Below are positions 1 through 64,000 of a stretch of DNA of 64,000 bases, piece by piece (position 1 is the stretch's first letter; each line of letters begins with the position of its first letter). The stretch covers positions 3,286,001-3,350,000 of the forward strand of contig JAYWIR010000019.1 in the NCBI GenBank assembly GCA_036172245.1. Reading direction: 5' to 3'. The DNA is from Raillietiella orientalis (Eukaryota). The notes under the pieces were generated by a model, which was not told the DNA's origin, did not search any database, and was given only the letters and a program-made list of their open reading frames with translations. The translations under genes and the position numbers were made by a program.

Positions 1-1499
1 ATGCAGCTCACAATTAGAGTCTCGTGAAAGTTTAGCATCCGCCGATCATCACCTGGATCGGGATTCTTTTTCGAGTTCTTTAATCTAGCGCCATCACCCG
101 CTTGTCGCACCTCTCGGGAACACCTTATCGCTAACGAGTTGAGCATCCATTTCCGTCATTTGTTCGGCATTCATGAGCGGAAATTAAGCAGATTGGAAGA
201 CCGATATCCTGATGATAAAAGATCGGCAGTCCGATTCCTGCCGTATTTGGAAAAAAAAAAAAAAAATAGAGAGGCTCGAAGGAGTGATGGAACATTTTCC
301 CCAAGCTGGACGTGCAGCGACATGCAAATTTTCGATATCATGCAGGAACAGGAAAGTTTCAAAAGACAGACTTGGCCCTGACGGAATCGAAAACCCGACG
401 TCAGACACTGGCCGGGAAGCAGATAGAGAACGATGGAAGGTCAAGTGTATGAATGCCGTATTTGCACACCAGCATCGCTTGCATGAAAAGCGGAATGACC
501 TTGCAGCTCTGAGAATTCGTAGGTCTCAGAAGAAGCCGTCCTTACGCAGGATGCCCAGGTTGTTCTCCATTCTACCTGGGACTTGATTTCATCTACGTAA
601 TGTATCTCCTTGTTCTTCTGGCTGGCTAAGTAGGTCCTCGCGTTGCGGTGGTGAAGACTGAAATCTGCAGCAGCCAGGTTCTGCCTTGGCAGTCCAAACA
701 ACAACCGTGTTTTGAGAACGGTTTCAAGAAAGGAAGCTGTTCTGGTTCCGACGTACCAAAAGTGCTTGTCACAGGAATTCCAGAGCAAATACCGCAGTCC
801 GAAGCTCTGGCATCGCGTGAGCGCGAGGTGCCACTATGTTCCGTGAAATTAGCGACCTGCAACTCGTGTTCAGACAGACAGTTTCTCTTCTGAAGGGAAT
901 ACCCCGAACACCTTCAGTTTAGCCGTCACAGCCGCACCTCGGATGACTTCAAGAATCGGGCTGCATTTCATCGGATCCAATGGATTCAACTTGCACTGCC
1001 GTTCCATCCTCCTGGATCTCCTCGGGAATCCAGTACTCCGCATCCATCTCAGTCGGAGCGCCAGTGGAACTCGGAACCAGGTGCCTCAACTTCAAGAACG
1101 TTTGCAAGGGTTCAAATTTATTCCAGGGAGGCGGTGCAGATGAACCACGCCTGGTGGATGACCTCCGAAGATTACTGTGCTTTAAAGATGTGGTTCACGC
1201 GAGAGAGATGCCGAAAGGACTTGGTGGCCGGTTGGTGGTTGAATTGATTTGAGACTTCGGTACGGATGCTGATGAGGAACAATTCTAAGACGACGCTAGA
1301 GCATTCGGATTTAGCAAGTTTCGCAGATGAGGTAGCCAGAGAGTCTGCTCGAAGAATGCGAAGCTTTCTAAAGCTCGGAAGAGAGTCTCGCCACAGCCTT
1401 TCTAAAGGAAACTCGTCTCGGAAGCACAGAGGACGTCAGCAGCTTCAAGAACTATCCACCTGACAGCACTGAAGGAAGGGCCTGCGGTCGGAGAGAGAA

Positions 1500-2950
1500 G
1501 AGGCACTGCGATCCCGAAGACCAGTTGAACACTCTAATGGAGGCAGTGTGGGAATCCTACAAAACCCAAGGCACTTCGAAGACGCAAGTTTTCCAAGAAT
1601 CATCTCATTGTAGCTTTCCCGGAGCCACTGTCGACAAGAGCTGCTTCTTTCACTTCGCAAACCATCCCAGTCAAGCTGCAGATTCCTTGTGCAGTGCAAA
1701 CATGGCATCAGGAAAAGCTGGAGAGTGACCCTTCGGGCACTTAAATAAGGAATAAGATGGAATGGAGGGAATGAAGCAACAGTCGGTTTTCCTTTTTCCG
1801 GATTTCGCTCCATTCCCCCAGTGGAGGAAGGCACATCGCCTGCGGAAGGAAGGTCTCCCGTACAAACAGACGCCCGACAAACACTTGGCATCTTCCAGCA
1901 CGGCGCGTCTTCCGTTTAACTTTCCACCCACCCTCTATTCCAACCTTCGCTTCCTTTCCTTCTTTTCCGAAATTTACTGTCTCTGGATGCATAAATATCC
2001 GATGGTTGGATTAATGGACTCTTTAAGAGGTTAATTGCCTCAAAAGATTGGCGAAGCAGTAAACTGCAAGCAGTAAAACGCAAGATGCTCCCGAACATGA
2101 CCGGCGCAGTTGCTTTCGCGAAAAGCGCCGGTCCGGACAGGTGATCGCGAGAATGGATTCCTCTTTCCCGGAGCGACGCCTCGTGGCTACCTGAGAGCTG
2201 TCTCGGTGGAAACGGAAACGCGGTAAAAAAAAAAATTCGAGAGCGCGATCCCACATCAGGTGGCGAAGAGAGCAATCGACTAGGGGATGTTCTCCCAGGA
2301 AGGAGATCCGGCACTTTGGGACGCTTGGGAATCTGAGATGAGAAAGGAGGGAGGGAGAGACGGCAGAGGAAGCTGAGAGACGGTTCCTTCGTTCCGAAAG
2401 GGAGGCGACTGAGCAAGATTTGCATTGGCCGGACTGGATGGTTGAGGGTTCTGCCGCCGCAGTGAAGGAGACACCTTCGCTGTGGCGACAGAGACCTCTA
2501 TCAGTGAAGATACCTTCACCTCCCTCTAAAAATGACAACAGCGGCGAATTGGATCTCCTCTTACGGTTCCCTTCTACGAAATGTTACCTGAAGCAAGGAT
2601 AAGATCTTGTTTTTGTAATCTTAAGGTAAGATTGTAATAGAAGTAGATATACCGTTTTGTAGAGCGTCGCCAAAGCTCCTTCGAGAGCTCAGTGCTCCCG
2701 CTGAGGAAACCTGCTTGACGGGCGTTCCACAGATTGTAAATTGATACCCGAATCATGTAAATGCCAGGTGACGCGGATGCTATTGAATTCGATGTCATCA
2801 ATCCTGTCTACAAAATGCAGCACCACAGGATCGTTGGGGATCTCGAATGTTCTCTCAGGATGTGCGGAGCGATTCGCCACCGCTTTCCTAACGCCACCGA
2901 AAGGAGGAAGGTCCCTGAGAAGATTCCGGGAATAAGAGAACGAAACTGAG
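1500..2950 (-). pseudogene. Possible leucine-rich-repeat protein relics
   Basis: LRR-like pieces NLLRDLPPF, IEFNSIRV...INLQSVE, PFHLIPYL and IPTLPPLE on one strand; heavily disrupted. Confidence 0.3.
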
Positions 2951-4276
2951 AGAGAATTAGTGGCTTTGAATGGCCAGGGAGGAAGAAAAATCACGCGGAG
3001 CCGTCTTCTGCGTGCTGCCTGCCACGGAGAAGAGAATGCAGGAAGATTTCGCTTTCTTTCCGGAACAAAAGTTTTGCCCCAGTTTTTGAGAGCGAGTGGA
3101 TAACAGGCGAGAGAGCTGCACAGCAGTGCTTTGACAGCTTCAGAATGGAATGGACAAAGCAAAGTGAGACGAGAAGAATGAAACGCTGAGGCAAGTCGGA
3201 AGAGCGGGGGGGTCGAGAGAGAGAGAGAGAAAAAAAATGATGATGATCAAGCGTCTCCATGGATATCACCATCATGGAGAAGGCGATGCTAGTCTTCCCA
3301 TCGATCGTCTTGTCAATTCTCCACATGAAATCCGCTGATATCTGGAAGATCTCCAAAGCACAACTTTGGATACCAGTTCATTTAATTTCCCGAACTTGAA
3401 AAGAAGCCACGAACAGGAAGACTGGGTTTCTAGGAAAGATCTCAGAAAAGAACCTCTCAGAACGATGATGTCAAAGCAAGCGGGAAGACAACTCGCTGAA
3501 GAATCGAAGCTAGATGCTTCTAGCTCTGTTTGCAAATAAAAACGCACCATTCATCCGACCGAACACTTGAAAGTCTTTCTGATAGTGTCATACAGCTGCA
3601 GATATTAAGATAGCCATCAGCGCGATAAAAACAAATCATGCATCAGAAGAGAAGAAACGCGAGATGAGCTCATCTCTGAAAGTGAAAAGAAGATTAAAGT
3701 ACGACAGCATCAGTGACTGGCTCTGTTATGAGAAGGCGAATTATACATTTGCCTCATTCCGCATCATTTCAGTGGGCAAGTCGGCATCGACTGCTGCCAC
3801 GAGACTTCAGCAGCGCTCAAAGGGAGAAATCATCAGATGAATTTTCGTGTTATGAGATGTAAAGGTAGGCTTTTAAGCGTGAAACCTCTGAAAATCCCGT
3901 TTGTGGAATCCCTCTGCTCTCTCTCTCTCTCTCTCTCTCGCCAGGAAGAATCCGTGGACAAAAATAGCCATGACAGTTTCAACGAAATTCAAGATGGAAC
4001 GGTCAACTAGATGGATTGCAAAGTGCTTAATCGATGAGAGATTTCTCTCTTTTTTTTTACATGAAAAAAAAAAGAGAGAGAATTCTTGAAAATACAGACG
4101 ATGAAAGCTATTCTCAAATACTTAAAATAAGTTCTGGGCATCAAGGAATTGTCCAGGAACAGGCACTGTTTAGTTTCAGAGGAATACTACACTCAAGAAA
4201 GCATGGCTGTCCTGTGGTGCTCAATATAGGTAATTGTTTTCCAATCGAATCAATTAAGAAATGAACCAACGGGTGA

Positions 4277-4460
4277 AATATCGATGAAGGTTTCTTCGAA
4301 AGCAAGGATCTGTCAACAATGAAGCTTCTATCAACAATGTAGGTTCTATTAACAATAAGGATATCAACAATGAAGATTCTATCAACAATGGAGGTTCTAT
4401 CAAGAAATAAAGATATTAACAATGAAGGTTCTTTTAACAATGAAAGGTCTGCCAACAGTG
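4277..4460. repeat. Degenerate minisatellite of about 18 bp (TCTATCAACAATGAAGGT)
   Basis: Repeated (T)CAACAATGAAG units at 15-18 bp spacing. Confidence 0.85.
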
Positions 4461-6569
4461 GAAAAATCCGAGACTTTTGACGAGTAAAGATTTGAACAGC
4501 AACGAGATTATCGTTGGTACGGAAGTAAAAGTGTACTGCAAACCAGTACGCTCAAAAATATAAGAAAACAAAAGCTTCAGGATATAATGAATAAGCTAGC
4601 TGCCGTGTTTGATTGGTATTTTTTCTGTAACTGACGGGTGGGCTGTATGCGTCCCCACTAAGTGGTAGGAGGCGTTCTCGAGTGGAGAAGCTTCTTATCG
4701 GAATGAGCTCTCGGGGAAGTTGTTAACTGAAATTTAATTCAGCCGCTTTATTCATTTTCGCTACTGTTCCTGGGTGCAAAAATGGGATCGTCAACAATTA
4801 GCCCTTCCCTCAAGATTTCTGTACTTCCATCTCCTGGATTTATCTCACTGTCTTTGTTTTCAATCCGAGCACTTGATTTTCGAGGTTTGGCGGGAACAAC
4901 ATGGATATCCTTATGTTACTCCACTTCATCGCTCTCTCTACATTTTTCGAAGAACCATTTGCCTGAACTTTGGTTACTTTTGAACAAACAAAACGATGTA
5001 GAGTTATCCACCAACTTCCTCTTTTGCTCTCTGCCATAGATATTTTTGACAGCCTTCTGGTTTCAGTATGCGTCTCAACAAACTGAATTTAAAAATATCT
5101 TCCAGGAGAAATTCGATAAAAGCAGTCCTCTATTAAATGGAAAGGTTAAGTGTGCAGGGTGTGAAGTGAGGCAAAAACTGAAAACTCTTGATTTTCTTCA
5201 TGTCTGAGTGCGTTTCCTCGTCAAAGAAAAAGAAGAAAAGGGAAAATGAAAATCCAGGAAAATCTCCATCCTTGGAAGAAGGAGAAATCTGCATTCCACG
5301 ATGCTGATTAAAGAAATTAAGCATTCATTTGTGCTTTTGTGATTCTTCTGAATGCAACAGGGTGAAGACTCAATGCCCACAAGTGGGTGTAACTTGGAAA
5401 CCTTTGAAAACAATTTTGTTGTTTATTTAAAATTGTTGGATCCACGTAATAATCATGACACGAATATCTCTAAATGAACTAAACTCAAAAATAAAATAAA
5501 ATAAAATACGAAGCACCTTTTTGATGAGCTCGTGGTAATTGACAAAAACGAAGAGCAAAGACACTTCATGCTCTGAACTTCTCATTAGCAAATCATGAAA
5601 TTTGGACTTCAAATTTTGCATCCGGAATGGGTCCACAGGGGATCATTCACTGTGAGTGGTTTTCTCTCGTCAAGCGATGCTGCATGCAAACGGCTTCAAT
5701 GAATTCTTCCAGGAAATGGAGTTTCCTTTAAGCCACAAAGCGCTCCGTAAAGTGCTGCTTCTCTCACATTCCAGTTTTCTCGCTAGTGGGAATTGAATTA
5801 ACCATTTGATAGGGTGCGAGATCTTAGATCTTAGAAGGCGATCCAGAAAATAAGATTCAGGATTCCAATTCCAAACCGTCAGTGGACAGCACTTCTGGAT
5901 TTGCTCTCAAATAATTTAACTAAGCAGAGAGGAAATCCACTTCTGACTTTAAGCGATGTTTCTTCGATCAGTAGATATCTTCTGGCTGATTAAAACAACA
6001 TGTTTGCAAGTTGACTTTCGTCAACGCTATCATATAGACCTCCATTCCCAGTTCTAGAAACTGTTGACTTTCAGCTTCTTGTCTACCAAACCCCTTTACC
6101 GAAAGTACCTTGGACACTTGAGCAGCAGCAAAGGGTCCCAGAAGCGTACTGTCTTCATCTACTTCCTTTCCGCTAGGATCGTTCCTGAAAAGCTGCGGTG
6201 CAAACATCCACATACTCCTGCTCGCGCTGCTAGTCAACACTGCCATATCACATGCTCACATCTCTGGAGTCAGCTTCATAAGAAAATCTTGATTTCGTTT
6301 GTTACTTCTGTACATGGGTCGGTGTCCGCTCAGCGTACGATCTTGAATACTTCGGACAGTAGAGATTGCACACCCTCCATGGGGAACAGTAGAAGATTCA
6401 TTTCTACGATCTCTCTTTTCCCACTTTAGAAGAAAGAGGGAGGCTGATAGAAGAGAATTGAAATCGTTGGAACCTCTATAATGTGAAGTGTAGAAAAGGG
6501 AGGGAGAAACTGGCCTTGAAGCACAGCTAGGATGCCTGATTTACGAGTAGGACACAAGAATCGTACTAC

Positions 6570-6730
6570 TCCAAAGGGAATGTTCAACTGCTCACAGTGT
6601 GCTACTGAAGGTGTCTTCACAAGAGTTGTCCCTCGATCGGGCCACACCCTTTCTCCACACGTTGCCTTAGCAAGCAATGCGGCGTTCTCAGCGCGAGACG
6701 TGCTGAGGTCTCATCCACATCCCTCAAAGA
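6570..6730 (+). pseudogene. C2H2 zinc-finger relic
   Basis: FNCSQCA...F followed by KQCG/FSARDVLRSHPH across a frameshift. Confidence 0.35.
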
Positions 6731-9700
6731 TGAGCAAGCTGCAGAAAGAAGAACAGTCTCCCAGATACTCATTCGTGCCTGGGAGGTAAATCCTGTGGAA
6801 AAAACCGAAATGGACTCTGAGCGTTTTGTGAGATTTGGGAGCGCTCCCTCATCCTTCTTCACAAGGCGATGAGGCCTCAGAAACGCCCTTATTCGAGGGA
6901 GGTGACCCACGAGGAATGTCCTGTACGTCAGATGCGCAAGCTGCCCGAAGTCTCGTGAAGCAGAGTCACATGAATCGACATCGCAGATCTTAGGTCAAGA
7001 AAGAACTCGAATCTTGAATGCCTCAGTAGACACAAACCTTCCCGAAATCTCTTGGCGACCGCCCTCAGAAATTCACCTGTCATTCCAAAGATACCAAGCC
7101 ATGCAGAAGAGGGAGAAGGTCAACAGAGTCAGCATCCGACAAGGTTTCAGGAAAATGGTAGTTTCCTTGTGGTTCGATTTGGCTCTGTCTTTGAATCTGC
7201 TGCAGATGATTGATCTGTCTGTCCGCTGTCGTTCCCTCACCGGTAAAAATCGAAAAGCCAGCGCCTCAAAGCCAGGTCGTGTCACAGAGTTCCAATGAAG
7301 ACCTTCTTAATTCCCTCCATTGTGATATCGTTGTCGTTTTCTACTGAAAAGGAGGTCGGTTGCTCGGTCTGGTCCTTGCGGTTTTCTTCCATGGGAGAAA
7401 ATTAGCGCGCACCGACATTTCCTGCAGCTCGCGCTTCGTGAAACCACACCTTCGACGACGCCCCTCTGGCTCGGTTAGGCGTGGCAGCGTCCTCTATCGC
7501 TGCGGATTCAAATCCTCGGCAACAAAAAATATCCCGAGACGGTCAGCGTCTCGCCCTATGTCATTAGGTGCGGCGGCTCGTATTTCTCTAGAAGGGTTTC
7601 CGAGAACCCTGAAGAAGAAGACAGGGTGGGGAGCAAAACGAGAGGCCCATCTGTTTCTCTGTCTCTTCCTGAACATTTTTTTTTTCCCTAGGAAGACGAA
7701 GGAATTGGGAATCTTGTCCATTTGAAAGGATTTAAAAGATGCGGAAGTGGATCTTTCTAAGACACCAGAGTCTCCCGCGCCCTCAGCTCCAAAGAAAGAA
7801 AGAAAAGTCTCTTTGTTCGCGGAGGAAGAAGTCTTTTTGTCCAATTAATAGTGGTTTTCTTCGGAAACTGGACGACGAAAAGAGAGGACACGCTTGTGAA
7901 TCGGAGGAAGGTAGGAAATCGCCTCAGAAGGTCTTGAACCAAGCAGCAGGGCTTCCCATAGCATTCTTCACGGATTGCGAGTTGACGCAGAAAAGCTGAG
8001 AGTGTCCTCGAATGGAGCACCTGGCCGCGGGGCGAACCTCACCGGCCGAAGCAGAGAAGCAGGTGAATTGGAATCAGCTGCCAGCACGCTCGGACTCAAC
8101 GACGTTTTTCGAGGACGCGCGTGGAACGCAGCGCGAGGCGCTCGCGGGGGACCCCAACACATCTCAAGAAAGCCCTTTACTTCAGCAGAAGGTTCGCGCG
8201 CTGACCGCTCAAGGGCTCTCGGTCCTCATTTTCGAGCGCGAGCTCGCAATCTCGGAGAGTTCACCTTCATATCCAGATGGTCTGTCCCCCCCTCCCCTTC
8301 CTCACAAACTCAGCAATGCCTCTAGTGGTCTTAGCGCCGGATACCCGAAAGCGTAAGGTTGCGTGGGATTCGGAGCTCTGCAAGAGCACAGCAGGGAAGC
8401 GGGCTTCTCCCTACCTTCCCTCCCTCAGTCGGAGGTACCTCGGTTAGCGTCAGAGAAGGCAGCCAACCCTGCCGTTACCTGGGCAACGAGGTCAGCGCTG
8501 AGGTCCGAACTAGCGGGAGGCTGCGAGCCTTCCGCCGCGTAAGCCACAGCGCAAGATCGCCGTCGATTGTACGTCCCGCAGCTCGCCTGGCCCGGCTGAC
8601 CGCGCATGCTCAGACGCGAGAACCGACTTCCGCTATCAGCTGAACAGAGGATCCCGCCTGCGTGTGAGAACGCTCGCCGGACGGCTGGGTCGTCTACGAC
8701 TCCGCATCTGAGGTGACACTGCCTGGTGCAATAGGGGCGACCCATGTGGGGACGCGACCGGGATCGGGTCGGAAGAAGGATGAATTCCGCCTCGGAGGTG
8801 CGGTAAGGAAAAAAGTGGGGTGCGGACGCCGCTCCGCTCCCCCCCCCCCCCCCCCCAGACGCACCTAGCGGGTCTACCACCGTTGGCAAGGAGGAACGCC
8901 TCACCATTGCCTCACCAAATTGTATCGGAAGAGGAGGAGCTGGAGAAGAGTGGCGGGACCGCAAAGAGAGGCGGAACGACAGCAGGTCCCGGAAGGTCAG
9001 CCTCTTCGATGAGACGAGAAAATCCTGCCGAACGCGGCGTCGCACCAGATCAGTCGCCCACCCATCCCATAGGAAGGGACCAGAGTAAGCGCTGTCAGAA
9101 CTGGACCACAAATAGGAAGCTGATTTCTGACTCCCGGGGAGCGAGCTCTCTGAAGGTCAGGGACGAGACCGGGTGTAGCGCGGAACCCGCCGGGTTGCCG
9201 GATTACAGTTCGGCGCCTCGGACGCGGCCTGCTCCCGGAGGCCGCCGAGTCGCGCGGGAGCCGGCAGGATCCCTGAAGGGATCTCTTCTTGCCTCAGGGG
9301 AGGTTTCCTGCAGGAAGGTTGCTCCTGCGCGTGCCGTGGCCAGAAACCTTCCCACACACGCACGCATGCACGCATGCACTCGAAAGAGCGCCCTGGGGAT
9401 ACTCTCCTGGACTTCCGGGGTCGCGGGAGCTCGAGCGACATTTGCCACCGGGAATCCTCTTCCTATATCGCGCGTAGAGCACGACTGCAACCTTTTCAGG
9501 CTGTCGGAGATGACGGAAGAGAGGAGAGTGAGGCAGCGGTTTGGAGCGCGCCTTCCTTTGGTGTCGTGGCGCAAATGACCCTCTCAGGTCGAAAAGGAAG
9601 GCCAGGTGGCCTCCTGGGAGCTTTGAGCGCTCTTCGTCAACGAGAAGCTGAGGACCGGGGACCCGCCTGCCCGATCCACAGGCTGAACTGTTTTTCAGGG

Positions 9701-10377
9701 AGTCCCCAGTGCGCGGAGGAATTCAGTTCCGACCACGCCGCTTCCGGATCGCGAGAGGGGTCATTGCAAACAGCCACCGGGTCACGCGCGCTGAGCAGAT
9801 CCGACTGCCGCTCCCCCCGTTCAAGAAGACCGCGACTGGGATCTGCACCACCCCGGCTATGGCTCTCGTAAGAAGAAAAGGAGGGAAAGAAGAAAGCAAA
9901 GAGAGGAAGAGAGGGCAAGGAAAGAGGTCCGATGGACTGGGATGAACCCGACAGCCGCACCGGAAAGAAATGCCGCCGGAGGGGATAACCTCCGGAAGGC
10001 GCTCCTCGTGCCGGACGGCTCCTCCTCTTCCTCCCCCTCGATCGCTGATGGGGGTTGAGTCAAGGTGGACTTCCGTCCCACCTCCCAAGACCCCGCGTCT
10101 CTTCGCCACGTTGCAGCATTTCCCTGGATACCGATCTCCCCTCCCGTCCTTCTCTCTTCCGCGGTGCCTTCCGGAGTGACGAGATCCCTCCTCGGGCAGG
10201 ACGGACCCTGCTTGTCGGGGGATCTGTACGCTCCCGCGCCCTCCGGGTTGCGAAACTAGGGGGGGAAGGGGGTGCGCGTTGATCCCGGCGTGATCCTTTC
10301 ATCCCTCCCCCAGAAGGACTCCCCGTCGCGCACCTCCCCCCCCCACCCCCCTCCGCTCAAGAATCACTGACGAGTAC

Positions 10378-11394
10378 CTGGGAGAGCCCGTGGTCTCTCG
10401 TGCCGGCGGTCTCCGCTCCGATGCCGCTGTCCGGAGAAGACAGGTCGATGGTCAGTCCAGGACCTCCCACTTTGTACACAGCACTGGGACGCACGTACCG
10501 GTCCACGTACGAGTTCTCAAGGTGGCTGTCGTGGGCGTAGCCGAGGTGCCTGATGCTCAGGTAGTGGTCGGAGGTCGGGGAGTCGTAGTACTCGCGGTAG
10601 TAGTGGTCGCCTCCGGCCCCCATGCGGTACATAGGGTCACCGTCGTCGACGGGACTGGCCACGGACGCCAGGGAGTCCGCGGAGGGGTGGTGCTGGTGCT
10701 GGTGGTGGTGGTGGTGGTGGTGGTGATGGTGCAGGCTCGCGAACGCCACCACGCTGTCGTAGTGTCCATTCGAGAACCCGTGGCCGCTGCCGCTGCCGCC
10801 TCCACCTCCGGTAGCATACGGGGACTGCTGCAGCATCTTCTCCGAGTCCATTGAGTTCTGCACGATCACGGATCCGCCTCCGGCGGGATCCCTGCCCACT
10901 TGCTGCTGCTGCTGCTGCTGCTGCACGAGCACGTTGGGAGAGTGGCGGGTGGCAGGCGAGGAAGGGAGGCCGTCCATGCCAAGGACCCTCGGGCTCTTGC
11001 ACTCTTCCTTGATGAGGATGTGAGAGAGGATGCCGCCGCCGCCCGAAGACGACGATGATGACGACGACGGCAGTGGCCCGGAAGGAACCGAGGCAGCGCC
11101 GATCACCGAGGGGCCCAGGACCTCCATTCCCGGGTGGGCCAGAGCTCCCGCCTTGTTCACGATGACCGAGTCGCCCAGCTCGCCGCCACCGTGGTCGCCT
11201 CGGGAGCCCATGAGAGTGACTTGGGACATCTCCGGGGCTGCTGCTCCCTTCCAGCGATGGCTCCGCTCAGCAAAGGGTTCCCATCCGAGGCATCTCGCGG
11301 CGGAAGCTTCGCTCGGGAGGATGCCCGGCTCGGAAACTGCCCGCCCGGATGACGAATCGCTCCGAGAAAGAGGATGACCCATCTGCCGTCTCAT
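10378..11394 (-). CDS. grh: Grainyhead (Grh/CP2 family transcription factor), large N-terminal coding exon of about 339 aa; DNA-binding domain exons not seen in window
   Basis: Long clean ORF with poly-S, poly-Q and poly-H tracts, ending YVDRYVRPSAVYKVGGPGLTIDLSSPDSGIGAETAGTRDHGLSQ. This matches my recollection of the arthropod Grh motif FVDRYIR...GLTVDLPSPDSGIGADAITPRDQ. It is followed directly by a phase-0 donor CAG|GTACTC at 10378/10377. Start placed at the first ATG (11394); ATG 11382 or a later one is also possible. Confidence 0.85.
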
Positions 11395-11529
11395 TGGTCG
11401 GACCGAGCGGTGACGTCGAGGCAAGTGCGCTTTTCTTTTTTCCTTTTTTTTTTTTTCTCTTACTCTCCCCCTCCTCTTCCTCTTCCTCCTCCTCCTCCTT
11501 CCTTTCTTTCCCTCTGTGCGTGGTTTGTC

Positions 11530-11555
11530 CACGTGGACCCGCGCGGGTCCACGTG
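11530..11555. promoter_or_regulatory. Perfect 26-bp palindrome with a CACGTG E-box at each end, about 135 bp upstream of the grh ATG
   Basis: CACGTGGACCCGC|GCGGGTCCACGTG is its own reverse complement and is flanked by GA/CT-rich tracts. The regulatory role is inferred. Confidence 0.45.
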
Positions 11556-12279
11556 CGCACCTCTCTCTCTCTCCCTCTTTCATTTTCCTTTTTTCTTCCT
11601 TTGAGCCTCTTCTCTCACTCTCTCTCTCTCTCTCCTTGATCTCAGGGCGATCTATGCGGGGCTTGGACGGAGCTACCGCGCTCTCGGTGGATGCCACGCG
11701 CGGGCGTGGGCGCGCTCGAGCCCGATCCCCAGGCGGCGCGGGGCGTGAAGGAGACGGGTGAGGCGGTGGCGGCGGCGACCGGCAAGGGAAAAGCAGGGAA
11801 GGGGGAGCAGAAAAAGTGGAGGAAGTAGAGGAAGACAGGATGAGGAGGAGGGAGAGAGAGAGAAGGGGGTAGGTCAGCGGAGGAAGAGGAGCCTCCGTGC
11901 TGCTGTGGCGTCCGCCACCACTCGAAACCCGGCTCTCGTCCTCTAGCGAAACGTCACAGCAAGAGGCATGCGCAGGCTAGAAAAAATCAGAAAAGAGAAG
12001 GAGGATAAGGAGGACGGGGCTAGGAAGAAGGAAGGAGGGAAAGAAGAGGACGAGAAAGGGGGGAGAAAGTTAAGCATCCCTGAGGCGAAGATTGCATCCT
12101 CAAGGGTGCATTTCTTCCTCTCCCCTCTTCCCCTCGCAACCCTCACAGACGGTACCTCTCCTCCATCGGGAAGCGAATCTGGGCTGGGAGAGCACCTGCC
12201 CTTCTCGGCTTGCTGAGTCGTCGCCTGGAGGCACGAAGAGGAGGACCACAGGAGCAAGGAAGTGCTCCGAAGTACCTCC

Positions 12280-13500
12280 AGGTGAATGTATGCCCTCGGA
12301 TGGCAGGTGTTCTTCAAGACGCCACCCGATGGAGGAGAGGAAACTGCGGAAGATAAGACCGAACCACCACGTGGTTGTGGAGCAGGAGACTGCCTGCCCG
12401 CACAACAAGCTTCCATAGGGATGAACAGAGGGAGGGGCCACCGATGTCCTTTCCAATGCCCCTTCCGATCCCTTGGTGGAGTCCTGGAGGCTCAGGCAGG
12501 AAGAAGTGCTGCAAGGAGCAGAGCGGAAGGACCTGACGGGAGTGCAAGGATGTACACGAGTGCCTGAGTGTTCTGGGACTCACGCTGGAAATACCGAAGG
12601 AGGACGTTAGCAGTGATGTCGACTTCCCCCATGGCACTCTCGATCCCACAGGGCAGTCGGTGGATGGATGGCGATGAATTCAAGCTGAAACTCTGTTGGC
12701 GTCCCTGGCTCGCCAGCTCTACAAAAAGGAAGAAGGAAAAAAAGCTGGCACTGCATTTGAGAAGAACGTGGTTTCACTATTGGCTAGCAGGGAGAGGCCT
12801 GTCAGCGCTAGTAGTTCCAAGGAATGTTTCCAGACTAGTACTAAGAATGGATGAGGGTCTTGGGTTGCTTTCTTTCCCCGCGGTCGCTGCAAGAACGATG
12901 GCACGATCCATCGGAAACACGTGCTCTACAAAGAAAGCGGTCAACTTCGCTCTGGAAGCTGAGAGTGGAGACTGGCGTATCACTGGGGAAAGGGACTTTC
13001 GAGCATCCGTTTCTTGAAAGAATGGCCTTCCAGATTCCATCTACCAGGCTTCATCTTCCGATTGTCATTGGTGAACAGAGAGGTCACATGGGATAAATGG
13101 ACCGGGACCTTTACGAACTTCACCATCCTGATGCCTGTCCATCTTCTGACTCGCTCGTTTGAGATTGCGTCCGAACGGAGCGAACCAGAAGAATCTTCCG
13201 TCCACATTCGCATCAGTCTGTACCAATTCTTATTGGGAATCGATGCCATGAAGGATACTACCATCAGAAGGATGTCGCAGACCAGGGGTCCAGTATATAC
13301 CGCGGCCATCTTGAGTGTTGGAAGCAACCAACCACGAGGCACCTCATTATGTTCGAAGAATGGCAGCGGAATCTCCATCCCTCGCCTCTTCATTCGTCTG
13401 CGTATGCCCAAGTGGTAACGCCTGCAGGCAGCTATCAAGATGGTGACAACTATCAAGGCTCTTGCGGTCATCATTGGGCATTTGTAGAATGGCAACGATT
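12280..13500 (-). pseudogene. Possible decayed multi-pass membrane protein (gustatory-receptor-like)
   Basis: Several spaced hydrophobic segments (ALIVVTILIAAC, PLVCDILLMVVSFMASI, PFLVLVWKHSLELLALTGLSL, ALVYILALP) broken by frameshifts. No diagnostic motif is intact. Confidence 0.25.
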
Positions 13501-14599
13501 TCCCTGTTTGGTCTCCTTTCTTTCTCGAGAACTTCTAAGCACAACAGTAGTTTTCTCGAAAAAGCGGGCAATCCTCAGGATGACCATTCGCCTCCCTTTG
13601 AATAGTGCTGGATCCAACAGACGAGGAAGCCCAGTCCAAGGATGAACTTTTAGCAGAGAACCACTTCTTAGCTCCCTTCGAATGCCATCTCCAATTCATT
13701 TCAATCCGTGAGGCGATGCATCCTGCTGCCGGATGTACAGGAAGGAATGCAGCGATCCAGAACACGTGGCAGTCTCATCCCAAACTAGGCATCTTCTGCA
13801 GATACGATCTTGTTTGAGGTGTGCGAATCCCTCCTGACTGAGAGATCGAACCGGGGAGCATGGATGAATCTGCACCCAAGAATCGCATGCACCATCCATG
13901 AAGCCAGACTCTGTGTAACCCGACGAATGACTTGGATTTTCCCTGATCCTTGTTGTGCCTTTCCATTAGGGAATGCCACGCCTGACTCCTGCGCCGAAGA
14001 GTGAGGACAGTCGACTCTCAACCACCTCCTCGTGGCTGCATCGGATGTGTTGCCGTCACCAGCCATCTGTAGCTCTCCGTCCGCAAACGTCCATCTTGCC
14101 GCTAAGACAGGGCAGAAGCCCGAACCAGAGGAACATAGGACACAGATTGATCAAGAGCAGGTTCGGCAACAGAATAAAAACTGAGAAAAGGAAGGCAGCG
14201 GATCCGGTAAGACCTAGAGAACTGAAGATTTGGTACACGGTGAAATGCAAGCCGATGCGTGGATGAAATAACGAAAGATGAGTTGTTGTTTCTTTTTACA
14301 AAAGAAACAACAACTCTGGAACTTGAAAGAATCTGAAACTTGGATCTTGGTAATAAGCAACGAGCCGGAATCTAACAGAGACAGTGTCTCGGAAGTCCCC
14401 AAAATTGCAAAGACCTCTGATGACCCGGAATCGCAGCAGCGGCTGCAACTCAGACACTGTTGTTGCAGATTTATCCTGAGAGACTGCAAAGAGAATGGCC
14501 CTCTAATCGTTCAGAACGTGGAAACTATTCAGGCAGCCCCGAACCGGACGTCAGCATAAGCAGAACAGCTTCGACGCTCTCTCTGGCAAGAAATTCAAT

Positions 14600-15340
14600 C
14601 AGAGGGGACTTGCGGAAGTCCTTCTTTTCCTGCACAAGAAAAAGTGGAATTTTCTGCGCAACTATAGGTGCGGATCTGGGGCGAGTCCAAAGAAAAACCA
14701 CGTAGACCGTAGCAAAATAAAGGTGAGTGCCCAGCAAAAACGGGTGGGAAAGATTGAGAAAAATTCGAACCTGGCGGTGGACTTCCTTGCGAATGATTCG
14801 CCATTCCACACGGATGCACACGGAAGCATTTCCCCCGGCAATCGAAAATGCATTCATTGGTGGTCAATTCGACCGCAAATCGAGATGAAAACAGCTGGGC
14901 TAGGAAAACATAGTCCAAGGTTTGCTCGCCACAGCGAGCTAAGAGAGTTAGAAGGCCGGCAAGGAGTGACACTGGAAGAGAAACTGCGCCGAACGACATG
15001 GCAAAGTGATGATAGAATTCTTCAGATCCCCAATTAAACGAAAGATGTGAGCAAGGCAACAGCAATCTATGGGGGTACCTTCTGGAGGAAAAATAACAAC
15101 AGAGTAATTGGTCAGCTGCCGATTTCTTAACGAGGCCGAGTGGTTGCAAAAAGTTGAGATGGCACTCTCTGGGAGCATGAGTTCAGCCCTCTGAGGAAAG
15201 TTCGTAATGACGGAAGGCAGACAGCAAAAAGCTGGCTGTCTGACAGAGGCTCCAATGCTCCAATACATGGATGCAAACGCCATTTTCCCAAAGATTCGAA
15301 CAGTCTCGAAAAATCGGGAGAGGCTACTTGACCGTAAGGT
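14600..15340 (-). pseudogene. Possible decayed multi-pass membrane protein (gustatory-receptor-like N-terminal half)
   Basis: FFETVRIFGKMAF resembles the GR N-terminal R+FG motif, followed by hydrophobic segments FAMSFGAVSLPVSLLAGLLTLL and PFLLGTHLYFATVYVVFLW. Confidence 0.25.
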
Positions 15341-17177
15341 AGAAGCGCATGCAGTCAAAAATTAAGTGGTAGATGGACCACCGGAAGGGTGCATACGGGA
15401 GAAGGTGTAAAAAATGCCCCTGTAGCAGAAAGGAGGATGAATTATACCACAATTCGGCGCCTTGAAGCATCCATGCAACACGGTTGGTATGTAAAGATTA
15501 TTCTTGGGGAACTCTTTAAAAAACGTTGGAGTGTGGGAGCTTACAAATCATGTTGATGACGCCTTTTTTTTTTTTTTTTCCTTTGCCTCCCTGCAGCAGC
15601 TGGCTGAACACAAACAAGTCTGTTACCATTCCATTCATGTGTTTTCGGCCCTTGTTCGGGGAACCAAAACTGAAAGAAATGAAATTCCTTGCGATCGAAG
15701 GCCTCAGTTGAAGATGAAGAATAGTCAAACTAATATGACTTTTAAAGTGGAGCAAGCAAGTGGGCATTCGAAAAGGCATGCTCAGAGAGTTCAAATGTCC
15801 TCGCCGCAACTGTCTCTGCCGAAAGAAGCTGTAATAAAATCTTGGCCAGGATAACAGTAAAGTATGAGACGGACTGCGACTGTTCTTACACACCAGTTTC
15901 ATGTTTCCATACTTTCTTTAAAATTAAAGGGGAGCATATAAGCTGCTGGTGGTCATAAAAGGAAACAAAAAAAAATCTGCAAGAGCAGCGGAGAAAGCAC
16001 GTTCTTTGTCCCGGATGAACTATGGAGCATCTAGAGAAGAACGGGATGGCTAAAATATTTACAGGAGGAATCAGCGTAAAGAGGGAAAAGAAAATTGAGA
16101 ACAGTCGAAAGCAATAAAAGGTCTTGAAATGAAAAAAAAGAAGAAGAAACGAGAACAAGGGATCGCAAACCTGAACGAACTGCGTTCTCAGCATGCATTC
16201 TCAATGGATGAAACATTGGAATGTGCAAACGGCTATGAGCTTTCCAGCAACTTTTTCGGACGCCTGCATTCATTTCAACTAAGGATGAGATTTCAATTGG
16301 CAGCAGTCTTTTGAGAACTTGATGCCCAACGAACAAATAGGTCACTGTAGACACTTCTGCCCCCACGAAGTTCGTAGAAGAATAGCAGTCGTTGCCATTT
16401 TTGGTATTTTCAGATTACGTGTTTAATATGTGCATGTGTTTAAATGCTATATATGTTTGTTTTTCTGGATTCTCCATTCCTCATTTCCTTCCTGTTTTTT
16501 TTATCTCCCTGATTGCTTTGACGATGCTATCAGTTGAGCTTCGTTCCGAGGATGATTCAAGAGCCAGGAAGCACCTTCACTACCAATGAGGGCGAATTTC
16601 GGAACTGGCAGAAACCATTCCGTGTTCTTCCAGCGCACCAAACGGGCAGTGGCTGTTTTTCGAAATATCTAAAAATGAAGTTCCGAAAACGATGGCTGCT
16701 GCGAAAACGGAAAAACCGAGTGTTGAGAGGATTCCGGAATTCCTCCCGCTTAACACGCGAGCCAGATTTTCTGCAGCACCTTCCAAGTAGGAAACCTGGA
16801 AGCTCATTAAAAAATAGGAAAACGTGAAAATATGCAAGCGAATGTTAAGAAAGGGACTGCTGGTGGAGAGGGTGGTGGACTGCTTTTCATTTTCAGGGAA
16901 ATAAGTGATGGCAACACGAAGGGTGTCAGCACATCCTCCGTCCGTGGTGTTGGATCAGCTGGAGATTGACTTCAACTTGGTGAGTCTCTTTCCATTACAA
17001 GTTCTGATGGGAACTAGACATCTCACTTTCGGATCGCGTTTCTGAAAAGAGAGGATGACAAACACGAGCGGTATTCCTGACCTTCTGTGAGGTTCTGAAC
17101 TCGTTTTCAAGTGACTTTTTTTTTTCAAGCTTTAGAAGAGCGTCTGATAGGAGAAGACTATGTTTCATTACGCTATA

Positions 17178-17204
17178 GAAGAAGAAGAAGAAGAAGAAGA
17201 AGAA
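17178..17204. repeat. (GAA)9 microsatellite
   Basis: Direct inspection. Confidence 0.95.
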
Positions 17205-20139
17205 ACATGCATTTCTCCAGCTGGTGCAGAAGTCTGCACTCCGGCAACTGCAACTGCTTCCTGAATAAATGCTGGCCACCTCGGAGGCTCTTGAAAAATG
17301 ATTAACGGCTCAACCCGTTAATCCCTCAAAACTTATTTGCCTGGCATGACGTGAAATGCGGGTACGGAAGGCCAATTCTGTTAAGCAAGAATAGCTGAAG
17401 AGGATCCGGAAAAAGCAGGCCTCGCCGCTTTAAACTGCGAAGAAGAAATCAAACAAAGGAGCAAGATACTTTAGAGAGATTACTCAGACGAAAGACCAAT
17501 CAACCTTTATTTGCTGAATGTCGATCTGTCGATAGCGAGTACCAGCAACGATGCAGCCTCAAGCTTTGATTTTGTCTGTTCCTTTTCGCAGCAACCTCTT
17601 TCCTCTCCTTCTTACAAGACAGAATGTAGCAGCATGCATCCGAAAGCACACATGTGTCTTCTCGCACGCGATGCGAATATTTCAATAGCTCTAAGGACCA
17701 TCCTGATGGGAACCCAGGAAGGCAATTCCGGAGCTAGCAGTTGCCGCAGCCTCTTCGTTCGGGGCATTCGAGTGCTCCTGGGCGGCAGCAACACAAGGAA
17801 TGCTGCCCGGGAGGGAAGACGATTCGCACCAGGATCGGTCTGAGTAAATAGGAGGCCGACGGACCTCAGCAGCGAGGCGGCGCCGATACGAGCTCGCGGC
17901 CCAAGCCTCCACGAAAGCAAAAGCAGCAGCGTGAGGCTGCGAGCACAGCCGGGTCCCTCTTCTTCGAGGCACTTTCGCGACGAGAAGTGACAGCTTCCAT
18001 GTCATCAACTCGACAGAGGGGGGCGGACGCCGAAAACACACCAACGGTCTGCCCCGATTTCATCCTGGGTGACCACGTCGCCGCCGCGATGAGTCTCCCT
18101 CCATTGCTGGTTCATCGCCGCAGGACATGCTGCAGAACTCGACGACGCCACTCGTGGCAACCGGAATCCGCGTCTGTGATCGGCAGCAAAGAGCGGGCCG
18201 GCTGAAGAGGGAACTCGGCCGTCGCAACAGAAGCGAACGTGGGAGACCCAAGCGAACGCGAGGTCACGGTCTCCGAAGGATGAAAGCAGCACCCCCGAAA
18301 GCGAAGCTGTCGAAACTGCATTAAGGCGCCTTTTTTCCGAGATGATTGACAGCCTTTCCGGAGACCCCGTTGGAATCCTAAAACAAATATCCATTCCCTC
18401 CCTTCTCCTGCTCGGTGGTCGGTCATCTTCGATACACGTGCGCGATGATCCATTGCACGGATCTTCGAGATGCAAAAGAGCATCCTTCTGTTGGCGTTGC
18501 TCCTCAAACTGGAAGAATGCTATCTTCGGGATGGCGGAGGCTTCCGAAAGGGAACCTGGGTGAGGCATCTCCACCGTGGGCCTCTCCGCCGCGCATCGGA
18601 CGAGCTGAAGAGAGGAAGTCATGGATGGCGCCACGCGTCGAAAGTTTTCCTCCCTTTCTTCTCCCGAACCCATCCTTTCGTTCGATGTCGCTCCTTGAGC
18701 GCGGCGGCTCGGAGGCATCCATCACTTTCTCGTCAGCTACCCACGGAAACACCCGCAGACACGTGCTCCTCCTCCCAAGCCAAGGAGAGCAGGGTGGACC
18801 TACCGACCGCTCGGCCGGCCGCGTGTCCAGCAGAGGTTCTTCCATCGGAATTTTTGCCGTCCGTTCTTCCGGCTCCTGAAGCTCTCGGATGAACGAAACC
18901 CCTGCCGTTCTCAGCCATCAGCCGCCCACGCTCCCCTTCCGGGTCGAACTTCGGGCCACCCCTCCATGGCGAGGGGAGGTCGGCCGTCAGCGGCGCCACT
19001 GCCGCAGGTCGGCTTTTCGCTGCCGTCGTGTCGCCTCTCGGGCCGAAAGCAGCCCGCAAATCCTTCCGGTTTCCCGGGCGACGGCGACGCTTCGGCCCGA
19101 AGCCTCGCCCGAGACGAATGGGCTTGCCGAGGGCTTCCCGTCTCGTCCTACGCTGAGGGTTCCCGAAATGGGTCCGCAGCAGCAGCCTCTTCCCCCCTGG
19201 TGCTTCGAGCTCTTCGAGAGCAAAGCTCCCACTCTCCCCTTTTCGATTTTCTTTTCCTTTTTCTTTTTTTCTTATTTTTGGCTTCTTGTCATTTCGTCAT
19301 CTTCTGACACGCGCGTTTTGGACGTTCGCCTCTGTAATTAATTGGCTCCCGCACCCGTGGCACTGGTTGGGCGTGATGCACTGGGAGAGGCGAAACTTAA
19401 TGCAACATTTCGAAAGGCTGAAGGATGCGAGAAGCTGGAGAACCACAGATCTAATCTGGAACGGGTTTTTTCCTGGCGAACGCGGTTGGGAGGGGCAGGA
19501 GAATCCTTCACCGCCGTCCGCCGCGGCCGCCACGTTTCCACCCAGCCCAAGGGGCGCGTGGGGGCTACTCATTTTGTAAACTTTCCCCAGGAACAGGGGT
19601 GCACGTTCTCCCGGAGCTCTCATTGCGAATTCCCAATAAAGTGTTTCCCCCTCCCCTCCCTCCGCCTCCCTCTGAGAAGGTCCAAGGGGGATTTTTTTCC
19701 CTCCCCCCCTCGCATAGATCGCCGTCTTGAAATGAGATTTTCCCAGTTGATAAAACGCTTCGATAGGAAGGAGTCTGTTGCATGGAAACGAACGATTCGC
19801 GAACGATCGCCCGTCTAAAAATAATACGCGTGACTTTTTTTGGTTCCAATTTCTATTCGAGGCAACTTCGAAGGGCGGCTCTTCGGCGTGGTCATCTCGC
19901 AGCCGGACGTCACATACCCTTCCTCGTTCCCTGTTTGTCTTTCCAGGTGCAGCCTTCTTCCTCCGCTTGAGCACTTTATCCTGTCTTTAATGGGGAAGAC
20001 ATCCCGCGAGCGGATTGGTTCAATCCCTCCCTCTAAGAGTCTTGTGAAAAAGTGAAGAGAAGGGACGAAAGGAAGGGAACGGCGATGCACCGCCACCATC
20101 CCCTAAGGCGTTTTGTCATCCCGGAATGAATACCTTAAA

Positions 20140-20480
20140 GATCTTGGCATAGAGAACTTCATGACCATCGAGGGCGTCACGTGTCCTCTCTGCTTCATCG
20201 TGGGGAGTAGAAGGAAGGAAGGCGTCCCTGAAGCGTGGGGGGAGGAGATGACCTGCAGTTATCTCCGGGGTCACCAAGGCGGTGGAAAGCGTCTCTTCTG
20301 GAGAGCGAGGACCCCCCTCCCCAAATTCCATAGTTCCGAAACCTGGATGGATTCTCCGGGAGAATTTCGAGGTCCTGTGCTTCCTGGTCGACGCCTCCAT
20401 CCTCCCCTTTCCGGTGGAGCCAGCAGACCGCCATCTTGCTGGTGCACCGGGCGTTCCCTCGAAAAGAGGAGCGCTGCCCC
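20140..20480 (+). mobile_element. Gag-like LINE ORF1 relic
   Basis: EGVPEAWGEEMTCSYLRG...ILPFPVEP/RPPSCW resembles the pre-zinc-knuckle region of ORF1 (GVP..EE+...L; V.PY.P.P..C). Patchy DNA similarity to the 46330-46080 minus strand. Confidence 0.4.
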
Positions 20481-20789
20481 ACACGCCACATGAAATTTCG
20501 ACTCTCCCAGAGTATCGTGCCAATCCTTCCACGGGTGCAAGATCAAATGGGAAGCTTCTGCTGGTGAGCTGTATCTGCTCCCTGGACCTCCTCCAACAAT
20601 TCTTTGGCTTGAGAGCGACCTCACGAAAGCAGCAGAGATTAAGCAGAATTGTGAAGGACTGCCGATCCCTGGTGGTTCGGCTGCAACAAGGAGCGATTAA
20701 TTTAGCGATTTTTTTTTTTTTTTTTCGAAGAATGCCTGGATCGAATAAGTAGAGGCTTCATCTTGAGCACTGGAGTTCTCTGGTTTCCA

Positions 20790-21520
20790 AATGCAAGCCA
20801 TACAAGGATGTGGTTACTTTCCTTCCACCCGAACCATGGAATCTACTTTGGGCATCGTTCACCCCCCTAGCCCTAGCGCTTCCCTCCTTACGGGAAGCAA
20901 AGGACAGCGACCTTCCAGTAAGGTGGAAGGCACTATCGAAAATAGAAGACATTTAATTGCTTGGACAATTCGGGAGCTGACAGATGCTGCCACCCCGAAT
21001 GTCCCTCCAAAAGGACTGCTACGCTGGGGAAAGCTACTAGAAATTCATCTGGAGAAGATACAGTGGCCTTTAAAGTTCTGGAACAGTGCAACCTTCCTCC
21101 TAAAATGGCAGGAGTCGGCGATCCTTCTGTTGAATTGGGCCTTCCGGTGCAACGCCCACCGACACCGTTGGACCCAGGGAGGTGAATGCAAGCCCCAACT
21201 GCAGCAGGTGTGACGAAAGAGAGCCCCTCCTACACCTTCTCGTGGATTGTGTGGCATGTGTGGCCCTCCGTCTCCTGCGGGAACGCTTTGCCGCGTACCT
21301 GAGGATCCCCGAGGGCAATCCCAGAAACCTCCCGAAGCGCCTCTTTCAGCGCGATGCCATCACGCCGGTCGCATCCCTAGCAGCACTTTTCTGCCTACGC
21401 GGGTTCGTGGCTGCATGGATCAGCGCCAGAGGAGTTCAGTACAACAGGCATGCCATGTATTTTGCTGTCATCTTCATGAGGACAGCGACAAGATGACCCC
21501 ATCTGGGAACCTTAAAATAG
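20790..21520 (+). mobile_element. Second copy of the L1/Tx1-like ORF2 3' end
   Basis: PNVPPKGLLRWGKLLEI, LKWQESAILLL and SPNCSRCDEREPLLHLLVDC...ERFAAYLRIPEGNPR...ASLAALFCLRGFVAAW align with the copy at 55460-54950. Confidence 0.8.
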
Positions 21521-22199
21521 GAACTTGCCGGCATCCTTACAAGGATGCAGAGGACGCCCTCCAACACTCGGTGATTCCATCCCGAACCTTCCCATTTTTT
21601 TCAGATATTTTTTGTTTCATTTTTCTTTTTTGTTTGTCCCCTTCCTCTCTGCTACCGAGGAGAACCTCACCGACCTGCGCTCCGATACTCTGCAGGTTCC
21701 TTTTAGTATATTTATAACGTGGCAGGACCAAGCGTCCTGCCACTGACCAGTATGTTTATTTTTTATATAAATAAACGCCCCGGAGCAACTGGGTGTCAAA
21801 TCCGAACCACAGAAGTACCTCTTCGTCCTTTCTTCTTGCTCTCCGTACGCCCAGAACGTTTCTGAATCTAGCTATGGGCTTGAAAGAGACAGGCAACTCG
21901 ACTCAATGGTCCTATCAGAACTGTTCTGGATAAAACCAGGAAGCCTAAGGGGACAGGATGATTCATAGTCGCTGGAGGAATGATGCAGCAGCCGTTCCGG
22001 TTATCGCCAGAATGGCTTCGAGAGTTCTCACCACCACCTCTGCAGACCGTTCGCCTCCTTGAACTCGCCCTCGTGATGAGGATGCAGGACGCTTTCAACG
22101 CAGGCGTTGTCCATTCAGCAAAGTTCCTCATTAATCTTATGAGTACATGGCAGCGCACGGTGGGGGAGTCGCTCACACTCTTTGCCGGACGGAAAAGAA

Positions 22200-22560
22200 A
22201 GTCCACTATCCTCGGGGTTTTCAAGATTCCTTAGACAGCTCTTCCGGCTTCTCTATTGGGATGTGGCACCGTCAAAAGATTGCTGGGTGTGGAAGGACAG
22301 GAGTGCTGGATGCTTGCTTCCTTGGTCATTTCCCTCCTCATGTGACCTCTTCTCTACGGTTTTGGAGCACCAGACCTGGGATCTTGTCTCAAGAAAGGAC
22401 CATTGGAGACGAGCAGCTCCCCTAGTGGTTAAACACCTTCTTCTTCATCTTGCTGAGCAGCTCGTCGTGGCGTTTCACGATCACGTAGTGCTTCTCATCA
22501 GGCGAGAGAACCTTCTGGATTGAAGAGCATTCCCAGTACTACTAGATGTTCGAACACACC
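22200..22560 (-). mobile_element. Probable restriction-like endonuclease relic of the same R2-group element
   Basis: KHYVIVKRHDELLSKMKK (RHD motif), KIPGLVL (cf. RPDLVL) and IPIEKPEEL (cf. DxTIPFE), on the same strand and downstream of the thumb relic. Confidence 0.5.
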
Positions 22561-22729
22561 CATTTTCTTCCTGATGTGCTCCATGTGTCCCAGAAACTCT
22601 TCCGTTCACCAGATCTCAGGATTCTGAGTACGAAAAACGGTCTCACTGATGCAATCACTCCTTTAACCCTATCCGTACCACCCAAAGGTTCGTGGAACTC
22701 TTCAAGTTAGAAGGCAGTTCCGGAGGCAC

Positions 22730-23265
22730 TTCTTTGTTTCCTCTCCGAAGGGAACCCGGAAAGGATCCATCTTGGAATTTCTTCTCCAGAAGGCATTGGC
22801 AAGGAACTGCCCTTTCTTTTTCCCCCTCTGACGAGAACTCCGAAGGGATGCTTCCCAGTTTCTCTGAAGGGCTCTCCACGAAGGGAGCAGCGCAACTTAT
22901 TGCACTCTGGAGAAGTATCAACCAACCAATTCCTCCATGGTACGAGATGGTGGATTCTTCCCCCGAAGGGGGGAGGGATGGCTTTATTTTCACAACAGGA
23001 GGGAACCCAGAAGGGCTTCTTGACTCCTGGAAGGACCCCAGGAATCAAACTTCCAATCCCGGTCACTCAACAGGAGCATCCGGTTTCCACCAACGCCGCA
23101 CCTGAAACCTACGGACCAACCAACTGGAGGGACTCGAAACCCACGACACACCTATTTCTCAATCCTTCGATTCTTCCCCGGGAGGGACTCGAACCCTCCC
23201 GTGGAAGACTTATCCTCTTGATACCACGTGGGGAAGCCGCTGCCACACGGCCTCCCACGCCGGTC
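22730..23265 (-). mobile_element. tRNA-headed dispersed repeat, copy C (inverted, shorter at the 3' end)
   Basis: The minus strand has a perfect T-arm GGAGGG-TTCGAGT-CCCTCC (23199-23181), then CCGGGATTGGAAGTT, GGGTTCCCTCCTGTTGTGAAAAT and CTCCAGAGTGC shared with copies A and B. Confidence 0.8.
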
Positions 23266-23889
23266 ACCCCTTTAGGGACAAAGGACCTCAATGGACCTGA
23301 ATACCAGCTCTCCTTCTTCTGCCTCGCATCTTCTAACGTCGTTGCTGAATGCTCTCGATATGCTTCGCGTCTCAAGGGCAGGAAATTCTTCAGTTGTTGG
23401 CCAAACAGCACAGGTACATTGCTGGACGCACTCTGTACTAGTCGATGGAACACGAAAGCTGAAGGGCAGAAGACTCAGGCTGCGAAAAGACAGGTCGAAA
23501 GCGGGTTCGGCCGAGTATGCCCTCTGTGTGTTGCGAGGGCATGATTCCAGACTTGCCGTCTTCTCGCCGCTGATGAGAAGCGAATCCCGCCAAAATGGAA
23601 ATCGACATCCCGGAGACATCGCCTACACGTGAAGGGGGGCACAATGGCCCGTTCTGGGAAGGAAGGTGCGAGGGGACCCGCGAACTCCTGCGGGCAGGCG
23701 AACCCAAAACGCATGAGAGCACGTCTCCTTCCATTCAGCCCCTTTCCTGCTCTATGCGGCCCTCGGAAAAACAAAGCACCATGGGGCCGTTTCGTCCCGT
23801 TCCCTACTTATTCATCGTTCCCTTCTTTTCTCCTTCCACCCCCAATCCCCCTGGTTCCGCCCCCTGCTCGCTGAGTCCTCCTCATAAAG

Positions 23890-24640
23890 GAAGTGAGCAA
23901 AAGTTCGGTGCTGACCAACGCAGAACGTGTCTTTCCTTGATCAGGATGTCTTCCTATCAGGAGGAAGACATGCTTCTCCGCATTGGATAGCTGGCAGCAG
24001 TGAGCTTCCTTCTCATGTATCTGTTGGTGGTTAGATGACCGGTGGAGATCCCAGATTCCCTATCCTTTCATCAAGGACCCAGGTTGTCTTTAGACTTCTG
24101 CCCTCCCCATGTCTACAGACTACTTACATCGCTGCTGAGATGGAAAGATTCGCCAGTGATCGATCCAGGCATAAATCTTGAGGAATCCTCGTGCATCCGT
24201 AAGGACTACGTTTTTTCTTGACTACTGCTTGCAGGGTGCCTCGGGCTAGATTCTCGGCCTTCAGATCTAGAGATGTCAGCAGCTTAAAACAGCTGTCAAT
24301 TGCAAAGTCGTCCGGCAGGTTCGGGAGACCGTGGCGCCCTCTGGTCCAGTGAGCGCATGAACGCTGGTTTACTGCCCCACTAGGCACGCCTAAGCACCAC
24401 TTGATGTGTTTCATGATAAGGAGGTAGACGAAGACCCAATCCACCTTCTTGAGGACTCACAGCCAATTGAGCTGCTGCATCAGACTCCGTAAGTAGAGCC
24501 TTCCCAGCGCATCCATTTCCCACCACGGGAAGAGCTCACAATCAACTCTCTGGCCGGCAGCTGATGCCTGGAAGCTTCCCCAGGAGAATTCGGTTTTCCC
24601 CGACTCTTGTGGGATCCTGGAGAGAAAACAAGGCTTCATT
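23890..24640 (-). mobile_element. Decayed NeSL/Utopia-like (R2-group) non-LTR retrotransposon, post-RT thumb region
   Basis: Motifs in the expected order: ELFPWWEMDALGRLYLRSL (cf. LAPWQKLDAL), KHIKWCLGVPSGAVN...RGRHGLP, IDSCFKLLTSLDLKAENLARGTL (cf. DSAFKLLTSxD), PDQGKT. Interrupted by stops and frameshifts. Confidence 0.75.
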
Positions 24641-24646
24641 TTTTGA

Positions 24647-25330
24647 GACTCGCGTTGGCAGCCATGTGGCTGCTGCAGTCTCTTCCCGTGGCAGCAGGTG
24701 TTGAGGATTCAAATCTTTCCCGGGGAAGGATCGATGCCGAGAAATGGGTGCGTCCTGGGTTTCTATTCCCCCCCCCCGTAGGATGACACTGACTGACCTA
24801 TTAGGTTGCAGCACTGATGCAAGCTGGAAACCCCCCAAGATGTCCCCATTGACTGGCCGGGATTGGAAGTTGACCCTCCAAGATCCTTCTGGGAATCAAG
24901 AAGAAATGGAGTAATGCGTCCCTTCCCCTCAAAGGGGACCCACCATCTGGTAGCATGGAAAAACTGGTTGACTGATACCTCTCCAGAGTATGAAGTGCTC
25001 TTCTCTCTTCAGGGAACCGCCCTGCAGAGAAATTGCGAAGCGTCCCTTTGGGGTTCTCTTCAGACGAGGAAAAACAAGGAGCGGTTCCCTTGCGGGTTCT
25101 CTCCAGAGAAGAAACGAGGAACAGTCTCTACAAACCGGATGGTTCCTCCGGGGAGAGTGAGGAAGGTTCTCTTCCGAGTTCCTTCTCAAGCATGACAGAA
25201 ACGGACTCTTCCCTCCGGAGTCTTCCTGGATTCATAGGGTGGTCCACACCTGGGGCATCCCCTATCTTGAAGAATTCCATGCACCCTCGGGTGGTGTAGA
25301 CAGTGTTAAAGAGCTTCGTGATCCATCCCC
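24647..25330 (+). mobile_element. tRNA-headed dispersed repeat, copy B
   Basis: Starts GACTCGCGTTGGC like copy A (GACTCCCGCGTTGGC). Degenerate B-box GGATTCAAATC, then CCGGGGAAGGATCGATGCC. Aligns to copy A for about 680 bp. Confidence 0.8.
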
Positions 25331-28300
25331 ACCCCCCATCCACCACCCTAGGGAGGCGAACACTTCTTCTGAGGAAGTCCTTGCTGCTGCTTGGTTGTTC
25401 TCCTTCCTCGGAGTGTTAAGAAGCATCAACGAAAGTTCCAGAAGGTTTGTATCGCTTTTCATTTCACCTTCGCACGTGTCCCCAAGTTCCTGCGGACACA
25501 CCTCGCTGACCTCTCAAAGAGTCAAATTCCAAAATTTGGAAAATCTCACAGAAGCGCCATCCAAAGTAAAGTTAACCCTGTACCACGGCGGGCCAACGAG
25601 AGGGACACAGTCTCCGGACAGACGTTCAGAAGATTGAGGGAAGAGCTGAGACTCGATGTTCCCGTTGCCTCGCAGGGCAGCCGATGCCCGGTTTGGTTTT
25701 GCGTTCCCCTGTTCATCCCCCTCCCCCCGTTGCTGCTTCCGAGCATCCCACGAAGCCACTAGGCTGTTGCCGTCATTCCTCGGGTCCCAATCGGGGTCGA
25801 GAGAAAAAGTGAGTGCTTCCGGCAGGTCGGCACGGATCCTCCGAAAACTCTGCAGCACTCTGTCCACCGAGTGGAGGCGGAGAGCCACTGGTTTTGACTC
25901 CGGGAAAGGAACCATCTTGCCTGTCGTGAGCTGGCATGAGTGTGCATGTCAAGACAAGATTAGCACTCTTTAGACCCTCTCTCTGACCTTTATTCTTGGA
26001 CCCACCCACGTTTGGCAGCCATTCCACAGATCCTCCCGGTTTCATGAAGCTCCCTGTGAACCACACCATACTGCACGGTGGTTCAACGCGATCCCAATCC
26101 ATGAGTGGAAAACGTTCCGTGCGATCACCTTGGAAACGAGGTAGAAGGAGGGGAAAACATGTCTTGTGGATTGCGAGACGGTAAAAGTGGACGCAAGCGA
26201 TTGCATTGCTGCGAATCGGAGAAATCGAAATCTCCAGAAATCTCTCGAGCAAAAAAGAAAGGAAGAAAGAAAGACACCCATCCGAATCTACACCTCCCTT
26301 TTCAGATTCAAAGAATCAGATTTATGCGAAGCGAGCTCCAAGCTTCGAAAACGGCGCACCTCATCCCACTCGGCATGCATCTCGCGCCCGTTCGCACTCC
26401 GCGACGCGGCCGAGCCTCAGCTTTTCTGCGAATCGGGGGGAAGGGGAAGAGAGGAGCCTCCTCCCTTCACGCGGAGAAACTGCCCTCAGGGTGTTCCCCG
26501 TTCGCGATTCCCAGCACCCGATCTTCGTGGTGGCACTGAACGGAAAACTGCTCACGTGTTGCTCTTGCGGCAGCAGCGTCGTCGCCACAGCCGCCTCCAT
26601 GGAAGCGAACCCCGAGACATCCAGCAACCCGCGTTTCTTACGAATTCAGAGACGGACTGTCGTGCTCCCTTCCATCATCCCATGCATTATGGAGCCTGAT
26701 TTATTGCAGGCCAAACTATGTCAGGCATGCTTTCGAATTTCTGTCCCGGCAACAGTCCGTAAAAGGTGGCCTTTGGCAGAATCAGCTGCGATCTCATCGC
26801 GCACTCTCTAAAAAAAAAAAAAGAAATTGTTTAGAAAGCATCGACTGAGGTCTCGGAAATTAGTCTGGCTGTTTCTATATACACCATCTCTCCGGTGAAT
26901 GATGGATGCGGTGCACGGAGGTTTTCAGTTACTCGCGGTCAGGCCAACCCTTACAGCTTGCAGGCCTGGATCAGAGGTGGGGCCACATTCCCCCATCGAG
27001 AACGGGAAAATGTGGCTCTGGCGGAACAAATGATGAAATCGTCGATTCCATCGAGGATTGGTCACCGCTCGGGAGGGAAAGAGCTCACGCCCGTTCTGTG
27101 AAGATGGAAGTAGTCATGAATCAGTAGCGGGCCACCTTTCGGATGGTGACGCAGAGAGCAGCCCTGAAAGCGAACTGGGGCATTCTGGACCGGGTAGTGA
27201 AACTCACAGGAGAGCGGGGATGCTTTCGGTGGACCCAGTGGTCATTGCATCTACCACTTTTCCAAAGCGCGTAACACAAGGATCCAATGTTCCAGGCTTG
27301 AGGCGCCGAGGTGGAAAGGAAGAGAGGTGGACGATCGTGCGGATGGGCGAATCTGCTTTTCGAAGGGGAGGGGGAGCACCGGTGAGGATAGCCTGTCCGC
27401 GTGAATGTCACAGGAATCTTCAGACGGAGGAAAAGCAGCAGCTTCCCGGCTAACAGCACGCTGGAACTTCTGCGTGGACCGAATGTTTGCCTGAGAGCCT
27501 TCGCTCCCCGAAAACCATGGAAGCGAACCCTAGAGCACCTTACGATACTCCCCATATCGTTTGTCGCTGTATCCTCGTAACTTATCGCTTGTTTATATCG
27601 TACCAACTGCCGTTCCCCGACTTTCAGAGATACTTGAAAATGGGTAGCCGTGGAATCCCGCGCGCAACTTTTCTCAGTCCCGTAAAACGAGGCCCGGCAA
27701 ACCTAGGAATGCAACCATCCGTGAGGCGCGCACCCTATGGTTCCTTTCCCCTTTTCGCAAGACCTGCTCGTTGTATGCACTGTTTCGTGTTTTCCAAAAA
27801 ATTCCCTGTACAAAACAATTCCTTTATTTTTGTGAACTTTGCTGTTTACGCGCTACAGAGAGGAAGCCATTTGCATCTCAGGAGAAAAAGAAGAAGAAAA
27901 AAAGAATAGGAAATGATTATACTTTGCAACATTTGGAAACATCAGGCAAGAAAGAATTGGTCTTCGAGGGAAGTGCTCTCAGCAAACGAAGAAACCAGCG
28001 GGACCGAGTCCACATGGTCTTTTGCGAAAAAGGACGTTTTTTTTTTTTTGTTGTTGTTGTTGTTATTATTTCTGGACTGGTGCATTCCCATAAGCACGCG
28101 ATTTCCCTAATCCAAGAACACACAAGCTGATCCTGAAATCAATATTTACATGTGGAGTCGCAAATAACGTAATCCCTCGGGAGCAGCAGATCACACACTC
28201 CAGCGAGCCAATGATTTTTTCTAAGTGAGATCTTCAGTATCTTGAATCCGATCTGCAAGATAAAGTTATTGACACCTTTTCTGAAGGTCTGCCTTGCAGG

Positions 28301-31300
28301 ACTCTGTCGTGTAGGAAGGACGTCTCGTCTTGTTGGCAAAAGTTGCAGTGAAAATCTGGCTTTTGTGACCTCAAATTGCAGGTTCTTCGACAAAGTTCTC
28401 ATTGAGATGGAAAGGCGGGTGGGCAACACGCCTGACCAGCATGGGCAGCAAGCACATCGAACGGTCAAAGCTGGCGTCTGTCCCCTCCGAAGAGTACTAT
28501 TTGTTGCAGCATTCAGTAATTCCGAGATTAGCGTGAAAGAACGTTCGTGTTTACTGTCCCTGAAAACTTCCTACGGAGAATCTTGAATCCGTCTTCCGAT
28601 TGCAATCCTTTATTTTCGTTTCCATAGTCAGCGAGCTTTCCTGAACGACCGTGGAGGTGAAACGTGGTTCCAAAACCGCGTGGTTGTGGTTTCAACTCGA
28701 ACACCTCAAACGCCGGCTGTGTTGTGAAAAGCGTATCGAAGAAGAAGAAGAACACGATAGACTCCTGGGGGATTTAGGGGGCGGAGTAGAGAAATTCCGT
28801 GAGTCGTTCTTCGTCGATTCCCAAAAACGAGAACTGCAGGGTGAGTTCATGCGTTCGTTCCTTGAATTTCAAATTTGCCAAAATTCTTGCCGAACGAACT
28901 CTTTGAGGCCCTTCCGATCAGAGTGGATTAAAAATTTAGAGCGCATACTCTTTCCTCGACTCCAGCTGCCCATCCGGAAAAGGAAAAGTGGTTCCATCAA
29001 ACCCTCTTCATCCGCCCGCCCCGTTTTCCGCATAACACGAATCCCCCTTGCTTCTAATCCATGCTTCCTTGCTCGTCAGTACCGTCTTCCGAGCTCATTC
29101 TCAAGTGCCATTCACATCCATCACGAGAATTTCTTGTCGTCGCCCTCTGAGGAAACCACTGTTTGCTAAAGCCAAAAAAAAAAAAAATTCCTACCATCCC
29201 ATGCATGTTCTTCAAGTCAGAATACAATATAAAAACAACAGATCACTCATTTTCATTGAGATATAACAAGATGTTTTCCTGATTCCGCCCCTCAAGAATA
29301 CACCTCGGAAATATTCGTTTTCAAAAAAGTTTTAAAAGGCGCCTCCATGTTGTCTGTTTCTCTTTCTCTCTCTTTCTCTCTCTCCCTCTCTGACGAGCAG
29401 TATTCGTGCTTTAAGGACACAACAGTGCACCAATGAAGCTTTTATTCAAGAAGATGTGGTCTGAGATAGATTTTTGTTGTTTTTTTGTTTTTTCTCAAGG
29501 TCAGAATGATTGCAGTACACCACATTGCCTCACAATGCGAAGCATACATCATTGGTTTGCAGGCAACTCGCATGGAGAGCTAAACGAGAAGGCAAGGAAT
29601 CTTCGCAGGGTTTCCAGTGGCTTACAGAGAAACGCCCAAAAAGCCGTTCAAAACGATGATGGTCCAGATGGACATGACCAATCTAAAAGCCACTCGCCGG
29701 ACACTCGAAATGTGTCTCCAAGCTAAGAAAATTGGGTGGTATGCACCCACGTCATCAAAGTGCAGTTCACCTGCGGCTTATGGTTTGCTGATAATTGGAG
29801 TCGCGTGGCTCAGTCCTGCAGGTATCAGCGTCTGATACTCTTTATCCGGCTCTCGGAGGAACAATCTCTTGCAGACGGAATGCCCAAGGAGTGCTAAATT
29901 CAGTCGTTGGTTTCACCTTCAGGATGACCAAGACCGAGCAAGAACGTGTTTCGGTACTCTCGGCTCAAAGCTCGAGTTGTTCCCGAAGAACAATCTGTGC
30001 GTTCATTTTTTTTCTTCTTCTTCTTCTTCTTTCAGCAAGGAAAGAGCAGCATCCATTCGGCACATTCGGTTTTTTCCGGCTTAAGAAAAACACGCCGCAA
30101 TACGAAACCACATGAATTCCAGATCTATAAGAAAATGAGCATGCAGATTAATTAATTGGACAGCGGAGATAGACATCAAAAAATAATTACTATGCACATC
30201 AATTTTCAAGTGACGGCAGGTGACCACACCAGTTGTGTACCAAAAGCTGCAGCGATCGTTCAAGGCGGGGGATACATGGATGGATAGATGAAAACCTGAG
30301 CTATGGTTTGTCCGTCTCTAACAACATCCGTCTTGCGCTATCAGAAATTTACTGGTTCCTTCATTTTTGAAACTTTGCACACGCAGAGAGGGGAAAAAAG
30401 CATTTCCTTTTCCTTTAAGACACACCCTGTGGTGCATGTTCTCTTCCAGCTGGGTCGAGTAGCATATAATAAAAGGCTGCAGGCGGCGGTCGGACATCCC
30501 TGAATGGGGATTCTTGACAATTACGGTTTCTCGTCTTGCATGGAGTACAAAATCACGTAATCTCGGGAGCGTATCTATAGAATTACAACTCTTGGCAAAA
30601 GAAAATTTGCGTAGAACACGCGTGTGTGAACGGGAGAGGAGGAAAAACACCTCAGAGACCTTTCCGCGTGCTCAGGAACATCCACGATGGACGGATGTTC
30701 CTGAGCGCAAAATCCATGGCTGTGTTTTACGACCCTTGGCAGGAAAGGGGGAGCCGTCGAGCAAACGGTGGACGACGAAAGGGAACGATTCCATCTGCTC
30801 AAGCACTCACCTGCCCCAACGACCGTGCCCTAAAATCCCTTTGGTCGAATTCTTGGACACCGATCGCGTAATTCACTAGGGAAGCAATTCTCCCTAATCT
30901 TCGAGCTATCCGAATGCCCAAGTCCCCCCGTTCGTTGCAAGCCATTTGCAGTTTTCCCTTCACGTATGTGTGTGTGTGTGTGTGTTTTCACCTTCACCGC
31001 ACCATCCTTGAATTTGGGTGGTAGACCCTGATCCAGTCTTCCGGTGTAAGCCGGAGAGCTGCATTGCAGCCCTGGTGAGGCAGATTTTTTTTTTTTTCCT
31101 TTCCACCATGGGGTCTTCGAGATAGATCAGCAAAGCGAGGCGCTGGATTGAATGGAGCGGGAGATGAGCGGAAACTGAACTCGACGATTCATCAGATTCT
31201 AACAGAAAAAAAAAATGGTACTAATCGATTCACCATGGAAGCGACAGTTGGAACCTGCGACCCGGTCCAGCTAGCCTTGGCGCCCTTTCGATCTATTTAA

Positions 31301-31456
31301 TTATCATCATCATCTCCGCGGTCTTTTGCCATGTTCTTTAGAAATCCAGCAAACGAAGACGATGCTGCAGCTACCTATTCCCGTTTCCGTAAGTCCTCCT
31401 GCCTCCTCCTCTGCTTTTTTTCTCTTTGACTCCGTCGTCCACGTGTGATGCGTGAC

Positions 31457-31459
<3 letters not shown>

Positions 31460-31514
<55 letters not shown>
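31460..31514. repeat. (GT)n microsatellite
   Basis: Uninterrupted GT run of about 55 bp. Confidence 0.98.
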
Positions 31515-31516
<2 letters not shown>

Positions 31517-32339
31517 CCTTTGGACAGTTCCCTCGTTCCCTCGTTTGTTTGTTTGTTCCTCCTCCTCCGTAATTATCAACTTTTAAAAAATTCCACTCTA
31601 TGCAGATCAAAGTATCGCCACACTTGTGTTCCAGCCACGTACCGTGCCACTGCACAAGTTTCCCCATCCCTCGATTGCAGGGCCGCCTCTCTCGAACGTG
31701 CAGCTGACTTCCTGTGAGATGACGAATGTCAAGACGCCGAAAACACACAGCAAAGAAAACACACCGCTTTTATTTTGTAATACGAAGCACGCAGTGTGTA
31801 GCCTGAAATGAAAACGCGCCTGTGATGATGAGCGATCTTTTCCGGGAAAAAAGAAAAGAAAGGGAAGGAAAAAGGTAGCACAGCAAATTCAAGTAGGTCC
31901 GACGGCAAGGAGTTTCCTTATATAAAAAGGGAGCGAACTTTCCTAAATCGAAAGGGGAAGAAAGGGAGAAAAATATACGGTCTCTCGAAGTTTTCATTTC
32001 GAGTGGATCCTGCGAGCAGTTTTCAGTCAGTGAACTGGAAATTAGGGGTTAATTTATTTTGGGAATGGGATCGGTTCTGGAATAAAGAAAAAGAAAAAAA
32101 AAAAAAAAGCTGCGAGCAAATTTGGATGCAAATTAATTCTCCTTATTTCTTTCGCGAAGAATGTCTAGCGAGATATTTAGCTGGTGCGAAACCAAAACCG
32201 AAATCCCATTGGGCGTCACACAGATCTCTTCTTTCAAAGCACTGCTGTTCAGCAGAGGGACTGAATCGGATTCATGAACCAAAAAAAAAAAAAGGAAAAA
32301 GGATATAGGTGCGCATATGTAAATCATCATCATGTGCTG

Positions 32340-32635
32340 GAGAAATCTCAACACTAAATTCTGCCACAGGTATGATTCAGGATTTTCCTTCTGGGAACCT
32401 CGTCCGGAGGAGTATGCGCTCTTGGAGCGCCTGCCCAATGTGGCATGGCAACGATTAACTCTCCCGCTGTTGTGTTTGCGGAACATAATTCTTCCGAAAT
32501 GTGACCATCCTGGGACAATCGAAAGTAACGGCCCCCGAAGAAATTGATACTAGATCAGGATTCGTAATCGGAAGGAGTTGGAAATGTAAATCAGTCGAGG
32601 CATCGGCGCGTGCATTCCCGCTGTGCAAAAATGAA
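32340..32635 (+). pseudogene. Possible sushi/CCP domain relic
   Basis: CDHPGTIESNG...SGFVIG...C...PLCK across frames. Confidence 0.3.
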
Positions 32636-35600
32636 GATTTCGATTTTTCTTTTTTTCCCAACTATTTCACAATTTATAGAGTATTTTTCCTTTGGACGGA
32701 GAGCTTCCGACTTTTTGATGAATACCTCATTTCTTCGTGCCGTCACAGCACAGGGAACACGGAGCCGGCGAGCGCTCCTGTGCTAAGTGAATAAAGTGCG
32801 TGTGTTGGGTGTGTTTATTTCTACTTTTTTTTTTTTTTTTTTTATTTTACCTTTTTTTTTTTTTTTTTTTCCAGATTAGCATTGCGAGGGTCCTGTAATC
32901 TGTTTTTCTGGTAAAGACCACAAGCCGACGCTGGAAAATCAGATTCGCTTTCACCTGACAGGATTCCCCGATGGACGCAATGAAGCTGGGAAGAAACGGG
33001 AGCCATTCTCACCATCCTGTCGCTTCTGGTCACTCGTGCGCCTACAGTGACCCATCACATCTTCGGCTCATTCCGTGTCTGATTTCATTTCTGGCAGGCG
33101 AATCGGCATCGGCGTGGTTTAGTCGCATTCCGTTTTTTGCCACTTCTTTTCCACCTCTTGTTGGCAGTTCGCTCTTCCTTCCTCGCCATTTTTCTTTCCC
33201 TTTCTTTCTTTTCGAGCTCTGCATGCTGCAAGGAGCAGGAGGATTGATTCTCACTCTTCTTCCACACCGTCGAGAATCTCTTGGAACCCACCGATCAGGG
33301 GAGCGTGCAGACCGCCCCTCCTCCGTCAGTCCCTTGGAGCCCTTTCGATAGAGATCAACGCGCCACCATCCTTCCGCGGATGGGAGCGGTTCTGTCGCCG
33401 CATCCTCCCGAGGAAGGTTGCAGCAAACGATGGAAGAAAACTCTCAGATCCGAAGTCTCGCCTGAATCTCGATTTCGTCCGACTGCGCAGGTGCTGCGAC
33501 CGGCGTGCACTTGACGTAACGGCGTTGACCTGCGGGTGACACCACCACTCCCGGAGACTGCTGCGAGAAGGCACTTCGCCTCGTAATTCCCTTTCATTCA
33601 TTCATCCTCCTCCTCGTGACCGTTCCCGCTCCGGAGGACAACTGCAGGAGGATTTCTTCAGTGCTCCCAGAAGCGAGAGGGAGTCGGATGCTGCGGAAGC
33701 AGTGTGGCCTGCAGCGCGGATCACACTCTCGAGATGTCGACTGGCCGGCTGCTCTGTCAGCTTTCTGAGCGAAGGCGTCGAACGGCAACCGAAACCAATG
33801 CGACGGAACGTGAACTTCCGACCGTCGCCAACGGCGCCCACCTCGACCCCCTCCGTGGGTGAACCGAGCGCGAGGACGCAGCGACGGTGAGCTACGCAGT
33901 GGTGAGAGGGCCTCCTCCATCTCCTTCCGCAAGATGGTAATGTACCTGTTTTCGAATTCCAGGCGAAGGAAATCCGGCTGATGACGACCGCGCTTCCCTC
34001 TTCCCGCGAATCAGGCACACCTGGCTGCGGCTATGGCAACCGAACCTCTCTGAGCCACGCGTCGTCTGGCGCGGTTCGCGGCCCGTCCATCGCAGGCGGC
34101 CCCGCAAACGAAGCAGCAGCTCCCCTTCCCTGAACTCTCTCCACCACGCCACTGCTTCGCGGGCAGCGACTGCCACGAAGACCAAGAGCCGCCAACCCAA
34201 CCTTCGCTGAAGCCGGATTCAAGCGCGATCTCTGAAAAGTAATAAATATTCCGGCCATCCCAAAGTAGCATGAGAAACTGCAGCCGGAGCATTATGAGCT
34301 CATTTAAAGAAGCCTCTCTCTTCTTCTCCCCCCTCCCTCCCTCCTACCTTACCAGCGAAGATTCGCCGTCTAGAATCAGACATCCTTTTCACTCAAGGCA
34401 TCCGATGCATCCCATTAATTCTCCGCTACAAAAAAAAGGATTCGTAATTCTAATGCGCATGCTGATTATTTCCCTTCTACCTGAGCTGCTTGATTTGCAT
34501 CTCTTGAGCAATCACAACATAAATTTTAAGAGTTATGCGCATCATGGAAGATACAGTAAAATTCATTGTGAAAGAACACAGAAAAGCATAAATCTTGAAA
34601 CGCAAAAAATAAAAAAAAAAAATATAAAAAAAAAGAAAAGAAAAGAATTCACCCAGCAATTTATGTACGCGTGGGATCCGAAGCATTAATTATTACAATT
34701 TAAGGAAAACTTCTAATTTGTTAGAAGGAGTTCTGGGTTATGAACTCTCGGAGGCTGTAATCGTAAACTGTTCAATTAAGAGCGCAGCGGCAAAGTCGTT
34801 ACGCAGCCAAGCTTCACCGTTTCTTAGGAAACGCGAGAGAGACCGTACCTAAGGGTGTGTTTCATCCGCTGCAAGCTATCTCCCCCCCCCCCCCCCCCTT
34901 AATTTTTCCGTTTTGAGTTTTTGTTGCTCGGATTTTCGAATTAAAGTTCTTCCGCGCGCGCGCGCGTCTTCTGCAGCGTCCACGTCCGCACTGTTCCCTG
35001 AATAATGAGCACACACTGAAACGAACACGGAAGGCATCCAGATTTTCATCATGCAGAATTCTTGGTGCTCTGCAATTAATTTTTTGAGAAAAAAAATGTC
35101 AATCAATGTCACGTGTTAACCCTGGCCGACGCAACTTCTGACCGGAAGACATGTTGCGGAAAACGGTTTCCCTAATAATATCCATCGCCGATGATCGCTA
35201 ACAATCAGCCTGTAAATGGATTTCTCCAGAAGGATGTCAGACCAGAAGCAAGAAGACAGAAGAAGTGGCACCGGATGCACAGATCGGAGCGGAGGAATCG
35301 CACGAGAGAACGTGCCACGGATGAACAGGTCGGGAACGAACGGGTGGATGCTCGGGGCAGGGTCGGAAGACCTCGTCAGCGGCTGCGAAACCACAGTGGC
35401 ATGCAGGCAGGGCACCCGACCAGGACTCGGAGGAGCTGCTGCCCTGGTGAACTGTATTCTCGAAAGGAAGGAGAGGTGCCTCAGGGAACGGTCCCCAGAC
35501 GATCGCGGTGGCAGGAAGGCCCGATCTCCTGTCAAGCGAAGCCATTCAGATGAGTTCCAACGGAAGAAACTGGTCGAAGAAGCGCATAATCCTCAGACAG

Positions 35601-36657
35601 GGGATGCAGATAAGCTGCTCAACCGAAGAGGCGGATGAATTAATGTTTTCGGAGGAAGCTGCTTCTTGAAATATCGACCTAGCTAGAAAAGAAGAAGGAA
35701 AAAAAAAAAAAAAAATTTGCGCTCCCTTCAATCAGATGCTGGGATGGGATGGTGGGCGAGGCGATGCAACATGTGGTTGCAGGATTCCGTTTCCCTTTTG
35801 CTTCTTTGCGGCGATTTGCGTCTTCTGCGAAGGCAATCTGGGGATTCGGCGGGAGCATCCACGATCTCATTGAAGCATCCATCGCTGGTTCCACAATGCC
35901 AGGATATGTCGACGAGCACTTTAGCTTCTTCCATTTCACTGTCGAAAAGTCGGCTTCTTCATTCGGACGTCAGGGTGTCCGGTCCGAAACGGCTTTTCCA
36001 GGGTCTCGAGACCGTCGTTCTTATCTCGAAAATCACGGCTACCTGAAATCGAAGCTCTGCCTGGCAGATGCGATTCTGGATGGCCGCGCGGTCTTTCGGA
36101 CTCGGACTTCGAGACGAAGTTTCTCTCCTCATCTCGCCCTCGTCCCGTCGAAAACCTGCATCTTCCGATTCACAGAGGCACTTCGGCTGAAGGGATTCCA
36201 AATCGTCCAGCACGTTGGCTTCACGGACGCCTTCTCAAAAGAGCACCAACGAGGAAACCCAAGCTGAAAACGAAAAACGGCACTACGCGGGAGCCTGCGA
36301 AACGCTGCCGGAACGTAAGATGGGAAGCTGCTGCAAACGAGAGGGAACCAAACGGAAAACTTTCGACCTTGCTCGTACCGTCTGTACTCTCTCCCTGTTG
36401 ATCTCCGCGCTTCTACGGGGCTTCTAAAACGCTTCTGATCGCCTTCCGGAACCGTCTAGAAGGATGCCAAAATTCTCGTTTAACTGGGAGCGGGGGAGGA
36501 AACCAGCACCGTGTGAGAGTGAGTGGCTTCCCTGATGAACCGTAACCTCGAAAGGAAGGAGAAGTGCCTCAGGGAACGCGGAGTCGGAATGTCTGGTCCT
36601 CAGACGACCGTCCTCAGATTGATACTTTATCAGCAAGTAGCTTACCATGGGTTTGGT

Positions 36658-37600
36658 TCGAAATCCCGAAAGATGTGGAAAATTAACTTTTCTACTTTGT
36701 ATATGAATAGGCATACATTAAGATATGTATATTATAAAAGTCACGAAAAATAGATATATGTGCTTACTATGTATATTGATATATATATTTATGCATGGAT
36801 TAATAATAAATTTTTTTTAACATACATATTATTACCATTACTGATTGATGATATGTTCATTATATATGTCTTAATGGAGATAGATGTATTAATAGATGGA
36901 TGCTGTATCACAGAAGATGTTATTATAAAAAATAAATATATATGTTCTTGATACGTGTTATGCATATTATACAAATGAATATGTAAATATCGAATTTTTA
37001 AAATCGAAAAATAATGATGGCAATTGAAAATGGTGGAAAAAGGCGAAGCAAGCAAATTAAGAAAACAAAAAAGAAATTTGGTATTTGCTTTTCCTATCAC
37101 TTCCAGCACTTAATAAATGAAACTTTCTCTACAGTCGATGAATTCTATTATAGGGACTTTGTGTTCATAATTCGATATTTATACATTCATTTCATATGTC
37201 TTTATTATATGTATAAATGCATATTGATTTTTGTAAATTCTATGCAAAAATAAAAGTATATTTTTCTATATACTTTCATTTTTGTAATCTTCATTATATG
37301 CGTTAACAATATGTACTAATACGTATTATTATTAATCATTCTAATACATATGTATGTTAAATACATATGTAGAAGCTGCAAATAAATTTTCCGATTAATT
37401 TACACGCAAATTACATCAAAAATATACATAGAAATACACATGAAAAAGCACACATATTTATCTTTCACGATCTTTGTGGTAGATATTGATGGATACGTTA
37501 ATTTATATAACAATATACCCATTAATATGTGTAATGAGCACACGTACTTATCTTTGTATGATCTTTCGGGATTTCGATCGTTCGGGATTTTGATTTTCGA
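36658..37600. mobile_element. AT-rich insert bounded by inverted repeats; probable non-autonomous DNA transposon (MULE/foldback-like ends)
   Basis: TCGAAATCCCGAAAGAT (36658-36674) is the exact reverse complement of ATCTTTCGGGATTTCGA (37561-37577). A second TTCGGGATTT unit occurs at 37581. The interior is far more AT-rich than the flanks. No clear TSD. Confidence 0.65.
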
Positions 37601-37619
37601 CCATCGATTTGAACGAAGT

Positions 37620-39050
37620 CGAAGTGAATGGGAAGTATTCTATTACGCGTCGTTAGTAGGCATAGTAATGGCGACTTGTGGCTTCCAGATCAATTCGAAA
37701 TGGAACAAACGATAGTCCTATAGTAACTGGAAAGATTTCGGACTTGGGAAAAGCCGAGCAGAGGCAGCGAGAGAAGAACCTAGTTGGGCTCCGGAAAGCA
37801 GCCGCTCCCAGTGACCAGCGTAGGCAGGCCGGCCATCTTCATTCTGCTTTGGCGACAACGAGCTGGCTGGCGAGCTTGAAGCCTTGGTCCATCCCGCGGC
37901 CCCTCAGCAAAGGCTGCCTGTCCTCCGCGGATAAATGATTTTTTTTCGGATTTTCCATCACTGCGTGGCTGTTGAGTGCCTTCAAGCTCCCAGCTGCATC
38001 TCTCGCCGGCCGTCACCTTGCGTTCACATTAGCACTTCGGATTGCCTTTTGGAGATCCACAAAACATCAGGGGAGAGCTGCCGATTCCCTGCAATTCTGC
38101 ACTGCTCCCGTCTTCGTTGCCTTCCTTCCTCGGAAACGGAGACATCGCGACTGACCCCTTCACCTCTCTCCGTTTCGAAGACAGCGTTGCCATGCCTTTG
38201 GATTTCTCTTGAGCGCCATCGCACTCGGGGAGCGAGCGCACGCCCTCTTGATGCCAGACGCACAATGCCGATCCTTGGTCCACTCAGCGTGCACCGCTCT
38301 TGGACCGTTGCTCACGTTCTTGCGCTTAGCGTGATCCCATCGAGATCGCGCAAACACGTCACCACCACCGTTCGCTTCGTCCACTGCCGGACGGTGGACT
38401 CCTGCTGGCCCACCTGACTCGGCACTGCACAGCGTGTTCGCACCCAGCTTCGTCGGAGATGCTGTTCCATCTCTGCCTCGCCTGAAGAAGAAGCAGGATG
38501 CTGCCGGAATGCAAGGAGAGGACCCTTCTTGCTTCTTAGCTCGCCTCTTCCGATCCGATTACGCCTCCCTCCATTCGATTCGCACTTGGTCCGCCAAATC
38601 CTTTTTGCCTGTTGCTGCTTTCCGGGAGGAAGCCTGCGTGTTGCCCATGCGCCAGAAAGGACGGTTGATGCACAGTCTTCGGGATTCTCACTTACTTCAA
38701 CGTGCTAAATATCTGCTTGGCGGTTCTCTCGCTATGGGCGACTTTCGGCTGGTTGGCGAAAAGACCTGTCCCCCCTCCCCCCTCCCATTCATCCTAGCCG
38801 TCATAAACGGCTTTCAGTTTTGCGAGAACCTTGGGAGGATCCTGAATGCACTCTTCAGTGCAGGAACCGAGCCGCGATGCTGCAGATTCGGCTTCGCAAA
38901 AACCGAACTTCCTCTCGGCATCCAATAAAGCAGCCGCGCCTTGGCAACGCCGTGAGTTTTCCCGGTTTCTGTTCGGTGCCGTCGTGGATGTCCAGCACTC
39001 GCATTCCTGTGGATCGCCGATTATCGAAGGGTGGTTCGACGCCTGGTCCT
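37620..39050 (+). pseudogene. Possible decayed ionotropic receptor (IR/iGluR-like) gene
   Basis: Fragments in IR order across frames: PWSIPRPLS (pre-M1), TTVRFV...LHSVFAPSFVGDAVPSLP (M3-like), PLPFILAVINGFQFCENLGRILNALFSAG (S2-like), then a hydrophobic M4-like tail. Confidence 0.4.
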
Positions 39051-42000
39051 CTCGGACATCGCAAGCTACGGCTTGGCGCGACGTCTGTCGAGCACCGTCT
39101 GCAACACCGAAGTCGAAAAGAAAAAAAAAAAAAACAGGGAAGAAGCAAATGGAAAGGTAAAGGCAGAATTCCAAAATTCGAAAAAGAAAAAAAACCTCCA
39201 TCTAAATCCCGAAGCATCCTTTTTTTGTGTGTGTGTTTTTTGTTTTTTTTTTTTTGCTCTTAAACATGGCGGTTATTTGATGCCAATTAAAGTTTAAAAT
39301 GTGCGGCAATTTCTGTGTCAATGGCGAATACGCTTCAGCGGTTCGCATCTTCCAGGAATAAAAGACAAAGTGGTGAAAAAAGAAAATGTTCACTCTCTCG
39401 GTCGTTCTTGGTCTTTTCCAAGCCATTACGGTGTTTTTCTGCTATAAGTCACATTTGCATGCTCAGCGCATACGGAGTCGTCATTAAACTGGACATCTAT
39501 TATATATCAGCTTGAATTTACTACTGAGCTTGGACTTCTCCCGAGCTGTCACGTGACACCGGTGCAACTGGGCTGGCGCGGCGAGCTTTCTCCATCTTCC
39601 TTGAAGGCGCATCCCGGCGAATCGCCGCCACCAAAGTCTGGCAGGGTCGGATGCTTCCACGTCTCCCTCTCTACCCTCCTGCCCTCGGGAGGGCTCGGTG
39701 AGCTCCATGCCGTGCAAGACAGAAAGGGTCGCACCGCTTCTGCTCCCCAGATGGATTCCGCAAAAGCATGAAGACGTGCCTGCACGCGCTGCACCTCTTC
39801 GCCCCAGCGTCGCAGTCAAACGGACTGCCACCACCCCGAGAGCAAAAAAGCTTTCATAGGTGAGACTCCAACATGGATTTTCTTTTGCTTTTCTTTTTTT
39901 TTTTTTTTTTTCCGGAGTCCCCCTCGTTGCGTGTCGCCTCCGAAGACACGGATGATTTCGCATTTCTCCTTCGGTGGAGGAATCGATCTGTGCCGTCGAA
40001 ATGCGATCGGTTGGTCTCCGCGATCATGTGGAGCATCCCAAAAAGAGGGGAGGAAATAAATAAATAAATAAAAGGGAGGCAGTCCTCGTTCCATTTCTTA
40101 GCGATGGTGTCTCGTGCTTCTCTGTCCAGCCGTCTCACTTGCCGAGGCGAACCACTACATCTCTCCTATGCAGCCGCGTTCCCGAGCACCCTGAGATTTA
40201 GTCAAATCGCGGATGAAAGACCAAGCCTACCAGAGCGGTGACCCCTGGAGTGATCCTCGTCTCCGAAAATTCCTCCTCTTCTCTCTCCAGATTCCCGTGA
40301 ATATCCTCCCCGCGTTCTGGGAATTCCGAAGGACTTCTGTCGCCGACGGAGACAAAAGGAATGCCGAAAACAGGGAGAATACGTCTCTTTCCTGCAGGTG
40401 CAGCGCGTTTCCGCACTGGGGACAAACACCCTCACCCTCTTGGCAACGCTTTCGAAACGACTTCCCTGTCCTTATCCGAAGCAGCTCTTAGTCACGGATA
40501 TTTTCATAGAGCTCTGCTCCCGTAGCATGCTATAGGCAACTATGGTGTCCATCCTGCCCGGAGGCGGATGGAGGTCCCTCACAGACTCCAGCTTCTTCTG
40601 ATTCCTAGGATGCATGCAGAAGCGTGCGGTCCTTGCCGGGGCGGAGCCCTCATTGGTCTGGGTCCCTGAGACCTGCACCACTGGCAAGCGGTTGGCCTTT
40701 GCGTCTGTTGCAGTCTGCGGGATCGCAAACAGAGCCTGTCTCCAGGTAGTGCGCCCTGTTCTGAAGTTGCTGGAGTCTCAGATTTCAAGACTGTGCCGGA
40801 GCGTGCGTGACGGAACACCTCCTTTGGGTCGGGACTCCACGCGACGCTCCGACCGTGGATCCCTCCTCTCGTGATCCTTCTCTGTCGGCTCGAGTTTTAG
40901 ACCCTGGCGGCCACCTCGTCCGCCTCCTCTCCCCTCTGCCGCCTCCCCACTAACGAACCGGGGAAACCTCGTTCTTCCTGTAAGAGGGAAAAGATGCGGC
41001 GGCTCGCGGTGGCTCTCCTGACTTGGGGGTCGTTCTGTCGCGAAAAAACACAGCACGTTCTGGTGACCCCACCGCCAGCGAATGTGTCCTGGAGAACCCT
41101 TTTGTTGCATTTTTTTTTTCTTTTTAAAGGGACGCTCCCTGTTTCTTGGAGGATTAGCAGCATCTCGTGTCCTCTCCGAACTCTCCTTACTCTGCTGCTT
41201 CCTCCTGTCTCCTGCTCCTCTGTTTCCCCTTGGACCCACAGCATCGTCGTGCCCCGAAGCCCTCAAGGATTCCTGGTGGTCCCTTGCACCTGGTTTCCTT
41301 GGTTACGTCTAAGCCTCCAGATCCACGAGGATGAAGGTTCCTCTATTTGCAGTCATACCCCATCCACATCCCGCGGGGCAATAGCGGCGGATTTTCGGGA
41401 GTGTTCCAAAAGCGATCATCCCTCGGGCAGAAAACTTCCTCGCGTGGATTGTGGTTCTGTGACTTCCTTTGGCTTCGAACCGACGGGGTCACGGGACCCG
41501 GGATCCACTTGTATCCCAGGGATCAACCGGGCGGAGGCAGTCTAATTCCTCCCACCCTTTACTCGTGGGATGTCTCGACGGCTCAACAACGCAGCTTCCG
41601 AAAGCCACCGCCCAGAGAGGCTGGGACTCGGAGTTTCCTGGAACCACCCAGGAAGTCCTCTGCAGCTGGAATCTGTCGTGACCTGGCCCCAATCAGCTGG
41701 TTTCCTCTTCCCAACGACGTCTTCCTATCTCCTTTCTCTTCCTCTTTTTTGACCACTTGTCTTTACTGAGAGTCTCGACACGAGGAATCCCCCCCCCCCT
41801 AGGCCCTCCGGCGACCTCCTCATGCATCCTCGGACCTCGACTGAGTTTCAGAAGTCTAGTCCTCCAGGGCGAAGGGAGCGAACGCCCTTCCAAGGCCAGG
41901 CGCATCCCTCTTGCGGGCTGCCTATCCGTGAATTCTTCCCCCGAAGACAAAGGGGTCAGGAGCAGACGGAGACTACGGGAGGCGGCTGCTCCTCGAGGCG

Positions 42001-42084
42001 GATGGGAACGCACAAGGTCAGAGAGGCTGGACTGCAAGCTCCTTTTGGGTACCATTCCAAGGGGCTCCTCCGGAATCTGCACGG

Positions 42085-42260
42085 AAAAAGACGCTCACTT
42101 TTCTCCCTTCCTCTTTTTCTCCTTCTTCATCTCTTCCTTTTTTCCTCCTCCTCTGCTTCTTCTTCTCCCTTTCTCCTTCTCTCCACCTCCCTTCCTCATC
42201 CTTTCTTTTACCTTTCCCCCCTCTCCTCCCTTCCACTGCTCTTCCCTCTCCATTTTTCCT
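42085..42260. repeat. Low-complexity polypyrimidine (CT-rich) tract
   Basis: About 170 bp almost entirely C/T on the plus strand. Confidence 0.85.
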
Positions 42261-45200
42261 TTGCCAATAAATTTCCGCCTGACAGTTCACCTGCCTCGAG
42301 GAGAGAAGGTAGGGAAGGCCTTACAGCTTCTTCCGGAAGATGCCTCGAGGCGAACTGGCTCGCCCTCACTCGAGTTCCTCCTCGATGATGGAGAACCGGG
42401 AAGCGAGAAGAAGGGGTTCAAGAAGAGGGAGAACTCGGTACTCAATTGTGGGGGAAGGGGAGGGAGGGCGAAGCGGGAGCAGCGCGCAATGTCCGAAACG
42501 CAGAACACGCTGCCTGGAAAGAAGAGGCGGTGCGCGCTCCCGGGCACAAAAAAGCGGGAACCACATGATGCTTTGCTCAAGTTTTCCCCTGCTTCCCTCC
42601 TCCCTGAAGCAATCGGGATGGGGCTTGGGGAAAAGATGCACGTCCAGAGGTCCGCCACCCCTGCGCCGTTTCTGTGGTTGCTGCTTGGTCCCCCCTCGTC
42701 CCTCCACGGCGGAAGAAAGTCCCCGCCGCGGATACTTTTCTTCCGCTCCCGGCTTGAAAGGAGGAGAAGGGAAATGAGGGTGGAGAGGAAGGAAGGTGGT
42801 CGCGAGGCATTCAGGAACACACAGATGCGCGTATTAACCTCCCCGTGTGCCCGGGACTCCAGAACGGGTGGGCGACTTCCCGCTCGCACGCGTCCCAGAG
42901 AGACCCGTCGGCCTCCCCAGATGTTCCTTCCTGGGATGAGCCACCCATTCCGTTTCCACCCTGATCTTCTCTCCCATTCATCTGCGATGCATCTTTTCCG
43001 AGTGCATCGGCTCACGAGCACCTTTTTTCCAAGATTTTCAGAGACTGACATTTTTTCCTCCTCCTCCTCCTTCTTCTTCTTCTTTTGTCTTTCAGCTGCT
43101 TACGTCACGCTCCCGACAGAAGAAAAAAAAAGTGTCGTTTAGGATGTTTTTTCTACTTTTTCTTTGCGCTTCTGCCTTTTGCTCTTCTTTGCTCTATGGA
43201 AACTCAGGCGCGCAGGCATCTCGAACAGGGGAGAAAATAGCCAGCCTTCCCCCCCCCCCCCCCACACCTCCCTTAGGGTAGGTGCCAAAAAAAAAAGAGA
43301 TGTCAGGGATACGAGGGGGATGGGGGAGGAAAGGCGAAAAACCAGCACGCCACGCCACGCACGCACGGGCAAGGGTGGAGTGCTGCGTGCCGGCCCATCT
43401 TCCCGTCGGCGGCAGCAAGAAAGCTGATGATTTTTTTTTTTTTTTGGTGGAGGAAGGCTCTTCTCTCTCTCTCCCTCTCTCTAGCTCTCCCCCTCTGGAC
43501 CAGCACGTGCCTCGCACGTCCTAGGGGAGGCCAGCTCTGGGTCCGCATCCCTCCGTCCCCCCTCCTCTTCTCGGTCCGAGGGCAGGAAGGGCAGGCGAGG
43601 CGACACTCGGTCGCAGGGGACCTCCTAAGGGCGCAGCCGTCGCGACCGCCGCCCTCCAAACCTTCCGCGGTGCCGAAGGGTTGCGCGCTCGCCCGCCGAC
43701 CCCTGCCCGCAGAGGCGAGAGGCGGAGGGGGAAAGCCCGTCCTCTCTGGAATTTTCCCTCTCCGAGGGCGCCCCTGGGGATTCACCTTCCGCTGGCGCGA
43801 ATGACCTTCGCTCTATAAATAGACCAGGTGTCTCTTGGAGCCGGACGCCACAGTGTCCCTCTGCAGGCGCGCGAGCGCTCCTCCTCGTTTGCCCTTCCCC
43901 TTGCGTCTCGCAAAGGGAGGAAGGTTCAGAGGGAGACAATTTCTTTCGGTCCAACGTTCCGGGAGGACTTTCTCTGAGCATCCCATTCTCCCCCCCCTTC
44001 CTCCCCGAGAGGGAGAAGCCTTTAGGCGGAGCGTGGTGCCCGCCATCCGCCGCCGCTGCTCAGCCTCCATCCCAGAGGCGCGCCTCTCCCTCCCCGCAGG
44101 CGGAGGGATCATCCATGGCCGTCCACCCGGGCGGCTCTTGCAGAGGGGCTGGGATCGGTCGACCCCGATTCACCCTTCCCTGACGGCATTTCTTCACACG
44201 GGGAGCCACGCGGGACCATCGCCTCCACAATCAGCAGATTCCCTGGGCATCTCCGCTCCTCGCCTCGGGGCATCCTCTTCTTCCTTTCCCCGTCTTCCTG
44301 CTCAGGGCCAGTGGGGAACGGGGATGGGAACGAGGAGACCCTTCCGGAAGCCCGGCCTCTCCTTTCCCCGGTGGCCATAGTTACGAACCTCCTCCGCTCT
44401 GGAGAGGCACTCTGGCAGCCCGGAGATGCAACTAGCTACGGGTGCTTCAGGGCTCCCCTCGTGGGAAGGGGAGAAAGTCTGGAACTGCGTGCATCCTAGC
44501 GACGGGACCGTGTGGTCGCTGCTGAAGACGCCGGTCACGGATGCTGAGCACGCCGGCGGGGTCTGGCGCAGCGCGAGACAACACGGCACATCGCCAGGAA
44601 GCTACCTCTCTGAGCGACGGACCAGCTGCAGATGCGACTCTGCAAGAGAAGAAGGCGGGGCACGTCATTTTCTGCAGGTTTTCGCTCTGCAGCTGCTGGA
44701 GTTGATCTCCGGGTGGACGAAGAAGAGCGGCGGGCAGCTCGAGGTGTCGTCATCGACGATCCAGAAGGTGGACGCGCCACGTGCAGCGAGGAGGAGCCTC
44801 TGCAGCGGATCGCGGCCGGCTGCACGCCTGCCGGGCAAAGGGCACGAAGGAAGGGGGGAGGGGGAGGGGAGAAATGCGCAGAGCAGAAGCGAACCTACCC
44901 CCGAATCTCTCATCGGCATCACCGCAGCCGCCTTCCTGGTTTCCAAGCGACCAGGAGTTTTATCCGAGGACCCGTGTCCAGCAATCGCCCCGTCGAAGAA
45001 GGGGGGAGGAGGGAGAACCAGCCGATTACCGCCCGAGAGCGCACCCCCGCCGCCGCCAACCTGCTACATTCGCTTGTCCGTGCTGAGCATGCGCCTTCCG
45101 GCGCCTCAGCACGGGTAGAACACGTGCGCGCGCTGCGCGCACCGCGCTACTCTCGATGCGGTGCATGCGCGGGCGCTCCTCTCCGCTGAAAAGGTGAACA

Positions 45201-45899
45201 CGCGCGAAGGTCGGCGAGCGGTCGGAATCAGCGCGTGGCCGCCGTCGCGGAAGAGTGAGAGGCTTCGCTTCTGCATCACGCGATGTGCATTCGCCTACAA
45301 AAAAAAGACCGTGGTCTCATCTCCTCCTCCTTCCTTCTCTCTTCTTCCCTTCCTCCTCCTCTTCCTCCCCTACCACTCCCTTCGAGCTAACCGGAGCAGC
45401 GGTCTCCACCTCCCGGACGTGTAGAGCGACTTCCACCTCCCTGCCGAGCTCCTCCTTGAGGACGCGCCAAGAGCTACGGTGATGACGGCGATGCACCTCG
45501 TGTCCAAAGCTCCAGATGGGGAGGAAGGGGAAAGCAGAAGGAATCTCCCGAGGGGCTGCCTATTGGATGCCGGCCTTGGCATCCGCGATACGGAAGCGTG
45601 CCAGGTAGCAACCGCCTCCTGGAGCCACGAGTGGAAGTTTATGCAGGGAGAGGAGGCAGAGGATCTGCTAGCTTCTTTCAGCGGGAGGGTCATACGCCCT
45701 CGCCGATCTCCGGAGGATCTGACTCCCTGGAAAAGCACCAGCGCTCGTTCCGGCTTCCTTTCGGCCCCTTGAGGAGCGAACCTCTTCTTCAAGGTGCCCA
45801 GTATCTCTATGCGGAGACCGGAAACGTCCTTGAGGTGAACCCTGGGTCCTTCGTTACGGTCGCAGGGCTTCCCTCATAAGACCTGTCGGTCCTTCGCTT

Positions 45900-46330
45900 G
45901 TCCCCGTGTGATGAAGAGGTTTAAGAAGGTGGGGGCATGCAGGAATGGGGGGGGGGATTGGTGAGCGAGTGGAGGAGGAGGAAGCTGGGTCCAAAGTTGG
46001 GAGAACCTCCAGCACTCCGGCATGGACATTGCCCGCAGATGCTTTTTGGCGAAAGGCAGGTCTTGGAGACCATCCTTCATGGGATGGGAGCGCGCGGCAA
46101 GAGGAAGGAGGCCTCCGTAGAAGGCACTGGAGGATTCCTTCCTGATTCCTCTGGAACATTCCAATAACCAGCCAGGAAAGGCCTTCCTTGAAAACTCTCT
46201 TTTTAGATATCCGCAGGCCTTCCACCATCCCCGCCTCCGTTTTGTCCCTAACCCCTCCCTATCCTACTGCCTCCAACTCCTTCACTGCGTCTCTGGAGTC
46301 ACCTTCTACTTCCCTCTAGGCCATGCTTTG
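45900..46330 (-). mobile_element. Gag-like LINE ORF1 relic, related to 20140-20480
   Basis: Shares CCTGC(A/G)G(T/A)TATCT and GCCTCC(A/T)TCCTC blocks with the 20.2-20.4 kb relic, followed by a degraded QC..CWRF knuckle-like segment. Confidence 0.35.
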
Positions 46331-46999
46331 GCCCGGGAGGTGGTCTCATTCCTGTGTCTGCGAATGGACGCGGGCGCGTTCAGGAAGAGCAAACGAAGGG
46401 GAGAGAGGGAAGTGTTCCAGGGAGCGCTACAGCCGGAGCTTTGAGAGTTGCTGGAGAAGGGGATGAGGGGAGGGGGAGGGAGGCAGAGATGAACTCTTCA
46501 GAAAAGGAACCTTCAGAAAGGTTCCTTTCCCCTTCCCTTTCCGGCGTCTGCGGAGGAGCGTGCTTTCTCTCCTCCCCAGGCGGGAGTGGGACCTTCTCGG
46601 GGAGGAGAACTTTGCTCGTTCTTCACCTCTTGCCCCCAGTCGGGTCGGTACGACCTTTCAGGGAACAGCTCACAGAGCAACGGAGATCTCCTTTCCCTAG
46701 CACTGAGGCAGTAGCAGACGGACCAGCGCTTTGCAACCCTCCCCTGCCGCCACTGGCTGCGCTCTTCTCACGCCGCGGAGATGCATCCATCACCCTCCGG
46801 ACCGAGGGCAGCGCCGTGATGTCTCCGCTCGCTTCCTCTCTCTCTCTCTCTCGTTGATGCCGACTCAGATACCGGGAGGTTGGTCTCCCGTACCGCAACC
46901 TCAAGGCAAGCCTGACCGGCTACCTCTCCGCCTCGGCGGCAGAAGCGCCCAGGTACCTCCCTTGTGCGGGCCTGTTCCCGGCATGGGGCCGACAGCGGG

Positions 47000-47320
47000 A
47001 CTCTCCCTGTTACGGCTGCTATTCCCCTGTTGCAATCATTCTCCTATGACGAACACTCACCTGCTCAAAATACCCTCCTACTTTCATCACTCAACTACTT
47101 CGACTATTCCCCTTTCTAGACTACTCTCCTATTACTACTCCCTACTATGACTACTCCCCTACTAAGACTAATCTCCTACTCCTACTGTCATTCCCCTATT
47201 ACGACTACACCCCTATTGAGAATACTCTCCTATCACCCCAATCCCCTACCGAAACCACTCGCCCATTGCGACCGCTCCCCTATTGAGACTACGATCGTAC
47301 TACTCTCTCACTACAGCTAC
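47000..47320. repeat. Degenerate minisatellite of about 16 bp (GACTACTCCCCTATTA-like)
   Basis: Recurrent ACTACTC(C/T)CCTA(T/C)T motifs with strong G depletion on the plus strand. Confidence 0.75.
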
Positions 47321-49849
47321 TTTTTTCCAATTTGCTTTACGAAACGCCCCCTATTTTTCCTTCGACTCTCACCGCCCTCTGCCCGACTGGACGCGAACCT
47401 GCAGAAGCCGTGCACGCGCTGCGCAGTGAATCCCGCGCCAGCCACGAGATGCCTCCGCTCGCCACGTGCCATTCCCCATTCTCTTTGGGTCGTCTCTGGC
47501 AACGATCTTCGAGCCGGAGAGGACGGAGCAAAAGCCCCGTCCCCACCGCCCCGTCACTCCTCTCCTTCCCACGCTCCCGGAAGGCGACCGAACACATGGT
47601 GTCTTGGCGGTGTCGCGCGCACCGCAACGCCACCTCTCTTTGCTTTTGTTTTTGTGTTCCCCTTTTCGCCACTTTTTTTTCTTTTATCCTCCTCCTTCCT
47701 CTCCTCCAGATTGGGAGCACCCCACCCCCAGCACGGCGCCTTCCGGATCTGAGGAGACTACGAGACCCTCCCGAGGGAGAGGTCGTCTCCCGGGAGGAAA
47801 GGTGGAAATCTGCACTTCAAGAGGATGGTCCCTCGCGGCGTGATCGTGCTGCGGTCCTGCTCAGCTACCGGCGCGGTTCCAAATCGCGCAGGGGGCTGGG
47901 CGTCAGGAAGAGCCACCGGAGAGGCAGGGTGAAGGCGGCTGCGCGCTCGGCATCCGCATCCGTCCTCCGTGGTGTGGGGGAGGTTTCCTCCTGGCGAGGG
48001 GAGGGGTCATCTCTCCGGACACTGAGTTGGTTGGACCCGCAGCTCCCCAACGCAGAGAAAGGTGTCCGGTGGGGTCCTCCCCTTGCCTTCCCGCTCCCAA
48101 GCACGGCACCTGGAGGTGGTCGAACTGAGCTGGCGCCCGAAGCGCCTTCGTCCTCCCTCTATCCATCCTCCCTTTTTCTACCCAGGTGTCGCGTGGGGGA
48201 CGGACTCCACCAGCTGCAAGGGATGGTCGGACGCGTAACGTGAACTTGCACGTCAGTGCCTCCGTGTCTTCCTCACCTTCCTGCGCTTCCTGTGCGCAGG
48301 AAGGTGAGTTCCCCTTCGGTTGTGAACCTGTGCGCGGGAACCCGCGGAAGCCCTTCTTTCCAGTGTCTTAGGCAGGGTCGCTTCTCGCTTTCCCTCTCCT
48401 CCATCCGCGCGTGGGAGCGCGGGACAAGTGGCTCCGTCTCCTCTTTGGCAGAAGCAAATTCACCTATTCGTGACAGGTGGTGACTGCTCTCCTGGCAACC
48501 GGACCTCAGGGGGAGAGCCTCTTCTCTCCTTTCCCCGCTCACGGATCGTCGACTCGGGAGTAGCATCAGGAGCCACTCTTCCGCGCCCTCCCTTGCAGGA
48601 ACGAGACGCTGAGGATCCTGCACTGCCTGTGGAGATGGTGTGGACTGAGGACACCCCTGACGCCCATCAGGAGCTCGTTGTTGGCTCTGCGTCTCCTAGT
48701 GCTGAGGAAGGAGGGAGGAATGGCTGCCAGGTTGGGGAGGCAGCGATGAAGCGGCACGGGGTGAACACGACCTCGGAAAAAAGTCCGGCAGACTGGAAAG
48801 GTGGAGGAGACTGAGCTCTGAGAAGTTCTTCTGGGTACTCTAGAGTTCGTACGGGAGGATGCGGGGAATGCGCGGAACATTTTCGTGTGCAGCTGCCGAA
48901 GACAACCAGCGACCTCTCCGCGCCTGCTCCTTTGAGTCTCGAGCAAGATAGACCAAAGAAAAGGAACCTTGGTAAGTGATTCCCAGTCTCTCGAAGAAGC
49001 CTCACCCGATGTTTCCGATTTGGAGAACGGACCCTTTGATGAGAATGACCTCACAGGCACGTGGGTCTCTTCCTTCCTGGTTGCGGTCTGATTTGCACAG
49101 CGGTCGCTGAGAGGAGTCTGTCGCGGCTGCCAGGATTTCGTGCATCGCCCGCTTCGCTGTCGTTTACCAACCCTTCCGCAGGTCGGTTCCGCATCCAGGG
49201 ATCGCGAAACGGTCTCTCCTGTTGTCTCGAGACGAAGAAAAGAGGACACCTGAATTCCGTCTCCGGTTCTCCTTCTTCTCCTCGCTCCTTGATCGCTGGT
49301 ACAGGGAGGAAAAGAGTTCTCCGTGCTGGCCGGCTCCTCAGGTGAGGACGTCCTTTTGTTTCTGCAGCTCGACCGTCTTTTCAGTCCGCCGTCGTCGATC
49401 CGCGCGCCTATCTTCGAGCCCGTGCTCGGCTGCAAAGCGAGCTCTTGTGCTCTCTCCTTGTCTCCCAAAGAGTTTTGTCTCGAGGGTAGTGCGCGGAGCA
49501 GGCACGCGGCAGCTCTCGTGACACTCACGGATTCGAAAAAACCGCCACTCCTCCAAAACCTCTGGAAGGAAGGGCCTCCTCCTTTGCGATCGCCCGGTCT
49601 GGCTGCAGGGAATGCGGGTCCTGGATGTTTCCCACGTGGCAGCTGGATTGTGCGAGCGTGGCGTTTCTAATGGCCGAAGATTGTGTAAACGTCTTCCTTA
49701 CTTTCTGGCAACATTCCTTTCCAGATGGCGACCATGGGTAGTACAACTCGCCATCCGTCTTGCGTTTTTCACCTCTGGCGCGTTTCGGATCCACACTCTG
49801 ACCACTCTAGTTTCGAGCATTTCCAACAGCTCCTTTCTGGTTATTCTAT

Positions 49850-51040
49850 TAAGATTTTGAAAGAATTTCATTCTCCTAGTATGTTGCCTTGCGGAAAATT
49901 TGGGAATCTTGACGTATTTTTGAAAACACTACGGGATTTTTTTATCTCTGTCTCTAATGTGGATCCTCGAGTAGAGACAGCGATTTGTCAAGAACGCTCT
50001 TCAATGGAGTTTCTCTCTCCTATAGAACGTGCACGCACTTAGTTCGTTTCCATGCCCCGAGATGGCACATCGAGACGTGTTTTCGCAAGTTAGTTACTCC
50101 ATTACTCGTCCAAGATCCTCTTTCTTTATTCACTCACGGAGGAAGCAGCATCCACAACTTTTCGCAGTCACCCAAGAGAATTCCTAAATGTCAAGATCGC
50201 GCAATAAAAAAGAACATTTCCTTTCCTTGCCAGGATAATGCAAAGGCAATTTAGCTGCGACTCACGAGTTCGGTTCTCCGGACACGAAAAGAGCATGTGT
50301 TGGCAACTCTACTTTGGAAAACAGCTAAGATCCGATCTCGATATGAGAATTTTTGTTCCTGAAACATAGGATGGAGCCGTAGAATTTTCTTGGAAACGAA
50401 GCAGTCATCCCTCCTTTTGTGGAAACTCCTAGCAAAATACCAAATAGATCAGAGTTCGTTAATGCCGCCCACAGCTTTGGGCTAAAAAGGCTGAGAAATG
50501 AAGCAGTTTGTTCTACAGATTGAGCTCTTACTCTCTTTATCCTTGATTGTGATTTCTGAAGTCAACTCTTCCACAACACTGACATCTAGATTTGCGTCCC
50601 TTAGAATATGGTTCAGCTCTATTGAGAAAAAAAAAAAGTTTTTCATCTTCAACGCAGGACTTAAAGTTCTGCGTCGAAGATAGTCAGTCTGATCCCTAAT
50701 GGAGGACACACTGCAGTTCCTGTGGGGCGTTTTCGTTCCTTAGCTTCTAGGAGCTCAATAAATGAATCTGCCTCCTCATCGCAAGCACTTGACCAAAACA
50801 TACGTGGATTAGGCAAGTCATTACAAAAAGGCTGAGTCGTAACGAAATGAGGGACAGAAAAGACAACTGGGATGTCTGCAAGATGGTGTTCGCTATTGTT
50901 CGCATCTCACATTTCAAGACTAACGAGGAATTTCTCCGAGAAGCAACACTGACCTGCATCTACCAAAACGAATACATCTTTGGAAAAGGAGTCATAACTG
51001 TTCCCAAGGGGACAGCTTTCGACTTGCAAGGAAGTAACAT
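49850..51040 (+). pseudogene. Possible leucine-rich-repeat protein relic
   Basis: LPCGKFGNLDVF.LKTLRDFFISVSNV and an LRRCT-like end (DVCKMVFAIV...GTAF). Weak. Confidence 0.2.
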
Positions 51041-51127
51041 CTAGTTATCCTCTGCTATTCGAAAGGAAACGCTGGCTACTGGAAGAGCCTCTGGAACGTG
51101 CTAGTTCCGAATGCATCCCGGAAAAAT

Positions 51128-51900
51128 GACTCCCGCGTTGGCCGGGAGTGTCTACGGTCTCCTCGCCACATGGTACCAAGCGTCGCGGGTTCGAATCCCA
51201 CCCGAGGAAGGATCGATGCCAGAGAACTGGGTGCATTGTAAATTGAAGTTCCGCCAGAATGGCACTGGTTGGCCTCGGTTGGCTTCGGGTGCGGCACTGG
51301 CGGAAACCGGGTGTCCCCGTTGACCGGTCGGGATCGGAAGTCGGCCCGCAGGGTCCTTTCTGGAATCAAGGAGCACTTCGGGGTTCCCCTTCGGTTGTGA
51401 AAATGGAGTCGACCCCCATCGAGGAAAGATCCTCTACTGCCTACCATGGAGCTGCTGGATCGGTACCTCTCCAGAGTGCGAAGAACTCGCTGCTCCCTTC
51501 GGGGAGCGGACCTTCGGGGTTCTCTTCAGAGGAGGAAATAGGGAGCGGTTCTCCTGCGGGTTTCCCCCGGAGAAGAAATCCCAGGAGCGGATCCTTTCCT
51601 GGTTCCCTTCAGGGAAGAAATAGTGAATGAGGAAGAGATGGTTCCCTTCAGGGTTACTTTCCAAGCGTGAAAGAGGAACGGACCCCTTCTCCCTGAGTCC
51701 TTCCTGGATTCCCAGGGTGGCCCCTTCCAGGGTACCCCCTATCCTGAAGTGTTGACACGTACCCTCGTGGTGGCGTGAAACAATGTTGTGTAGCTTCGCC
51801 AGTCCCCAGGCGAAGGGCAGTTCTTGAGTGCTTAGCGAACCAAAAAAGAAAAAACCCGAAAAAAAAAAGGAAAAAAAAAAAAAAGCTAGAAGGAAAAAAG
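51128..51900 (+). mobile_element. tRNA-headed dispersed repeat, copy A (SINE-like, or 5' end of a LINE), ending in an A-rich tract
   Basis: B-box GGTTCGAATCC at 51188-51198 within a T-arm-like hairpin. Colinear similarity to 24647-25330 and 23265-22730, for example GGAAGGATCGATGCC, GGGTTCTCTTCAGA and CTTCCTGGATTC. A-rich run at 51842-51900. Confidence 0.8.
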
Positions 51901-54900
51901 TGAAATCAGAAAAGAACCCAAAAGGATGTCCATCTCGAGCAAGCAGCTTTGGTGGAACGATGGTGAGTTTGTCCGCACCCGAGACGAAAAAAGCCAACGC
52001 TGGAACGCTGCAGCAGTCCAAGAGGCTCTTTCGCTTCGGCTCTAGGTTCTTTCGGAGGTGCGTTGGTTCCAGCAAAGGCAGCGCGAGGAGAACAGGACGG
52101 AGCCTGCGTCCTTGGAGACTGGTCCAGTGATTTCCTCTCGCTGTGACCCGGCACTTCCGTCACTTGATCCGGCGTCCGAAAGATTCCTGGCAAACCAAGG
52201 AGCATCACGCGGACAGTGCGCGAGTCGTCGAGAAGGTCCAAGCGAGAATTTGTGTACAGTACAGTGGGAACGCAAGTACAGCATACATTCGATACAGTTC
52301 ACCTTTGCTGGAATTGCTAAAAACGTTGCCTTTGATAGAATGTTGTTGATTGTCTCAAGAGGGGTGGTGGAAATTAAAAAAAAAAATATTTTGGATAATT
52401 AAATAAAGGAAACCAAATTGCTGAACAGTAACGTGAATTTTTATAATCAAATGGGCAAATTTTAGTAACATTACAAGAGTAAAAAATAATAATGGTGTAT
52501 GGCAAATGATGATGACGATACGATATAAAATTTGATTCAAACTTCTTCACGAATGGCTGTTTCCCGTATTCTTCTCCAAACAAGAAATGCAAACCCTTTC
52601 TGACCACTCCAGAGCTGGATTGAGCGGGTGGTCAACAACTTCGCCAATGTCAAATTTTTGAACCGGGCTACTCTCATCTCAATTTTCTCTCTTGCGTGCT
52701 CCACAGGAGCGTTCGCAATGATATACAGATGATGAACACGATTTCATTGGTTTTCTCCTTCCGCCCATTCCGTAATCTCAGAGTCATTTGCTACATTTTC
52801 TCTTTTTATGGAATTGAATCGTGCTGCAATGGGTGTGTCATCTTCATCTGTGTCAAAATAGGTAAATTCAACTCAGTTTCTTCAGCTGATGAATACAAAT
52901 GCTTAAATTGCATGTAAATTTCAAACACAGCACTTTCACCTTCGTTACCTTTTCTATTTCACGTAAAATATTCAACTTTTATTGAAGACTTGATAGATTC
53001 TTATTGTTTCATATCTTTAACGCGGTTGAAAAAAGTTCCTCTTGCTGGATGGCAGAAACCTTAAAATGTTGACTATATGAAGGGTTACTTATGTCAAAGG
53101 TTCCTTTCATCAAAGGTGACTACATCGAGCGTACACCATACGAGCACTTGGTGCAGAGGATTCTCGAAAGAACGGGACGACCTTTCCCGCAGCGGCAGAT
53201 GCGTTCGGAGAAGGCAGCGCATCCTCTGCACGCGGGATGCAGGAGCCTGCCTTTCCGGTCCCTCGTTTTTGGAAGAGGAAAAAGCTCTGCGCACGGACAA
53301 TATCGTAGCCGAGGAAGTTCCGCCGAGGTGCGATTATCGCTAGTAGAAAACGTTTTTGGAAGACCCTCCCAACACCGCGCAGGAGTGGCGCCGTCCTCCG
53401 GATGCGGGACTACCGGGGGCAGCGCGGGTCTTTAGCCCTAGATGACTGGGGCAGGAACCCGCTGCGCGGTCAGCAGCTGCTGAGGCGGAGGCCGGCAGGA
53501 GGAATTACGGCCGGAGTGAAAACTCACACTTCTGTCCGGGCGCTCCGACTTTTCTGGACGCGCCCCCGGAAAAGTCGGAGTTTCTTACAAAGGCAGCCAC
53601 CGCCACCGTTAGTTTCATGCGTTTGTCGTCCGCAAAAGTGCGCGGGCAAAATTGTGCATCGACTCCTCAGCTCGCTCTTCAGAGCAGATAAAGGCACAGT
53701 TGGATGCCGAGCTTCATTACTCACAAGGCAACAGACGTTTCCCCACCATTCAGCGCAATTAGAAGATTTCCGTGGGAGCCGACTTTTCCCTCTATGACTT
53801 CCATTAGAGGTCGCAGAGAGCGTTTTTTCCTGGAGACCTCTTTCCACGAAGAGAGCAGGATGATGATGATTGGACAGGTCTTTGGAGCTTTTCCACACCC
53901 ACTGCCATTTTAGATTGGGAATAAAGTCATTCTTCCTACTCGCCTCCCCCTCCCAATTAAAGCGAAACTTGGCGAAGAAAGCACGGATCTCTCGTTCCAG
54001 CAGGTGCCTCTTGATTTCCAAGTAACATCACCACCATGTCAAAATAAAACGATTACCAGGTCCGGGTTTTGCTATCCACGGTACCTATGACCGTTGGAAA
54101 ATGGGAATTCTCTTTCGAGGCAAGCAGTCGATGGGTGTTAGCCTCTGTGGTCCACTTACAAAGGAAAGATATTCCTCTCCTGGAGAGCAAAAAGTGAAAA
54201 ACAAGGCAAACGCAGGTGCGACCTCCTCTCGTTTTCCTAAAGAAAATTCACGTGGATGGAGAAAGTGCCGCCTGAACAGCAATGCCAGTCTTTCTTCTTG
54301 TTGTTTTCCTCTCTCTGTTTCACATTGAACGCCAGCCGGAGGTCAGAAACAGTCAAGCACTTCCTGAAATCGATCGACCCTTGGCCGTGCTCCAGAAACG
54401 CCACAGGGACTCGCCGCCTTTCCGTGGATGTTCATTGCTCCCTCCCTTGAACTTATTCTGCTGCTCAGCCGGCTCCCAAGAAAGGTACGCCGACGAGGTC
54501 CTCGACAAAAAACAAAAGGTGGCGAATGAGATTTAGGGGGCTTCTCCCTGCTTCGCATTCCAAGAACTGTGATGGACCTGACCTAACCTTCCTGGAATCG
54601 ATCGATTCTCCGTCGAGCTCCAGAAACGCAACCGCGTCGTCCGGCCTAGCCGCGATGTAGAACGAGCAGATTCATTGATAAAAGCGAAAATACGGCCGGA
54701 GACCAACGTGTGCCGGACCGTATCCGAATGGACCGCCTTCGCTGAACAAGGTGGCATCGTCGCCCGTGAGTGCATTATACCGGGAGTCTGTCAAATTACC
54801 GGTACGCAGACCGGTGAGGTTCGCGACGGCAGCAGAAGGGAGGAGGCAGCCAAAAAAATAAACAAATTTGGGGGGTGAGGGAAGGGATCTCTATCTGCTG

Positions 54901-54929
54901 GCGGCAGTCCTCTGCACCTTCTGCAGGAT

Positions 54930-56500
54930 GCGACAAGCTCTTGCTGTATGGATTTGATCAAGTGCCGCCATCTCGTTGCCATCCTCATGGAGCAGACGGC
55001 AAAGTGGATGGCATCCTTTTGCGGTGCCCTCCCCTTGCGTCACTCCAGGCAGCGACTATCCCGCGCAGACAGCAGAGGACTGCTAGCGAGGCTGCCGGCC
55101 GAAGTGCGTCGCGAACGAGGAGGGATCGTAAAGCGTCCCTGGGGTTGCCGCCAGCGGTTCTTAGGGTCACGGCGAAGCGCTCCCAGAGGGGCCAGAGGGA
55201 AACATTATCCACTAGCAGGTGGGGGAGAGATCCACGTTCCCCGCACCTTCCACAGTTGGGGTCGACACATACCTCGTATCTAGTGATTCCGAGGGACGTT
55301 GCACGGGAGGCCCTAGTACAACAGCATCAGCACCGACTCCTACCACTTCAATGGGAGCGTGTGTGTGTCCAAAAGCACTGGGGACCACTGCCGGAATTTC
55401 CAGTAGCTCTTCCCAGCTCAGAAGTCCTTGTGGGGAGGGGGCATTTGGGATCACGATCTCCATGAGCCGGCCTGTCGTCCACTAGCCCAGTCCTTTCCTC
55501 CTTCTAGAGATGCTCACACTAACCTCCCATCTTGCAGCTAGGCTGCTGCCCATGTGTTCCCTGGAGAGAGGGCTGAGCTGCGGCGAGGAAGGTTCTACCT
55601 GCTCACGCACTCTTCATAAGATGTTCTAGGATCTTCCGGGGCGATCAGCCATTGCAAAAACAGCACAACAAGCGCTGCGCATGTTCCGGGCATGGCTCGT
55701 TGTGCTTTGCCCACCTGCGGACAGTTTCCTGCAACCAGGCACTACCGTTCGCTCTCGCGTTTCACGAGATCCAGCTCATGTTCTTCCTGGTGAGCGAGGC
55801 CACCCGAGGAAGCCGCAGTCCACTGTGGGAGATGTTGCAGCGACCCCCGCGCGCAAGGAAGGACGTGAATCCCCGCTGCCAGTGGCTTGCTCGACAAGGA
55901 GGCGTGCAGGATCGCACGAGGTGGTGCTCCACAACTTCTCCATGGGGGCAATTATCCGGAACTGGAACTGAAGGTCCAGGCGCTCTAGCGCCTAGATGCT
56001 GAGACCGCCGTCCCGAAGCGGAGCGCACAAGTCCTTCATTTGGACTCGGGGCCTCTCCTTGCCCCAAAGAGCGATCCTGATGAGGTCCTTCGTCCACTTT
56101 ATGATCCTCTCCGGTGAGAGGGCGGAGAGGGAAAAGACAAAAAATCAGGAGGAGCAGGTAATGAGGTGAGCCGGTAGCCAACATGATTCCCGAAGGCGTG
56201 CGCGCATCGGGTAGGTGAAGGACGAGAGCTACGGGACACGACTCATGGGTATCTCTCACGTTCCCGATCCACAGTTGTACGAGGGCCGAAGGTTTGCCTC
56301 GCGCCTTTGACATTCACTGCCGCTCTCACGTGGCAGAGAACCTGCCGGTGCGAGGAAGCAGCCGGTGAGCCTGGAGAGGCGAGCAGGTCCCCGGACAAGT
56401 CCTTGAGGGGCGCAGCGCCGGGGAGCTGCAGTGCTCTGCGACGCAATTCCATCTCCGTCCTGGCTCTCCGCATCCGAAGAACCACGGATGAGGGCACTAA
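54930..56500 (-). mobile_element. Decayed L1/Tx1-like non-LTR retrotransposon, 3' half of ORF2
   Basis: RIALWGKERPRVQMKDLCAPLRDGGLSI (cf. FxW...LxxPxxxGGL) and a C-terminal zinc-binding motif DPNCGRCGERGSLPHLLVD...LWERF. Many stops and frameshifts. Confidence 0.8.
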
Positions 56501-59500
56501 AGAAAGATTTGCTTTTCACTTCGAATGTCCTCCGGCACACTTGAAGATGACGAGGAACAGAAGAAAGACATTGGTGTATTGGAGTCAACGCCTTCTATCG
56601 AGGCACGACCAAAGGAATGGAATTTTCCATGGAAAAGGAGTACCAACTTTTGAGCGACCGATTCCTGTGACTGCTTGATCTAAATTTCCATGAATTCTCG
56701 ATAGCTGAAGTTTCGTACTTCGCCCGGCTTTTCAAAGACTGGAATGCGCACCTCCACCACATCCGGCGGCACCTCCAAAACTACCCCAGTGTTCTTGCAT
56801 TTTCCGGTGGTTTCGCTCCTGTTTCCCTCGCGGTACTGAGACCCGTAGACTGCTTCTTGGAATCGTCTTCAGTTCTTGGGATGCAACGCCGAGAGAAGCT
56901 CCCAAATCTGAATCGCGACTCTTTTTTGTTTTTTCTTGTCGAGCACCTCGTCGGCGTGGCTTCCTTGGGAGCCGGCTGAGTAGCAGAAGTTCAAGGGAGG
57001 GGGCAAAGAACGTCCGAAGAAAGACGGCGAGTCGACGGCGGTGATGCAACGGGGAAACAGAACTCAACCAAAGGTCACCACGCACGAAACAAGACAGAAA
57101 CGATCAAGTTGCCGTGTTTCGAATCAGCCAGGAGCAAAAGTGTCCGTCTGCGCATCGGCAGACGCATCTCAGGTAGGACCGTCAGAGATTCTTCTAAAAA
57201 ACAAAAAAGAGCGTGAAATGCCTGGTATGCACTGCTTCTTGATGGAGGTTTTCTCCTGGTTTAGATAGTTTATGCTTCAGATGGCGGCGCGTCGATGCTA
57301 CATTGGGCGGCGAAGACAAGAGAAGTAGGTAGTCTCTCTGGTAGAATCAGCAGCTGCTGCTGATTCTGCCAGCTTGTCGTCAAGCACGAATCCTCAGTGT
57401 CGAGCACCTCACCATTTCGGGAACCAGCAGCAGCTACCCTCAAGCGAAGGTGCCGACAACCCTCTGCACGCGAGCTCACCAAACGCCTTGGAATACAAGC
57501 TGGAACGTTTCTCAGGAGGGAAAATCGACTGACAGAAGCGGACCTCTGGGGTGCTTCTCTAGGAGGCGCGCCATGCAGCTCCAGTCCTTCGTGGACTATG
57601 CTGAACGCTTCGTCCTCCCCTACTACTCCCTCATCCTGCGCTCCCAGATGACGGTGACTCGATGCTACGCTGGCAGTTGCGCCCTCAGAGCAGTGCTCCA
57701 CAGGGAGATCGTCGACTCCCAAGTCCTTTTCAGAGAACTTCTCAGCGTCCTTATTCGGATGGACCCTGAGAGCCTTACTAAAGCTCCTGATGACCCTGTG
57801 AAGTTCGGGAATTGATGAAGACCGGTTCTGTGGACAGAAGGATCGAGCGGATGCTCACTGCCCAAATTCACTCAACTGATGCTGAAGATAGATGGATGGG
57901 AAGAATCCCAAAGGGAGTGACCTCCGCCGACCTTCTTGAGAAATTCGTCCCTCCTCTCCCTGTTCCTGGAGACTTGAGAGTAGGATGACCTTGAGTTAAA
58001 ATTGTCTATTTCACTCCTGTAAGCATTTGAAACTCTCATCTGAGTAGTTAGGAAGTCCTTCCTCATTCCCTAAAACATATTCTTCAAGAGGGCGTTTCAA
58101 GCATTTCATGGAGGGTTGCAAGGAATGAGATCAGGCAGCAGCACGCTATCAGATCGGAGATGCAAGATTTCACGTGGAGAGAGATGGTTCCAAAATGAAC
58201 ATTTCGGGCATGATAGAGAATATTTCGAGGAACATACGTCAAAGGAATGATTTAGCGTACTCCGCAAGTGCAGCAACATGGCATCTCACTAAGAAAGTTT
58301 TTTTGATTAAAATAAGTTCCACAAATACGCATCTTGTTGCAATTTATCATTAAAAACCAGAATGCATGTTGCTAGTATTGAAAATGTCCGAGGGAGAATC
58401 AATGGGAACGAACATATGGAAAGAAAAACGCCATTTTGAATCAAGGACCTATTGGAAATTTCGGTAGCTTTTCCCGCAACCCTCTTGAGGTTCTCATTTG
58501 CTTTGTGCTTCAAATGCAGCTGCTTTTAGACCGTTGGGCTTTTAACTATTTAATCAGACTTTTCCTTTCATGTGTCCTAATTACAATTCCTTCTTAGAAA
58601 GTTGAGATTTACATTAGAGGTCCACCAGCAAATGTGGTTGTGAAACTATCATTCCCTAAGAGTCTGCATGAGTTATCTATTCTTCCATGATTACTTGAGT
58701 GTTTGGTACTCATCGTTTTGTGAACCGAATCAGTGATGCAAGGTGGAAATTACTGGACAAAACTCTTCAAGTTCCTAACACAGTCATGACGTATGGAACA
58801 GGGTGGATAAGAAAATAGACAGGCCACTCAAGTTCCTAACTCGAAATGACTCGACTCTTGCTTGCCATTCCAATAACACATTGGGAATATTCCTTCTCTT
58901 CAACTGTGCGAATACTGAGGAGAAAAAGACCGTAGTAACTAGCATGGAGAAGGAGTTTTTTAACTTGTTCCCATGATGATACATTCTTCCTTCAGAATAT
59001 CACTCCTTCCTAAAAAAAAAACTTCCATATCCTTATCATTTTCCATGGATATTATGGACGTCTTTTGATCCTTATTCATCATCACCCTACTGACAATATT
59101 CTATCTTCTTATTTTCTATTCAGACTCCATTTTGGAATCCACACTCCTTCTCATCTTCTGTATCCCATAGCCTTCACGTAATTGCAGTCTCCATTCTCCC
59201 TCACTCCTTTATGCCAAATTCTTACCTCATTTCCCACCAGTATTCATGATCTTTTATTTGAACTCGTATTGGCGTTTATTATATCTTTGATGACTGTTTT
59301 TCCTTTTCTTACACTTATGATTATAGTCTTTCAATTCATGAAAGGCAAATAATTACCAACTATTAAGAAATAAGGAAATTATTCTCTAAGTAACATGACA
59401 CTTTATGCCTTCAAGAAAAAAATTTGAAAAATACATCCATTAGTGAGTTAAGCTCATTCATAGCACTAGTAGTGAAACACAGTCCTCCATTTTGAATGGT

Positions 59501-60875
59501 GCATCACCTATTCCTAAGCTAATATGATGACTGAAAAAACAAATTCTGATTCTTTTGGGGGAGGGGGGGGCACCCCATTAGTTACGCATTTCTTTCTTCT
59601 GTTAATGAGAGAAGGATACCTGATACGAACGATTCTATACAAGTTTCTATTTAGTCAGTGAATGTAAAAATTTATCGTGAATATCGTAGGAATGATGTTC
59701 ACGATGTATTTTTTCAGGTGCACGCATGATAATTTCCATGCAGGAAATATGCATTTCTTTGGTTTTTTTCATATCAGGTGTTTCAGAAATACACATGTAT
59801 AGAAGTAGTTGAGATCCAACCTAAATTTACATGAAAATTCAAGTGCAGCTGTTGATTATCTGAGTTGAAAATTTGCCGACTTCTGGCTCCATAATAATGA
59901 CTGAAAGAAAGAAGAATCTAGGCTTGTCATTGCTAGTGAAGTTCTGCATTGATCTCTTTATCGCATATTTAATTGGAAAATGAGCCATCGTGGAGGCATG
60001 CTAAAGCATTCAAGCCCTCATATATTTCCTCACAGTTGCGTTTTTTTTATTTTGAATGAATTATACACCTTGGACATAGGACGAGAAGCTTTGGTAACTG
60101 AATAAAAAGGATTACAAAGGTGTTAACGCAAAAAGGGAATTTAAAAGGTATTTCTTAATGTATGAAGTATGAAGCCCATCACAATTTGCTTGACCGTAGG
60201 ATCTATTGAAATTCTGCTAATGAGACAGCCAGAATATTAAACTGAAATACAGATCGAAACTGAATTGCATCTCATACAACACGTCACCCTCTCACTTGAA
60301 TTTCCTTGAGGATGCATTTCATATTGGCACTTAATAAGCCAAACGAATTTCGGGAAAAAAATTCTACACGAAGAATTTCAAATAGTACTTTCTAACCAGA
60401 TTCAGAAACTCTATGAAAACTGAGAATCACATTAAATTGAATTTATTTTCTACATACATGGATCATTAGATTCATGTGTTAATGTTATTAATAAAGCGTT
60501 TGACATGCAAGCTGCCAGAAGGTCAAGAACGTTAACTGTAGGTTCTCAGAAGAAAATAATGTCTGAAGAAACTAGCCCCTGATTTAGAAGGAAAACTTCT
60601 AGAACATGAAAATTAGGTCTCCGGATTTTCTAGAACATGGATCTTTAAATCAAATCTAGAGTGCCATCAGATGGTGTGCTGTCCAGATGACACAATATTG
60701 TTTATTGTGGGCTGACATGATTTGTTCCATCTTTCAGGTGTGCTGCAATCGACACAGGAAAATTGTCACTGCTATCACTCACAAAAAATATTGGTCTTAT
60801 TTGTTCAGTGAGTTTGTGGTGAACTCAGTTCACTGAGTTGTGGTCATGGGTCTAAAGCAAAAAAAAAAAACTCAC

Positions 60876-61063
60876 TGGAACTTGTTGCTCGAAATGGTGG
60901 CGAAATGCAAATGAACCATCAACTGATCCTTTGTTCGTAAGATACACGTAATTTCATTCCAACCTTTTGGCTTGGCTACCCAAGATATTTTTTCCCGAGC
61001 TTTTGATTTCGAAATGTACGAACGAACTATAGCAGGATTCGAAGAGAAACGAAATCCAAACAT
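60876..61063 (-). other. Candidate first exon of an unidentified minus-strand gene divergent from syntaxin-16
   Basis: ATG-initiated ORF MFGFRFSSNPAIVRSYISKSKAR... ends at a consensus-like donor CA|GTGAGT. Locally CpG-richer than the surrounding AT-rich DNA. A strong minus-strand acceptor (TTCTTCTTTCTTTCAG) lies at about 59901. Confidence 0.3.
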
Positions 61064-62450
61064 TTCAAAACCAAGAATTTACACTCCGTGTTGGCAGACC
61101 TTTCGAAGCTCACGCAAAATAAAAATGGAATAATTATCTGCGGCAAGCTGAGGCGGACATGTTGTCCACTGTTCACTTCTTTTTTGTTTCTAATTAATGA
61201 TGTGAAACAAACTGTTAATATGATGAGTATAGGAAATATCGACTCGGTTCTTTTTCACGGTTCTAATACAATACCGAACAGTGCATCTTTTGAGCTAACG
61301 GTTTCAGTTTCCGAAACGTCTTGACAGTTAATGAAATTGCTTTCCTAATGGAGCATTTCTACATGCATTTTATTTATTTTATAATATGACGCAGAGAAAG
61401 CGCCTTCTATCAGTGTTTTTATTTTCACAACATTTACATTGACAATTGGAAAACAGGAGCCAGTTGGGCCCTACTTTGCGTTCAGCGAGTCTTTTTTGCC
61501 GTCTTTAATGTGTACAGCCATTATGCTCTGGAATCAGGCCAAATAAATGAATCTGACCGAATTATATTTGATATATATAAAAATTTAGGTTTATAAATAC
61601 GTATGTAAGCAGTGAAACTTATCTACGATAGCCATCAATGTCCGGTTTTATGCTTGCCGTACACAATGGAAAGACACCCAATTGTAAACGTATGTTCATG
61701 GACAAAATGAGGGAATCATAGAAAAGACCTTCCCTAAGTTTAAATCATAAATTCATCTTGATGGTATTACAATGTTTTTCACATTGTTATGTGTAACTTT
61801 TCCTAGCTATGTAGGATGATTCAATAAACAGTTTCAAGTTTTACAAAACGCGTATGCAGTTTATTTTCTTATGCTTTAAATTCACACGTGTTAGGGCAGG
61901 AAAACGAAAACAGCTTTGCTTGTAGGAGTATGCTGTGCTTTAGAAAGTGATCTTTTATTCTAGAATTCGTGATTTTGAAAGTTTTTAGAAATAATTCTCA
62001 GAATATGTAAGTTCGTTTTTTAAATGCAAGGTCATAATGTACTCTGTGTTGCTTGTTTGTACTCAAATGATTATTTTTTTTATTGTAACAAAATATTTCA
62101 AATAGTGTGTCAAAGTGCTAATGAGATTGATTTGACTAGTCTTACCAGTTGCATTTACGGTTATTGTTTTTAATAAGAGTACTATAATAATGAGCTTCAG
62201 TAATTTACAAACAGTGCCCCAGAAAAAATATCATTTCCTGATGTTTCGAGAATTAATTTCTTACCATCGGCTTATCTATCTGTGTATATGTACATTGATC
62301 TTTCTATTTAAAATTTACAAAACGTTGATTCCCAATCCGGTGAATTTTGTTAAGTGTTCATTCATTACTAATTGATTATTTAATCCGGTTTGGGCCATAC
62401 AAGTGATAAGAGTTTTCAAAAACCTGTAGGTAACATCATTATTCTTGAAG

Positions 62451-62540
62451 ATGAGCAGTAGAAGTTACACAAATTTTTTTATTATTATGCGCAATAAGGC
62501 ATCCCAGAAACGTCATACACAAGAAGTTTATTATGATACA
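62451..62540 (+). CDS. STX16: Syntaxin-16-like, coding exon 1 (N-peptide)
   Basis: MSSRSYTNFFIIMRNKASQKRHTQEVYYDT resembles the Stx16/Tlg2 N-peptide MATRRLTDAFLLLRNN. Ends at a phase-0 donor ACA|GTAAGT, followed by a 79-nt intron. Confidence 0.85.
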
Positions 62541-62619
62541 GTAAGTATAGTAGAGCATGCATTCTTTCATTTAATGAAGAGATATGCTTCTCAATTTTGT
62601 CTTATTCTTAAATTTTCAG

Positions 62620-62871
62620 ACATACAGTGATGAGGTATCATTGGTAGCATCTGTGCAGAATCCTTCAGAGATTTCCAATGAGAAATTGGATGAAACAGTC
62701 TTCTCAGCCTGGTCATCTGAAATGGAGTGTATTCAGTACAATTTTTCTTGCATTCCATCTAAATTATCCGAGTTATTGCAATTGCATCAGAAACATCTAA
62801 CACAGCCATCCTTAAATGATAATTCAAAATTAGAAGCAAAAATTGACATATTGACAAATGATATTACTAAG
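62620..62871 (+). CDS. STX16: Syntaxin-16-like, coding exon 2 (start of Habc domain)
   Basis: Acceptor TTTTCAG|ACA in phase with exon 1. WSSEMECIQYNFSCIPSKLSELLQLHQKHLTQPSLNDNSKLEAKIDILTNDITK aligns to the recalled Stx16 [54 protein letters not shown]. Donor AAG|GTGGGT. Confidence 0.9.
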
Positions 62872-63743
62872 GTGGGTTACCAGCAGCTGTATGAAAGTTC
62901 TAAAAATCAGCATGCTTCAGTGTGTATTATGTTTTTATTATTCTTTTAGTTTTCATACTTATTAACTGCAATATTTATAAATTTCCTCCTCCCTCCCTTG
63001 AATGTATCATTACTTGGGAATTTTCCCTGGAACTTGGACCTTGCATGCACGTTTTTAAAACTACAATAACAAATTTATTCTTTATTTTGCAAAGACATCC
63101 CTAAGTTAGGAGATATGATCAAAAGCAGTAAATAGCATTTTGCACAAACATGAACTCAGCATATGTAATGTTTTTTCTAAAAGAGTTAAATTCAAGATTG
63201 CAGTTGTTAGTTATCTTTGTCATTGAGAAACAAAGATCATTTCGATTTGCTTCTTTAATTGGTGCTTTTTTTTTTTAGGAAATTAAGGTATAGTGTTCTC
63301 ACTGATTTCAAGTTTTGGTTTTTGCCATTTGGCTGCATCAGTTTTAAATTTGTTCTTTTCATTGTTGTCCAGAAAAATATTTCTGGGCTGTTGAGAAACT
63401 TTTTTTGAGATTTAAGAACATTTATTAACTGGCCCATTATGAAGTCTTCTTTCATGATTACTTATTGTCCATTATATTGAGATATTTGTTTAATATCCTG
63501 CATAAACAAGCATTTAATTTGCTAACTGTAACTGTGTACTTAAATTTATTACATCTGTGAAATTGCATTTTTCATGAATTGAATGAAAGCTTTTAAAGTT
63601 TCATAAAAGTCAAGTGTCCGATGTTTTAAAGTTTGGATCAATTACTTTTTATGATTTTTTTCATTTTATAGTTTTCTCATGTTTATGGAAATTTCCTTGT
63701 AAGGTCATGTTCAGCATGTGCTTAACACTTAATATTTCATCAG

Positions 63744-63806
63744 ATGCTTAGAACATTTAGAAGCTCTCAGAGACAAATGCAAATGTTTGATACTGAGGTA
63801 TTAATA
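63744..63806 (+). CDS. STX16: Syntaxin-16-like, probable short exon 3
   Basis: Acceptor TTTCATCAG|ATG. MLRTFRSSQRQMQMFDTE resembles Stx16 LFHRCQRAVQAL. Donor is either GTATTA after 63797 or GTAAGG after 63806, both phase 0. Confidence 0.55.
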
Positions 63807-63887
63807 GTAAGGATTAATAGATTTGTTATATAAATGTTCATGGTCCAAAGTAATAGATTATTAAATTAGAAATGTTTTCTTGGACAG

Positions 63888-64000
63888 ATCAGATCAGATC
63901 ATGCTGTGAATTTAAGTGTAAATTTTTACAAATAAGGGAGATTTCACAAGTTTTTGTAATATGTAATTTAGCCTTTCTTAAAAGCAATAAACAAATAAGC
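63888..64000 (+). CDS. STX16: Syntaxin-16-like, possible exon 4 (frame ambiguous, runs off window)
   Basis: IREISQVFVICNLAFLKS (63932-63985) aligns without gaps to Stx16 LQELSTSFRHAQSGYLKR. Tandem AG acceptors end at 63887, 63892 and 63897. Confidence 0.4.

What the first reader, a model, noticed from the sequence alone, without database searches (positions are those of the whole stretch)
51128..51900. Repeat family with a tRNA-like Pol III head fused to an apparent LINE ORF1 start (three copies)
Seen: copies at 51128 (+), 24647 (+) and 23265 (-) begin at the same point and carry a T-arm/B-box (GGGTTCGAATCCC; perfect 6-bp stem in copy C). They stay colinear for 530-700 bp, longer than a typical SINE. 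About 270 bp in, copy A has AAAATGGAG, and all three keep a similar peptide (PxGFSSEEE...AVP...EKK). Copy B ends in GGVDSVKELRD, like the G.V.SVK.LR motif of gag-like ORF1s. Known: LINE copies are usually 5'-truncated. Inference: these copies keep the 5' end and lack the 3' part, so this is either an autonomous LINE with a captured tRNA promoter or a long SINE whose body derives from a LINE 5'UTR/ORF1. Separate gag-like relics at 20140 and 46330 may be the downstream continuation.
Basis: partly seen in the sequence, partly recalled or inferred. Interest (0 to 1): 0.7.

Follow-up and report, generated by a model that had tools for sequence, protein, structure and literature searches.

The report
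Long tRNA-headed SINE trading with LINEs
The three copies are old members of an unusually long, non-coding jumping repeat with a tRNA-like promoter; it encodes no protein, but it has swapped pieces and landing sites with the LINE retrotransposons that probably copy it.

Summary
The three copies are real and belong to an interspersed family of thousands of copies. The ORF1 reading fails: the family stops at both ends, the majority sequence has a stop 26 codons after the ATG, the 'GFSSEEE' block falls in all three frames, and a younger subfamily has ACG there. The peptide comes from a ~40-bp internal repeat. The element is a long tRNA-headed SINE: about 840 nt (window copies) or 1,075 nt (young subfamily), with a head closest to this genome's tRNA-Arg(CCT). 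Young copies end in a hairpin, a T-run and poly(A), inside target-site duplications. The LINE link runs the other way: one L1/Tx1-type LINE lineage carries a ~415-nt internal SINE piece in its 3' UTR (one clade nested among young SINEs), and one SINE-LINE chimera sits inside a single duplication. Most young copies keep the 5' end and stop early. Pol III transcription and the mobilising LINE are inferred, not shown. The scan has already noted what appears to be this ~0.8-kb SINE, and LINEs landing in it, elsewhere in this genome. New variant of a known kind; modest interest.

The parts
51131..51934 (+). Copy A, near-complete old-subfamily SINE copy (82% to the old majority sequence)
   Evidence: nhmmer model 5-836 of 837, E 1e-196; identity
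51131..51207 (+). tRNA-like head with a degenerate A-box region, T-arm and B box (GGGTTCGAATCCC at 51187-51199)
   Evidence: family majority heads align best to this genome's tRNA-Arg(CCT); this copy alone scores no ARAGORN or Rfam tRNA hit
51403..51630 (+).
   Evidence: no Pfam hit
51478..51711 (+). Old-type counterpart of the segment (young positions ~347-762) that one LINE lineage carries in its 3' UTR (start approximate)
51494..51660 (+). Internal ~40-bp degenerate tandem repeat with CCC-TTCG-GGG units; source of the PxGFSSEEE/AVP/EKK peptides (limits approximate)
   Evidence: self-alignment of the majority sequence, 75% over 101 nt, E 5e-11
51842..51934 (+). Internal A-rich stretch and the old-subfamily end (CCATC); no terminal hairpin, no poly(A) after it, no clear target-site duplication
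24648..25381 (+). Copy B, old subfamily, stops before the A-rich stretch; GGVDSVKELRD at 25290-25322 is a chance translation
   Evidence: nhmmer model 3-751, E 2e-172
22558..23264 (-). Copy C, old subfamily, most decayed; 3' third only weakly alignable
   Evidence: nhmmer model 3-532 (E 2e-132) and 648-813 (E 2e-12)

Best explanation
A long, non-coding, tRNA-Arg-headed SINE. SHOWN: defined 5' and 3' ends; tRNA-like head; no coding signal; thousands of dispersed copies; at least an old subfamily (window copies, ~840 nt, about 70-83% to majority where full length) and a young one (~1,075 nt, 92-96%) that ends in a hairpin, 2-9 T and poly(A) between target-site duplications; a ~415-nt internal piece embedded in the 3' UTR of one L1/Tx1-type LINE lineage; one SINE(1-763)+LINE-3'-end chimera inside a single duplication. 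INFERRED: Pol III transcribes it from the internal A/B boxes to the terminal T-run; the RNA gains an A-tail; an L1/Tx1-type ORF2 protein copies it by target-primed reverse transcription, priming at the poly(A), at internal A-runs, or at short RNA-target complementarity. That gives many 5'-intact, 3'-short copies, which is why the window copies keep the head. Template switching or RNA joining between SINE and LINE RNAs made the chimera and, once, the LINE lineage with the captured piece.
For: Shared sequence ends sharply on both sides in 30 of 30 fetched loci. Majority: stop 26 codons after the ATG; mismatch by codon position 0.22/0.24/0.22; 43 of 211 indels after the ATG are multiples of three, against 41 of 192 before it. 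ATG in 20 of 31 old copies, GFSSEE block in frames 5/6/5, 4 unscored; ATGG in 14 of 28 old and 1 of 53 young segments. Head: best of 59 genomic tRNA genes is Arg(CCT) for both majorities; controls with the 5' part shuffled reach the score in 13 of 500 (old) and 0 of 500 (young). No TTTT inside either majority. Terminal hairpin z -3.4; A-run after it in 42 of 44 copies. Duplications above the 95% null in 12 of 19 complete and 15 of 51 short copies. Head sequence precedes the body start in 99 of 100 listed matches (read by eye). LINE-borne segments form one clade (100/99) inside a young sub-lineage (95/90); placing them outside is rejected, p-AU 0.008 and 0.012; 8 sister LINE loci lack the piece and keep a short native 3' UTR in its place. 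Chimera L165. The LINE has APE, RT and an ORF1 zinc knuckle and is closest to human L1 ORF2 among solved structures.
Against: No single copy scores as tRNA (ARAGORN; Rfam); the 5' half of the old head alone is not significant (279 of 300 shuffles as good) and Glu/Asp score close to Arg. Absence of TTTT is weak (830 of 2000 shuffles also lack it). The SINE tail is not homologous to either LINE tail seen; only a 9-nt loop motif is shared (45 of 20000 shuffled tails; picked after looking). The sampled LINEs mostly end in 3-4 A whereas the SINE has long A-tails, so the tailed copies may have another driver. Only L1/Tx1-type and R2-like LINEs were sampled (30 loci plus 20 regions out of 150 scored and 3,358 candidate RT hits). 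The window copies themselves show no clear duplication or terminal hairpin. The tree direction assumes the root lies between old and young subfamilies, and the bootstrap had not settled. 36 of 51 short copies have no significant duplication and some are later deletions or insertions.
Confidence: 0.8

Rival explanations
1. Autonomous LINE (or ORF1-only HAL1-like element) with a captured tRNA promoter; the copies are its 5' ends.
For: Copies share a 5' start and often lack the 3' end; ATG in 20 of 31 old copies; copy A has a 75-codon ORF.
Against: No shared sequence beyond ~800 nt; complete young copies are closed by poly(A) and duplications; no frame or codon signal; no Pfam ORF1 hit in 35 scanned translations, of which only the LINE controls hit LINE domains over the cut-off; the element profile hits none of the LINE 5' regions fetched.
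Confidence: 0.02
3. A SINE as described, but with a body built from the 5' UTR of an unsampled or extinct RTE/Vingi-type LINE and moved by such a LINE rather than by the L1/Tx1-type family.
For: RTE and Vingi 5' regions are the documented LINE sources of SINE middles (PMC5786205, passages). The old subfamily ends without the hairpin and poly(A) (0 of 8 against 19 of 24 young), which fits a tail exchange and an earlier partner.
Against: No such LINE appeared among the loci examined; A-rich 10-17-bp duplications, poly(A) and the chimera fit L1-type machinery.
Confidence: 0.07
4. A Pol II-transcribed, Sadhu/SVA-like long retroposon whose tRNA-like head is vestigial.
For: Length of 0.84-1.08 kb, an internal tandem repeat, poly(A); the young B box has lost its last base and the A box is off-consensus (consensus recalled).
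Against: Copies start precisely at the first base of the tRNA-like head (24 of 30 copies picked by their 3' end start within 18 nt) and end at a T-run; AATAAA/ATTAAA lies within 150 nt of the end in only 4 of 44 copies.
Confidence: 0.03

Closest known systems
tRNA-derived SINEs (SINE2) moved by L1-clade LINEs without a LINE-derived tail ('relaxed' type; PMC3747384, passages seen)
   Same: tRNA-like head, non-coding body of unknown origin, poly(A), short target-site duplications, old and young subfamilies
   Different: 0.84-1.08 kb against 'usually 150-300 bp' (PMC8466645) or 'typically <=500 bp' (PMC4994717); internal ~40-bp repeat; short-at-3' copies are the majority
Crocodilian SINEU / Tx1-Mar system (PMC4494074, passages seen)
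   Same: SINE and Tx1-type LINEs linked by nested, site-preferring insertion; poly(A) tails; no clear shared tail
   Different: Here the head is tRNA-like, the SINE itself is the landing pad for a LINE, and young SINE copies land at one site of an old LINE's ORF2 end
U6/L1 and Alu/L1 chimeric retrocopies (10.1101/2025.02.02.635956, passages seen)
   Same: Sense-oriented small-RNA piece joined to a LINE 3' end inside one duplication (L165)
   Different: One SINE piece sits inside the LINE 3' UTR, with LINE sequence on both sides, and was passed on through further LINE copies (85% mean identity among six)
Tailless retropseudogenes (PMC5322556; abstract and first part of Results seen)
   Same: 5'-intact copies truncated at internal A-rich or target-complementary positions
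   Different: That study found no convincing oligoadenylated truncated forms for human 5S/U2; here a few short copies carry an A-tail where the SINE has no A-run (L224, L253, L267)
T+ SINEs B2, Dip, Ves (PMC8466645, passages seen)
   Same: T-run directly before the A-tail
   Different: No AATAAA near the end (4 of 44); T+ SINEs are reported there only from mammals

Membership tests
tRNA-derived SINE (SINE2) | 5' head derived from a tRNA, with A and B boxes | tested here: met
   Best match tRNA-Arg(CCT) of this genome for both majorities; 13 of 500 and 0 of 500 controls; B box clear, A box degenerate; single copies score no tRNA model
tRNA-derived SINE (SINE2) | Encodes no protein | tested here: met
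tRNA-derived SINE (SINE2) | Interspersed copies with target-site duplications and an A-rich or simple-repeat tail | tested here: met
   Young subfamily. Not visible in the three old window copies
tRNA-derived SINE (SINE2) | Transcribed by RNA polymerase III | not testable with these tools
   Only indirect: start at the head's first base, no internal TTTT, terminal T-run
tRNA-derived SINE (SINE2) | Short length (a usual property, not a strict one: 150-300 bp, <=500 bp in the papers read) | tested here: not met
   838 and 1,075 nt; this is why it is filed as a long variant that works like a SINE2, not as an ordinary member
tRNA-derived SINE (SINE2) | Mobilised in trans by a LINE | tested here: inconclusive
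   Chimera in one duplication and captured segment show contact with an L1/Tx1-type LINE; no assay
Autonomous L1/Tx1 LINE or ORF1-only HAL1-like element | ORF1 with RNA-binding domain or CCHC knuckle, and ORF2 with endonuclease and RT | tested here: not met
SINE with LINE-5'UTR-derived body (RTE/Vingi type, PMC5786205) | Middle region homologous to a LINE 5' UTR | tested here: inconclusive
   No hit in 308 kb of L1/Tx1-type and R2-like LINE loci except 3' UTR pieces and inserted copies; RTE/Vingi not sampled
SINE with a LINE-derived 3' tail (stringent type) | 3' end homologous to the partner LINE's 3' end | tested here: not met
   Only a 9-nt hairpin-loop motif is shared with the active family; none with the older family; other clades unsampled
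T+ SINE | AATAAA upstream of the Pol III terminator | tested here: not met
   4 of 44 hairpin-bearing copies
Hammerhead-bearing retrozyme / Penelope-like repeat | Hammerhead core with three paired stems | tested here: not met
   No Rfam hammerhead hit in 12 old and 11 young or LINE loci; a CTGAAGA...GAAAC likeness lacks stem III (read by eye; core recalled)
Catalogued family in Dfam/Repbase/SINEBase | Sequence match to a named family | not testable with these tools
   No such library on hand

The most novel reading that the evidence does not exclude
A non-mammalian, ~1-kb Pol III SINE whose RNA is A-tailed after termination or after 3' trimming without an AATAAA signal, is copied mostly as 3'-short forms, and exchanges sequence both ways with its LINE hosts: an L1/Tx1-type lineage took a 415-nt SINE module into its 3' UTR and kept moving with it, while SINE and an older LINE use each other as preferred landing sites.
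Probability: 0.3. Interest if true: 0.55.

Novelty: new variant of a known kind. Interest (0 to 1): 0.33.

Why it matters
It removes the claim of a tRNA-promoter LINE. What remains is a tractable case of SINE-to-LINE sequence flow, the reverse of the usual LINE-to-SINE direction, which warns that a SINE body matching a LINE does not by itself show LINE origin. The family also offers a test of how a 1-kb Pol III RNA gets an A-tail without AATAAA outside mammals, and of why 3'-short copies dominate. Each piece has a precedent, so the interest is moderate and mainly for mobile-DNA specialists.

Tried and rejected
ARAGORN and Rfam on the window and on 23 loci: no tRNA, ribozyme or other RNA family inside the element. 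ORF1 hypothesis: rejected; one of the 12 queries was in the wrong frame, and the right frame was covered. Relics at 20140 and 46330 as continuation: rejected. A self-cleavage or processing hotspot at young position 762-765 looked likely from the LINE junction, L165 and a targeted pattern (28 matches; about 6 SINE copies ending there, 5 LINE-borne, the rest mostly mutated intact copies), but the unbiased sample has 2 of 70 ends there against 0.7 expected, P 0.15: not supported. Hammerhead and HDV-like readings: no support. Solo LTR: ends are not TG...CA. Formal covariation test of the ATG hairpin: the aligner put the two subfamilies out of register and my pair-count script was too crude, so both are uninformative; the T-A to C-G change is read by eye and is one event. 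Overall folding of the body is not above dinucleotide shuffles apart from the young head (z -3.5) and one old window (z -2.5). Expression: no RNA holder listed. Look-up of earlier notes by sequence and nearby place returned nothing. A first tree had only 4 old copies and was redone with 17.

Full report
OBSERVATION. The three copies are there: 51131-51934 (+), 24648-25381 (+) and 23264-22558 (-), 66-75% identical in pairwise blocks. The B box, the 6-bp stem in copy C, the ATG at 51403 and GGVDSVKELRD at 25290-25322 are as described. A search of the 210-Mb genome with copy A gave 4,646 first-look candidates, of which 40 were scored. Density in the window (3 in 64 kb) and in 30 tRNA-gene flanks (4 in 92 kb) suggests roughly 9,000-10,000 copies (rough).

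BOUNDARIES. All-against-all comparison of 30 loci shows shared sequence only over ~800 nt, with nothing shared on either side. The old majority sequence is 838 nt; full-length copies are about 72-83% identical to it. A younger subfamily turned up through a LINE search: ~1,075 nt, 92-96% to its majority, 66-72% to the old one. It has 168 exact matches to a 20-nt head motif, perhaps 600-700 copies. A few intermediate copies exist.

NO ORF1. The old majority has a stop 26 codons after the ATG, flat mismatch rates across codon positions, and 43 of 211 indels in multiples of three after the ATG against 41 of 192 before it. The ATG is present in 20 of 31 old copies; the block read as GFSSEEE lies in frames 0, 1 and 2 in 5, 6 and 5 of them, 4 unscored. 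Copy B stops after two codons and copy C lacks the ATG. The young subfamily has ACG (ATGG in 1 of 53 segments, against 14 of 28 old). By eye the ATG is one arm of a hairpin whose partner base changes with it between subfamilies; formal tests of this were uninformative. The peptides come from a ~40-bp internal tandem repeat. Pfam found no ORF1 domain in the element or relic frames, and blastx against 167 ORFs from LINE loci hit only a SINE copy's own antisense frame. The relics at 20140 and 46330 are unrelated; 21134-21493 looks like the end of an old L1-type ORF2 (zf-RVT E 0.085, under the cut-off).

HEAD. No single copy scores as a tRNA. Against 59 tRNA genes taken from 60 of the 62 genomic matches, both majorities align best to tRNA-Arg(CCT) with a 4-nt insertion. 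With the T-arm held fixed and the 5' part shuffled, 13 of 500 (old) and 0 of 500 (young) controls score as high. For the old head, Glu and Asp are close and the 5' half alone is not significant. So a tRNA origin is good and the Arg assignment is likely.

TAIL AND INSERTION SIGNATURE. Complete young copies end in a hairpin (z -3.4), 2-9 T, sometimes a few extra bases, and an A-run (42 of 44). AATAAA or ATTAAA lies near the end in only 4 of 44. The variable T-run could reflect Pol III ends plus tailing, but PMC8466645 reports that terminators lengthen in the genome with age, so this is not decisive. Old copies that reach the pre-tail motif lack the hairpin (0 of 8, against 19 of 24 young, the 5 counted by eye; P 1e-4). 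In the first 70 of the 168 head-motif matches, 19 reach the end and 51 stop early; at least 8 of the 51 are later deletions, insertions or a recombinant (and by eye). Of 30 copies picked by their 3' end, 24 are 5'-complete. So 3'-short copies far outnumber 5'-short ones. Duplications exceed the 95% null in 12 of 19 complete and 15 of 51 short copies. Short copies end at internal A-runs, at overlaps between RNA end and target, or rarely with an A-tail where the SINE has none (L253 and L267 in the sample; L224 from a targeted search).

TRAFFIC WITH LINEs. The top RT hits are an L1/Tx1-type family (APE, RT, ORF1 zinc knuckle; closest solved structure human L1 ORF2; clade not tested by tree), often in ~5.6-kb head-to-tail arrays. 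Ten loci of one sub-lineage carry young positions ~347-762 between the ORF2 stop and the LINE's own terminal hairpin (418 bp, 88% in L143). Eight sister loci lack it, as do 27 of 34 LINE 3' ends listed (a sample enriched for carriers). In a 42-row tree six LINE-borne segments form one clade (100/99) inside a young sub-lineage (95/90); holding them outside is rejected (p-AU 0.008 and 0.012). With the root between old and young SINEs this is one capture from SINE to LINE. L165 is SINE 1-763 joined in sense to the last 653 nt of a related LINE inside one 13-14-bp duplication, like U6/L1 and Alu/L1 chimeras. L131 is a LINE inserted antisense in an old copy with a 19-bp duplication. An older L1-like family, a relic of which lies at window ~20840-21795, has inserted into old SINE copies near position 77-79 (sense; L182, L197, L220, and L028 by eye) and 172-181 (antisense; L182, L195, L197, and L015 by eye). 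Conversely 6 of 44 tailed young copies sit at one site in that family's ORF2 end, in flanks only 59-82% alike, so independently.

AGAINST MY READING. Pol III transcription and the partner are inferred. The SINE tail is not homologous to either LINE tail; a shared 9-nt loop motif was noticed after the fact. The sampled LINEs have very short A-tails and the SINE long ones. Other LINE clades were not sampled. A processing hotspot at 762-765 failed an unbiased test (2 of 70, P 0.15).

EARLIER NOTES. After forming my reading I found notes from this genome on a ~0.8-kb tRNA-headed SINE and on LINEs landing in it. They agree, though I could not match their sequences to mine. One (e1-7590895) reads the body as a LINE 3' UTR; I tested this and found a head before the body start in 99 of 100 listed matches of 173 (by eye).

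LITERATURE. Seen as passages: PMC4494074, PMC5786205, PMC3747384, PMC8466645, PMC4994717, 10.1101/2025.02.02.635956; abstract and the first part of Results: PMC5322556. No supplements were opened; those of PMC4494074 and PMC5786205 may list closer cases. PMC5786205 mentions a possible LINE-SINE recombination in the 5' UTR of Ingi-3_AC, so SINE-to-LINE flow has at least a suggested precedent. Searches listed no paper on a ~1-kb tRNA SINE or on a LINE lineage with a SINE piece in its 3' UTR, but the library is partial and repeat databases were not available. Promoter-box and hammerhead consensus motifs are recalled.

VERDICT. A long tRNA-headed SINE, not a LINE start. New variant of a known kind; interest 0.33.

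Noticed in passing
window 53283-53366 (+): 5' part of a U4 snRNA-like sequence (45.9 bits, gathering score 46) ending in a T-run; another U4-like piece lies in L173:917-1050. Probably retrocopies.
   Followed up: no
L143:2352-2467 and L129 ~6620-6480 (-): L1/Tx1-type LINE 3' ends are followed directly by U1 snRNA-like sequence (Rfam E 5e-4 in L143; L129 by eye); possible U1 targeting.
   Followed up: no
L121-L126, L129, L136, L138: The active L1/Tx1-type family forms ~5.6-kb head-to-tail arrays, often on small contigs or near contig ends; units end in AATAAA, a short hairpin and mostly 3-4 A.
   Followed up: partly
window ~20840-21795 (+) and 54797-55348 (-): Two relics of an older L1-like family (64% alike); this family inserts into the SINE at two recurrent sites and hosts young SINE copies at one site.
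   Followed up: partly
L242 and L243 (young position 851): Two different young copies are each followed at the same position by the same inverted SINE head sequence; independent events or a duplication, not resolved.
   Followed up: no
L250, L264, L278: Three young copies share a similar internal deletion from ~850-868 to ~1005 and end just before the terminal hairpin; possibly a small sub-lineage.
   Followed up: no
L127, L128: R2-like elements (RT without APE domain, 1,249-aa ORF) in tandem.
   Followed up: no
window 10357-11976 (-): Long ORF with a His-rich stretch and an SPDSGIG motif, recalled as a grainyhead-like exon (name from memory).
   Followed up: no
window 54408-54569 and 56870-57033: Inverted pair, 81% over 168 nt, not identified.
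   Followed up: no
Identity unresolved.
   Followed up: partly
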